Part shown: positions 1-12,826 of the stretch, in pieces | Position numbering within the stretch: position 1 is the first letter of the stretch | Layout of the letters: each line of letters starts with the position of its first letter | Virus record (IMG/VR): IMGVR_UViG_2939167301_000004 | Source: a virus | Lineage: Duplodnaviria > Heunggongvirae > Uroviricota > Caudoviricetes | Length of the DNA: 12,826 bases | Strand: one strand, 5' to 3' | Position numbers and translations under genes: made by a program | The notes under the pieces: model-generated | Database searches by the model: none | Seen by the model: only the letters and a program-made list of their open reading frames with translations | Told to the model about the DNA's origin: nothing

Positions 1-747
1 ATGAATCATCTTTACGAACAACTGACCGCACTTAAACTCACCGGCTTCCGTGATGCGCTTAAAAAGCAACTTGCTCAGCCGGGCACATACCAGGAGCTGG
101 GCTTCGAAGAACGCCTGTCATTACTGACAGCAGAAGAACTAACCTGCCGTGAAAACAGGAAGGCAGAGCGTCTGATCAAACATGCACGGTTCAGACTTAA
201 TGCTGAGTTATCAAAGCTGGATTATCGTAACAATAGAGGGCTGGACAGGGCCCTCATCCGTTCACTCAGTCAGGGAAACTGGTTAACCCTGAAACAAAAT
301 ATTTTACTGACCGGGGCCACCGGCAGCGGTAAAACGTTCCTGGCATGTGCACTTGGTCATAATGCCTGCCGACAGGGATACAAGGTCTACTATTATCGCC
401 TTAAAGCGCTGATGGAACAGTGCTATCAGGGGCATGCTGATGGAAGATACAGCAAACTTTTGACCAGGCTGAATAATAGCGATCTGCTGCTTCTGGATGA
501 CTGGGGGCTGGAACCTCTCTCATCAGAACAGCGTAGCGACCTGCTGGAAATAGTGGATCTGATGTACCAACGAGGCTCAATCATCGTAGTGAGCCAGTTG
601 CCGGTGGAAAACTGGTACAAAATGATCGGAGACTCCACACATGCGGATGCCATCCTAGATCGACTGGTTCATGGCAGTATCAAGATCGAACTTAAAGGAG
701 AATCAATGCGGAAAATACAATCTCCGTTGACCGAAGGAGATCAGTGA
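1..747 (+). CDS. istB: IS21-family IstB helper ATPase
   Basis: 248-aa ORF with Walker A (GATGSGKT) and Walker B (LLLLDDWG) motifs and IstB-like overall sequence. The ORF starts at window base 1, so the cognate istA would lie upstream outside the window. Confidence 0.85.
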   Translation: MNHLYEQLTALKLTGFRDALKKQLAQPGTYQELGFEERLSLLTAEELTCRENRKAERLIKHARFRLNAELSKLDYRNNRGLDRALIRSLSQGNWLTLKQNILLTGATGSGKTFLACALGHNACRQGYKVYYYRLKALMEQCYQGHADGRYSKLLTRLNNSDLLLLDDWGLEPLSSEQRSDLLEIVDLMYQRGSIIVVSQLPVENWYKMIGDSTHADAILDRLVHGSIKIELKGESMRKIQSPLTEGDQ

Positions 748-800
748 AGGTAATTTAAAAACGGTTCTGTGAAAGTGACACGAACCGATCTCCATCGATG
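1..800 (+). mobile_element. 3' portion of an IS21-family insertion sequence (istB plus right terminus); continues beyond window start
   Basis: istB followed by about 50-85 bp containing a direct repeat ACCGATCTCC (783-792 and 807-816), typical of multi-repeat IS21-family ends. Exact right terminus not determinable (somewhere 748-835). Confidence 0.5.
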
Positions 801-1403
801 TTACTCACCGATCTCCTTCACGGTAATACGCAACACTGACTGACGTGATGCCAGTTGCGCACTTTTACGCGAAAAAATCATGTTCTGCGCAGGGGTGAAT
901 TTTTCACGGCTGTCATCCACCGAAGCCACGTCAGGCCTGAATCCGATGGTCGTTAAAATGTCGCTATCCTGTGCGGAATAATTAATTTTTTCACCCTTCG
1001 CAAGCCAGGACAGAAGGGCTTCACGCAGGGCATCTGTGGCACGCTGTATGGCACAGTTTCGGGCAATGGCCGTCAGCTCACTGTAGCCCATCAGCTCTGG
1101 TGCCAGTGCGGCCGCCAGTACTGTGCCGTGCTGCTGCATAAAATCATTCAGCCGGTCGCGGATGCTGATGTGCTGAACGGCTTCATGCGAACGAATATAA
1201 CGACCGGCGGCCTGATTCACCTGCCATTTTCTGACTTCGATAATATTGCGTAATTCGTCCAGGCGGCTGACATTTCTGCCTTCTCCTGACAGAAGCCGCA
1301 GATATTCCTGTTCGGCCGCTGCCAGCTCATTTTTGCGTTGCAGCCATGCTGCTTTGTTATTCTGACAGGTGTCAAAGGCCTGCTGTAAGGCTGTGCTTTC
1401 CAT
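801..1403 (-). CDS. psu: P4 Psu-like polarity suppression / capsid decoration protein
   Basis: 200-aa ORF that I recognise as Psu-like, in the expected position downstream of delta in a sid-delta-psu operon. An IS21-family end lies immediately downstream, so the last ~10 codons may not be native. Confidence 0.65.
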   Translation of the reverse strand: MESTALQQAFDTCQNNKAAWLQRKNELAAAEQEYLRLLSGEGRNVSRLDELRNIIEVRKWQVNQAAGRYIRSHEAVQHISIRDRLNDFMQQHGTVLAAALAPELMGYSELTAIARNCAIQRATDALREALLSWLAKGEKINYSAQDSDILTTIGFRPDVASVDDSREKFTPAQNMIFSRKSAQLASRQSVLRITVKEIGE

Positions 1404-1476
1404 CGTTATCTCTTTCTCATCATGCTGAAGAATAAAAATACGGTGTGCGGCGACGGCCGGGGTTAACCGGCAGCCC

Positions 1477-1977
1477 TCATTCCAGACGCAGCGAATATGA
1501 TTGTGTTTTTAACCGTACTGGCGGCAGTTCCTGTTTTTCATGCAGGCGTTCTGCCAGTTCGTCCGGCGTGACCGGGCGGACAATGAAGCGGGTGATGGTC
1601 TGAAGCGTTTTAAACACCAGACCACAGCCCGGATCCGTGCACACATAAAAACGCTCGGTGACTTCCTGAGACAGACGCCGCGATGTTCTTGACAGCGCAA
1701 GGCCTTTACATCTCCGACAACAATATCCGGTAACAAGCATTCTTTTCGGGCGTTTCATACTGCCGGAGGCTGACGTCAGTGAATCGCGGTATCTCTGTTT
1801 GCCTGAAATGTATTCCATTCCTGAATCTTTACTGTCAGAGAAAAAGCTTTCACTCGCTTCAAATGTCGCAGAGCAATAAATATTCCGGCACTGTGCAATC
1901 ATTATCTTGGTGCCATCGTCCATGAAATGTGCGCGGCGGGTGTGAGCAACATGTCCACACGACGGGCAGTAAATCAT
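1477..1977 (-). CDS. delta: Delta-like late-gene transactivator (tandem Ogr-type zinc finger)
   Basis: 166 aa with two Ogr-like halves, each carrying C-x2-C ... C-x4-C motifs (CPSCGH...CRNIYC and CRRCKG...CTDPGCG). Its start overlaps the sid stop as ATGA (1974-1977). Confidence 0.8.
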   Translation of the reverse strand: MIYCPSCGHVAHTRRAHFMDDGTKIMIAQCRNIYCSATFEASESFFSDSKDSGMEYISGKQRYRDSLTSASGSMKRPKRMLVTGYCCRRCKGLALSRTSRRLSQEVTERFYVCTDPGCGLVFKTLQTITRFIVRPVTPDELAERLHEKQELPPVRLKTQSYSLRLE

Positions 1978-2641
1978 GACAGCAGTCCTCTGGCCTTAAG
2001 CACTGCTCCCTGCTGGTCTATTTTGTCCTGCCACACCTTGCGCTGTGCCGGTGTGCCTGCCACCTCATAATCCATGTGAGGAAGTGTTGCCGCTGACAGT
2101 CCGGTCAGCCGGAGAACCGGCTCGCCGGTGAGGCTGATTTGCATCTGTTTAATTTTCTGTTCCAGCGATGATTTCACCTGCTGCATGACAGCCTTTTCCG
2201 GTGCGACGTAGCCCTGATGGCCGGTGGTGTTGGCGAGCGGATTTTCCTGTACCAGAATGCTCAGATGCATTGCCCGGACAAGCGCCTCACAGGTTTCATT
2301 CAGGGCGTGTTCCAGCTCATGCTCTGCATACAGACTCAGAAGGTGATGATGTGCCTTCCGGTAGGCGGTGGCCGTGCTGTCACACGCCCCTTTCAGGCGT
2401 TCGCGTTCAAAATTCAGCACCACGGCCAGATTGTCATATTCCTGTACCAGCTCCCGGCGTGCCACGCGCTCAATGTGGCGCTGTTTCAGCTCGTCGCTCA
2501 GGACACCACCGGCTGCACGAAAGGCCGTGCGCCAGTCGTCAGCGTCGTTTCCGTCGGCCTGCGCCAGCGCATTTTTTTCCTGCTCTGTGAACCGCCCCGG
2601 GAATCCTGGAGACTAAACTTCCTGAGAAAGAGGTAAACAGG

Positions 2642-2968
2642 ATGACTAAAAATACTCGTTTTTCCCCTGAAGTCCGTCAACGGGCAGTCCGTATGGTTCT
2701 GGAAAGTCAGGGCGAATATGACTCACAATGGGCGACAATTTGTTCCATTGCTCCAAAGATTGGCTGTACGCCGGAGACTCTGCGTGTCTGGGTTCGCCAG
2801 CATGAGCGGGATACCGGGGGCGGTGATGGAGGGCTCACCACCGCTGAACGTCAGCGTCTGAAAGAGCTGGAGCGTGAAAATCGTGAACTGCGCCGCAGTA
2901 ACGATATCCTTCGCCAGGCTTCCGCTTATTTTGCGAAGGCGGAGTTCGACCGCCTCTGGAAAAAATGA
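2642..2968 (+). CDS. IS3-family transposase OrfA (HTH)
   Basis: 108-aa ORF with the N-terminal HTH and leucine-zipper-like region typical of IS3-family OrfA. An A6 run (2960-2965) sits at the orfA stop / orfB start overlap. Confidence 0.9.
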
Positions 2969-3855
2969 TGCCACTGCTGGATAAGCTGCGTGAGCAGTAC
3001 GGGGTCGGACCGCTATGCAGCGAACTGCATATTGCCCCGTCAACGTATTACCACTGTCAGCAACAGCGACATCATCCGGATAAACGCAGTGCCCGTGCGC
3101 AGCGCGATGACTGGCTGAAGAAAGAGATACAGCGCGTATACGATGAAAATCACAAGGTATACGGTGTGCGTAAAGTCTGGCGTCAGTTGTTACGGGAAGG
3201 TATCAGAGTGGCCAGATGCACTGTGGCACGTCTCATGGCGGTTATGGGACTTGCCGGTGTTCTCCGGGGTAAAAAGGTCCGTACGACCATCAGCCGGAAA
3301 GCCGTTGCCGCAGGCGACCGCGTAAACCGTCAGTTCGTGGCAGAACGACCTGACCAGCTGTGGGTGGCTGATTTTACTTACGTCAGCACATGGCAGGGCT
3401 TCGTCTATGTGGCGTTCATCATTGATGTGTTTGCCGGATACATTGTGGGGTGGCGGGTCTCATCGTCCATGGAGACGACATTCGTGCTGGATGCACTGGA
3501 GCAGGCGTTATGGGCCCGTCGACCGTCCGGCACGGTCCATCACAGTGATAAAGGTTCTCAGTATGTATCGCTGGCCTACACACAGCGGCTTAAGGAAGCC
3601 GGATTACTGGCATCAACAGGAAGTACAGGCGACTCGTATGACAACGCGATGGCGGAGAGCATCAATGGTCTTTACAAAGCGGAGGTAATACACCGTAAGA
3701 GCTGGAAAAACCGTGCAGAAGTGGAACTGGCCACACTCACGTGGGTGGACTGGTATAACAATCGACGATTGCTGGAAAGGCTGGGCCATACTCCTCCGGC
3801 AGAAGCAGAAAAAGCTTATTATGCTTCCATCGGAAACGATGATCTGGCAGCCTGA
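2965..3855 (+). CDS. IS3-family transposase OrfB (DDE catalytic domain)
   Basis: 296-aa ORF in the -1 frame relative to orfA with an rve-type DDE core. The A6 run at 2960-2965 is a candidate -1 programmed frameshift site producing an OrfAB fusion. Confidence 0.9.
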
Positions 3856-4039
3856 GTTCACAGATAAAATACTCTCCAGGAAACCCGGGGCGGTTCACTG
3901 CCCGTTCAATGGCCGTGACGGTCTCATCCATCAGGCGGGCGTTCTCAAGATGGGCGGCTCTGGCCTTTTCCAGTTGTGCCAGTGCGGGTTGCAGATATTC
4001 AGGGATAGTGTGGTCAGACATTTTCCGGCTCCTCGTCAC

Positions 4040-4111
4040 TTCAGGTTAAGAAAATTGTGACGTACACCGGACAGCAACACGACGCATTGCAGATGTGCCA
4101 GCCCTGACACA
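4040..4111 (-). promoter_or_regulatory. Candidate Psid late promoter with two TGT-N12-ACA activator dyads
   Basis: Perfect TGT-N12-ACA at 4056-4073 and 4094-4111, centred about 18 and 55 bp upstream of an inferred start near 4047 for sid (ATG 4021). This is the Ogr/Delta-type activator site architecture. Confidence 0.5.
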
Positions 4112-4190
4112 GGAGACTCATCCTCAGACCGGCAAGCCAGGAAAAGGTCGCAGGAAAAACCGGCTTACTGTTTGTTTTTTTATATTTTAC

Positions 4191-4294
4191 TGTTCACCTC
4201 TGTTCACCATAAGAAAAAAGATAAGTAATACAGTAAGTTAAAGGGTGAACAATCGCAGTAATGACTGTTCACCGTCTGTTCACCACTGTTCACC
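4191..4294. repeat. ori-like iteron cluster (six TGTTCACC octamers)
   Basis: TGTTCACC at 4191, 4201, 4266, 4277, 4287 and inverted at 4244-4251, with roughly 10-bp phasing, followed by an AT-rich tract (about 4300-4400). Matches the type I iterons bound by P4 alpha. Confidence 0.6.
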
Positions 4295-4452
4295 CGTTGA
4301 TGGGCTTTTTATGCTGTTTATTACTGTTTATTTTTATTAATTCACTGAAATAAATAAGAAAAAACAATTTGTATTTCACTATAAAAAATTCCAGGTCCTT
4401 CAGAACCCTTTGAGACCCTTCCAGTCCAGATGGATAAAAAACACACAGCCAT

Positions 4453-4520
4453 TGTAAGGTTGCCGGAACAAATTCCCCCTGTTGCGTCTGCTGAAAATAT
4501 TCACAAAATAAAGCGCTACC
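4453..4520 (+). promoter_or_regulatory. Candidate PLL late promoter upstream of vis
   Basis: Perfect TGT-N12-ACA dyad at 4453-4470 and an imperfect one about 36 bp downstream; would place a start near 4516, about 55 nt before the vis ATG. Confidence 0.4.
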
Positions 4521-4572
4521 CGAAGCCGGACGGACTTATCCGGTGCTGTATGGACATTAACGAGGTAGCCCG

Positions 4573-4839
4573 ATGCAAGCTGTTTTTTCTTCCCCGTCTC
4601 CCGCCCCTGTTACGCCACTGATGCCGCTGCCGGACATCACGCAGGAGCGTTTTTTACGTCTGCCGGAAGTGATGCACCTGTGCGGCCTGTCACGCTCGAC
4701 CATCTATGAACTCATCCGTAAGGGGGAATTTCCGCCGCAGGTGAGTCTTGGCGGTAAAAATGTGGCCTGGCTGCACTCTGAAGTCACCGCATGGATGGCC
4801 GGGCGCATTGCCGGACGCAAACGGGGGTACGACGCATGA
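4573..4839 (+). CDS. vis: AlpA-family phage regulatory protein (P4 Vis / orf88-like)
   Basis: 88-aa ORF with the AlpA-type HTH signature (RFLRLPEV...[17 protein letters not shown]); GAGG Shine-Dalgarno 7 nt upstream. Confidence 0.8.
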
Positions 4840-5435
4840 TGATGCCCGCTCTGCAAAAACTCCCTTTTTCTGGCTTGCCTTTTTCCGGCATTTGCGGATA
4901 TAGTTTTTCCGCTGTCGCAAAATCGGCAGCCGGGCGTGGAAACCCGTGTAACTCGAAGGCGACATATGACGCGCCATGCGTCTTTTTTTGTGTCGCAATC
5001 AACGCCACAGAGCGCCAGATTATGGTGTGGTGTGTGGTCAGTCGTGCAGATGGCATTCCGTGCATCCTGCCCGCGTCCGCTCATTATGCCGCAGAGTCAA
5101 TGGTAGCTCAGGCGGGGCAGCCTCCGGGCTGGCCGGTATTCTTCGAGGCCGGTATTTCCACCCCCGTCTGGGCTATCGCCATTGAGCGTGGAAACTCCGG
5201 CGATAGCAGTTATTTGCTACTCGAAGGAGGCTGCCTTATGGCTACAACCCTTACCCCCTCACACCCTGAATTTGTCTTTGTGTTTGCGGCTGTCCGTCGT
5301 GCAGACCGTCATCCCCGTATCTGTATGCTTCGCACCGTCGCCGGTGATGAACGCAGTGCCCGCCGTTCCCTTGTCCGTGACTATGTGCTCTCCCTTGCTG
5401 CCCGTCTGCCGGTGGTGGAGGTGTCCCGTGCGTAA
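4836..5435 (+). CDS. Long open frame (199 codons) spanning the immunity region; possibly eta-like; coding status uncertain
   Basis: Its ATG overlaps the vis stop as ATGA (4836-4839). The N-terminal two-thirds is low-complexity and contains the candidate PLE promoter and a terminator hairpin. There is a strong internal start (GGAGG then ATG at 5238) giving a 65-aa product in the same frame. Confidence 0.35.
4875..4904 (+). promoter_or_regulatory. Candidate sigma70 promoter (PLE-like)
   Basis: TTGCCT (4875-4880), 18-bp spacer, TATAGT (4899-4904). Confidence 0.45.
4968..4989 (+). terminator. Intrinsic terminator-like hairpin in the leader (attenuator candidate)
   Basis: GACGC-gccat-GCGTC stem-loop followed by seven T residues, about 60 nt downstream of the candidate promoter. 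Confidence 0.4.
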
Positions 5436-5715
5436 TAAAAAAGCCCCTCAGACCGTCTCAGCACGTCATGACGCCCGTGAACACCTCAGCATTGAGGCTT
5501 ACCATAAGCTCAACCGCGCCAGCGCCGTATCCCGGTTTGTTGGGGGTGATTTGATTCACCGTGAACTCTCCGGCCTGCATCAGCTCTACATTCCGCATAT
5601 TTTCAGCTACCTGAATGAAGATATTGATTTTGTGCTGAATGAGCTGAAAGCCAAAGGCCTGTGCCGCGATTTTCTCGCCCAGCAGAAAGACCGGGGAGAC
5701 AGGACGCATGTTTGA
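5428..5715 (+). CDS. Small protein at the epsilon position (95 aa; candidate helper-derepression protein)
   Basis: GTG start with GGAGG 6 nt upstream; overlaps the stop of the preceding frame. Size and position match what I recall for P4 epsilon; the sequence itself was not verified. Confidence 0.5.
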
Positions 5716-6163
5716 TTTTCCCCAGCCCGGTGAGATTTACCGTTCTGCCGGTTTTCCCGATGTGGCCGTGGTCGGCATTCTGGAAGACGGTATTCCGTGG
5801 GAAATGCCATACCGCTGCCCGGAAATTGTCTGGAACCCGTACCGCCGTAAATTCAGTATCCTTGTGCGTATCCTCGCCGACGGGCGCACCACAGACATCC
5901 CGCTGGGGCGTTTTCTGCGGGAATTTACCTGTGACCGTCCTGACCTGTTTAAACGCAGCCCCGTAAACCGGCATGCGGTACTGAAAGAAATGGCCGGAGA
6001 CCCGGAATTACAGAAATGGCGGGAGAAATATCTGGATATTTACCCGCAGGACACTGTTCCGGTCAGCCGGGCAGCACCGGTAGCGCGGGAATGGCGGGAA
6101 ATTCCCCGCACGGAGCCTGACCCGGAAACCACCCCGGATAACAGTTACCGCAATTATCTGTAA
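5708..6163 (+). CDS. Hypothetical protein (P4 orf151-like)
   Basis: 151-aa ORF; its ATG overlaps the upstream stop as ATGTTTGA (translational coupling). Confidence 0.6.
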   Translation: MFDFPQPGEIYRSAGFPDVAVVGILEDGIPWEMPYRCPEIVWNPYRRKFSILVRILADGRTTDIPLGRFLREFTCDRPDLFKRSPVNRHAVLKEMAGDPELQKWREKYLDIYPQDTVPVSRAAPVAREWREIPRTEPDPETTPDNSYRNYL

Positions 6164-6298
6164 TTAAAAAACGACACCCGAAAAATTAAATGTGCGTATT
6201 CGCGCAGGGATACGCACGTCTTCAGGAGACGCAGATATGCCTTATCAGTTAATGCAACCGGCACGGAATGCAGTCATCTGTCACAGGGAGGAAAGCAA

Positions 6299-6619
6299 AT
6301 GAAAACACCCTTACCGCCCGTCTTACGCGCTGCCCTTTACCGTCGCGCTGTCGCCTGTGCCTGGCTGACCGTGTGCGAACGTCAGCACCGCTACCCGCAT
6401 CTCACCCTTGAGTCACTGGAGGCGGCCATCGCCGCTGAGCTGGAGGGCTTTTATCTGCGCCAGCACGGTGAGGAAAAAGGGCGTCAGATAGCCTGTGCCC
6501 TGCTGGAAGATTTAATGGAATCCGGCCCCCTGAAGGCCGCGCCGTCGCTGTCCTTTCTCGGGCTGGTTGTGATGGATGAACTCTGTGCCCGTCACATAAA
6601 AGCGCCGGTACTGCACTGA
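6299..6619 (+). CDS. Hypothetical protein (P4 orf106 / cnr-like copy-number regulator candidate)
   Basis: 106-aa ORF with GGGAGG Shine-Dalgarno, immediately upstream of the primase gene. Confidence 0.6.
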
Positions 6620-6633
6620 AGGAGAACAACACC

Positions 6634-8967
6634 ATGAAAATGAACGTAACCGCCACCGTCAGCCATGCGCTCGGCCACTGGCCGCGTATTCTCCCGGTGC
6701 TGGGGATTCAGGTGCTGAAGAACCGTCATCAGCCCTGTCCGGTCTGTGGCGGGAGTGACCGCTTCCGTTTTGATGACAGGGAGGGGCGCGGCACCTGGTA
6801 CTGCAATCAGTGTGGTGCCGGTGACGGCCTGAAACTGGTTGAAAAGGTGTTTGGTGTCTCCCCGTCCGACGCGGCCGCAAAGGTGGCTGCCGTGACCGGC
6901 AGCCTGCCCCCGGCTGACCCGGCAGTGACGGCCGCCGCCGGTGCTGAAACAGACGCTGCCCGGAAGAACGCCGCCGCACTGGCACAAACCCTGATGGCAA
7001 AAACTCGTCCCGGAACCGGTAACGCCTACCTGACCCGCAAGGGCTTTCCCGGCCGGGAATGCCGGATGCTGACCGGCACACACAGAGCCGGTGGCGTGAG
7101 CTGGCGTGCCGGTGACCTTGTGGTGCCACTGTATGACGACAGCGGCGAGCTGGTTAACCTTCAGTTAATCAGTGCTGACGGCCATAAGCGCACCCTGAAA
7201 GGCGGACAGGTCAGGGGCACCTGTCACACCCTTGAAGGACAGAATCAGGCCGGAAAACGTCTGTGGATAGCGGAGGGATACGCGACCGCACTTACCGTAC
7301 ATCACCTGACCGGTGAAACGGTGATGGTGGCGCTTTCTTCCGTGAACCTCCTTTCTCTGACCAGCCTTGCCCGGCAGAAGCATCCGGCCTGTCAGATTGT
7401 CCTTGCCGCAGACCGTGACCTCAGCGGTGACGGCCAGAAAAAAGCCGCCGCAGCCGCAGATGCGTGTGAGGGCGTTGTTGCCCTGCCGCCGGTCTTCGGT
7501 GACTGGAATGATGCCTTCACGCAGTACGGCGGGGAGGCCACCCGTAAGGCCATTTATGATGCCATCCGGCCACCGGCTGAAAGCCCGTTCGACACCATGA
7601 GCGAAGCAGAGTTTTCCGCCATGAGTACCAGCGAAAAGGCCATGCGTATCTATGAGCATTACGGCGAGGCGCTCGCGGTCGATGCCAACGGCCAGCTTCT
7701 GTCCCGTTATGAAAATGGTGTCTGGAAGGTGCTGCCGCCACAGGACTTTGCCCGGGATGTGGCCGGGCTGTTTCAGCGTCTGCGCGCGCCGTTCTCCTCC
7801 GGGAAGGTGGCCTCCGTGGTGGACACCCTGAAGCTGATTATTCCGCAGCAGGAAGCCCCCTCCCGCCGCCTGATTGGCTTTCGTAACGGCGTGCTCGACA
7901 CGCAGAACGGCACGTTCCACCCGCACAGTCCGTCACACTGGATGCGCACCCTGTGCGATGTGGATTTCACCCCGCCGGTGGACGGTGAAACGCTGGAGAC
8001 CCACGCCCCCGCGTTCTGGCGCTGGCTTGACCGTGCCGCCGGTGGCCGTGCGGAAAAACGCGACGTGATTCTGGCCGCACTGTTTATGGTGCTGGCAAAC
8101 CGCTACGACTGGCAGCTCTTTCTGGAGGTGACCGGTCCCGGCGGCAGCGGCAAAAGTATCATGGCCGAAATAGCCACCCTGCTGGCCGGGGAGGATAACG
8201 CCACGTCGGCCACCATTGAGACGCTGGAATCCCCGCGTGAACGTGCCGCGTTAACTGGCTTCTCACTGATACGCCTGCCGGACCAGGAAAAATGGAGCGG
8301 CGACGGTGCCGGACTCAAGGCCATCACCGGCGGCGATGCGGTGTCCGTTGACCCGAAATACCGGGATGCGTACTCCACGCACATCCCGGCGGTGATTCTG
8401 GCCGTGAACAATAACCCGATGCGCTTCACCGACCGCAGCGGCGGCGTGTCACGCCGGCGGGTGATTATTCACTTCCCGGAACAGATAGCCCCGCAGGAGC
8501 GCGACCCGCAGCTTAAGGACAAAATCACCCGCGAGCTGGCGGTCATCGTGCGTCACCTGATGCAGAAATTCAGCGACCCGATGCTCGCCCGGTCACTGCT
8601 TCAGTCCCAGCAGAACTCAGACGAGGCACTGAACATCAAACGGGATGCCGACCCGACGTTTGATTTTATCGGCTATCTGGAAACCCTGCCGCAGACCAGC
8701 GGCATGTATATGGGGAACGCCAGTATCATCCCGCGTAATTACCGTAAATACCTCTATCACGCCTATCTGGCCTACATGGAGGCAAACGGCTACCGGAATG
8801 TACTCAGTCTGAAAATGTTCGGGCTGGGGCTGCCGGTGATGCTGAAGGAATACGGACTGAATTACGAGAAGCGCCATACCAAACAGGGGATACAGACCAA
8901 CCTGACGCTGAAAGAGGAAAGCTACGGCGACTGGCTGCCAAAATGTGACGACCCTGCAACAACCTGA
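6634..8967 (+). CDS. alpha: P4 alpha-type primase-helicase
   Basis: 777-aa ORF with an N-terminal Cys4 zinc motif (CPVCGG...CNQCG), a central primase region and a C-terminal P-loop NTPase (GPGGSGKS); AAGGAG Shine-Dalgarno. Confidence 0.9.
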   Translation: MKMNVTATVSHALGHWPRILPVLGIQVLKNRHQPCPVCGGSDRFRFDDREGRGTWYCNQCGAGDGLKLVEKVFGVSPSDAAAKVAAVTGSLPPADPAVTAAAGAETDAARKNAAALAQTLMAKTRPGTGNAYLTRKGFPGRECRMLTGTHRAGGVSWRAGDLVVPLYDDSGELVNLQLISADGHKRTLKGGQVRGTCHTLEGQNQAGKRLWIAEGYATALTVHHLTGETVMVALSSVNLLSLTSLARQKHPACQIVLAADRDLSGDGQKKAAAAADACEGVVALPPVFGDWNDAFTQYGGEATRKAIYDAIRPPAESPFDTMSEAEFSAMSTSEKAMRIYEHYGEALAVDANGQLLSRYENGVWKVLPPQDFARDVAGLFQRLRAPFSSGKVASVVDTLKLIIPQQEAPSRRLIGFRNGVLDTQNGTFHPHSPSHWMRTLCDVDFTPPVDGETLETHAPAFWRWLDRAAGGRAEKRDVILAALFMVLANRYDWQLFLEVTGPGGSGKSIMAEIATLLAGEDNATSATIETLESPRERAALTGFSLIRLPDQEKWSGDGAGLKAITGGDAVSVDPKYRDAYSTHIPAVILAVNNNPMRFTDRSGGVSRRRVIIHFPEQIAPQERDPQLKDKITRELAVIVRHLMQKFSDPMLARSLLQSQQNSDEALNIKRDADPTFDFIGYLETLPQTSGMYMGNASIIPRNYRKYLYHAYLAYMEANGYRNVLSLKMFGLGLPVMLKEYGLNYEKRHTKQGIQTNLTLKEESYGDWLPKCDDPATT

Positions 8968-8984
8968 CCCTCATGACCCACCTG

Positions 8985-9008
8985 ACCGGCATCTGCCGGT
9001 CTTTTTTT
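8985..9008 (+). terminator. Rho-independent terminator after alpha
   Basis: ACCGGCA-tc-TGCCGGT hairpin followed by a T7 run. Confidence 0.55.
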
Positions 9009-9026
9009 ATCCCGATATCCCCCGCA

Positions 9027-9320
9027 GGTGAACAATCCACTGTTCACCCTTCACCGTATATTCACCCGTTATCATACTGAAATTAAAAGAGAAAAACGAA
9101 AGGTGAACAGTGTGAACAATCAAATCAAAAAAAACTTTTTTCTTCCTGAGTGATTTCAGTACGGGGGATTAATCACCGGTATGAGTCACACCGGCAGAAT
9201 GCCGGAGGTGAAGAATCGAATGTTCACCCTTCACCCATTATTCACCACCTATCACTCTGAAATAAAAGGAGAAAACAGAAAGGTGAACAGTGTGAACAGT
9301 TCTTTCGAAAAAAAATTTTT
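9027..9320. repeat. crr-like region: two ~115-bp direct repeats carrying iterons
   Basis: Units at about 9027-9140 and 9207-9320 (180-bp period), each with GGTGAACA / TGTTCACC / TTCACC(C/G) / TGTGAACA octamers. Confidence 0.65.
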
Positions 9321-9342
9321 TATGTGGATAAAAGATGCACTG

Positions 9343-9369
9343 GTTTGGATCCGAGCTACGGATCCAAAC
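9343..9369. repeat. Perfect 11-bp inverted repeat (GTTTGGATCCG-agcta-CGGATCCAAAC)
   Basis: Read directly from the sequence; contains two GGATCC sites. Confidence 0.6.
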
Positions 9370-9510
9370 TTACTGATTAAAAATGATTTAACTTTCCGAT
9401 TTATTGATGGGCTGAAAATAGATTGGTCAGAAAAACAGTGGGGGCACAAAAGGGGGCATATTTCATTGTTGTGTTTTATTATTTGTTTTTTATCATTAAC
9501 TTATTTTGAT

Positions 9511-9533
9511 GTTTGAGTCCGGCCTTCGCACCA
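9511..9533 (+). other. attP-type core resembling the 3' end of a tRNA-Leu gene
   Basis: GTTTGAGTCCGGCCTTCGCACCA resembles a T-loop / acceptor-stem / CCA 3' end. There is no upstream tRNA body: the 5' T-stem complement is absent. Confidence 0.5.
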
Positions 9534-9547
9534 TCGGAACATCAATA

Positions 9548-9570
9548 GACGTCAACGGACGTCTTTTTTT
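9548..9570 (+). terminator. Rho-independent terminator just after the att core
   Basis: GACGTC-aacg-GACGTC hairpin followed by a T7 run. Confidence 0.5.
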
Positions 9571-9614
9571 GTGCCTAAAATCCAGTATCCGCAAGGCTTT
9601 CCTCGCTTTTTCAC

Positions 9615-9650
9615 TCAACCTAAGTCAACCTGATTCAATCTACATCAACT
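9615..9650 (+). promoter_or_regulatory. Four 10-bp-phased TCAAYY direct repeats (candidate integrase arm-type / autoregulatory sites)
   Basis: TCAACC at 9615 and 9625, TCAATC at 9635, TCAACT at 9645. An 8-bp inverted repeat GGGTACAA (9660-9667) / TTGTACCC (9694-9701) follows, upstream of the int start. Confidence 0.4.
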
Positions 9651-9731
9651 TACTGATGCGGGTACAACTGCGGGTATTTCCCGGTTCGATAATGTTTGTA
9701 CCCACACAGAACCCTTGAAAGGATACTCATC

Positions 9732-10833
9732 ATGGCTCTGAGTGATGTGAAGGTTCGTTCGGCTAAGCCTGAAGCAAAAGCCTATAAGCTGACCGACGGT
9801 GAAGGCATGGTTTTGCTGGTTCACCCTAACGGCTCCAAATACTGGCGGCTACGTTATCGCTTTGGCGGTAAAGAGAAGATGCTGGCATTGGGGAAATACC
9901 CCGAAGTGTCGTTGGCGGATGCCAGGGCACGCCGGGATGAGGCTCGTAAGCTTTTAGCTAATGGTGTCGATCCCAGTGAAAACAAGAAAGCTGTTAAGGT
10001 AGAACAGGAACAAGAGGCGATAACGTTGAAGTAGTCGCCAGAGACTGGCACGCCAGCAATCAGAAGTGGTCGGCATCGCATAGCGCTCGTGTTTTGAAAA
10101 GTCTGGAGGATAATCTCTTTACTGCTATCGGTAAGCGGAACATTGCGGAACTGAAGACGCGGGATCTTCTTGTACCCATTAAAGCAGTCGAGTCATCCGG
10201 GCGGCTCGAAGTTGCCGCCCGTTTACAGCAGCGTACTACCGCGATTATGCGCTTTGCCGTTCAGAGCGGCTTAATCGACTACAACCCCGCGCAAGAGATT
10301 GCAGGTGCGGTTGCTACGGCGAAAAGACAGCACCGTGCAGCTCTTGAACTGAACCGTATACCTGAATTACTTCATCGCATAGATCACTATTCTGGCAGAC
10401 CGTTAACTCGGCTGGCGGTTGAACTCACTTTATTGGTTTTCATCCGTTCGAGCGAGCTGCATTTTGCCCGCTGGTCAGAAGTAGATTTTGAAACGGCTAT
10501 GTGGACAATCCCAGGTGAGCGTGAGCAACTGGAAGGAGTCAAGCATTCTCAGCGTGGCTCGAAGATGCGGACACCACACCTTGTACCTTTGTCGCGGCAG
10601 GCCCTAAGTATTTTGGAAAAGATCAAAAGCATGAGCGGAAATTGAGAGCTGATTTTTGTGGGCGATCACGATCCACGTAAGCCGATGAGTGAGAATACGG
10701 TGAACAAGGCTTTGCGCGTAATGGGGTATGACACGAAGGTCGAGGTTTGTGGGCATGGCTTCAGGACGATGGCTTGTAGTTCGTTGATTGAGTCGGGATT
10801 ATGGTCGAGGGATGCGGTAGAGCGGCAGATGAG
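9732..10833 (+). pseudogene. int: P4-type tyrosine integrase, inactivated
   Basis: N-terminal MALSDVKVRSAKPEAKAYKLTDGEG... is a P4-family integrase signature. There is a frameshift near 10020-10035, an in-frame TGA at 10643-10645, and a 3' truncation by IS629 at 10834 (about 368 codons retained; the catalytic C-terminus is missing). Confidence 0.8.
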
Positions 10834-10875
10834 TGAACCGCCCCGGGTTTCCTGGAGAGTGTTTTATCTGTGAAC

Positions 10876-11762
10876 TCAGGCTGCCAGATCATCGTTTCCG
10901 ATGGAAGCATAATAAGCTTTTTCTGCTTCTGCCGGAGGAGTATGGCCCAGCCTTTCCAGCAATCGTCGATTGTTATACCAGTCCACCCACGTGAGTGTGG
11001 CCAGTTCCACTTCTGCACGGTTTTTCCAGCTCTTACGGTGTATTACCTCCGCTTTGTAAAGACCATTGATGCTCTCCGCCATCGCGTTGTCATACGAGTC
11101 GCCTGTACTTCCTGTTGATGCCAGTAATCCGGCTTCCTTAAGCCGCTGTGTGTAGGCCAGCGATACATACTGAGAACCTTTATCACTGTGATGGACCGTG
11201 CCGGACGGTCGACGGGCCCATAACGCCTGCTCCAGTGCATCCAGCACGAATGTCGTTTCCATGGACGATGAGACCCGCCACCCCACGATGTATCCGGCAA
11301 ACACATCAATGATGAACGCCACATAGACGAAGCCCCGCCATGTGCTGACGTAAGTAAAATCAGCCACCCACAGCTGGTCAGGTCGTTCTGCCACGAACTG
11401 ACGGTTTACGCGGTCGCCTGCGGCAACGGCTTTCCGGCTGATGGTCGTACGGACCTTTTTACCCCGGAGAACACCGGCAAGTCCCATAACCGCCATGAGA
11501 CGTGCCACAGTGCATCTGGCCACTCTGATACCTTCCCGTAACAACTGACGCCAGACTTTACGCACACCGTATACCTTGTGATTTTCATCGTATACGCGCT
11601 GTATCTCTTTCTTCAGCCAGTCATCGCGCTGCGCACGGGCACTGCGTTTATCCGGATGATGTCGCTGTTGCTGACAGTGGTAATACGTTGACGGGGCAAT
11701 ATGCAGTTCGCTGCATAGCGGTCCGACCCCGTACTGCTCACGCAGCTTATCCAGCAGTGGCA

Positions 11763-11766
<4 letters not shown>
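10876..11766 (-). CDS. IS3-family transposase OrfB (copy B)
   Basis: 296 aa, one substitution (Q to R) relative to copy A OrfB. Confidence 0.9.

Positions 11767-12826
<1,060 letters not shown>

Follow-up and report, generated by a model that had tools for sequence, protein, structure and literature searches.

Gene content and boundaries of the satellite prophage

The window, i.e. the whole stretch of 12,826 nt that was analysed, is read as the right portion of a satellite prophage of the P4 type, integrated into E. coli at the tRNA-Leu gene leuX. Its positions 833-9534 are 98% identical to P4 DNA in two pieces, which are split by an IS629 element. The homology stops at P4 position 4077, adjoining the annotated attP core (4078-4097), and the attR core found at this point marks the right boundary of the satellite (Table 1). 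The same 19-nt form of attR was present in five leuX prophages and is common to all leuX relatives examined. [quoted passage not shown] The genes sid, delta and psu are arranged as in P4, with sid heading the late operon. Upstream of sid, the immunity and replication genes of P4 are located on the plus strand up to alpha (777 aa).

The closest match to the window was E. coli EJN001, a 4.8-Mb urine isolate. In EJN001 the element starts at the 3′ end of the tRNA-Leu gene downstream of ahr, which is leuX, and is composed of an intact integrase gene, a two-gene variable region, cos, psu, delta, sid, the early genes, alpha, crr and attR, in this order. One gene of the variable region codes for a ParA-family protein of 890 aa, the other for a hypothetical protein. 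Both cos and attL were located in EJN001; in the source strain of the window, attL would be situated past the left edge, as would int, the hotspot and cos, these three behind ISEc12. The leuX prophages AF3, RM14723 and E47 are laid out like EJN001 except for the cargo that they carry between int and cos, in agreement with the defence hotspot known from P4-like satellites (PMC9122126). The same architecture (tRNA-Leu, int, hotspot, cos, psu-delta-sid, alpha, crr, 19-nt attR and an intB-like pseudogene) is shared by all four of these satellites, and in each of them sid is intact with a length of 735 bp, whereas the window carries sid::IS629 as well as ISEc12 at the psu stop codon.

A frameshifted integrase gene (approximately 9700-10833) next to alpha was considered as the satellite's own int, in which case the satellite would already have been immobile. 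This assignment was rejected because the P4 homology stops at the attP core and because int of EJN001 adjoins leuX beyond the hotspot. The integrase pseudogene past attR is classed instead as an older intB-like remnant outside the satellite. It contains a second copy of IS629 (10834-12143), which is flanked by GAG and GTA and thus lacks a target duplication.

Table 1. Features of the window, with coordinates in nucleotides counted from its first position.
Feature	Position	Strand	Basis or remark
ISEc12 right end (IS21 family)	1..832	+	istB 1-747 (Pfam IstB_IS21); terminus ...GGTAATACGCA at 832; alignments to the ISEc12 copy of PRO_A-1478-6M-A_ESBL and to EJN001
psu	801..1403	-	200 aa here vs 190; Pfam PF07455, E = 5e-88; translation ends ...SRQSVLRITVKEIGE (stop)
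delta	1477..1977	-	166 aa, Ogr/Delta zinc-finger activator; Pfam PF04606; P4 annotation
sid 3′ fragment	1974..2587	-	approximately codons 42-244 and stop, without own promoter or start codon; translation
Left CTG copy of the 3-bp target-site duplication	2585..2587	.	part of the sid 3′ fragment
Complete IS629 (IS3 family)	2588..3897	+	1310 bp, antisense to sid
IRL, left terminal inverted repeat	2588..2612	+	25 bp; 23/25 match to the reverse complement of 3873-3897
IS629 orfA	2642..2968	+	108 aa, HTH_Tnp_1; Pfam PF01527, E = 6e-13
ALIL pseudoknot	2923..3039	+	stimulator of programmed -1 frameshifting of the IS3 family, after the A-run GGAAAAAATG; Rfam RF01497
IS629 orfB	2965..3855	+	296 aa, HTH_21 and rve DDE integrase core; PF00665, E = 5e-28; PF13276
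Chimeric ORF	3737..4021	-	94 aa: 41 of Sid and 53 encoded antisense to the right end of IS629; translation
IRR, right terminal inverted repeat	3873..3897	+	25 bp; pairs with IRL
Right CTG copy of the 3-bp target-site duplication	3898..3900	.	part of the sid 5′ fragment
sid 5′ fragment	3898..4021	-	start codon 4021-4019, then 41 native codons (MSDHT...AIERA); translation
Upstream region of sid	4056..4111	-	two TGT-N12-ACA dyads (4056-4073, 4094-4111); motif search
isrK	4911-4988		Rfam, 71.3 bits
C4 antisense RNA (P4-type immunity RNA)	5096-5183		Rfam, 76.7 bits
attR core, right boundary of the satellite	9515..9533	+	19/20 nt of P4 attP / leuX 3′ end; end of P4 homology
Second IS629 copy, outside the satellite	10834..12143	-	in the intB-like integrase pseudogene; 7 positions differ from the copy in sid

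The element in sid occupies positions 2588-3897, i.e. exactly 1310 bp, starts with TGAACCGCCCCGGG and ends with CCCGGGGCGGTTCA. Its ends are imperfect terminal inverted repeats of the form TG...CA (23/25). The reading frame orfB overlaps orfA in the -1 frame, and the ALIL pseudoknot, which reached 120 bits in Rfam (gathering score 50), spans this overlap. Copies with 100% identity over 1310 bp were found in approximately 39 E. coli records, comprising chromosomes and plasmids. The curated mobile_element 'IS3 family IS629' of LC567824.1 is 99.9% identical over 1310 bp and has identical end points, and close relatives carry the RefSeq labels IS629 or IS1203 family. By every sequence-level measure the inserted element is identified as IS629. 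Elements of the IS3 family move by a copy-out/paste-in mechanism via a circular intermediate, the OrfAB transposase being produced by -1 frameshifting. The intact reading frames and ends of the copy in sid, together with its fresh insertion, are consistent with transposition activity.

The restored sid gene, the empty site and the origin of the insertion

The first-pass annotation had placed an IS629 insertion with an intact CTG duplication at 2585-3900, and these coordinates proved exact to the base. It had also named sid as the target and claimed that removal of 2588-3897 and one CTG copy rejoins the gene in frame to a product of 244 aa. Deletion of 2588-3900 indeed joins 4021-3898 to 2587-1974 of the minus strand in frame, and an ORF of 244 codons and a stop codon was recovered. 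The proposed alignment of the product after excision was carried out with P4 Sid (PDB 7JW1, chain E) and returned an end-to-end match, in which residues 1-244 are aligned to residues 1-244 with 243/244 identities (E = 7e-157) and E236V as the sole substitution. No Pfam model matches the restored Sid; the identity of the protein is settled because of its match to PDB 7JW1.

A match of 3 nt between two flanks has by itself a chance of 1 in 64. In E. coli EJN001 the corresponding site is empty and contains a single CTG; it reads ...TTTTTTCCTGCTCTGCCCGTTCAATGG... and is also given as ...CCTGCTCTGCCCGTTC.... When the window was excised in silico, positions 833-12826 could be aligned to EJN001 with 0 mismatches in 10,681 bp. 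The target duplication is regarded as proven because the empty site of EJN001 holds one CTG and is otherwise identical over this length. E. coli EBJ001 scores the same as EJN001 against the excised window and has the empty site, too.

In order to determine the distribution of the allele, 5,426 complete E. coli genomes were searched with a 300-nt probe for each junction at a required coverage of 80%. The left junction was found in 0/5,426 and the right junction in 0/5,426 of these genomes, and exact scans for the junctions in genome-representative and metagenome collections yielded no match. The reconstructed empty site was present in 975 of the 5,426 genomes. Natural sid knock-outs are uncommon: among 980 complete E. 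coli genomes with this allele family, 973 have the gene in one contiguous piece. A literature search for sid::IS629 or for the strains EJN001 and EBJ001 returned nothing relevant.

The comparison with EJN001 alone gives no direction of change, and IS3-family elements can be excised precisely. The occupied site might be the ancestral one, from which EJN001 and EBJ001 lost the element by precise excision, e.g. via an IS-excision enhancer. Such an excision must have restored exactly one CTG, and zero substitutions in 10.7 kb of flank leave little time for a gain followed by a loss. Moreover, the site is empty in P4 as well as in the 975 complete genomes, and either junction occurs in none, all of which makes an ancestral insertion highly unlikely. 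The sid::IS629 allele might also have arrived by homologous recombination with incoming DNA instead of transposition within the lineage, as P4-like satellites are widespread and recombine (PMC8628076). A donor carrying the junctions is absent from the 5,426 complete genomes, the genome representatives and the metagenome contigs, and the flanks represent the resident allele of the clade, with 100% identity only to EJN001 among the matches listed and 99.3% for the next one listed; almost no weight is given to this route.

IS629 is a multicopy element with a second copy only 6.9 kb away, and a repeat that was collapsed or misplaced during assembly could have been put into sid. A repeat misassembly, however, does not give a perfect 3-bp target duplication with both flanks in register, and the copy in sid differs from the neighbouring one at 7 positions and is hence not its duplicate, so that an assembly artefact is hardly credible. 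Due to the same 7 differences, a short local hop from the neighbouring IS629 was rejected. An inversion between the two inverted IS629 copies was rejected as well, the gene order being collinear with P4 and EJN001 and the copy in sid keeping its own duplication.

The insertion of IS629 in sid is interpreted as a plain, simple and recent transposition. The first-pass annotation had likewise called it simple and probably recent, a view with which both the isogenic empty site in EJN001 and EBJ001 and the junction counts agree. The insertion postdates the divergence of the source strain from EJN001 because the site of EJN001 is empty, the excised flanks are identical and the collections searched yielded neither junction. 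Very probably, the explanation of the locus as a whole is a recent IS629 transposition into sid of a P4-type satellite at leuX, by which CTG was duplicated and Sid was lost. In this course of events, a copy of IS629 entered sid at codon 42, and its 3-bp target, CTG, was duplicated. The donor was presumably another IS629 copy, located at a different place in the genome or carried by a plasmid, because the neighbouring IS629 differs in sequence and the records that have an identical copy do not include EJN001.

Predicted consequences for Sid, Delta and Psu

In the window an uninterrupted sid coding sequence is absent and sid is a pseudogene. The start codon and the upstream region of the gene are untouched by IS629, including both TGT-N12-ACA dyads (4056-4073 and 4094-4111), which we take to be putative Ogr/Delta activator sites of the late promoter P_sid. 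Reading from the native start codon ends after 41 native and 53 foreign residues with a stop at 3737. An exact look-up of the resulting 94-aa chimera in a public index of gene positions gave no match. In the cryo-EM structure, Sid contacts the hexamers of gpN through residues 161-165 (161, 163-165) and through residues 219-224 of helix alpha-6, and it dimerises as well as trimerises through long stems, thereby forcing a T=4 lattice (PMC7552001). All of these gpN-contact residues and the trimerising stems lie past residue 41. From the published structure we infer that sid::IS629 would be a null allele for capsid size determination, because the chimera keeps no gpN-contact or oligomerisation region. 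Translation from the intact P_sid would yield the chimera, a Sid cage could presumably not be formed, and the capsids of the helper would stay T=7. The first-pass claim that capsid size determination is lost is thus supported at the level of structure-based prediction.

The ATG of delta overlaps the TGA of sid (ATGA), and delta and then psu follow downstream of IS629 in the same operon. We infer that sid, delta and psu lie behind the Ogr/Delta-dependent promoter P_sid. Consensus scanning of 1900-4300, including the stretch between IS629 and delta, revealed no sigma-70-like promoter. Terminator-like hairpins occurred in background numbers in the same range, with only a weak one in IRR on the sid strand. 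Between the premature stop at 3737 and delta, approximately 1.8 kb of RNA is left without translation. IS629 probably reduces the expression of delta and psu, because both genes lie behind it in the sid operon and the start codon of delta shares bases with the stop codon of sid: transcription would have to proceed through 1.3 kb of IS sequence that is not translated, and the coupling of sid and delta at ATGA would be lost. Read-through or an outward promoter carried by the IS may feed delta and psu.

Whether the main effect of the insertion would be this polar loss of delta and psu, i.e. a loss of helper late-gene transactivation and of capsid stabilisation that would be worse than the change in capsid size, is judged as evenly balanced. 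Transcription of all three genes as one operon from P_sid, the overlap of delta with sid and the failure of the scan to find a promoter-like site between IS629 and delta speak for such an effect, and the untranslated RNA past the stop at 3737 would be a substrate for Rho. [quoted passage not shown] On the other hand, the late genes can be activated by the helper's own Ogr, and Psu is already altered by the ISEc12 junction. In any case, a polar effect adds to the loss of Sid function and does not replace it.

Satellite size and comparison with known sid and IS629 alleles

The left edge of the window is formed by the right end of ISEc12, whose final base has taken the place of part of the stop codon of psu. 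In EJN001 a TAA is present at the equivalent psu position. Psu has 200 aa instead of 190 because the ISEc12 end destroys this stop codon, and the tail LRITVKEIGE is added to the protein; an exact look-up of the 200-aa Psu gave no match. ISEc12 sits between psu and the cos site as located in EJN001. In strain B1-56, which has the same psu/ISEc12 junction, ISEc12 has a length of 2581 bp and a 5-bp duplication, and cos is kept on its far side. If ISEc12 is a simple insertion as in B1-56, the satellite would amount to approximately 16.2 kb (12.27 + 1.31 + 2.59, the first value being the span of the EJN001 element), which is 139% of P4.

DNA as long as the P4 or the P2 genome is packaged with the highest efficiency (PMC9942202); no upper limit was found. 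A satellite of approximately 16.2 kb would presumably exceed the capacity of a T=4 head. Two copies of it correspond to approximately 32.3 kb and would nearly fill a P2-sized T=7 head.

Loss of function in the same gene is known from the P4 sid1 amber mutant and from engineered sid deletions, the product being 243/244 identical to that restored here. The phenotype to be expected is a lack of T=4 capsids; the DNA of P4 sid mutants enters P2-sized heads as a dimer or trimer with low efficiency, and without sid the helper yields more progeny and is subject to less interference (PMC6893505; bioRxiv 10.64898/2026.03.30.715334). By analogy, the loss of sid would not by itself abolish transfer of the satellite. 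In contrast to these mutants, the lesion described here is a 1.3-kb IS, which makes the genome longer and probably has a polar effect on delta and psu, and the allele resides in a chromosomal prophage that also carries ISEc12. Instead of simple decay, the loss of sid could be permissive or compensatory, in that the sid-null state would be the only one in which the IS-enlarged satellite can be transduced, namely as a dimer; alternatively, it might contribute to the fixation of the satellite as an immobile defence island. Such a reading is considered improbable.

With regard to the element, insertions of the same 1310-bp IS629 are known from the prophages of E. coli O157:H7 and other STEC, with duplications of 3-4 bp and no strong target consensus. 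Among four O157:H7 genomes, target duplications of 3-4 bp without a clear consensus were described, and 62% of the IS629 copies sit in prophages or prophage-like elements (PMC3271280). A further example is the Stx2a phage record LC567824.1, in which a phage regulatory gene is 'interrupted by IS629' with the duplication CCAG. The present case differs from those of STEC in its target, which is sid of a P4-type satellite at leuX, and in its site, which was absent from all collections searched.

The locus thus combines a known element and a known gene in a new allele, which was not found elsewhere and is unremarkable in kind. sid::IS629 shows neither a new mechanism nor a new element; with the intact element, the exact target duplication and the isogenic empty site it is a textbook transposition caught soon after the event. 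The allele is usable as a strain-typing marker within the EJN001 clade, and it is one more minor example of phage satellites being eroded, or reshaped, by IS elements.

ISEc12 at the 3′ end of psu

The extreme 3′ end of psu was found to be hit by ISEc12, by which the psu stop codon is lost and the Psu product becomes 200 aa long. The homologous psu-end site, GGGGAWTTTT(G)|ACA.., holds ISEc12 in two further P4-like satellites located at other tRNA loci, namely at a tRNA-Ser in strain B1-56 (duplication ACACA) and at tRNA-Sec in strain CH4799 (duplication ACAGG), the psu gene of the latter being only ~90% identical. Because this site is also occupied in these two satellites, comparison of the sequences suggests that ISEc12 has a preferred target in the stretch separating psu from the terminator on the cos side. 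The positions of all features are compiled in the table.

In PRO_A-1478-6M-A_ESBL, a related satellite has ISEc12 elsewhere, near the end of orf151, with the 7-bp duplication GCCTGAC.

Coordinates of features in the window and in comparison loci (L003, EJN001 locus with the empty sid site; L009 and L010, P4-like satellites of B1-56 and CH4799)
Feature	Position	Strand	Remark
ISEc12 (IS21 family), right end	window 1-832		junction with psu
psu	window 801-1403	minus	junction with ISEc12
isrK Hfq-binding RNA	window 4911-4988	plus	Rfam, 71 bits
C4 antisense RNA	window 5096-5183	plus	Rfam, 77 bits
Two 120-nt direct repeats	window 9022-9141 and 9202-9321		
attR core GAGTCCGGCCTTCGCACCA	window 9515-9533		
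Second complete IS629	window 10834-12143	minus	
istB fragment (IS100kyp family), then TetR/AcrR gene	window 12264-12826		after second IS629
int-cos variable hotspot	L003 8875-11977		left of the window's satellite
ISEc12 at homologous psu-end site	L009 4565-7155		
ISEc12 at homologous psu-end site	L010 4565-7158		

Satellite functions and cargo

The isrK and C4 matches are the P4 immunity RNA region, which appears intact in the window. The 120-nt direct repeats, which share 81% identity and lie 180 nt apart, are the counterparts of the repeats in the cis replication region (crr) of P4. The attR core lacks one G relative to the 20-nt P4 attP/leuX core; this 19-nt form was present at attR in all five leuX P4-like prophages examined, and their attL cores have the full 20 nt. 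At the isogenic EJN001 locus, the hotspot between int and cos encodes two proteins, one hypothetical (145 aa) and the other of the ParA family (890 aa), and this gene pair is a candidate for anti-phage cargo.

The second IS629 and the right edge

The second IS629 is located beyond the satellite within an intB-like integrase pseudogene, is inverted relative to the copy in sid and differs from it at 7 nt. The bases on its two sides, GAG and GTA, do not form a target duplication, a sign of a deletion or rearrangement next to this copy. The TetR/AcrR gene reaches the right edge of the window and is annotated as truncated in EJN001. The two IS629 copies, in opposite orientations and with 6.9 kb of satellite DNA between them, could give rise to an inversion.

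Follow-up and report, generated by a model that had tools for sequence, protein, structure and literature searches.

The design of the Delta/Ogr-responsive late promoters of phage P2 and satellite P4 was worked out in the 1980s and 1990s. The late promoters of P2 that depend on Ogr have the consensus motif TGT-N12-ACA (PMC3931495), P4 is trans-activated by the Ogr protein of P2, of which Delta is a homologue (PMC7552001; PMC8628076), and the genes psu, delta and sid have one promoter common to all three (PMC13586616). We analyzed a stretch of 12,826 nucleotides of viral DNA (IMG/VR record IMGVR_UViG_2939167301_000004), referred to below as the window, in which three perfect dyads of this type lie between sid and vis. 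Our comparison indicates that these dyads are very likely the known late-promoter activator sites of a P4-type satellite, belonging to the promoters Psid and PLL, and that an insertion sequence (IS) in sid probably uncouples delta and psu. The identity and the design of the sites are already known from P4 and P2, and in this respect there is nothing new.

In the mechanism that we favor, transcription from Psid would proceed leftward into sid-delta-psu, and that from PLL rightward into vis and the operon for replication. The dyad would be bound by a zinc-finger activator, supplied either by the element itself (Delta) or by an infecting P2-type helper (Ogr), which would recruit RNA polymerase. 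Bound to the dyads at -55, it would switch on both divergent late transcripts from weak promoters that possess a -10 element only.

The window contains a P4-type satellite

Judged by its similarity to P4, the window is a P4-type satellite phage. Overall, it is 95 to 99% identical to P4, with collinearity over positions 833 to 2587 (99.0% identity) and from 3898 to at least 7400 (97.1%); identity in the segment 3900-4900 is 95.4%. The gene order psu-delta-sid, origin (ori), vis-...-alpha is that of P4, and in the P4 records X51522 and NC_001609 the corresponding positions are annotated as sid, ORF88 (vis) and ori. Pfam matches in the window comprise Psu, Ogr_Delta, Phage_AlpA, Phage_ASH, the Derepression family, DUF5375 and primase domains.

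The last gene of the sid operon is psu (801-1403, minus strand; Pfam Psu, E=5e-88), which encodes the polarity suppression and capsid decoration protein. Its open reading frame (ORF) has 200 amino acids as compared to 190 in P4, and is 10 codons longer because the homology to P4 ends at position 833, inside the psu stop codon; an IS21-type IstB gene adjoins this end. The delta gene (1477-1977, minus strand) has an intact ORF of 166 amino acids, 163 of which are identical in P4 Delta. Two stretches of the protein match Pfam Ogr_Delta (E=6e-22), corresponding to two Ogr-like zinc-finger domains, and both CX2C...CX4C motifs are present. The ORF of vis (4573-4839, plus strand), the first gene downstream of PLL, is also intact and encodes an AlpA-family helix-turn-helix protein of 88 amino acids that shares 87 of them with P4 ORF88 (Pfam Phage_AlpA, E=7e-21). 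The alpha primase-helicase gene was located by Pfam at 6634-8967, and further genes are an Ash/Icd-like gene, the gene for a derepression (epsilon-type) protein, orf151 and orf106.

In contrast to P4, the window has a sid gene that is split by an IS, and its homology to P4 reaches no further than the stop codon of psu. The window was found to contain no cos, gop, beta or cII sequences, and the integrase fragments at 9696-10645 are frameshifted and interrupted by a second IS. The same element is present in Escherichia coli EJN001, where it is 100% identical and its sid gene is uninterrupted; this IS-free allele lies at 439334-440068 of NZ_CP086338. The downstream junction in EJN001 is identical as well, consisting of alpha, an att-like core, a frameshifted integrase remnant, a second IS copy, an IstB fragment and TetR. 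The possibility that the order alpha-crr-att-int represents the unintegrated P4 arrangement was rejected, since the EJN001 locus places the int fragment in a neighboring degraded island.

Architecture of the sid-side promoter

A pattern search found perfect TGT-N12-ACA dyads at each of the three positions reported in the original prediction, namely, 4056-4073 (TGTGACGTACACCGGACA), 4094-4111 (TGTGCCAGCCCTGACACA) and 4453-4470 (TGTAAGGTTGCCGGAACA). The distance between the first two, given as 38 bp, was measured at the same value from start to start. Since the P4 records X51522 and NC_001609 annotate no promoters, we used the P2 record AF063097, with its annotated late transcript starts and "activator binding sites," as an independent ruler for the promoter geometry. 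Measured from the annotated starts, the dyad centers in P2 are at -55.5 (PP and PO) and -57.5 (PF).

According to this geometry, the -10-like hexamer of Psid is CACAAT at 4054-4059 (minus strand), and the P2 register predicts a sid transcript start 7 nt downstream, at ~4047 (minus strand). The predicted leader to the sid ATG at 4021 has 26 nt. The distal dyad at 4094-4111, which reads TGTGTCAGGGCTGGCACA in the sid direction (minus strand), is centered at 4102.5, or approximately -55.5 from this start, and is the site expected to mediate activation by Delta or Ogr. The proximal dyad at 4056-4073 (minus strand; TGTCCGGTGTACGTCACA in the sid direction) is centered at 4064.5, approximately -17.5, and its downstream ACA arm sits within the Psid -10 hexamer. 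Both centers agree with the values near -55 and -18 that had been proposed for the sid side. In the region 3990-4190, a single base differs from P4, and it is located outside the dyads; identity is complete over both dyads, the interval that separates them, the -10 hexamer and the leader.

In P4, Delta reportedly binds a second site in Psid at -18, and activation is said not to need that site. We take the known P4 footprint positions in Psid, -55 and -18, to be the two sid-side dyads of the window. The dyad at 4056-4073 would then be where Delta binds Psid a second time, near -18. It overlaps the -10 element, and its role would be modulatory and not required for activation. The 1984-era record X02534 annotates a "-10 consensus" and a "5' untranslated region" that fall in the distal dyad and in ori, and these annotations were treated as superseded predictions.

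Architecture of the vis-side promoter

The third dyad, at 4453-4470 (plus strand), had been described as lying upstream of vis, and its distance to the vis ATG is 103 bp. Its center, at 4461.5, precedes the predicted PLL start by some 55 bp. The register of the annotated P2 starts identifies CAAAAT at 4504-4509 (plus strand) as the -10-like hexamer of PLL and predicts a start 7 nt downstream, at ~4516-4517 (plus strand), resulting in a leader of 56 nt to the vis ATG. In comparison with P4, both arms of the dyad are kept, its distance from vis is unchanged and there are four changes in the spacer (TGTAAGGTTGCCGGAACA versus TGTAAGACAGCCTGAACA in P4). The PLL arms, -10 hexamer and leader are identical to those of P4, and the region ...AAAATATTCACAAAATA... 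around the -10 hexamer is conserved in nearly all P4-like sequences.

Rfam matches downstream of vis correspond to isrK (4911-4988) and C4 (5096-5183), the latter being taken to be the P4 CI-type immunity RNA. Since the immunity RNAs (4911-5183) lie downstream of vis, the vis-side dyad is assigned to the upstream, late promoter. An RNA structure in the conserved vis leader (4515-4580) was discarded, since its predicted folding did not surpass that of shuffled sequence (z=-0.44). A scan of 3950-4650 for a sigma-70 -35/-10 pair returned zero matches; as expected, this is consistent with Psid and PLL being activator-dependent promoters.

Comparison with the late promoters of P2

The sites match their P4 homologues and the dyad-to-start register of P2. 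Their assignment as Ogr/Delta-type activator sites, as originally proposed, is borne out at the level of sequence by the identity with P4, the P2 register and the conservation of the arms. The late promoters of P2 and those of the window appear to have in common a dyad approximately 55.5 to 57.5 bp upstream of the start, the absence of a -35 element and an Ogr/Delta zinc-finger activator, and the distal Psid half-site TGTGTCAG of the window is identical to the half-site of P2 PO.

There are also several differences. The activator sites of P2 are imperfect, with the form TGT-N12-CCA, and that of PV is TGT-N11-ACA, whereas the three sites of the window are perfect. The idea that the dyads define divergent late promoters is upheld by the register and the fitting -10 hexamers, but the perfection of the dyads does not define the class. 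In P2, PP and PO have one common site between two starts that are 111 bp apart, whereas Psid and PLL in the window have a site each, separated by ~360 bp, with the origin in between. Furthermore, P2 late promoters lack a second site at -18, unlike Psid.

A replication origin between the two promoters

The P4 origin, which the original prediction had overlooked, is located between the two promoters. Six type-1 iterons (TGTTCACC) of a P4-type ori start at 4191, 4201, 4244 (minus strand), 4266, 4277 and 4287 and span 4191-4294. These iterons are annotated as "ori type 1 repeat" in X51522 and NC_001609 and are identical to those of P4 in the alignment. Two 120-bp crr repeats were found at 9022-9141 and 9202-9321. 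With iterons between sid and vis, and alpha and crr in cis, the window contains a P4 replication origin, in which alpha would bind the iterons.

Just upstream of the PLL dyad, at 4397-4426, there are three tandem 10-bp repeats (CCTTCAGAAC, CCTTTGAGAC and CCTTCCAGTC) in the position of the P4 "ori type 2 repeats," but their sequence is unrelated to the P4 allele. Among P4-type elements, this block of 10-bp repeats occurs as three different alleles. For annotation purposes, recognition of the dyads permits a precise placement of Psid, PLL and ori.

Conservation of the sites in P4-like satellites

The conservation of the sites was assessed in a sample composed of six divergent loci, retrieved through Psu, and 120 IMG/VR viral contigs, retrieved through a 20-mer located in the vis leader. 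With the window and P4 included, this sample provided 110 unique sid-vis intergenic regions, of which 108 were analyzed in register. The distal Psid dyad was a perfect TGT-N12-ACA in 109 of the 110 unique regions, with 14 different spacers. In all 108 sequences in register, CA[C/G]AAT was present at a fixed offset from the distal dyad, and a second site was located exactly 38 bp downstream of it; in most of them, the sid ATG was at a fixed distance of 73 nt from the dyad edge. The proximal site was perfect only in 49 P4-type sequences, and the other 59 had TGT-N12-AGA.

Information content was computed on 11 nonredundant representatives that were <93% identical to each other. In these, the arms of the distal Psid site had 2.0 bits as compared to 1.17 bits for the spacer, and the central positions -56/-55 had ~0 bits; the upstream flank had 0.83 bits. 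The corresponding values for the proximal site were 1.89 bits (arms) and 0.95 bits (spacer). The Psid consensus reads TGTGcCA...cTg.cACA, followed by GTTGT at -28 to -24 and CAgAAT at -12 to -7, and the upstream TGT arm of the proximal dyad lies within the invariant GTTGT. A symmetric protein-binding site that keeps a constant distance to a core promoter is expected to give this pattern.

The arms of the PLL site were perfect in 48 of the 49 unique P4-type sequences, with a spacer that occurred in seven variants and an upstream block that occurred as three unrelated alleles, although the low divergence inside the P4-type clade limits the power of this conservation argument. Satellites with a single-domain Delta of 72 to 86 amino acids, such as L007 from Tatumella and L008 from Citrobacter, which we take to be of the phiR73 type, have the same Psid layout as the window, including a perfect distal dyad. 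They differ from it in the proximal site, TGT-N12-AGA, and in the -10 hexamer, CAGAAT instead of CACAAT. At the PLL register, these single-domain-Delta satellites contained no N12 dyad, and TGT-N11-ACA was often present instead. The PLL site can therefore not be generalized beyond the P4-type clade.

These data bear on whether the proximal dyad at 4056-4073 is an activator site at all or whether, instead, it reflects constraint on the core promoter, its perfect form in P4 being incidental. The base that changes in the TGT-N12-AGA of the 59 sequences, those of the single-domain-Delta satellites, is the variable position of CA[C/G]AAT, and the invariant GTTGT at -28 to -24 is wider than the TGT arm; both observations agree with a core-promoter constraint. 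However, the spacing of 38 bp is exact in 108 of 108 sequences, even distant elements retain five of the six bases of the arms, and the perfect form strictly co-occurs with a two-domain Delta. The footprint that Delta is said to leave at -18 also counts against a purely core-promoter origin, which we regard as possible but unlikely. We favor the interpretation of the proximal dyad as a second Delta site.

The distribution of the two Delta types provides one mildly new observation, which older literature may already contain. All of the 45 sequences (of 108) that encode a two-domain Delta had the perfect dyad at -18, and all but one had the perfect N12 dyad at PLL. Of the 55 sequences with a single-domain Delta, 53 lacked an N12 dyad at PLL and had nothing but TGT-N12-AGA at -18, and the remaining two are P4-type elements whose delta ORFs are shortened. 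That the architecture of Delta and the pattern of promoter sites co-evolved in P4-like satellites is a tentative and rather doubtful proposal, as shared ancestry confounds the co-occurrence. If this co-evolution were functional, the tandem-domain Delta would have gained the occupancy of a site overlapping the -10 element and a dedicated vis-side site. P4-type elements would then have an autoregulatory layer that their single-domain relatives lack, and in the window this layer would still exist in cis, but the IS would isolate it from its activator.

An insertion sequence separates Psid from delta and psu

The sid gene is interrupted by an IS3-family element of 1310 bp (2588-3897, plus strand) with orfA at 2642-2968 and orfB at 2965-3855. 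It contains an ALIL frameshift pseudoknot (2923-3039, 120 bits), matches to Pfam HTH_Tnp_1 and rve, and terminal inverted repeats, and on either side of it there is a copy of the duplicated 3-bp target, CTG (2585-2587 and 3898-3900). The transposase is encoded on the plus strand, so that the element is antisense to sid and its operon. In matching E. coli records, the element is annotated as IS3-like, IS1203 family; its length of 1310 bp is presumably that of an IS629-like element. The 5' fragment of sid (3898-4021, minus strand) retains codons 1 to 41, fused to 53 IS-derived codons, and the 3' fragment is located at 1974-2587 (minus strand). In silico removal of the IS and one CTG copy restored a Sid protein of 244 amino acids, 243 of which are identical to P4. 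This IS-sid junction was absent from 5,426 complete E. coli genomes.

Since sid-delta-psu form one operon under the control of Psid, the IS separates this promoter from delta and psu. The ORF of the sid-IS fusion stops at ~3736, so that ~1760 nt of untranslated antisense-IS RNA precede the delta ATG. Long untranslated IS RNA is a classic substrate for Rho-dependent termination, and for this reason Rho-dependent polarity is to be expected. A polar effect of the IS on delta and psu is thus likely, and because transcripts from Psid must cross 1.3 kb of antisense IS, the output of Delta and Psu from this promoter is probably much reduced. A scan of the minus strand of the IS detected no convincing intrinsic terminator, the sole match being a 5-bp stem at 3888-3876 of a quality that shuffled sequence also reached; transcripts may therefore read through to delta to some extent. 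A search of the IS for an outward sigma-70-like promoter that could drive delta found none.

It had been suggested that the late circuit, in which delta activates sid/psu and vis, is intact despite the disruption of sid. This holds for its parts, given that delta, vis and the three sites are intact, but not for their connection, as the IS lies between Psid and delta/psu and polarity is likely. The strongest version of the suggestion is a fully functional circuit, in which transcripts from Psid read through the IS, Delta and Psu are made, the Delta feedback is kept and only Sid is lost. The intact ORFs of delta, psu and vis, the three intact sites and the lack of a strong minus-strand intrinsic terminator in the IS are all compatible with it, and Psu, as the name of its Pfam family indicates, suppresses Rho-dependent polarity. 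Nevertheless, the ~1760 untranslated nucleotides stand between Psid and delta, psu itself is downstream of the block, so that there would be no relief of polarity until Psu is expressed, and the IS offers delta no recognizable outward promoter. Full function of the circuit is consequently improbable in our view. The reading that we prefer is that the cis sites and the activator gene are intact but probably uncoupled, and that the self-sustaining Delta loop is probably broken. As far as can be judged from their sequences, the promoters may remain able to respond in cis, for example, to the Ogr of a helper.

The window copy is in this sense a degraded satellite, with a split sid and with delta and psu separated from their promoter. 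It is probably unable to sustain its own late program or to redirect capsid size.

Other regulators and chance matches

The dyads could in principle bind a regulator other than Delta or Ogr, such as the host protein CRP or Vis. The dyad at 4056-4073 starts with TGTGA, which is a CRP half-site, and Vis has been reported to regulate both late promoters. The CRP consensus, TGTGA-N6-TCACA, is equivalent to TGT-N10-ACA, whereas all three sites of the window have an N12 spacing, as do the annotated activator sites of P2. As for Vis, the protein is 99% identical to that of P4, yet the sole strongly divergent block is located upstream of the dyad. Binding of either protein in place of Delta or Ogr is very unlikely.

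The motif TGT-N12-ACA fixes only six bases and is statistically weak on its own. The whole window contains 6 matches, as compared to 3.1 expected by chance, and 58 versions with one mismatch, as compared to 57.5 expected; because the frequency of the latter equals the chance rate, we left them uninterpreted. Dinucleotide shuffles of the whole window gave P=0.018 for three matches inside 481 bp, and shuffles of the 551-bp intergenic region alone gave P=0.0018, whereas a pair of dyads at exactly 38-bp spacing had P=0.0003. The clustering of the dyads thus beats chance, though only modestly. Since the pattern is weak and the support from clustering is moderate, the functional case for the dyads rests on their context and on the comparison with related elements.

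That comparison refutes the notion that the three dyads match a loose six-base pattern merely by chance, for which the match counts alone might speak and which we consider practically negligible: beyond the clustering (P=0.002 to 0.018) and the 38-bp pair, the sites are identical or arm-conserved in P4, and their arms are constant and their spacers variable across the 110 regions. Two other matches in the window, at 4947 and 6159, do look like chance, as the homologous positions in P4 are not dyads. The sixth match, at 8944, is situated outside the P4 stretch compared.

Delta architecture and activator sites

Delta sequences and promoter sites were counted over the P4-like satellites collected for comparison (loci L005-L130). 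All 45 two-domain Delta sequences, mostly of 166 amino acids, co-occurred with a perfect TGT-N12-ACA dyad at -18 of Psid, the predicted leftward late promoter of sid-delta-psu, and for 44 of these 45 a perfect N12 dyad was also found at PLL, the predicted rightward late promoter of vis. Single-domain Delta (72-86 amino acids) was accompanied by TGT-N12-AGA at -18, a CAGAAT -10 element and no N12 dyad at PLL in 53 of 55 cases; the two exceptions, both of P4 type, are L033 and L096, whose delta ORFs are shortened. This co-occurrence of Delta domain number and site pattern is confounded by shared ancestry.

Phage P2 (AF063097) has its divergent promoters PP and PO arranged with starts 111 bp apart and one common annotated activator site midway. 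The P2 late-promoter stretches compared (3016-3127, 10239-10308, and 17555-17628) contain imperfect sites, TGT-N12-CCA or, in PV, TGT-N11-ACA. The perfect dyads of P4 therefore fit the "consensus" better than do the helper's own promoters.

Conservation at Psid (~4040-4082) was inspected in 11 divergent P4-like sid-vis intergenic regions (<93% mutual identity). Beyond the dyad arms and the -10, three more elements were invariant in all 11: TC (-35/-34), GTTGT (-28 to -24), and TGA (+5 to +7).

The sid-vis region

The interval of the original prediction, 4040-4520, also holds the replication origin of P4, whose six TGTTCACC iterons lie at 4191-4294. The PLL dyad is closely preceded by three "type 2" repeats of 10 bp each (4397-4426). 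Those of the window (CCTTCAGAAC, CCTTTGAGAC, and CCTTCCAGTC) represent another allele than the GCTTTAAGTG-like repeats of P4, and a third, unrelated allele was found among P4-type elements. The alleles of this block differ although Vis is 99% identical.

A 20-mer, GCTACCCGAAGCCGGACGGA (4515-4534), has its 5' end at the predicted PLL start. At least 120 IMG/VR contigs carry it without mismatch, as does a Tatumella element with a Psu identity of only 61%. Its 5' GCUACC is able to pair with GGUAGC beside the vis Shine-Dalgarno sequence; the fold of the vis leader around this pairing did not exceed that of shuffled sequence (z = -0.44).

Downstream of vis, Rfam matches to isrK (4911-4988; 71 bits) and to the C4 antisense RNA (5096-5183; 77 bits) lie within or overlap an Ash/Icd-like ORF (4791-5435) and mark a P4-type RNA immunity region. 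The crr replication region (9022-9321) consists of two 120-bp direct repeats with 81% identity. Relative to the attP core of P4, an att core-like sequence, GAGTCCGGCCTTCGCACCA (9515-9533), shows a 1-nt deletion.

Insertion sequences and element ends

After codon 41, sid is interrupted by a 1,310-bp IS3-family (IS629/IS1203-like) insertion (within 2585-3900), flanked by a 3-bp target duplication, CTG. A search of 5,426 complete E. coli genomes found the IS-sid junction in none of them, and the empty site is present with 100% identity in E. coli EJN001 (NZ_CP086338, ~439945). A second, inverted copy (10832-12143), 99% identical to the first, has differing flanks (GAG, GTA) in place of a target duplication and cuts short a tyrosine-integrase remnant that carries a frameshift (9696-10034 and 10094-10645). 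In EJN001, the integrase is part of a degraded neighboring island and not of the P4-type element.

Sequences of cos, gop, beta, and cII are all absent from the window. At the left end, an IS21-type IstB gene (1-747) adjoins the psu end. The psu ORF has 200 instead of 190 amino acids because P4 homology ends at 833, within the stop codon. The same IstB-psu junction is also found in E. coli B1-56 (NZ_AP040249).

Follow-up and report, generated by a model that had tools for sequence, protein, structure and literature searches.

Two iteron clusters identified as the probable ori1 and crr of an IS-damaged P4-type satellite prophage

The mechanism by which phage P4 replicates is established. Its origin has two parts, and the distant iteron cluster is required for initiation, not inhibitory as in iteron plasmids; DnaA is not known to be needed. 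P4-like satellite prophages of Enterobacterales share their core gene set and gene order with the element described here (de Sousa and Rocha, PMC8628076). We analyzed a DNA stretch of 12,826 nt (hereafter the window) that holds two clusters of the octamer TGTTCACC, and we estimate at about 0.95 the probability that these clusters correspond to ori1 and crr, the two sites that act in cis as the replication origin of a P4-type satellite prophage. Such a two-part origin is a textbook feature already described for P4 and is not new; its identification in the window is a correct annotation that adds nothing further.

Identity of the element and its replication genes

Window positions 4100-9400 align with phage P4 (X51522 / NC_001609) in a single piece at 97.5% identity, and positions 3898-9534 at 97.6%. 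The homology ends at window 9534, equivalent to position 7548 of the P4 record and one base beyond the annotated attP core (7528-7547), and in E. coli EJN001 the same element adjoins tRNA-Leu. Judged from these alignments, the element is an integrated P4-type satellite prophage at tRNA-Leu.

The P4 records annotate ori and crr at homologous positions, base for base, and all 16 annotated iterons map onto octamers in the window. None of the 16 carries a substitution relative to P4, and there is no indel within 4191-4294 or within either crr unit. The earlier note had read the clusters as the bipartite ori/crr architecture of alpha-dependent replication in P4, and the overall identity to P4 together with the annotation at homologous positions bears this out. 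It had also placed the clusters on the two flanks of the primase gene; one does lie on each side, but the wording is imprecise, since what the two sites enclose is the entire early and replication operon. Alpha does not directly follow the left cluster, which lies ~2.3-2.4 kb upstream of it; between them are vis, two small RNAs, epsilon, orf151, and cnr (Table 1).

The alpha protein is identical to P4 alpha at 768 of 776 residues (99%; 8 residues differ), its coding sequence, in which P4 has a further site, ori2, that characterizes the alternative oriII replicon, is ~98% identical to that of P4, and the protein carries the Pfam domains Zn_Ribbon_Prim, Toprim_3, D5_N, DUF5906, and Pox_D5. Residues 671-770, the C-terminal DNA-binding domain, match PDB 1KA8 ("putative P4-specific DNA primase", E = 1e-63). 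By sequence, the element thus has the cognate initiator of a P4-type origin, that is, a zinc-ribbon/Toprim primase with a helicase and a C-terminal winged-helix origin-binding domain, and cnr lies upstream of alpha as expected of such an origin. The P4 record annotates a terminator at the position homologous to t-alpha. Relative to P4, there is a 9-bp duplication directly after the alpha stop codon.

Table 1. Features of the origin region and replication module (window coordinates)
Feature	Position	Strand	Details
ori1 core, six type I iterons TGTTCACC	4191..4294	+	exact copies; P4 "ori type 1 repeats" at P4 2212-2315
AT-rich spacer inside ori1, between iterons 2 and 3	4209..4243	.	35 bp, 7 G/C of 35
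AT-rich tract between ori1 and the 10-bp repeat block	4296..4395	.	noticed in the earlier note
Three tandem 10-bp repeats CCTTCAGAAC CCTTTGAGAC CCTTCCAGTC	4396..4428	-	slot of P4 "ori type 2 repeats"
TGT-N12-ACA motif, candidate Delta/Ogr activator site of PLL	4453..4470	+	conserved in P4
vis / ORF88, AlpA-type helix-turn-helix	4573..4839	+	Pfam Phage_AlpA, E = 7e-21; 87/88 identical to P4 ORF88
isrK small RNA	4911..4988	+	Rfam RF01394, 71.3 bits, above gathering score
C4 antisense RNA = P4 CI immunity RNA	5096..5183	+	Rfam RF01695, 76.7 bits
cnr (ORF106), P4 copy-number regulator	6299..6619	+	106/106 identical to P4 ORF106; Pfam DUF5375
alpha, initiator, primase-helicase	6634..8967	+	777 aa, full length
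t-alpha, intrinsic terminator of alpha	8984..9008	+	7-pair stem (6 G-C), then T run
crr direct repeat 1	9022..9141	+	120 bp; iterons 9027-, 9041+, 9059+, 9102-, 9111-
crr direct repeat 2	9202..9321	+	120 bp; iterons 9207-, 9221+, 9239+, 9282-, 9291-
attR, att core, right prophage end	9515..9534	+	end of P4 homology

The two iteron clusters

The octamer occurs in 12 exact copies on the two strands of the window, against an expectation of 0.39 +/- 0.62 from 200 dinucleotide-preserving shuffles, none of which (0/200) reached 12; the scan of both strands that the earlier note had proposed as a check therefore returned a clear enrichment over shuffled sequence. Six exact copies fall at 4191-4294, and five exact copies and five with one mismatch fall in the two crr repeats. 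The twelfth exact copy, at 10699(-), lies outside both clusters and is compatible with chance, since 0.39 copies are expected. The start of crr at 9022 is 4.83 kb from that of ori1 at 4191.

The ori1 iterons start at 4191(+), 4201(+), 4244(-), 4266(+), 4277(+), and 4287(+), with successive spacings of 10, 43, 22, 11, and 10 bp. All of these are near multiples of 10.7 bp, so the helical phasing that had been noticed for the six left-hand octamers is real, and the fixed arrangement of type I iterons near the helical repeat is identical to the P4 annotation. As in a P4-type origin, an AT-rich segment lies within ori1. This 35-bp spacer is probably the unwinding element, a role that it is reportedly known to play, and across 42 origins it is conserved as well as the iterons are (e.g., the stretch TAATACAGTAAG). 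The AT-rich tract reported beside the left octamers is also present (23% G+C at 4300-4399); it differs from P4 by several substitutions and one 1-bp gap.

The crr repeats are 81% identical to each other, with starts 180 bp apart and a gap of 60 bp according to the repeat finder. Repeat 1 differs from its P4 counterpart by two substitutions, neither of them within an iteron, and repeat 2 is identical to P4 crr repeat 2. Two 120-bp repeats that follow the alpha terminator, carry iterons in both orientations, and lie kilobases away from ori1 are what is expected of a P4-type crr. The repeats had been described as ~115 bp long at 9027-9320; repeats with octamers are indeed there, but that description is slightly short (Table 1). 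Likewise, the degenerate octamers that had been ascribed to the second unit are real but are present in both, with 9059(+) TATTCACC and 9111(-) TGTTCACA in unit 1, and 9207(-) TCTTCACC (which reads GGTGAAGA on the + strand), 9239(+) TATTCACC, and 9291(-) TGTTCACA in unit 2. Positions 9323-9331 form a single DnaA box, which P4 also has and which is absent at that position in the other relatives with enough downstream flank; we rejected it as part of the origin because it is not conserved in relatives other than P4.

The layout extends well beyond this element. Of 43 loci in other genera of Enterobacterales that encode an alpha homolog and have full flanks, 30 have TGTTCAC heptamer clusters on both sides of alpha, eight have an upstream cluster only, and none has a downstream cluster only; 344 of the 454 heptamer hits fall inside such clusters. 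In 42 distinct P4-like origins the six ori1 iteron slots are unchanged in position and orientation, with conservation of 94% in iteron columns versus 79% in other columns. In distant relatives in which the DNA-binding domain of alpha has diverged, the downstream heptamer is altered along with it (CTTCACC, TGTTCAG, TGTTCAT, TATTCAG, or ACTTCCA). The ori site precedes alpha by ~1.75 kb in most relatives, versus 2.4 kb here, and in many of them crr consists of one unit or is separated from alpha by additional DNA. The whole P4-like family conserves the two-site layout and the six-slot plan of ori1, and more distant primase-helicase islands retain only the downstream array, each with heptamers of its own; these two results are of modest added value.

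If the element replicates as P4 does, alpha, encoded between the two sites, would bind the iterons at ori1 and crr through its C-terminal winged-helix domain, and alpha at ori1 would contact alpha at crr, looping out the intervening 4.8 kb. The DNA would open at the AT-rich segment within ori1, and the helicase and primase activities of alpha would set off theta replication that is bidirectional and independent of host DnaA, DnaB, and DnaG. Initiation would be restrained, and the plasmid copy number set, by Cnr, whose gene directly precedes alpha.

The repeat block beside the origin

It is in the repeat block at 4396-4428 that the origin region has most of its mismatches to P4. The slot has three alleles in E. 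coli, of window, P4, and CUVET20 type, and is hypervariable in other Enterobacterales genera, where the neighboring iterons stay fixed. The "ori type 2 repeats" that occupy it in P4 fit the published P2 cox-box consensus, and the window has a non-P2 allele of them, located upstream of the late promoter PLL, whose repeats are probably recognized by the Cox protein of a helper. The TGT-N12-ACA motif to their right is a probable Delta/Ogr activator site of PLL, going by the form of such sites in P2 and P4 late promoters.

Because the slot is hypervariable across P4-like elements, it may be an interchangeable cassette with which a satellite detects one specific helper phage: the Cox protein of that P2-like helper would bind the allele and switch PLL on, so that alpha would be expressed and the adjacent origin would fire. 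We offer this reading tentatively, at somewhat less than even odds. Sequences similar to the AAGGG-type boxes of the window occur in the attP and Pe-Pc regions of Wphi. When the three alleles were compared with P2 and Wphi by short-word BLAST, the best match of the window block was a 12-mer in the attP region of Wphi (E = 0.17, not significant), and the other alleles gave equally long chance 12-mers elsewhere; the attP location of the match is suggestive. A box-density scan found RAAGGR clusters in Wphi only in the Pe-Pc and attP regions, and its power is low because the positive control (TTAAA[GC]) missed the annotated Cox sites of P2. The 61-bp repeat block had only chance matches by BLAST in the phage collection (E of at least 2), and a scan of viral contigs for AAGGGT-N4/5-AAGGGT-N4/5-AAGG gave, among the matches listed, scattered unrelated contigs. 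If the cassette reading is true, the block decides which helper can wake which satellite, and as a possible determinant of helper-satellite activation pairing it merits follow-up.

State of this copy, rival explanations, and known origins

The element is decaying and riddled with insertion sequences. The sid gene is split by an IS3-family element (2588-3897) that has left a fresh target duplication of 3 bp, the end of an ISEc12 abuts the psu stop codon (window 1-832), and sequence comparison within the 12,826-nt stretch found neither cos nor the integrase of the element. A composite transposon of two inverted IS copies around the replication module was ruled out, because the left copy has its own 3-bp duplication (CTG) and the flanks of the pair match neither on the outside nor on the inside. 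Neither the IS3-family element nor the ISEc12 touches the ori-to-crr segment, and the replication module looks intact (16 iterons, full-length alpha, cnr, CI RNA, and alpha terminator). The window thus presents a P4-type satellite prophage whose replication module appears to have stayed whole despite IS damage to the capsid-size gene and the left end, and we infer that the origin of this copy would still fire upon derepression of the prophage.

The same damage invites the view that the sequences are an inert relic of a P4 origin in a prophage fixed in the chromosome, with iterons that persist for want of time to decay. The two IS and the absence of cos and int from the window agree with it, as does a divergence from P4 of only ~2.5%, so that conservation within this lineage says little about selection. 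Such a relic is nevertheless unlikely, given that every component of the replicon is intact (cnr at 100% identity to P4) and that both IS spared the ori-to-crr segment. The sid gene that was hit is not known to be needed for replication in P4. In far more diverged elements, moreover, the iteron slots are conserved above background, which shows that the architecture in general is under selection.

We consider it very improbable that the octamers serve mainly as operators, for alpha or another protein, at divergent late promoters or in termination after alpha, and not as an origin. Their locations lend this view some color, the left cluster lying between the divergent sid and vis transcription units and the right one starting 20 bp past the alpha terminator, and the inverted iteron pair at 4244-4273 scores as a terminator-like hairpin. 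The P4 records, however, assign both sites to replication on the basis of experiments, and it is a primase-helicase that bears the matching DNA-binding domain; the strict helical phasing, the conservation of the AT-rich spacer, and the presence of a second site far from the first are hallmarks of an origin. Chance or base composition, for which one might cite the stray octamer at 10699 as an example of how single copies can arise, is already refuted as a cause of the clustering by the shuffles and by the recurrence of the clusters, in matching relative positions, across dozens of genera. The origin reading, ori1 and crr, is the one that we retain.

The locus shares with iteron plasmid origins (pSC101, R6K, F, and P1) the short, phased direct repeats as sites, here putative, for binding of an initiator that the element itself encodes, the adjoining AT-rich segment, and a second, distant iteron cluster that would interact with the first. 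It does not conform to a classical Rep/iteron plasmid origin: the initiator is a primase and helicase, unrelated to the Rep proteins of these plasmids, and the single DnaA box lacks the conservation expected of an origin component. With P4 (X51522, X05623, and NC_001609) the agreement is far closer and comprises six ori iterons of the same spacing and orientation, a crr of two 120-bp units with ten iterons, and the order ori, vis, CI RNA, epsilon, orf151, cnr, alpha, terminator, crr, and att. The copy described here differs from P4 in being integrated and damaged by insertion sequences, in a few substitutions in the spacers, and in the block of 10-bp "type 2 repeats" to the right of ori, which is present as a different allele.

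Octamer clusters on either side of alpha

We scanned both strands of the 12,826-base window for TGTTCACC and compared the count with that in dinucleotide-preserving shuffles. The octamer is strongly enriched, with 12 copies observed against 0.39 +/- 0.62 expected, a count reached in none of the 200 shuffles. Six exact copies form the ori cluster, at successive spacings of 10, 43, 22, 11 and 10 bp, all near multiples of 10.7 bp. The crr cluster consists of two direct repeats that are 81% identical, begin 180 bp apart and hold five octamers each when copies with one mismatch are included. The observation in the earlier note is thus confirmed, its coordinates and description of both clusters being correct to within a few bases. 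The two crr units are 120 bp long rather than the ~115 bp it gave; degenerate octamers, which it had noted in the second unit, occur in both. The twelfth TGTTCACC lies alone on the minus strand within an integrase pseudogene (10699-10706) and is unremarkable, given the 0.39 copies expected by chance.

The gene set between the two sites is that of P4 (see table). The alpha protein, the primase-helicase initiator, has Zn-ribbon primase, Toprim, D5_N, DUF5906 and Pox_D5 domains, and its residues 671-770 match 1KA8, the solved origin-binding domain (E = 1e-63). Relative to P4, a 9-bp tandem duplication (TGACCCTCA) begins at the stop codon of alpha, with no effect on protein length. Just past crr unit 2 is a perfect DnaA box, TGTGGATAA (minus strand TTATCCACA), which is present at the matching position in P4 and absent in the other relatives examined with sufficient downstream flank. 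A 111-codon ORF spans crr unit 2 and reaches the att core; it has no Pfam match, is labeled a hypothetical protein by RefSeq in related genomes, and is probably not a gene.

Features of the ori-to-crr segment in the window
Feature	Position	Remarks
ori cluster	4191-4294	six octamers within 104 bp
ori iteron starts	4191+, 4201+, 4244-, 4266+, 4277+, 4287+	exact octamers
Spacer, ori iterons 2 to 3	4209-4243	G/C at 7 of 35 bases
Stretch right of ori cluster	4300-4399	23% G+C
vis/ORF88	4573-4839	87/88 identical to P4
isrK small RNA and C4/CI immunity RNA	between ori and crr	
cnr (copy-number regulator)	6299-6619	106/106 identical to P4
alpha	6634-8967	777 aa; 768/776 identical to P4
9-bp duplication	8965-8973	
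alpha terminator	8984-9001	
crr unit 1	9022-9141	120 nt
crr unit 2	9202-9321	120 nt
111-codon ORF	9181-9516	
DnaA box	9323-9331	

Integrated satellite and its insertion sequences

Homology to P4 ends at 9534, one base beyond the annotated att core. An element in E. coli EJN001 is 100% identical over its matching parts of window 833-12826 and adjoins tRNA-Leu; it runs from int through accessory genes, psu, delta, sid, ori, alpha and crr to a degenerate second integrase. This gene order, together with the end of P4 homology, indicates that a P4-type satellite prophage is integrated here and that the window covers its right-hand two thirds. A frameshifted pseudogene of a tyrosine recombinase follows attR (9535-10833). 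Its DNA is in part 74% identical to P4 int, which suggests that the satellite inserted beside an island that already occupied this tRNA-Leu.

The element is damaged at three places, and none of the three insertions touches the ori-to-crr segment. The end of an IS21-family element (ISEc12-like; IstB match, E = 2e-67) fills window 1-832; it meets the psu stop codon at its first base and lengthens the psu frame from 190 to 200 codons. A 1310-bp IS3-family element (2588-3897) splits sid, with a CTG target duplication; it is recent, since it is missing from the otherwise identical EJN001 element, which has no insertion sequence in sid. An inverted copy, 99% identical, lies beyond attR (10834-12143) without a duplication. 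Each IS3-family copy encodes paired orfA (108 aa) and orfB (296 aa) and carries a frameshift pseudoknot of the ALIL type. Together they flank the entire ori-alpha-crr-attR segment, and recombination between them could invert the replication module.

Conservation of the repeats and variation in the adjacent block

We used an alignment of alpha homologs to scan one genome per species, and found 80 loci whose alpha identities span 38% to 99%. TGTTCAC clusters were counted in 43 of them, those with complete flanks and an alpha identity of 58% or more: 30 have clusters on both sides of alpha, eight upstream only and none downstream only, and the remaining five, a Pantoea group, have no TGTTCAC cluster, with CTTCACC filling the same slots. 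Clusters account for 344 of the 454 TGTTCAC hits in these loci. Among 42 distinct ori1 regions, the six slots are constant in position and orientation, gaps are single-base at most, and column conservation is 94% in the iterons vs 79% in the rest; the AT-rich spacer is strongly conserved too. Upstream of alpha, the distance to ori is ~1.75 kb in most relatives; crr has one or two units, and seven loci carry extra DNA between alpha and crr.

Loci with ~40%-identical alpha (L068-L073, from Yersinia, Morganella, Corallincola and Rosenbergiella) have a dense array directly 3′ of the gene, and no matching upstream cluster was seen in them. These arrays hold up to 15 copies of lineage-specific heptamers, namely TGTTCAG, TGTTCAT (11 or more copies), TATTCAG, ACTTCCA and TCTACCT, so the repeated word shifts as the DNA-binding domain of alpha diverges, as should happen if the repeats are read by that domain. 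Such 3′ arrays may represent the older, single-site form of these origins.

Mismatches to P4 are densest around 4396-4428; of the 135 differences counted across the 5.6-kb alignment, 26 fall in 4350-4449. We compared this block with the P4 record (L001, 2420-2449) and loci from other genomes (L086-L089 and L009-L078). P4 has three 10-bp "ori type 2 repeats" here, GCTTTAAGTG GCTTTAAATG ACTTTAAGTG (opposite strand: TTAAAGTCA, TTAAAGCCA, TTAAAGCAA), which match the published P2 cox-box consensus; in that slot the window has three other 10-bp repeats, CCTTCAGAAC CCTTTGAGAC CCTTCCAGTC. P4-like prophages of E. coli with almost identical flanks carry at least three alleles of the block, and in other genera the slot is filled by three to five tandem repeats of 10-11 bp, unrelated in sequence. 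Vis, an AlpA-type helix-turn-helix protein, is unlikely to distinguish the alleles because its P4 and window versions are 99% identical. The block may be an array bound by Cox, specific for one helper phage or another. GGACTGGAAGGG is common to the window allele and the attP region of the P2-like phage Wphi (E = 0.17 for the 12-mer match by itself), and a box-density scan, whose positive control failed, placed RAAGGR clusters in Wphi only in the Pe-Pc and attP regions; given that E value and the failed control, the link to a Wphi-type helper is only suggestive.

Correspondence with the P4 origin

Window 4100-9400 aligns with phage P4 (X51522, NC_001609) over its full length in a single piece at 97.5% identity. 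Against the whole P4 genome, BLAST returned 833-2587 (99.0%) and 3898-9534 (97.6%) as collinear. At homologous positions the P4 feature tables annotate six "ori type 1 repeats" in a rep_origin and ten more such repeats within two crr units, and all 16 fall on window octamers once the sequence offset is added, which supports the P4 ori/crr interpretation of the earlier note. In pairwise alignments with P4 the iterons are unchanged in every case, and no indels occur inside the ori cluster or either crr unit. Unit 2 is identical to P4, and unit 1 differs by two substitutions, both outside iterons.

In P4, the type I iterons to which alpha binds lie at ori1 and crr, and replication needs both sites in cis; minimal ori1 comprises six iterons and a 35-bp AT-rich segment, and altered spacing inactivates it. 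Replication requires the primase and helicase activities of alpha and, to our knowledge, does not require DnaA, DnaG or Rep; copy number is limited by Cnr. The literature on P4 replication includes Flensburg and Calendar 1987, Ziegelin et al. 1993 (cited in PMC8628076), Ziegelin et al. 1997 and Tocchetti et al. 1999. Every component in the window is identified with its P4 counterpart, and we infer that the window copy would still fire. As a feature, ori/crr is known, and public P4 records already annotate it.

Follow-up and report, generated by a model that had tools for sequence, protein, structure and literature searches.

A vis-coupled frame across the immunity region of a P4-type satellite prophage reads as eta, with kil nested at its 3' end

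We examined the 199-codon frame at 4836-5435 of a 12,826-nucleotide viral sequence (IMG/VR record IMGVR_UViG_2939167301_000004; this whole stretch is referred to below as the window). The sequence of the window identifies it as a P4-type satellite prophage, and the frame reads as a maintained, translated ORF whose N-terminal part does not resemble a conventional protein. Very probably, the locus is the immunity and early-leader region of such a prophage, with nested eta and kil genes and with a chain of ribosomes that shields the late transcript. The original prediction for this DNA had called the coding status of the frame ambiguous; for P4, this is not an open question, and the answer has already been published.

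The locus and its elements

Over window positions 4428-5900, the nucleotide sequence is 96.9% identical to that of P4 (X51522/NC_001609), and the genes follow in the order found in NC_001609: vis, the 199-codon frame, epsilon, ORF151, ORF106, and alpha. The frame thus occupies its P4 left-operon position, between vis (ORF88) and epsilon. The vis product matches Pfam Phage_AlpA (74 bits), its P4p11 counterpart is labeled "excisionase and transcriptional regulator," and vis is the first gene on the late (PLL) left-operon transcript. At the other end, the epsilon product matches Pfam Derepression (170 bits); the gene starts with a GTG that overlaps the eta/kil end, and in most relatives the kil stop and the next start overlap as ATGA. 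The features of the region are as follows.

4573-4839, plus strand: vis (P4 ORF88), an 88-amino-acid ORF for an AlpA-type excisionase/regulator, counterpart of P4p11
4836-5435, plus strand: eta, 199 codons, ATGA-coupled to the vis stop; spans PLE, the seqA leader, the cI RNA, and seqC; its last 65 codons are kil
4875-4904, plus strand: promoter PLE (-35 TTGCCT, 18-nt spacer, -10 TATAGT), inside eta codons 14-23
4911-4988, plus strand: short PLE leader RNA (the "SeqA RNA" of P4-like elements); Rfam isrK RF01394, 71.3 bits, cut-off 50
4927-4942, plus strand: seqA, upstream target of cI RNA seqB; inverted repeat I1, 16 nt, 88% complementary to 5155-5170
4968-4990, plus strand: intrinsic-terminator-like hairpin GACGCGCCATGCGTC followed by T7; hairpin proper at 4968-4982
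5096-5183, plus strand: cI immunity RNA; Rfam C4 antisense RNA RF01695, 76.7 bits, cut-off 45; eta codons 87-116
5148-5170, plus strand: seqB, the single-stranded part of the cI RNA that sets specificity (inverted repeats I1 and I2)
5186-5201, plus strand: seqC, downstream target complementary to seqB (repeat D3 and inverted repeat I2)
5226-5230, plus strand: kil Shine-Dalgarno sequence GGAGG, 7 nt upstream of the ATG at 5238
5238-5435, plus strand: kil, 65 codons, in-frame at the eta 3' end; Icd-like predicted host cell-division inhibitor
5428-5715, plus strand: epsilon (helper derepression protein), counterpart of P4p09
5708-6163: ORF151, placed as in the P4 gene order
6634-8967: alpha primase, 777 amino acids, placed as in the P4 gene order

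The same region is present with 100% identity in the chromosome of E. coli EJN001, where PGAP calls the same 4836-5435 ORF as WP_000980237.1, a "host cell division inhibitor Icd-like protein." The deposited P4 records carry an in-frame 137-amino-acid piece (window 5022-5435) labeled "cI gene product / transcriptional repressor." Under an RNA-based model of immunity (PMC10111431, PMC4825925), this label of a protein is obsolete.

Translation from 4836 had been argued from an ATGA overlap with vis, and this argument holds: the overlap is present, with the vis/ORF88 stop (TGA, 4837-4839) overlapping an ATG at 4836-4838, and eta of P4 is described as real (PMC10111431). Two further in-frame ATGs, at 4839 and 4842, bring the candidate starts to three, upstream of PLE, and the stop is the TAA at 5433-5435. 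Because the frame is open from 4782 and a further ATG, at 4791, lies upstream within vis, a mechanical ORF call gives 214 codons. In P4, eta reportedly has 197 to 199 codons, depending on the choice among three starts, and kil 65.

The frame was also predicted to run through a promoter, a terminator hairpin, and a regulatory RNA, and we find all three within it, together with the seqA and seqC targets. PLE is the only sigma-70-like site within 4400-5800, and its -10 hexamer falls where P4 record X02534 has its "consensus -10" feature. From the inferred start site, the leader RNA extends to the hairpin terminator; it scores above the gathering cut-off of the isrK/SeqA covariance model, and matches to the same family (RF01394) also occur in P4 and in distant relatives. 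The hairpin at 4968-4982 with its T7 run is the only terminator-like hairpin found within 4400-5800.

The cI RNA likewise scores above the gathering cut-off of its family, and it is under RNA-type selection: none of its 28 consensus pairs is broken in 67 sequences from relatives (described below), and compensatory double changes occur at 5 of them. As is characteristic of C4 antisense RNAs, complementary targets lie both upstream (seqA) and downstream (seqC) on the same transcript, seqC being a direct repeat of seqA (GCGTGGAAAC); in P4, CI pairs with both (PMC4825925). The seqA, seqB, and seqC cores covary three ways, with at least 6 variants, in 66/67 sequences (seqA/seqC cores GTGGAAA, GTGAGAA, GTAGGAA, TTGGCGT, TTTGCAG, and TTAGCAG), so that these elements, too, show RNA-type selection. 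The seqA/seqC core is GTGGAAA here and GTGAGAA in P4, and the seqB core is TTTCCAC here versus TTCTCAC in P4; going by these cores, the immunity specificity of this element probably differs from that of P4. We also looked at a possible pairing between the cI hairpin and loop (5116-5125) and the kil Shine-Dalgarno region (5226-5235), which are complementary at 10/10 positions in this element. We do not put this pairing forward as a conserved mechanism: most relatives carry a UUCG-type loop, and covariation between the two sites is absent.

The kil gene begins at the internal start at 5238, which had been put forward, with its strong GGAGG, as the source of an alternative product. That start and ribosome-binding site are present and conserved, and the product is Kil, described as real in P4. 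The start codon is ATG in 66/67 relatives, and a GGAG or GAGG motif lies within 16 nt upstream of it in 64/67. Kil, the terminal 65 codons with their own ribosome-binding site, is 100% identical in protein sequence to that of P4 and matches NCBIfam phage_ICD_like (NF033153) over Eta residues 146-193 with 72.1 bits, against a cut-off of 25. Overexpression of kil is said to kill cells.

Maintenance of the frame among relatives

To follow the frame among relatives, we used two samples. A protein search with the Eta frame gave 1,262 matches, from which 80 loci in Enterobacterales genomes were taken, at 48 to 90% amino acid identity; removal of near-duplicates left 67 nonredundant sequences. A second sample comprised IMG/VR loci anchored on Kil alone, all of them close relatives whose Kil is 89 to 100% identical.

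In tblastn, the match is a single high-scoring segment pair in one frame at all 80 loci. The eta-only stretch, i.e., the part upstream of kil, is stop-free in the eta frame in 67/67 relatives, a set that was chosen via the full-length protein and whose members are not phylogenetically independent. In every sequence, the +1 and +2 frames of the same stretch contain stops, on average 3.9 and 5.7, and about 1.2% of mononucleotide shuffles of that stretch have no stop in a given frame. The open eta frame exceeds chance.

The Kil-anchored sample is unselected on the eta-only segment, which suits it to questions of frame integrity rather than of deep divergence; in it, 76 of the 79 usable loci keep the eta frame. 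The frameshifted loci are singletons (L142, L149, and L159), and one further locus (L153) is truncated. Nine of 12 indel patterns have a net length divisible by 3. Indels of other lengths are compensated, as with a -1 at 5208 accompanied by a +1 at 5236, a -1 accompanied by a -2, and a 45-nt module replacement. Because frame-disrupting indels are not tolerated, we read the long frame as a maintained ORF. Conservation at the nucleotide level only, combined with frame-disrupting indels in relatives, had been named as the pattern that would argue for a noncoding frame. The first half of that pattern does appear, over codons 1-134, where dN/dS is the same in every frame and third-position periodicity is absent (see below); the second half does not, given the loci chosen on Kil and their compensating indels.

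Coupling to vis is kept in one form or another. Among the 58 relatives in which vis is present, 36 have an ATGA or GTGA overlap between vis and eta. Another 17, a more divergent subset that includes Pantoea, Erwinia, Serratia, Yersinia, and Rahnella loci, carry an inserted ORF of 67 to 82 codons whose start forms an ATGA overlap with the vis stop, and the eta-like ORF starts no more than about 16 nt from the inserted-ORF stop. A near-continuous chain of ORFs persists in these loci because the inserted ORF is coupled to vis and closely spaced to the eta-like ORF.

These observations bear on the view that the long frame is accidental, that kil or nothing is translated, and that the ATGA overlap is fortuitous. 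Such an origin would accord with the lack of a protein-coding signature in the first 134 codons and with the old P4 record, in which only the internal 137-amino-acid piece was annotated, and wrongly, as a cI protein. It is at odds with the stop counts in diverse relatives and in shuffled sequence, with the compensation of indels that are not multiples of 3, and with the conservation of either a start/stop overlap or a tight ORF chain. Nonsense mutations in P4 eta are, in addition, reported to be polar and suppressible. We consider an accidental frame very improbable.

Two smaller ORFs in the other plus-strand frames were rejected as genes. A 46-codon ORF (4966-5106) had been placed in the kil position in the original prediction; that position belongs to the 65-codon nested ORF at 5238, and the ATG at 4966 is kept in only 4/67 relatives. 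A 69-codon ORF (4976-5185, third frame) varies from 8 to 69 codons among relatives. Its ATG is kept in 37/67 of them, only because it lies inside the conserved hairpin. Family searches of Pfam and NCBIfam gave no match above cut-off for either ORF. That one of the two is a real leader peptide or toxin might be suggested by a GAAGG 6 nt upstream of the ATG at 4966, part of a ACTCGAAGG repeat that also precedes kil. Start conservation, the variable length of the hairpin-bound ORF, the family searches, and a shifted-frame dN/dS of about 0.8 all speak against such a product, which we regard as improbable in the extreme.

Selection on the two parts of Eta

We compared dN/dS in the annotated and shifted frames, together with H3/H12, the entropy at codon position 3 divided by the mean of positions 1 and 2, for both parts of eta and for neighboring genes as controls.

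kil, codons 135-199: dN/dS 0.26 (shifted frames 1.39 and 1.47); H3/H12 2.12
eta-only, codons 1-134: dN/dS 0.82 (shifted frames 0.86 and 0.83), values near 1 being hard to interpret in segments where overlapping RNA or promoter constraint depresses dS; H3/H12 0.85 to 1.08
vis control: dN/dS 0.22; H3/H12 2.33
epsilon control: dN/dS 0.21; H3/H12 2.23
ORF151 control: dN/dS 0.26; H3/H12 2.30

The frame-by-frame dN/dS comparison that had been proposed for this locus therefore gives a split answer, with a protein-type signal in the kil frame and none over codons 1-134. Within 4836-5435, only kil shows protein-type selection, which indicates that it is a normal protein gene. The eta-only part is also flat in GC1/GC2/GC3 (0.56/0.54/0.57), unlike every neighboring gene. 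The first 130 residues had been described as low-complexity, a description that does not survive a SEG-like measure: no 12-residue window falls at or below 2.2 bits, and the mean over the 134 eta-only residues is 2.95 bits, versus 2.80 for the kil part. The stretch is nonetheless compositionally odd, being rich in A, S, G, P, and C.

What is conserved in this part of Eta coincides with translated nucleotide elements. The invariant L14 is the TTG of the -35 hexamer, and Y22-S23 is the TATAGT -10 hexamer; "AKSAAGRxNP" is translated seqA, "DAPCVFF" is the terminator hairpin, the block ending in "TPV" is translated cI RNA, and "ERxNS" is seqC. The covariation of residues 35 and 119 follows from the way seqA and seqC track seqB. 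On these sequence comparisons, codons 1-134 are kept open as a frame, with no apparent selection on the amino acid sequence.

A conventional two-domain protein, with a folded "Ash" domain (PF10554) fused to the Kil/Icd-like domain, would be the most familiar way to read Eta. Pfam Phage_ASH matches residues 22-146 with 82.2 bits, well above its gathering threshold of 26; in many genera, full-length homologs carry the annotation "ash family protein"; PMC10111431 treats eta as the gene of a Bro-network protein; and the frame is always open. In a variable segment, codons 52-86, dN/dS is 0.44 in frame versus 0.77 and 0.73 out of frame, which may reflect weak amino acid constraint or a bias of the protein-guided alignment. 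The rest of the evidence points away from a folded domain. dN/dS, H3/H12, and the predicted structure give no sign of a protein domain under amino-acid-level purifying selection in its own frame: the eta-only dN/dS equals that of the shifted frames, AlphaFold pLDDT is 24 to 39 over residues 1-140, at most 49 in the Kil part, and 32.7 on average (in itself weak evidence on foldedness), and GC is flat across codon positions. The invariant residues are those of the promoter and RNA elements, including the covarying pair, and -1/+1 indels place segments in different frames even among close relatives. An IncI plasmid carries an "ash family protein" CDS whose start falls exactly on a C4 RNA match. 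We find the two-domain protein unlikely.

The "Ash" family instead seems largely to model translated promoter and RNA elements. We infer that eta codons 1-134 are selected for translation and not for the peptide. A further step, towards which we lean with some reserve, is that they form a "translated spacer," coupled to vis across Enterobacterales and serving only to supply the ribosome cover that blocks termination, with the peptide free to drift. If that is true, the Pfam/PGAP label "Ash family protein" denotes mostly translated promoter and RNA elements, and the use of this domain in the "Bro network" needs revisiting. The Phage_ASH model is apparently driven by RNA and promoter conservation, which matters wherever satellite and prophage genes are classified by domain, and the locus illustrates cleanly how an ORF can be selected for translation rather than for its product.

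Proposed working of the switch and comparison with known systems

We propose that the nested genes would work as follows. In a lysogen, the constitutive promoter PLE would fire inside eta and yield transcripts that lack the eta start, most of which would end early. These transcripts would be processed into the cI RNA, whose seqB would pair with nascent seqA and seqC and promote termination; kil would be the first ORF on them, and only read-through would yield its product. Once the late promoter, which lies upstream of vis, becomes active, vis would be translated, and re-initiation at the overlapping ATGA would lead to translation of eta. Ribosomes on eta would cross PLE, seqA, the hairpin, cI, and seqC into kil and would pass from kil to epsilon via the second start/stop overlap. 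This unbroken chain of ribosomes would keep the transcript from termination, since ribosome cover on the leader, cI, and seqC would block both antisense pairing and the access of Rho.

Much of this scheme is set out for P4 in the portion of PMC10111431 that recounts Forti et al. 1999: full-length Eta requires the upstream late promoter (PLL); Kil is a truncated Eta that is translated on read-through; expression of eta relies on PLL transcripts and that of kil on PLE transcripts; RNA interactions terminate transcripts; and translation of eta prevents termination. In the window, positions 5200-5320 are C-rich and G-poor (GC skew -0.23 to -0.29), a bias that would suit Rho loading at the kil start. 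Termination at timm in P4 is said to be Rho dependent, and translation of kil on PLE read-through is reported to prevent it just as translation of eta from PLL does.

For annotation, the outcome is that eta (4836-5435) is to be given as translated on late transcripts and kil (5238-5435) as the first ORF on PLE transcripts, with cI as an RNA; the ORFs of 46 and 69 codons can be left out.

Similar logic is known from other elements. The immI region of P1/P7 (c4, icd, ant) shares the C4 RNA family (RF01695), with an RNA that is processed from the transcript under its control. It likewise has complementary targets upstream and downstream, followed by an Icd-like ORF (NF033153) coupled to the next gene, which is an Ant-type antirepressor gene in P1/P7 and epsilon here. 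To our knowledge, P1 has no long, excisionase-coupled upstream ORF that reads through the RNA gene.

A second comparison is with Salmonella Gifsy-1. IsrK has a structural homolog in the P4 SeqA RNA, and in the Gifsy-1 isrK, orf45, anrP system translation of a small ORF lets ribosomes reach the downstream gene (PMC4825925; Hershko-Shalev et al. 2016). There, the short isrK RNA acts in trans and activates orf45-anrP translation, whereas termination control by cI would here be combined with translational shielding, and the element has no AnrP-like gene. The 46-codon ORF was considered as an orf45-like leader and rejected: orf45 of Gifsy-1 precedes anrP in the kil/icd position, and the start of the 46-codon ORF is not conserved. 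The secondary immunity regions of N15 and PY54, with a CA RNA and an icd-like gene, encode Kil homologs (N15 gp32 and PY54 icd) that are 44 to 50% identical; N15 and PY54 are linear plasmid-prophages, and the element described here is a satellite.

The closest system is eta/kil of P4 itself (Forti et al. 1999, J Bacteriol 181:5225), the same locus at about 97% nucleotide identity. It shares the start upstream of PLE, the ATGA overlap with vis, and a frame that crosses cI, seqA, and seqC. Eta is only about 90% identical between the two, and relative to the P4 type a compensated -1/+1 indel pair (5208 and 5236 by pairwise alignments) gives different residues at Eta positions 124-134. The arrangement is thus the already known one of P4 eta/kil and leaves the P4 model unchanged; the comparative addition made here is a modest one, namely, that codons 1-134 of eta are maintained as an ORF in the apparent absence of amino-acid-level selection.

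Specificity of the immunity RNA

The immunity RNA cI carries seqB, which pairs with the targets seqA and seqC, and these sites share a core sequence.

4934-4943, seqA core
5153-5162, seqB core
5186-5195, seqC core

This common core reads GTGGAAA in the window, whereas in phage P4 it is GTGAGAA. At least six core variants occur among the relatives, in which all three sites vary in concert. Judged from these sequences, the window element is probably heteroimmune to P4.

The first hairpin/loop of cI RNA (5116-5125, GGCAGCCTCC) is complementary at 10 of 10 positions to the Shine-Dalgarno region of kil (5226-5235, GGAGGCTGCC). Because a UUCG-type loop replaces GGCAGCCTCC in most relatives and no covariation was found in relatives between the hairpin/loop and the kil Shine-Dalgarno region, this match may be lineage specific or coincidental.

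Repeats and gene coupling around eta

A 12-nt near-tandem repeat (CCTTTTTCTGGC and CCTTTTTCCGGC, spacing 15 nt) lies on either side of the −35 element of PLE, the promoter inside eta (4863-4889), and its product is the repeated Eta peptide PFSGLPFSG. Further downstream, ACTCGAAGG stands directly ahead of a nonconserved ATG at 4966 (4951-4959) and again directly ahead of the kil Shine-Dalgarno (5219-5227). With these copies and the GCGTGGAAAC repeat, the seqA leader partially duplicates the ribosome-binding region of seqC-kil.

The shared stop of kil and eta overlaps the start of the next gene (GTG at 5428 before TAA at 5433; 5428-5435), an overlap that takes the form gcATGA in most relatives; coupling therefore carries on from kil to the downstream gene. 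Upstream, in a more divergent subset of the relatives, an extra ORF of 67 to 82 codons separates the vis-like gene from the eta-like ORF (at about 2200-2490 in L055, L058, L063, L067, L071, L078-L083, and other loci, including those from Pantoea, Erwinia, Serratia, Yersinia, and Rahnella). This inserted ORF has an ATGA overlap with the vis stop and ends at most about 16 nt from the eta start.

Insertion sequences and the split sid gene

Two IS3-family copies, 99% identical and in opposite orientations, flank the entire vis-eta-alpha block. The left copy interrupts sid, which leaves the element without an intact capsid-size gene.

2588-3899, left IS3-family copy, 1312 bp
10832-12143, right IS3-family copy, 1312 bp, inverted relative to the left
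2923-3039, plus strand, ALIL frameshift pseudoknot, left copy
11692-11808, minus strand, ALIL frameshift pseudoknot, right copy
4021-3899, minus strand, sid part coding Sid aa 1-41
2585-1977, minus strand, sid part coding Sid aa 42-244

Annotation in P4 and plasmid records

In the RefSeq and GenBank P4 records, none of eta, kil, and cI RNA is annotated, and a 137-aa in-frame ORF is still labeled "cI gene product / transcriptional repressor."

NC_001609 8168-8584 (2092-2508 of the fetched P4 locus, L001; window 5022-5435), P4 "cI gene product" ORF

On the Escherichia coli IncI-type plasmid pGF124.3-C (locus L164, 969-1191), a C4-family RNA match (77.5 bits), with traA and a NusG-family gene directly downstream, is labeled by PGAP as a 72-aa "ash family protein"; on this plasmid, the protein annotation seems to track the RNA. 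The same part of the query matched about 920 places on plasmids.

Follow-up and report, generated by a model that had tools for sequence, protein, structure and literature searches.

Judged from its sequence, the locus described here is an orthologue of the phage P4 CI-RNA immunity region, carried by a P4-like satellite prophage of E. coli. It lies within a stretch of 12,826 nucleotides (the window) taken from IMG/VR virus record IMGVR_UViG_2939167301_000004. We are highly confident that the region serves a P4-like satellite prophage as its immunity region and would work as in P4. Knowledge of how P4 immunity operates dates back to the 1990s, and Rfam has models of the RNA as well as of the target upstream of it. 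The window nevertheless reads as a P4-type system with a specificity allele distinct from that of P4. Homology, RNA family membership, structure, complementarity and co-variation are established in the present analysis and are laid out below.

Identity of the locus and its host element

The region between positions 4560 and 5720 (1,161 nt), comprising vis, PLE, cI, eta/kil and epsilon, can be aligned over its whole length with phage P4, at 97.0% identity, and the wider interval 833–9534 matches P4 at 98%, an inserted IS element excepted. The P4 cI region matches base for base at this locus and does not map elsewhere. The P4 gene order, vis - eta/kil - epsilon - orf151 - orf106 - alpha, is kept, and the P4 records place ORF88 (vis), an old 'cI/ash' ORF, epsilon, ORF151, ORF106 and the alpha primase at the locus. 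The genes surrounding the circuit are as follows.

4573–4839, + strand: vis (ORF88), AlpA-family regulator/excisionase; Pfam Phage_AlpA, 7.3e-21; corresponds to P4 ORF88, annotated 'excisionase and transcriptional regulator'
4836–5435, + strand: eta reading frame, 197–199 aa, intact; direct reading; Pfam Phage_ASH, 5.6e-23
5238–5435, + strand: kil, 65 aa, Icd-like cell-division inhibitor, start conserved; NCBIfam phage_ICD_like, 1.6e-21
5428–5715, + strand: epsilon (helper derepression protein); Pfam Derepression, 9.2e-51; P4 annotation

The stop codon of vis and the start codon of eta overlap as ATGA. The eta frame begins with ATGATGATG at 4836–4844, a start identical to that of a RefSeq CDS in E. 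coli EJN001, and it spans seqA, CI and seqC. Nested within it, as its last part, is kil, the first translated gene downstream of PLE. The role of kil has been described, and the gene is toxic when expressed (PMC10111431); eta is translated solely from upstream-started (PLL) transcripts, coupled to vis and reading through (PMC10111431). Epsilon would be the first of the genes that the circuit silences; orf151, orf106 and the alpha primase (6634–8967) follow 3' of it. Alpha is an intact primase-helicase of 777 aa with matched primase domains, and DUF5375 is also among the family matches.

Three Rfam families match the locus. C4 antisense RNA covers 5096–5183 (76.7 bits against a curated threshold of 45, full-length model) and isrK covers 4911–4988 (71.3 bits, threshold 50; a full-length match that includes its own terminator). 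The family c4-a1b1, described as 'a1, b1 targets of C4 antisense RNA', matches 4898–4950 with 46.7 bits, exactly its threshold of 46.7. The IsrK and C4 families correspond to the seqA and CI RNA of the P4 literature (PMC3632133). The initial annotation had seen in this DNA a resemblance to the P4 seqA/seqB/seqC circuit; the orthologous locus, with its 97% identity and with all three families where CI RNA and seqA are expected, bears this out. Genome annotation misses the CI RNA: the E. coli RefSeq records examined hold no CI or seqA ncRNA feature at the locus, only an overlapping 'Icd-like' CDS. The P4 reference itself still has, in the place of cI (NC_001609 8168–8584; L001 1960–2376), a CDS of 137 aa labelled 'transcriptional repressor', a label that stands although the immunity factor is an RNA.

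Window positions 833–2587 and 3898–12826 are 100% identical to a P4-like prophage that adjoins a tRNA-Leu gene in E. coli EJN001. The window holds two IS629-like copies of the IS3 family, at 2588–3899 (+) and 10832–12143 (-), which are inverted, 99.5% identical and each equipped with an ALIL frameshift pseudoknot. The first interrupts P4 sid and is absent from the otherwise identical EJN001 prophage. An IS21-family istB occupies the left end (1–747) and a truncated istB lies on the right (12264–12557). Downstream of alpha is a frameshifted integrase split over two ORFs (9696–10645). EJN001 has a P4-type integrase and, beside tRNA-Leu, a variable region; the window lacks both.

The host element thus reads as a decayed prophage in which the immunity region, kil and alpha are intact. 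Because of this decay, circuit activity is assumed from the intact sequence, and the circuit could instead be an inactive relic whose repeats persist because too little time has passed to erode them. The split sid, the left end replaced by istB and the degenerate integrase all point that way. We nonetheless find this account improbable: a 601-nt region is 100% identical to the uninterrupted EJN001 prophage, and no damage is seen in the promoter, the RNA structure, kil, alpha or any of the 30 pairings. Moreover, since kil is toxic when expressed (PMC10111431), loss of CI should be selected against while kil remains intact.

The leader, the CI RNA and the kil start

The elements of the circuit are listed below. 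Their conservation is given for the 42 distinct haplotypes (341 nt each, window 4905–5245) whose alignment also yielded the co-variation counts.

4875–4904, + strand: PLE promoter, TTGCCT-18-nt spacer-TATAGT, from a consensus scan; identical to P4, where the -10 hexamer is annotated (X02534)
4911–4988, + strand: leader RNA (IsrK-like 'SeqA RNA'); Rfam isrK, with c4-a1b1 at 4898–4950
4936–4942, + strand: seqA module 1, GUGGAAA; pairs with 5161–5155, 7/7 Watson-Crick
4952–4959, + strand: seqA module 2, CUCGAAGG; pairs with 5147–5140, 7 Watson-Crick pairs and one G:U
4968–4989, + strand: t1, Rho-independent terminator, GACGCGCCATGCGTC + T7, stem GACGC/GCGTC; terminator scan
5096–5183, + strand: cI gene, CI RNA (Rfam C4 antisense RNA, 76.7 bits); fold and conserved helices
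5140–5147, + strand: seqB loop module, UCUUCGAG; lies in the hairpin 2 loop, complement of seqA and seqC module 2
5155–5161, + strand: seqB junction module, UUUCCAC; single-stranded link from hairpin 2 to the closing stem, complement of module 1
5188–5194, + strand: seqC module 1, GUGGAAA; 100% paired with 5161–5155 in the 42 relatives, two pairs co-varying
5220–5227, + strand: seqC module 2, CUCGAAGG; 99.1% paired, 6/8 pairs altered on both sides among relatives

A consensus scan of 4400–5800 returns exactly one promoter-like site (4875–4904), the same as in P4, and exactly one terminator-like site (4968–4989), in agreement with the promoter and terminator hairpin originally called there. The latter we take to be the CI-dependent terminator named t1 by Briani and colleagues in 2000, who reportedly found that CI and seqA enhance termination at t1, hence CI autoregulation. 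Between promoter and terminator, the leader comprises a hairpin (4911–4930), a second hairpin (4931–4946) and a single-stranded stretch, followed by t1. Module 1 of seqA is placed in the 8-nt loop of the second hairpin, while module 2 is single-stranded and ends 8 nt 5' of the t1 stem. The leader helices are 99–100% paired in the 42 relatives and the t1 stem is 100% paired, with one compensatory pair. Leader folding gives t1 a probability of ∼0.9 with or without seqA blocked, so that these models do not account for an increase of t1 termination by CI.

The target is duplicated, with GCGTGGAAAC at 4934 and 5186 and ACTCGAAGG at 4951 and 5219. The composite motif GTGGAAA-N(5-30)-CTCGAAGG occurs twice in the window (4936–4959 and 5188–5227), whereas 200 shuffles that preserved dinucleotides gave a mean of 0.00. 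Taken by itself and with a single mismatch tolerated, the 10-mer GCGTGGAAAC is not significant; the significance of the repeat is therefore that of the composite motif. The first copy precedes t1 and the second overlaps the ribosome-binding site of kil. The modules and the two ATGs that they were said to precede, at 4966 and 5238, are in place, and ATG 5238 starts kil. The other ATG, in contrast, is not a conserved start. We rejected 4966 as a gene start: only 25 of the 42 distinct relatives have ATG there, the others having CAG, CTG, AAC or GAG; the 46-aa ORF that begins at it has no family match and is out of frame with eta, and the codon borders on the t1 stem, the first base of whose 5' arm it shares.

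The CI RNA folds with a minimum free energy of -48 kcal/mol (z = -4.6) into a 17-bp closing stem, hairpin 1 (5118–5131) and hairpin 2 (5132–5153), and these helices are 100% paired in the 42 relatives. Within this fold the loop module of seqB is partly paired and the junction module (5155–5161) is unpaired. The closing stem ends in G-CCA (5178–5181), like a tRNA acceptor end, with the CCA at least 90% conserved. The initial annotation expected a small RNA of ∼70 nt. The predicted mature form is instead ∼79–80 nt, from about 5102 to 5180/81, close to the 79 nt that Forti and colleagues are said to have reported for P4 CI RNA in 1995. P4 CI RNA is processed by RNase P (PMC5499578), and the acceptor-like end fits that reported processing.

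The antisense segment proposed within 5141–5161 is confirmed at the level of complementarity. The + strand has a single CTTCGAG (5141) and a single TTTCCAC (5155), which lie between the target modules in reverse-complementary order, and seqB pairs with each target at 15/15 positions through 14 Watson-Crick pairs and one G:U. The cognate duplexes have predicted energies of -24.2 (seqA) and -30.2 (seqC) kcal/mol. When the leader or the kil start region was co-folded thermodynamically with the mature CI RNA, this intermolecular pairing was not reproduced and each RNA folded on itself.

In seqC, module 1 can sit in an 8-nt loop closed by the stem 5184–5186:5195–5197. Module 2 overlaps the kil Shine-Dalgarno sequence AAGGAGG (5224–5230), 7 nt 5' of ATG 5238. 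Its GGAG is conserved in all relatives, and the start codon in 41 of 42, the exception being one TTG. A further helix is found next to these sites. It joins 5172–5180, which is the 3' side of the stem that closes the CI RNA plus a G-CC tail, to the complementary GGCGATAGC (5199–5207) between the seqC modules. It is 100% paired in the 42 haplotypes, with two pairs altered on both sides, probably in one clade, and it competes with both the mature CI stem and a spacer hairpin (5204–5208:5215–5219). A second terminator, the atypical t4, and the Rho-dependent timm both reportedly lie downstream of P4 cI, according to the work of Briani and colleagues in 2000; the helix might be t4 or a precursor structure.

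Pairing alleles among relatives

Related loci were retrieved with a search pattern in which the invariant flanks of seqB were fixed and its 11 variable bases left free, seqA and seqC being unconstrained. This yielded 68 loci from IMG/VR and 15 from species-representative genomes, the latter in Serratia, Rahnella, Rouxiella, Enterobacter, Citrobacter, Phytobacter, Siccibacter, Franconibacter and others. Nearly every locus carries the matching complement in seqA and seqC, including the 15 from other Enterobacterales genera. In the alignment of 42 haplotypes, 98.7% of cells are paired for seqA:seqB and 99.5% for seqB:seqC, compared with 40–53% and 36–52%, respectively, in shifted controls. For each interaction 8/15 pairs are altered on both sides, and 0/500 shuffles reach the observed values, whether for paired cells, for cells with changes on both sides or for the covariation score. 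In seqA:seqB the doubly altered pairs comprise two in module 1 (GC/AU 23:18) and 6/8 in module 2. The repeats are thus conserved as three sites that co-vary.

All three sites lie inside the eta ORF, and a combination of direct and inverted repeats is typical of operators. The sites might therefore be protein-binding DNA sites (two direct, one inverted) or repeats imposed by the eta frame, and not RNA partners at all. We give this reading hardly any credence. What is kept among relatives is complementarity, not the sequence identity of an inverted copy, and one pair alternates G:C with G:U at 30:12 in the 42 sequences, a signature of RNA pairing that is not expected of DNA sites. No variable DNA-binding protein co-varies with the sites, and the inverted copy occupies the loop and the junction of an RNA that Rfam defines. 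As for the eta frame, allele changes alter Eta residues at every site. In addition, seqC module 2 is flanked by two single-nucleotide indels relative to P4, one insertion and one deletion (5208, 5235), and they shift nine eta codons (compared stretch VICYSQEAAI) before the frame is restored ahead of kil. These changes place the constraint on the RNA, not on the Eta protein.

Two loci depart from three-site matching in an informative way. In L029 and L065, seqA is non-cognate to the seqB of the same locus and seqC is cognate, a pattern consistent with natural recombinants as from a single crossover between seqA and cI. On sequence grounds it would also fit a lysogeny that does not require seqA and t1. 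Two other loci, L027 and L036, have damaged targets.

The recombinants, by showing that seqA is separable from core repression, also bear on a possible second role of the leader. The transcript from PLE to t1 (4911–4988) may be a trans-acting small RNA, like IsrK of Gifsy-1, or a decoy that titrates CI, making seqA more than a passive target. The full-length isrK match, terminator included, favors such a role. Gifsy-1 IsrK is both an sRNA and part of an mRNA, and the P4 SeqA RNA has been termed its structural homolog (PMC4825925); furthermore, a requirement for the IsrK-like element that P4-like prophages carry has been reported in S. Typhi (PMC3632133). However, seqA:seqB co-variation is as tight as that of seqC, which fits a CI target, and we consider the additional role rather unlikely. 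It complements the P4 model and does not exclude it. The downstream context is P4-like: the leader has a full-length isrK match in common with Gifsy-1 IsrK/STnc1160, but the RNA family alone matches, and the IsrK-orf45-anrP-isrJ arrangement of Gifsy-1 is not found. The Gifsy-1 sRNA activates orf45-anrP translation (PMC4825925), whereas the leader of the window would be mainly a termination target.

Relative to P4, the P4-type circuit of the window has 28 differences in 4840–5440 (601 nt). Sixteen of them fall within the 45 pairing positions (hypergeometric P ∼1e-12), and these are mutually compensatory. At all three sites GAG is replaced by GGA in module 1 and UUCACAGG by CUCGAAGG in module 2, so that five base pairs of the 15-bp interaction are altered and one further G:C becomes G:U. 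The seqB of the window is predicted to form a duplex of only -11.5 kcal/mol with the seqA of P4 and of -15.7 kcal/mol with the seqC of P4. Non-cognate duplexes are thus predicted to be ∼13–14 kcal/mol weaker, with alleles that have one module in common intermediate. Given compensating changes at five pairs across all three sites, the element should be self-immune and not immune to P4; that is, heteroimmunity to P4 is predicted.

Among 85 loci, the loop module of seqB exists in nine versions and the junction module in two (UUUCCAC and UUCUCAC), in 13 combinations. The exact seqB allele of the window was found in 22 of 5,426 complete E. coli genomes and that of P4 in 206; P4-like satellites as a whole occur in 1,242 of these genomes (∼a quarter), 977 of which hold the full region. 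We lean, at little better than even confidence, toward a reading in which module 1 GGA and module 2 CUCGAAGG together make up an immunity specificity that is both rare and uncharacterised, within a series of at least 13 combinations in an RNA 'bar code' of two modules (2 alleles by at least 9) across the P4-like satellites of Enterobacterales. If this reading is true, the satellites would form a set of mutually heteroimmune groups.

The modules assort independently, as seen in L008, L017, L040 and L015: each of three module-2 alleles is found in combination with either module-1 allele, and in every case the three sites match. Within 4905–5245, the differences between the window and L008 are confined to the module-2 sites, 4947, 4949, 5183, 5208, 5237, one indel and 4915, and those from L017 comprise the module-1 sites, a block at 5031–5093, 4915, 5183 and 5230. 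The six patches are interleaved along the DNA (4936–5227), so no single crossover can swap one module. In the bar-code reading, independent assortment with three-site matching means that gene conversion has acted in patches, repeatedly, with selection favoring self-recognition. Two P4-like elements with an identical seqB allele are present in one IMG genome (2529293142; L042 and L046), and likewise in E. coli TW10722; shared immunity thus does not exclude co-residence.

A model of the circuit and its relation to known systems

P4 work provides the basis for a model in which RNA processing, termination events and the immunity phenotype take the same form here. The constitutive transcript from PLE would carry, in order, seqA, t1, the CI RNA, seqC and the kil start. 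A cut by RNase P at the 5' end of the CI RNA (about G5102), with 3' trimming, would release a stable RNA of ∼79 nt. Its loop (5140–5147) and junction (5155–5161) could then pair with both halves of seqA and seqC on nascent transcripts. In P4, pairing of CI RNA with seqA and seqC on new transcripts causes premature termination (PMC4825925). By analogy, pairing at seqA would increase termination at t1 and so limit the synthesis of CI itself, and pairing at seqC would cover the kil ribosome-binding site. The untranslated RNA would be terminated 5' of epsilon and the alpha replication gene, leaving the prophage silent. Transcripts from PLL, further upstream, would be translated throughout as eta, coupled to vis through ATGA, and so escape control.

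The window and P4 have in common the promoter, the terminator, the CI RNA scaffold and the positions of all three sites; they differ in the pairing allele and in the host element, here a decayed prophage with IS insertions. The P4-like retronphage phiR73 is said to be heteroimmune to P4, as Sabbattini and colleagues described in 1996. As reported for phiR73, immunity specificity in the window would be set by matched changes in seqA, seqB and seqC. PhiR73 was not among the P4-like matches in the phage collection, and tRNA scans of the loci found no selC. A search for retron RT motifs revealed no Ec73-like reverse transcriptase in the 85 loci. Two RT-TIR fusions alone were found, as long ORFs downstream of alpha in L012 (∼9444–11075) and L022 (∼4282–5628), with a retron-like RT (YADD and VTG motifs) and a C-terminal TIR-like segment. 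They are probably defence cargo in a satellite hotspot.

The closest mechanistic parallel outside the P4 group is the ImmI (c4-icd-ant) region of P1 and P7. Common to both are the Rfam C4 and c4-a1b1 families, a processed RNA with two antisense segments and two-part targets duplicated upstream and downstream, the downstream one covering the start of an Icd-like gene. Specificity in P1 and P7 reportedly differs through matched base changes, as found by Citron and Schuster in 1990. In contrast to ImmI, where the Ant antirepressor lies downstream, the window has epsilon, orf151 and the alpha primase, and a protein family search found no Ant-family domain among the genes downstream of the circuit. 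The window also has the overlapping eta frame as an immunity-insensitive route, and sequence similarity between the two is confined to the RNA elements. The circuit of the window would work like ImmI and is not a member of the c4-icd-ant operon type. The CI region also has 74–79% DNA similarity over 5100–5208 to phiKO2 and PY54, N15-like phages with C4-like RNAs, and to Klebsiella N15-like phages; the genes downstream are different there.

Considered together, the allele series provides strong comparative support for the three-site pairing model, with 8/15 pairs compensatory at both targets. The immunity alleles of P4-like satellites are discrete and readable from 15 nucleotides, and could serve for typing and for the prediction of cross-immunity. 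They could also serve as orthogonal antisense switches of termination and translation.

Follow-up and report, generated by a model that had tools for sequence, protein, structure and literature searches.

Satellite features to the left of the core

The region described here (positions 9343-9731) lies in a 12,826-nt stretch of DNA, the whole of which we call the window, between the cis replication region (crr) of a P4-like satellite and a degenerate integrase gene. The five features that had been predicted in it are all present, each at its predicted position or a few bases away, and all exceed chance. The left end of the window is an IS21-family element. Positions 3898-9534 are collinear with phage P4 (9706-4077, 97.6% identity), and the P arm of the attachment site is contiguous with crr and with alpha. 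For context, the alpha (primase-helicase) gene of the satellite is followed on the + strand by its intrinsic terminator t-alpha (8984-9008; found in a terminator scan and annotated as talpha in P4, X51522). The crr (9022-9321) was recognised by the self-match of its two 120-bp direct repeats (9022-9141 and 9202-9321), and is collinear with P4 4590-4291. From there to the core, positions 9322-9514 are identical to the P4 P arm at 193 out of 193 nucleotides (P4 4290-4098).

The leftmost element of the region is a palindrome (9343-9369) with two 11-bp arms, GTTTGGATCCG (9343-9353) and CGGATCCAAAC (9359-9369), and a 5-nt loop, identical in P4. It had been predicted as a perfect 11-bp inverted repeat, and it is indeed the only perfect inverted repeat of at least 11 bp (loop of 3-10 nt) in the window; only 3 of 200 dinucleotide shuffles contained one, so that its presence exceeds chance. 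Folded as a hairpin it reaches -18.5 kcal/mol (z = -6.4). It lies about 175 nt to the left of the core. Most of the diverged P4-like P arms have a counterpart at -173 to -181 nt, in which the loop varies and the stem GGATCCG/CGGAWCC is conserved. A single pair has changed on both sides (A-U/U-A), a covariation pattern that fits a hairpin and a dimer-binding palindrome alike. In either case, the palindrome belongs to the satellite and not to the downstream integrase gene.

Two tandem 12-bp arm-type sites for a P4-type integrase, GTGGGGGCACAA and AAGGGGGCATAT, follow on the + strand at 9438-9461. Their sequence is identical in P4, where the counterparts are annotated as 'attP arm sequence repeat' (4163-4174 and 4151-4162), and such sites were found in every P4-like P arm examined. 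These repeats had been overlooked in the original prediction. Next comes an A+T-rich spacer (9469-9496, + strand), built of a 14-bp tandem repeat (TTGTGTTTTATTAT/TTGTTTTTTATCAT) and again identical in P4, which could possibly serve as a bending or host-factor site. A search of Rfam over 8900-9800, both at gathering thresholds and with E-values up to 1, returned nothing credible for the palindrome, the core or the spacer. The satellite side closes with the attR core GAGTCCGGCCTTCGCACCA (9515-9533, + strand), which alignment and BLAST break-points identify as the final 20 nt of leuX with one G missing.

The island arm and its integrase pseudogene

To the right of the core the homology changes. 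Positions 9534-9731 show no relationship to the P4 P' arm (48% identity) and match instead the spacers that separate leuX from an integrase gene in Shigella flexneri (100%), Enterobacter (99%) and Morganella (97.5%). In the window the spacer from 9533 to the int start codon at 9732 measures 198 nt. In about 45 of 60 species representatives scanned with ARAGORN, a tRNA-Leu(CAA) ends at this same distance (186 nt in a few cases) before the same int. The 198-nt spacer, which lies between an intact tRNA and this int in about 50 enterobacterial species, is thus the fixed spacer of an intB-type attL. When the whole window was searched with ARAGORN no tRNA was detected, because the fragment present, the last ~20 nt of the tRNA, is too short. 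As the intact tRNA is absent on the left, the region is a former attL.

An intrinsic terminator (9547-9570, + strand) was recovered both by terminator scan and by covariation. Its stem pairs AGACGTC (9547-9553) with GACGTCT (9558-9564) around the loop AACG, and is followed by seven T (9564-9570). Thermodynamically it is modest (z = -1.6), and compensatory changes maintain the pairing in 5 of the 7 stem pairs among relatives, as is characteristic of a rho-independent terminator. In undisturbed relatives it stands 13 nt past the CCA end of an intact leuX, a placement shared by about 50 species in which the tRNA is intact. The proposal that it would close a reconstituted tRNA gene was therefore sound: it is a genuine tRNA-proximal terminator, which in those relatives would end the tRNA transcript and insulate int. 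In the active island the hairpin would likewise have blocked read-through from the tRNA into int. In ICEKp1, a terminator borne by the element between the tRNA and int attenuates read-through (PMC13023037). Our locus resembles it in having an element-borne stem-loop terminator between a host tRNA gene and a P4-family int; here, however, the satellite appears to have moved the tRNA promoter 12 kb away, and the terminator would no longer be fed by tRNA transcription.

The terminator is followed by a conserved block, GTGCCTAAAATCCAG (9571-9585, + strand), that aligns with the A-rich TTTAAAATCAATG stretch of P4 and is nearly invariant across diverged relatives, including those located at other tRNA genes. 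Inspection by eye of both strands of 9571-9660 for the IHF consensus WATCAANNNNTTR gave no convincing match.

Further to the right, four TCAAYY repeats in exact 10-bp phase occupy 9615-9650 on the + strand (TCAACC at 9615, TCAACC at 9625, TCAATC at 9635 and TCAACT at 9645). They had been predicted from the sequence, and pattern searches bear them out: the phased pattern matches once in the window and in none of 200 shuffles, even with two mismatches allowed. In diverged lineages repeats 2-4 survive as TCAAC- or TCTAC-like motifs in 10-bp phase, and repeat 1 is poorly conserved. The suggestion that the repeat be sought in the att arms of other P4-family elements also proved fruitful, in that the phased architecture recurs with another motif: P4-like P' arms carry four TCC(G/T) in 10-bp phase, at an equal distance from the first arm site. 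Operators of directionality factors are known to be direct repeats one helical turn apart (PMC7498355), and the island repeats have this geometry, with four copies in an att arm where three or more, at a spacing of about 10-11 bp, would be expected. Like the lambda Xis, 186 Apl, P2 Cox and P4 Vis arrays (PMC7498355), they are short, direct, spaced by one helical turn within an att arm and overlap a promoter region. Unlike the P4 array, which has TCCG at the same place, they read TCAAC, and the gene for the island's factor lies outside the window; their operator role is putative. By analogy with these systems, the chances are about even that they are operators of an excisionase-type directionality factor of the island, overlapping the int promoter region.

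Two direct arm-type sites are predicted for the island integrase at 9657-9676 (+ strand), where a repeat search found copies of TGCGGGTA(C/T) 12 bp apart (9657-9664 and 9669-9676). They align with the two copies of GGGGGCAT in P4 and, on the strength of this alignment, can be considered the positional homologues of the P4 P' arm repeats. This 12-bp-phased direct repeat had escaped the original prediction. A third predicted site, TTGTACCCACA, the reverse complement of TGTGGGTACAA, lies inverted at 9696-9706 (- strand) and aligns with TGTGCCCCCAAA, a P4 repeat that is likewise inverted and overlaps the start of P4 int. An 8-bp inverted repeat near int had been reported before: it is real (GGGTACAA at 9660-9667, TTGTACCC at 9696-9703), although its end had been set 2 nt short, at 9701 instead of 9703, and it consists of one direct arm-site copy and the inverted third copy. 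In its fuller form the repeat has 11-nt arms (9657-9667 and 9696-9706) that are 91% complementary. Such 8-bp inverted repeats are enriched between 9343 and 9731, with six observed against a shuffle mean of 0.35. The three island copies switch together with the integrase lineage, reading GCGGGTA, GTTGGTA or GAGTATA, as expected of arm sites.

Between the direct and the inverted sites, within the conserved TTCGATAAT, lies GATAAT (9688-9693, + strand), which is conserved in nearly all relatives and is a candidate -10 element of the int promoter. A scan of 8900-9900 with the sigma-70 consensus yielded no passing promoter, so we can only infer that of int. In P4, the int promoter is repressed both by Int itself and by Vis (PMC7286903). 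By homology, the N-terminal domain of the active island integrase would have bound the arm sites for two purposes, assembly of the recombination complex and, as in P4, repression of the int promoter.

The integrase gene itself (9732-10831, + strand) is a P4-family pseudogene, identified through its translation, the list of open reading frames, Pfam (Arm-DNA-bind_3, Phage_int_M and Phage_integrase) and RefSeq, which labels it 'frameshifted; internal stop; incomplete'. The arm-binding N-terminal domain is intact, the frame is shifted near 10022 and interrupted by an in-frame TGA (10643-10645), and the 3' end is cut off, 1.1 kb into the gene, by an IS3-family element (10832-12143). The former attL of the island is hence accompanied by an integrase gene whose domains are recognisable but which is broken.

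State of the core and the probable point of strand exchange

The core is the sole stretch common to both homologies, with P4 to its left and the leuX island to its right: BLAST identity with P4 breaks off at 9534, where the tRNA-like core (9515-9533) finishes, and homology with leuX/intB begins at 9511. A tRNA-Leu-like core at 9511-9533 with about two differences from the leuX 3' end had been predicted, and alignment of GTTTGAGTCCGGCCTTCGCACCA with leuX GTTCGAGTCCGGCCTTCGGCACCA agrees, resolving the differences into one substitution (9514) and one deleted G. Compared with the 20-bp core of P4 only the G is missing, with 19 of 20 bases kept in 19 nt (9515-9533). An ungapped search for the P4 core, allowing up to three mismatches, found no match because the difference is an indel. 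In E. coli EJN001 a second copy of the core, this one with GG, is found in leuX, 12.3 kb upstream.

The core mismatches had been taken to fit the degenerate state of int, an interpretation that our results refute. The T at 9514 is P4 P-arm sequence, and a single G is the usual state of cores linked to a P arm. Among non-redundant junctions, cores with a P arm on their left carried one G in 39 of 41 cases and GG in the other two (laboratory P4 and one contig); those with the tRNA body on their left carried GG in 49 of 49 and one G in none. The 39 one-G junctions comprise 19 different right flanks and three arm-site lineages. All four contiguous P-core-P' junctions, which come from metagenomes and could be tandem satellites instead of free attP sites, also have one G. 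The one-G core is the normal state of P-arm-linked cores, whatever their right flank, and not a decay tied to the dead integrase gene. The missing G belongs to the attP half contributed by the satellite, and strand exchange would therefore take place to the right of the deletion, within the GCACCA that forms the last ~6 nt of the tRNA 3' end.

Could the G instead have been lost after integration, either through decay at random or through selection for a 'locking' mutation, in a tRNA fragment that had been displaced and no longer had a function? Such a fragment is free of the constraints of tRNA function, and the published attP of laboratory P4 does have GG, against the one-G rule. Yet the explanation is most unlikely, given that the same deletion recurs in nearly all P-arm-linked cores, across every arm-site lineage and right flank counted above, and in all the contiguous P-core-P' junctions. 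Independent identical mutations on this scale are implausible, and tRNA copies displaced by another type of element, which carries a longer tRNA copy, keep their GG. We also considered, and rejected, the idea that the deletion is carried by the island, which would leave leuX broken until its repair by a satellite, because the same spacer shows GG when the tRNA body is on its left and one G follows the P arm across all 19 right flanks. As an independent test of the one-G state we looked for the distal attR of KpLE2 in K-12; no copy of the core was present up to 49 kb downstream of leuX, and this attR has probably decayed.

Taken jointly, the observations tip the balance slightly towards a general rule, by which all leuX-targeting P4-family integrases would use a one-G look-alike as attP (CTTCGCACCA), with exchange confined to GCACCA, together with a conserved phased operator array upstream of the P' arm sites whose motif is specific to each lineage (TCCG in P4, TCAAC here). 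If this holds, element DNA would at no time serve to rebuild the tRNA, the 20-bp P4 core of the textbooks would represent an unusual laboratory allele, and the G or GG state would tell the 'element' side from the 'host' side in any stacked array. For annotators, a single-G core marks the element-derived half of a site, and it bears on the position at which P4-family integrases cut. The conserved P' layout, in which a terminator is followed by four phased repeats and three arm sites (two direct, one inverted), could also serve to predict integrase and excisionase sites in uncharacterised islands.

A probable stack of two elements at leuX

The segment of the window from 9343 to 9731 is very probably the junction of two integrative elements stacked at leuX, the tRNA-Leu(CAA) gene of E. 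coli. Here the attR of a P4-like satellite prophage would meet what was once the attL of an older island at leuX, one of the K-12 intB type. The left part, up to 9533, would be the right end of the satellite (P arm plus core), with its family-conserved palindrome, two GGGGGCA arm sites, A+T-rich spacer and 19-nt copy of the leuX 3' end. The right part (9534-9731) would come from an island of the K-12 intB/PR-Y type that once lay directly against an intact leuX, and would represent its P' arm, with its terminator, conserved block (9571-9585), four phased TCAAYY, three arm-type sites around GATAAT and, beyond them, the int pseudogene. We infer that the seam arose when the satellite integrase recombined the satellite attP with leuX, an insertion that would have displaced the island some 12 kb from the tRNA gene, and with it the few bases at the very end of the former tRNA copy. 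Within the window both elements are fossils: the satellite is interrupted by IS elements, both in sid and next to psu, and the integrase gene of the island is dead.

The layout of the full locus was deduced from near-identical strains; the window itself contains neither leuX nor the satellite's own int. E. coli EJN001 is 100% identical over window positions 833-2587 and 3898-12826, and its order is leuX, intact P4-type int, cargo, psu/delta/sid, alpha, crr, the seam region, the degenerate int and IS, with core copies at both ends of the satellite. The cognate P4-type int thus adjoins leuX, about 12 kb upstream, in strains whose locus is otherwise identical, and the matching attL (leuX, P' arm and P4-type int) occurs in EJN001 as well as in E47, both of which share the locus; at the corresponding end the window has its IS21-family element. 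The composite was found in 63 complete E. coli genomes.

Each half resembles known systems. The attP/attR of phage P4 (Pierson & Kahn 1987; GenBank X05947, X51522) shares the P arm base for base, with both annotated arm repeats and with crr and alpha to the left, but its P' half is replaced here by the unrelated island arm and its core has 20 nt instead of 19; as the P' half of P4 attP is absent, the seam is an attR and not an attP. The leuX-intB locus of K-12 (cryptic PR-Y/KpLE2), 70.7% identical in DNA to 9511-10833, has the same succession of tRNA 3' end, terminator hairpin, TCAAC-like repeats in phase, three arm sites (two direct, one inverted) and int; in EJN001 as in K-12, the fec operon follows downstream. 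K-12 differs in having an intact leuX attached, a 186-nt spacer and GTTGGTA/GATGGTA arm sites, whereas here the satellite replaces the tRNA body and the sites read GCGGGTA. The arrangement is real, and of an ordinary and well-known kind. Stacked islands, with P4-like prophages adjoining tRNA-Leu-CAA, have been described in Enterobacteriaceae (PMC6177240). As here, a P4-like prophage at tRNA-Leu(CAA) lies beside another acquired block, with repeated tRNA 3' ends at the borders; in contrast to that account, in which junction anatomy and core state are not described, the second element is here a decayed intB-type island.

The original prediction had instead seen a single P4-family attP (P, core and P'), used and autoregulated by the downstream int, with core and int decaying together. 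The order crr, arm, core, arm, int does resemble the P4 attP map, and arm sites, phased repeats and an inverted site at the int start are common to P4. What stands from the prediction of a compact recombination and autoregulation region is an attachment site with a tRNA-Leu core and a layout of arm sites and autoregulation homologous to P4; what falls is that it forms one attP for the downstream int. Indeed, identity with P4 drops from 100% to the left of the core to 48% to its right, and the arm motifs are not those of one element, with GGGGGCA to the left and three GCGGGTA to the right. Moreover, about 50 species have an intact tRNA attached to the right side, a real satellite int of P4 type (63% DNA identity to the island int) lies beside leuX in EJN001, and the missing G is typical of P-arm-linked cores regardless of the right flank. 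Together these leave the single attP with next to no probability. The consequence of the two-element junction is mainly corrective: a reading of crr, arm, core, arm and int as one attP would credit sites to an integrase that is not theirs and give a false picture of how mobile the two elements are. The current understanding of site-specific recombination is unaffected. The locus also provides a clear case of stacking at leuX, in which one satellite takes the place of another while the island remnant behind them stays fixed. Such satellites often carry anti-phage cargo.

The order of arrival could in principle have been the reverse, with the satellite first at leuX and the island integrating later into the pseudo-site offered by the satellite attR. 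Both orders give the same seam of satellite P, core and island P', so that structure alone is silent on this point; the attR core retains the GCACCA deduced to be exchanged, and stacks of as many as three elements are found at leuX. This order is nonetheless improbable in the light of other strains. In strain TUM2805 the same remnant of the island, with 100% identity as far as and including the IS junction, lies behind a different, retron-bearing P4-like satellite. The same pseudogene and IS junction are hence found behind at least two unrelated satellites, and an island with a dead integrase gene is unable to integrate; at least one satellite must have come after the death of the island int. 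Furthermore, the island int is a pseudogene in the E. coli strains examined, whereas the satellites in front of it vary and often have an intact int.

Two homologies meeting at the core

The window derives from an E. coli chromosome and is collinear with phage P4 over 833-2587 (99%) and 3898-9534 (97.6%). It carries genes of a P4-like satellite of leuX, the tRNA-Leu(CAA) gene, in the order psu, delta, sid and, further on, alpha and crr. Identity with P4 is without any mismatch over 9322-9514 (193/193) and ceases at 9534, where the P4 core (the copy of the leuX 3′ end) has its last base. Beyond this point, 9534-9731 shares 48% identity with the P4 P′ arm, the level of unrelated sequences, but matches the spacers between leuX and the integrase gene of Shigella flexneri (100%), Enterobacter wuhouensis (99%), Morganella (97.5%) and Yersinia pestis (83%). 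Homology to the K-12 leuX-intB junction (70.7%) starts at 9511, within the tRNA 3′ end, and the core is the sole overlap of both homologies. Using ARAGORN, we measured 198 nt (186 in a few) from the end of tRNA-Leu(CAA) to the int ATG in about 45 of 60 species representatives; the identical 198-nt spacing separates 9533 from 9732, in a window where ARAGORN detects no tRNA.

The layout of the whole locus was visible in near-identical strains. E. coli EJN001 matches the window at 100% identity outside the sid IS and the leftmost 832 bases, and its order is ahr, leuX, an intact P4-type int, cargo, psu, delta, sid and, further on, alpha, crr, the junction region, a degenerate int and an IS3-family element, with the fec operon about 15 kb beyond, as in K-12 KpLE2. 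It holds two core copies 12.3 kb apart, one within leuX with two Gs (GG) and the other, at the position of window 9521-9533, with one of them deleted (one G). E47 has the same layout, and the composite junction is present in 63 complete genomes.

The break-point, the fixed spacer and this layout identify the region as the attR of the satellite fused to the former attL of an older leuX island of the K-12 intB type. The region's left half is the P arm published for P4, and its right half a close relative of the K-12 leuX-intB junction. The original prediction of an att region with a terminator, phased repeats and palindromes thus stands for these features, but not for its assignment to a single element: an attP of one element is contradicted by the different arm systems on the two sides, and a current attL by the absent tRNA and the dead int, while the region has the make-up of both a satellite attR and a former island attL. 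Earlier work describes P4-like prophages next to tRNA-Leu-CAA as well as islands stacked at tRNA genes (PMC6177240, PMC8628076), and this locus is a further instance: chimeric, fossil and ordinary.

In E. coli TUM2805 the island remnant is 100% identical from 9518 through the IS junction, and is preceded by another P4-like satellite, which carries a retron as cargo and differs in its P arm and in having a shorter tRNA match. As an island with a dead int cannot integrate, at least this satellite arrived after the island, and satellites turn over ahead of a fixed island remnant. For the first event, the reverse order (satellite before island) is formally possible. The TUM2805 cargo is a retron St85-type defence system (L004 1840-3760) directly left of its attR, an example of cargo turnover before the same remnant. 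In some other P4-like satellites (loci L094, at about 100-240, L119 and L122) the upstream tRNA body is replaced by foreign DNA with a longer tRNA copy, starting at CGTGCCGG and in the GG state, which points to an element of a third type and to stacks of three at leuX.

Palindrome, arm sites and phased repeats

As noticed at first, a perfect 11-bp inverted repeat is present (9343-9353 / 9359-9369). No other of that quality occurs in the window, and one turns up in 3 of 200 dinucleotide shuffles; its fold reaches -18.5 kcal/mol (z = -6.4). The repeat is a satellite feature: P4 has the identical sequence, and most P4-like P arms, regardless of their divergence, carry a version 173-181 nt to the left of the core in which the stem (GGTTAGGATCCG / CGGAWCCTAACC) is conserved and the loop is free. 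Because only one pair changes on both sides, a hairpin and a dimer-binding palindrome fit equally well.

Two sets of direct repeats that had been overlooked, GGGGGCA twice at 9438-9461 and TGCGGGTA twice at 9657-9676, are the key to the anatomy of the region. The predicted 8-bp inverted repeat (9660-9667 / 9696-9703) is indeed there and extends to 11-nt arms (9657-9667 / 9696-9706), but its left arm is a direct arm-type site, TGCGGGTA, which occurs twice (9657 and 9669, spacing 12 bp), and its right arm is a third, inverted copy (9696-9706). In the alignment with P4, these island sites fall on its P′ arm repeats, of which two are direct and the third, at the start of int, is inverted. Across lineages the three copies switch jointly, to GCGGGTA, GTTGGTA or GAGTATA, which would be the signature of sites read by a co-evolving protein, and Int begins with an Arm DNA-binding domain (E = 8e-31). 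A near-invariant TTCGATAAT separates the direct copies from the inverted one; within it, GATAAT (9688-9693) is a candidate -10, with no full promoter around it passing the promoter scan. P4 Int represses its own promoter (PMC7286903), and by analogy the island Int may have done the same.

The four phased TCAAYY repeats were recovered at 9615, 9625, 9635 and 9645, and 200 shuffles gave nothing equivalent. Conservation of repeat 1 is weak; repeats 2-4 are kept as TCAAC/TCTAC/TCAAG, in 10-bp phase, in lineages whose integrase N-termini are only 66-78% identical, including elements at tRNA-Leu(TAA) and other tRNAs. P4 and 15 P4-like P′ arms carry four TCC(G/T) that keep a 10-bp phase exactly. In P4 and P4-like arms (L001 8330-8420; L002, which is P4, 3990-3940; L116-L127) this array directly precedes two direct GGGGGCAT arm sites. 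The distance from array to arm site is the same in P4-like arms (offsets 8/18/28/38) and in the window (10/20/30/40), with the arm site at 52 in both. The annotated P4 Pint has its -35 between repeats 3 and 4 and its -10 inside the first arm repeat. Operators of directionality factors are typically direct repeats spaced one helical turn (PMC7498355), and accounts citing Cali 2004 and Piazzolla 2006 describe P4 Vis as binding and bending attP and repressing Pint (PMC7286903, PMC2603039, PMC7498355). On the strength of this shared geometry, the known operator spacing and the behaviour of Vis, there is roughly an even chance that the TCAAYY repeats are operators of an excisionase-type factor of the island. 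Alternatively, they could be additional sites for the integrase or for host factors; the motif stays the same across integrase lineages within the intB-type group, as the arm sites do not, and this speaks against binding by the N-domain of the integrase.

An exact 11-nt direct repeat, AACTTACTGAT, occurs after the satellite palindrome (9367-9377) and between TCAAYY repeat 4 and the first island arm site (9647-9657). It may be due to chance (0.03-0.05 expected in 460 nt, a rough estimate and not a computed one), and is not conserved in K-12-type relatives.

The core and its missing G

The tRNA-like stretch at 9511-9533 does match the leuX 3′ end, with one substitution (9514) and one missing G. 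The proposed tie of these mismatches to the decay of int fails: the P4 core begins only with GAGT, so that T9514 is part of the P4 P arm, and the one-G state follows the left flank. Indeed, one and the same island spacer is accompanied by GG where the tRNA flanks it on the left, and by one G where a P arm does. Among IMG/VR contigs with a P4-type left flank and core, whose right flanks are of many kinds, 29 have one G and 1 has GG. On the tRNA side, the junctions of P4-like satellites are GG in 11/11, and contiguous P-core-P′ junctions in metagenomes are one G in 4/4. When non-redundant junctions in all fetched DNA were counted, a P arm at the left went with one G in 39 cases (19 distinct right flanks) and with GG in 2 (lab P4 and one contig); an intact leuX tRNA body at the left went with GG in 49/49 and with one G in none. 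The one-G core, CTTCGCACCA (window 9521-9533; L086-L127, L012, L022, L031, L046), accounts for 39/41 across three arm-site lineages, as the P arms of GAGTATA (L012, L046) and GTTGGTA (L031) elements also have one G, leaving the published P4 attP (GG) as an outlier among P-arm-linked cores. The displaced, longer tRNA copies of L094, L119 and L122, from another element type, keep GG, which fits the rule because such elements must rebuild the tRNA.

From these alignments, the one-G state appears native to attP in this integrase branch. The exchange point would then lie right of the missing G, within GCACCA. Such a position refines the common description of P4-type sites as starting in the T loop, and it agrees with the asymmetric 3′-end sublocation that bioRxiv 10.1101/2020.11.02.365908 summarises for certain integrase subfamilies. 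Only two points here, both drawn from sequence comparison, strike us as mildly new: the one-G rule for P-arm-linked cores and the apparently conserved four-repeat geometry of the P′ arm.

Terminator and surroundings of the junction

The terminator scan returned the expected hairpin and T-run at 9547-9570. In relatives with an intact leuX it begins 13 nt past the CCA; in diverged relatives 5/7 stem pairs remain paired through changes on both sides, and some lineages substitute a different hairpin before the same T-run. By analogy with the element-borne terminator between tRNA and int analysed in ICEKp1 (PMC13023037), it would be a tRNA terminator carried by the element and an insulator of int. 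It closes no tRNA gene today, because the satellite displaced leuX by 12 kb.

The satellite and the adjoining island are broken up by three IS elements. One, of the IS3 family, lies in sid (2588-3899, plus strand), a second, inverted copy truncates the island int (10832-12143, minus strand), and the third is an ISEc12-like IS21-family element (1-832; IstB, Pfam PF01695). This third element stops right at the psu 3′ end, so that in this genome the satellite is cut off from its cos, cargo and int side. Both IS3-family copies are IS1203/IS629-like, each with an ALIL frameshift pseudoknot, and enclose 6.9 kb with alpha, crr and the att junction, a segment that could be inverted or moved jointly. 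Rfam places isrK at 4911-4988 and the C4 antisense RNA (P4 CI immunity RNA) at 5096-5183, as expected of a P4-like element. The 111-aa 'hypothetical protein' of the RefSeq annotation (9181-9516) is probably no real gene: Pfam gives no match, and the frame runs through a mosaic of DNA sites, from the second crr repeat across the palindrome and along the P arm as far as the core.

The tRNA-proximal terminator module is itself mosaic (window 9534-9585; L024, L054, L058, L063, L086, L100, L102): window-type and K-12-type modules are each found with either island type, and a block past the T-run, GTGCCTRAAATC, also follows leuX where no such island continues. Together, these observations suggest that recombination has another boundary, about 50 nt past the tRNA.

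Follow-up and report, generated by a model that had tools for sequence, protein, structure and literature searches.

A decayed P4-family integrase at the edge of a P4-like satellite is very probably the relic of an older leuX island

The integrase of P4 (NC_001609; 440 aa) has three domains, targets leuX and has its att core about 150-200 bp upstream of its start codon. The order in the P4 record is alpha, crr, attP core and int, and integration therefore separates int from alpha. These two genes have been used as the two delimiters of integrated P4-like elements, and neighbouring elements with integrases of their own have been noted (PMC8628076). Where elements form a tandem array at one tRNA gene, the newer element lies beside the tRNA gene, a partial repeat of the tRNA lies between the elements and the older integrase is displaced and decaying (PMC8628076). 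A related case is the intB pseudogene of Escherichia coli K-12 MG1655 (KpLE2, or 'cryptic prophage PR-Y'), a P4-family gene at the same site (ahr, leuX, integrase) with a pseudogene annotation, after which come an IS and, in K-12-like strains, an island that carries fec.

Here we analyse a broken integrase gene at positions 9732-10833 of a 12,826-nucleotide stretch of viral DNA (IMG/VR record IMGVR_UViG_2939167301_000004; hereafter, the window), and compare its locus with these systems. The gene shares with P4 int the three domains, the leuX target and the distance from the att core to the start codon. Unlike P4 int, the window copy is predicted to be non-functional and, in the genomes examined, lies outside the P4-like satellite. 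From the tandem arrays the locus does not differ in any essential respect; what remains of the older element here is an integrase stump and IS debris. The resemblance to K-12 intB extends to the site, the family, the annotation as a pseudogene and the IS that follows, but the lesions are different ones, and the window gene is separated from leuX by an inserted satellite. We considered K-12 intB as the orthologue of the window gene and rejected it, because a nucleotide identity of ~70% places the two in different allele families.

Three-frame translation of 9732-10880 shows that the pseudogene occupies 9732-10833 on the plus strand, so that the coordinates given in the earlier note were accurate. 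Frame 1 opens with an ATG at 9732 and reads MALSDVKVRSAKPEAK...EQEQEAITLK (beginning MALSDVKV) up to a TAG at 10032-10034. This 5′ part of the gene in its original frame (9732-10034, plus strand; Met1-Lys100) encodes the arm-type DNA-binding domain only (Pfam Arm-DNA-bind_3, residues 3-87). The remainder (10035-10833, plus strand) continues in the shifted frame 3 as VEVVARDWHASNQKW... (VEVVARDWH...) and encodes the core-binding domain, followed by the catalytic domain up to five-sixths of its length (Pfam Phage_int_M and Phage_integrase); within it lies SGN*ELIFVGDHD, in which the stop is a TGA. The integrase frame ends with ...AVERQMS at 10833, and the terminal repeat of an IS, TGAACCGCCCCGGG, starts at 10834.

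When the frame is repaired, the three-domain architecture is present (PF13356, 1e-29; PF22022, 1e-25; PF00589, 1e-15), with PF00589 covered from 4 to 145 of the 172 profile positions, compared with 4-170 or 9-170 in open alleles. Compared with P4 Int, an open orthologue (~88-89% identical to the window gene at the nucleotide level) has 56.9% amino-acid identity over 97% of the length (E value of 8e-153). The PDB matches (3ju0, 2kkv and 3jtz) cover N-terminal and central domains of integrases of this kind, and our search of solved structures for a map of the catalytic residues returned only these domains for the type. By its architecture, its homology to P4 Int and the adjoining tRNA-derived att core, the repaired integrase belongs to the P4/CP4-57 type; the window copy lacks the uninterrupted frame and the complete catalytic pocket of that type. 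Judged from its sequence, 9732-10833 is a P4/CP4-57-type tyrosine integrase gene that is now an ordinary pseudogene.

We pinpointed the lesions by alignment with the copies in AF3 (99.7% identical), STEC2018-553 (open, ~88-89%), MSHS472, TW10690, NCTC9064 and WCHEC005784. One T has been lost from codon Phe99 (TTT to TT at 10026-10027, plus strand), a −1 frameshift that leads to the premature TAG; all four of the copies aligned at this site (AF3, NCTC9064, MSHS472 and STEC2018-553) have TTT. Further downstream, a C-to-T change converts the CGA codon of Arg305 to an in-frame TGA (10643-10645, plus strand). An alignment with a full-length P4-family integrase had been proposed in the earlier note as the way to locate the indel and the nonsense codon, and these are the positions at which they fall. 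The third lesion is a 1310-bp IS629-type element of the IS3 family (10834-12143, minus strand), recognized by its inverted repeats and open reading frames, which follows Ser368 of 421 codons. The truncated gene ends with ...GHGFRTM...ERQMS368, where open alleles go on with HQERSSVRAAYIHKAEHL; the element thus stands in place of His369 and Tyr379 (SHQERSSVRAAYIH in open alleles), and the last 53 codons are gone. From their spacing relative to the GHGFR (HxxR) motif, and from what is established for the family, we take these two residues to be the second conserved histidine and the nucleophilic tyrosine. The presumed role of Tyr379 as the catalytic nucleophile draws on motif spacing, as established for lambda Int, and on the Pfam coverage, and with the nucleophile lost, site-specific recombination activity is predicted to be absent. 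A fourth change is a missense mutation, G to A at 10461 (plus strand; CGT to CAT), which replaces Arg244 by His in SSELRFARW; it distinguishes the window from NCTC9064 and MSHS472 and is common to the window and AF3.

The claim that the integrase carries three inactivating lesions is confirmed by translation, by alignment with open alleles and by Pfam coverage. The same holds for what had been concluded from them: selection on the resident integrase, and hence for recombination, is lost, as three independent inactivating lesions and a missense change attest. To call this loss 'long-standing' was an overstatement, because over 9732-10833 only 5 of 1102 positions differ between the window and the uninterrupted, open allele of NCTC9064, and one of the five is private to NCTC9064. 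At this distance from an open allele the decay of the integrase is recent, and the pseudogene is young in sequence terms.

Left of the integrase lies a P4-like satellite. Its alpha primase-helicase gene (6634-8967, plus strand) is intact and encodes 777 aa, the same length as P4 alpha, with the Pfam domains Zn_Ribbon_Prim, Toprim, D5_N and Pox_D5. A repeat and iteron scan identified crr (9022-9321, plus strand) as two 120-bp direct repeats, 60 bp apart, that contain TGTTCACC iterons; as in P4, it sits between alpha and the att core. This octamer, which is bound by alpha in P4, has 12 matches against 0.39 expected, six of them in an ori-like cluster (4191-4294) and five in the crr repeats. The P4 record annotates ori and crr in the same pattern, and the cis-acting replication sites of the satellite accordingly look intact. 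The window itself opens within ISEc12 (IS21 family; 1-832, with istB at 1-747), the end of which abuts the psu stop codon, and Psu is lengthened from 190 to 200 aa. The same ISEc12-psu junction is found in B1-56 (99.3% identity), the sole close match, in which the satellite has a different tRNA gene, a different integrase and reverse-transcriptase cargo; the comparison hints that the int/cargo module left of ISEc12 has been exchanged. In a comparison of the whole window with complete genomes there was no full match, and the best match covers 90%.

The border between the satellite and the integrase is marked by a remnant of leuX. ARAGORN predicted no tRNA in the window; it took a BLAST search with leuX of a related genome to reveal the remnant. 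It represents the 3′ end of the tRNA gene, GTTTGAGTCCGGCCTTCGCACCA (9511-9533, plus strand), with an exact match of 14 nt at 9515-9528; a 24-nt alignment contains one mismatch and a 1-nt deletion. It lies 199 bp upstream of the integrase ATG, and in MSHS472 and TW10690 an intact leuX stands in that position. Directly after the remnant, where leuX has its own terminator, the sequence reads as a terminator-like hairpin (GACGTC-AACG-GACGTC, then T7; 9548-9570, plus strand), and an equivalent hairpin and T-run follow the intact leuX of MSHS472. The segment at 9511-9533 is a hybrid att core, being both the attR of the P4-like satellite and the former attL of the resident island. An open reading frame of 111 aa (9181-9516, plus strand), without a Pfam match, overlaps both crr and the att arm region and corresponds in size and position to P4p05 of P4, an ORF predicted by GeneMark only. 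Its counterparts are annotated inconsistently, as 'hypothetical protein' or, in AF3, as 'integrase', and it is probably not a real gene.

Taken alone, the order alpha, crr, att and int in the window, which is that of the circular P4 map, would also fit a single element. It speaks for reading the pseudogene as the satellite's own integrase, so that the satellite would be locked in place while alpha stays open, and it can be added that the satellite carries damage of its own, with IS629 in sid and ISEc12 against psu. In the integrated state, however, the att core is the boundary of an element, and the genomes that we aligned diverge left of this core and are identical right of it. The same integrase region is found behind three unrelated elements, namely the satellite of the window, a retron-carrying P4-like element with a DUF927 primase (WCHEC005784) and an island of the cbtA/yeeU type (NCTC9064). 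MSHS472 and TW10690 have nothing inserted: there the integrase comes straight after an intact leuX and is succeeded by an IS and fecEDCBA. The integrase is therefore independent of whatever occupies the slot between it and leuX. Moreover, near-identical satellites in EJN001 (100%), AF3 (98%) and PRO_A-1478 (98.9%) have an intact integrase of their own at the opposite end, beside leuX, and this is a different gene, with just ~72-75% nucleotide identity to the window integrase over a stretch of ~185 nt. The sister satellite of B1-56, at another tRNA gene, ends after alpha and has no integrase there. That the pseudogene was the satellite's own integrase is, on this evidence, very improbable. In all likelihood it is instead a relic that once served as the integrase of an older leuX island and that tandem insertion of the satellite has displaced: it lies outside the att core at which the satellite ends, and it persists next to other elements or none. 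From the near-identical satellites we infer that the satellite in the source genome keeps its own integrase at its far end, outside the window. The earlier note had described an immobilized element in which the replication genes stay open; this is not supported, because alpha is a gene of one element and the dead integrase a gene of another. As the pseudogene lies beyond the att boundary, its decay is uninformative about the mobility of the satellite. As a separate observation, the integrase of MSHS472 and TW10690 (MSHS472 locus L007, 8128-9321) is a mosaic, the first ~400 bp of which resemble the divergent (~88%) allele of STEC2018-553 and the rest of which is identical to the window allele; this indicates recombination between integrase alleles at leuX.

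We searched exact 80-mers centred on each of the lesions in 5,426 complete E. coli genomes; because the lesions are discrete mutations, a chance expectation does not apply. The frameshift (TT) was found in 198 genomes, the TGA stop in 248 and the junction between int and IS629 in 199, whereas the ancestral CGA was found in 5. Genomes that carry this type of integrase number roughly 280. AF3 has the TGA and R244H without the frameshift and IS629, and all three window lesions are absent from NCTC9064, MSHS472 and TW10690. These four genomes share another, IS911-like insertion of the IS3 family after codon ~393, with a product of 397 aa. The frequencies bear directly on whether the gene could be otherwise intact, with the frameshift, the stop or both being artefacts of sequencing or assembly, as the loss of a single base from a homopolymer, a typical class of error, might suggest. 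The run of T is just three long, however, and the number of genomes with the frameshift tracks the number with the IS629 junction: all three sampled frameshift genomes have the junction, and sampled genomes without the frameshift lack it. The catalytic tyrosine is, in addition, already lost through the IS truncation alone. Recurrence of exactly the same alleles in ~200-250 independently sequenced and assembled complete genomes rules out assembly error, and an error of either kind has a vanishingly small probability.

Genuine lesions might still leave a useful gene, either through recoding (frameshifting or read-through of the TGA) or because a free arm-binding domain of 100 aa interferes with related integrases at leuX. 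The open reading frame at 9732-10034 does retain a complete Arm-DNA-bind_3 domain together with its native start and upstream region, and leuX sees frequent integration by elements whose integrases are related. We nevertheless consider a useful product very unlikely, as the frameshift and the stop are derived changes that the nearest alleles do not have, Tyr379 would be missing from any read-through product and nothing points to conservation other than by clonal descent. The more specific idea that the 100-aa ORF is expressed, binds arm-type sites and, as a domesticated decoy, modulates the integration or excision of satellites at leuX is speculative; we found no evidence for it and think that it has scarcely any chance of being right. 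An ordinary pseudogene, left behind by an older island, thus remains our reading of 9732-10833.

The element that truncates the integrase has the features of IS629, with a length of about 1.3 kb, terminal repeats that start with TGAAC and overlapping orfA and orfB (108 and 296 aa); its 25-nt inverted repeats are 92% complementary, and in another strain RefSeq assigns this copy to the IS629 family and annotates a programmed frameshift. The copy at 10834-12143 lacks the 3-bp target-site duplication that a simple insertion should leave (GAG on one side and GTA on the other), its right flank is a fragment of IS100 istB rather than int, and a tblastn search of the window, including the region beyond IS629 and that by the second IS629 copy, did not find the missing C terminus and 3′ end of int. 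Together these three results point to deletion or IS-mediated recombination after the insertion of IS629, and such an event would also have erased an earlier IS junction at the 3′ end of the gene.

A second IS629-type copy (2588-3897, plus strand) is 99.5% identical to the first (7 of 1310 positions differ), is flanked by a CTG/CTG target duplication and splits sid of the satellite ~40 codons from its start. This copy is missing from the otherwise identical locus of EJN001 and is therefore a very recent hop. The two copies are in inverted orientation and bracket 6.9 kb that comprise most of the satellite and the pseudo-integrase; such a pair could mediate inversion, and relative to EJN001 we saw none. 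We also rejected an inversion between the two copies in the window, given that the target-site duplication of the copy in sid is intact and that the C terminus of int is absent from the window. In WCHEC005784 (locus L001, 13277-16760), the copy of IS629 that truncates int is itself split by a group II intron with an ltrA reverse transcriptase/maturase. Right of IS629, the window ends with an N-terminally truncated istB fragment of the IS100 type and a fragment of a TetR-family gene (12144-12826), which in related genomes are followed by an IS3, a BCCT transporter gene and lpxM/virK/capU. This segment is IS-riddled debris of the older island.

These observations can be ordered into a history. 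An older genomic island, which in other strains resembles K-12 KpLE2 in carrying the iron-citrate operon fec, would once have had its integrase directly beside the leuX tRNA-Leu gene. A P4-like satellite would later have integrated into leuX by means of its own integrase, encoded at the satellite's far end; this integration would have restored an intact leuX on the left and left the displaced 3′ end of the old tRNA gene as the junction between the alpha/crr end and the integrase of the resident island. The lesions in that integrase would then form a nested series. The earliest may have been the IS3-family (IS911-like) insertion near the 3′ end, which is known from close relatives only and was presumably erased in the window; R244H and the stop at Arg305 would have followed, and the loss of T from codon Phe99 and the insertion of IS629, with adjacent DNA lost (His369, Tyr379 and everything downstream), would have come last. 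We infer this order as the most economical arrangement of the alleles.

The broken integrase is ordinary and was already known from annotation, since RefSeq entries for many genomes label this same copy 'frameshifted; internal stop; incomplete'. Decayed P4-family integrases beside tRNA genes are common, and this one brings little biological news. Its nested allele frequencies (the stop, and within it the frameshift and the IS629 junction) provide a small lineage marker for a clade of E. coli. The lesson is rather one for annotation: where elements are arrayed in tandem at a tRNA site, an integrase that comes after alpha, crr and att is part of the neighbouring element, and its decay is therefore no ground for inferring that the satellite is immobile.
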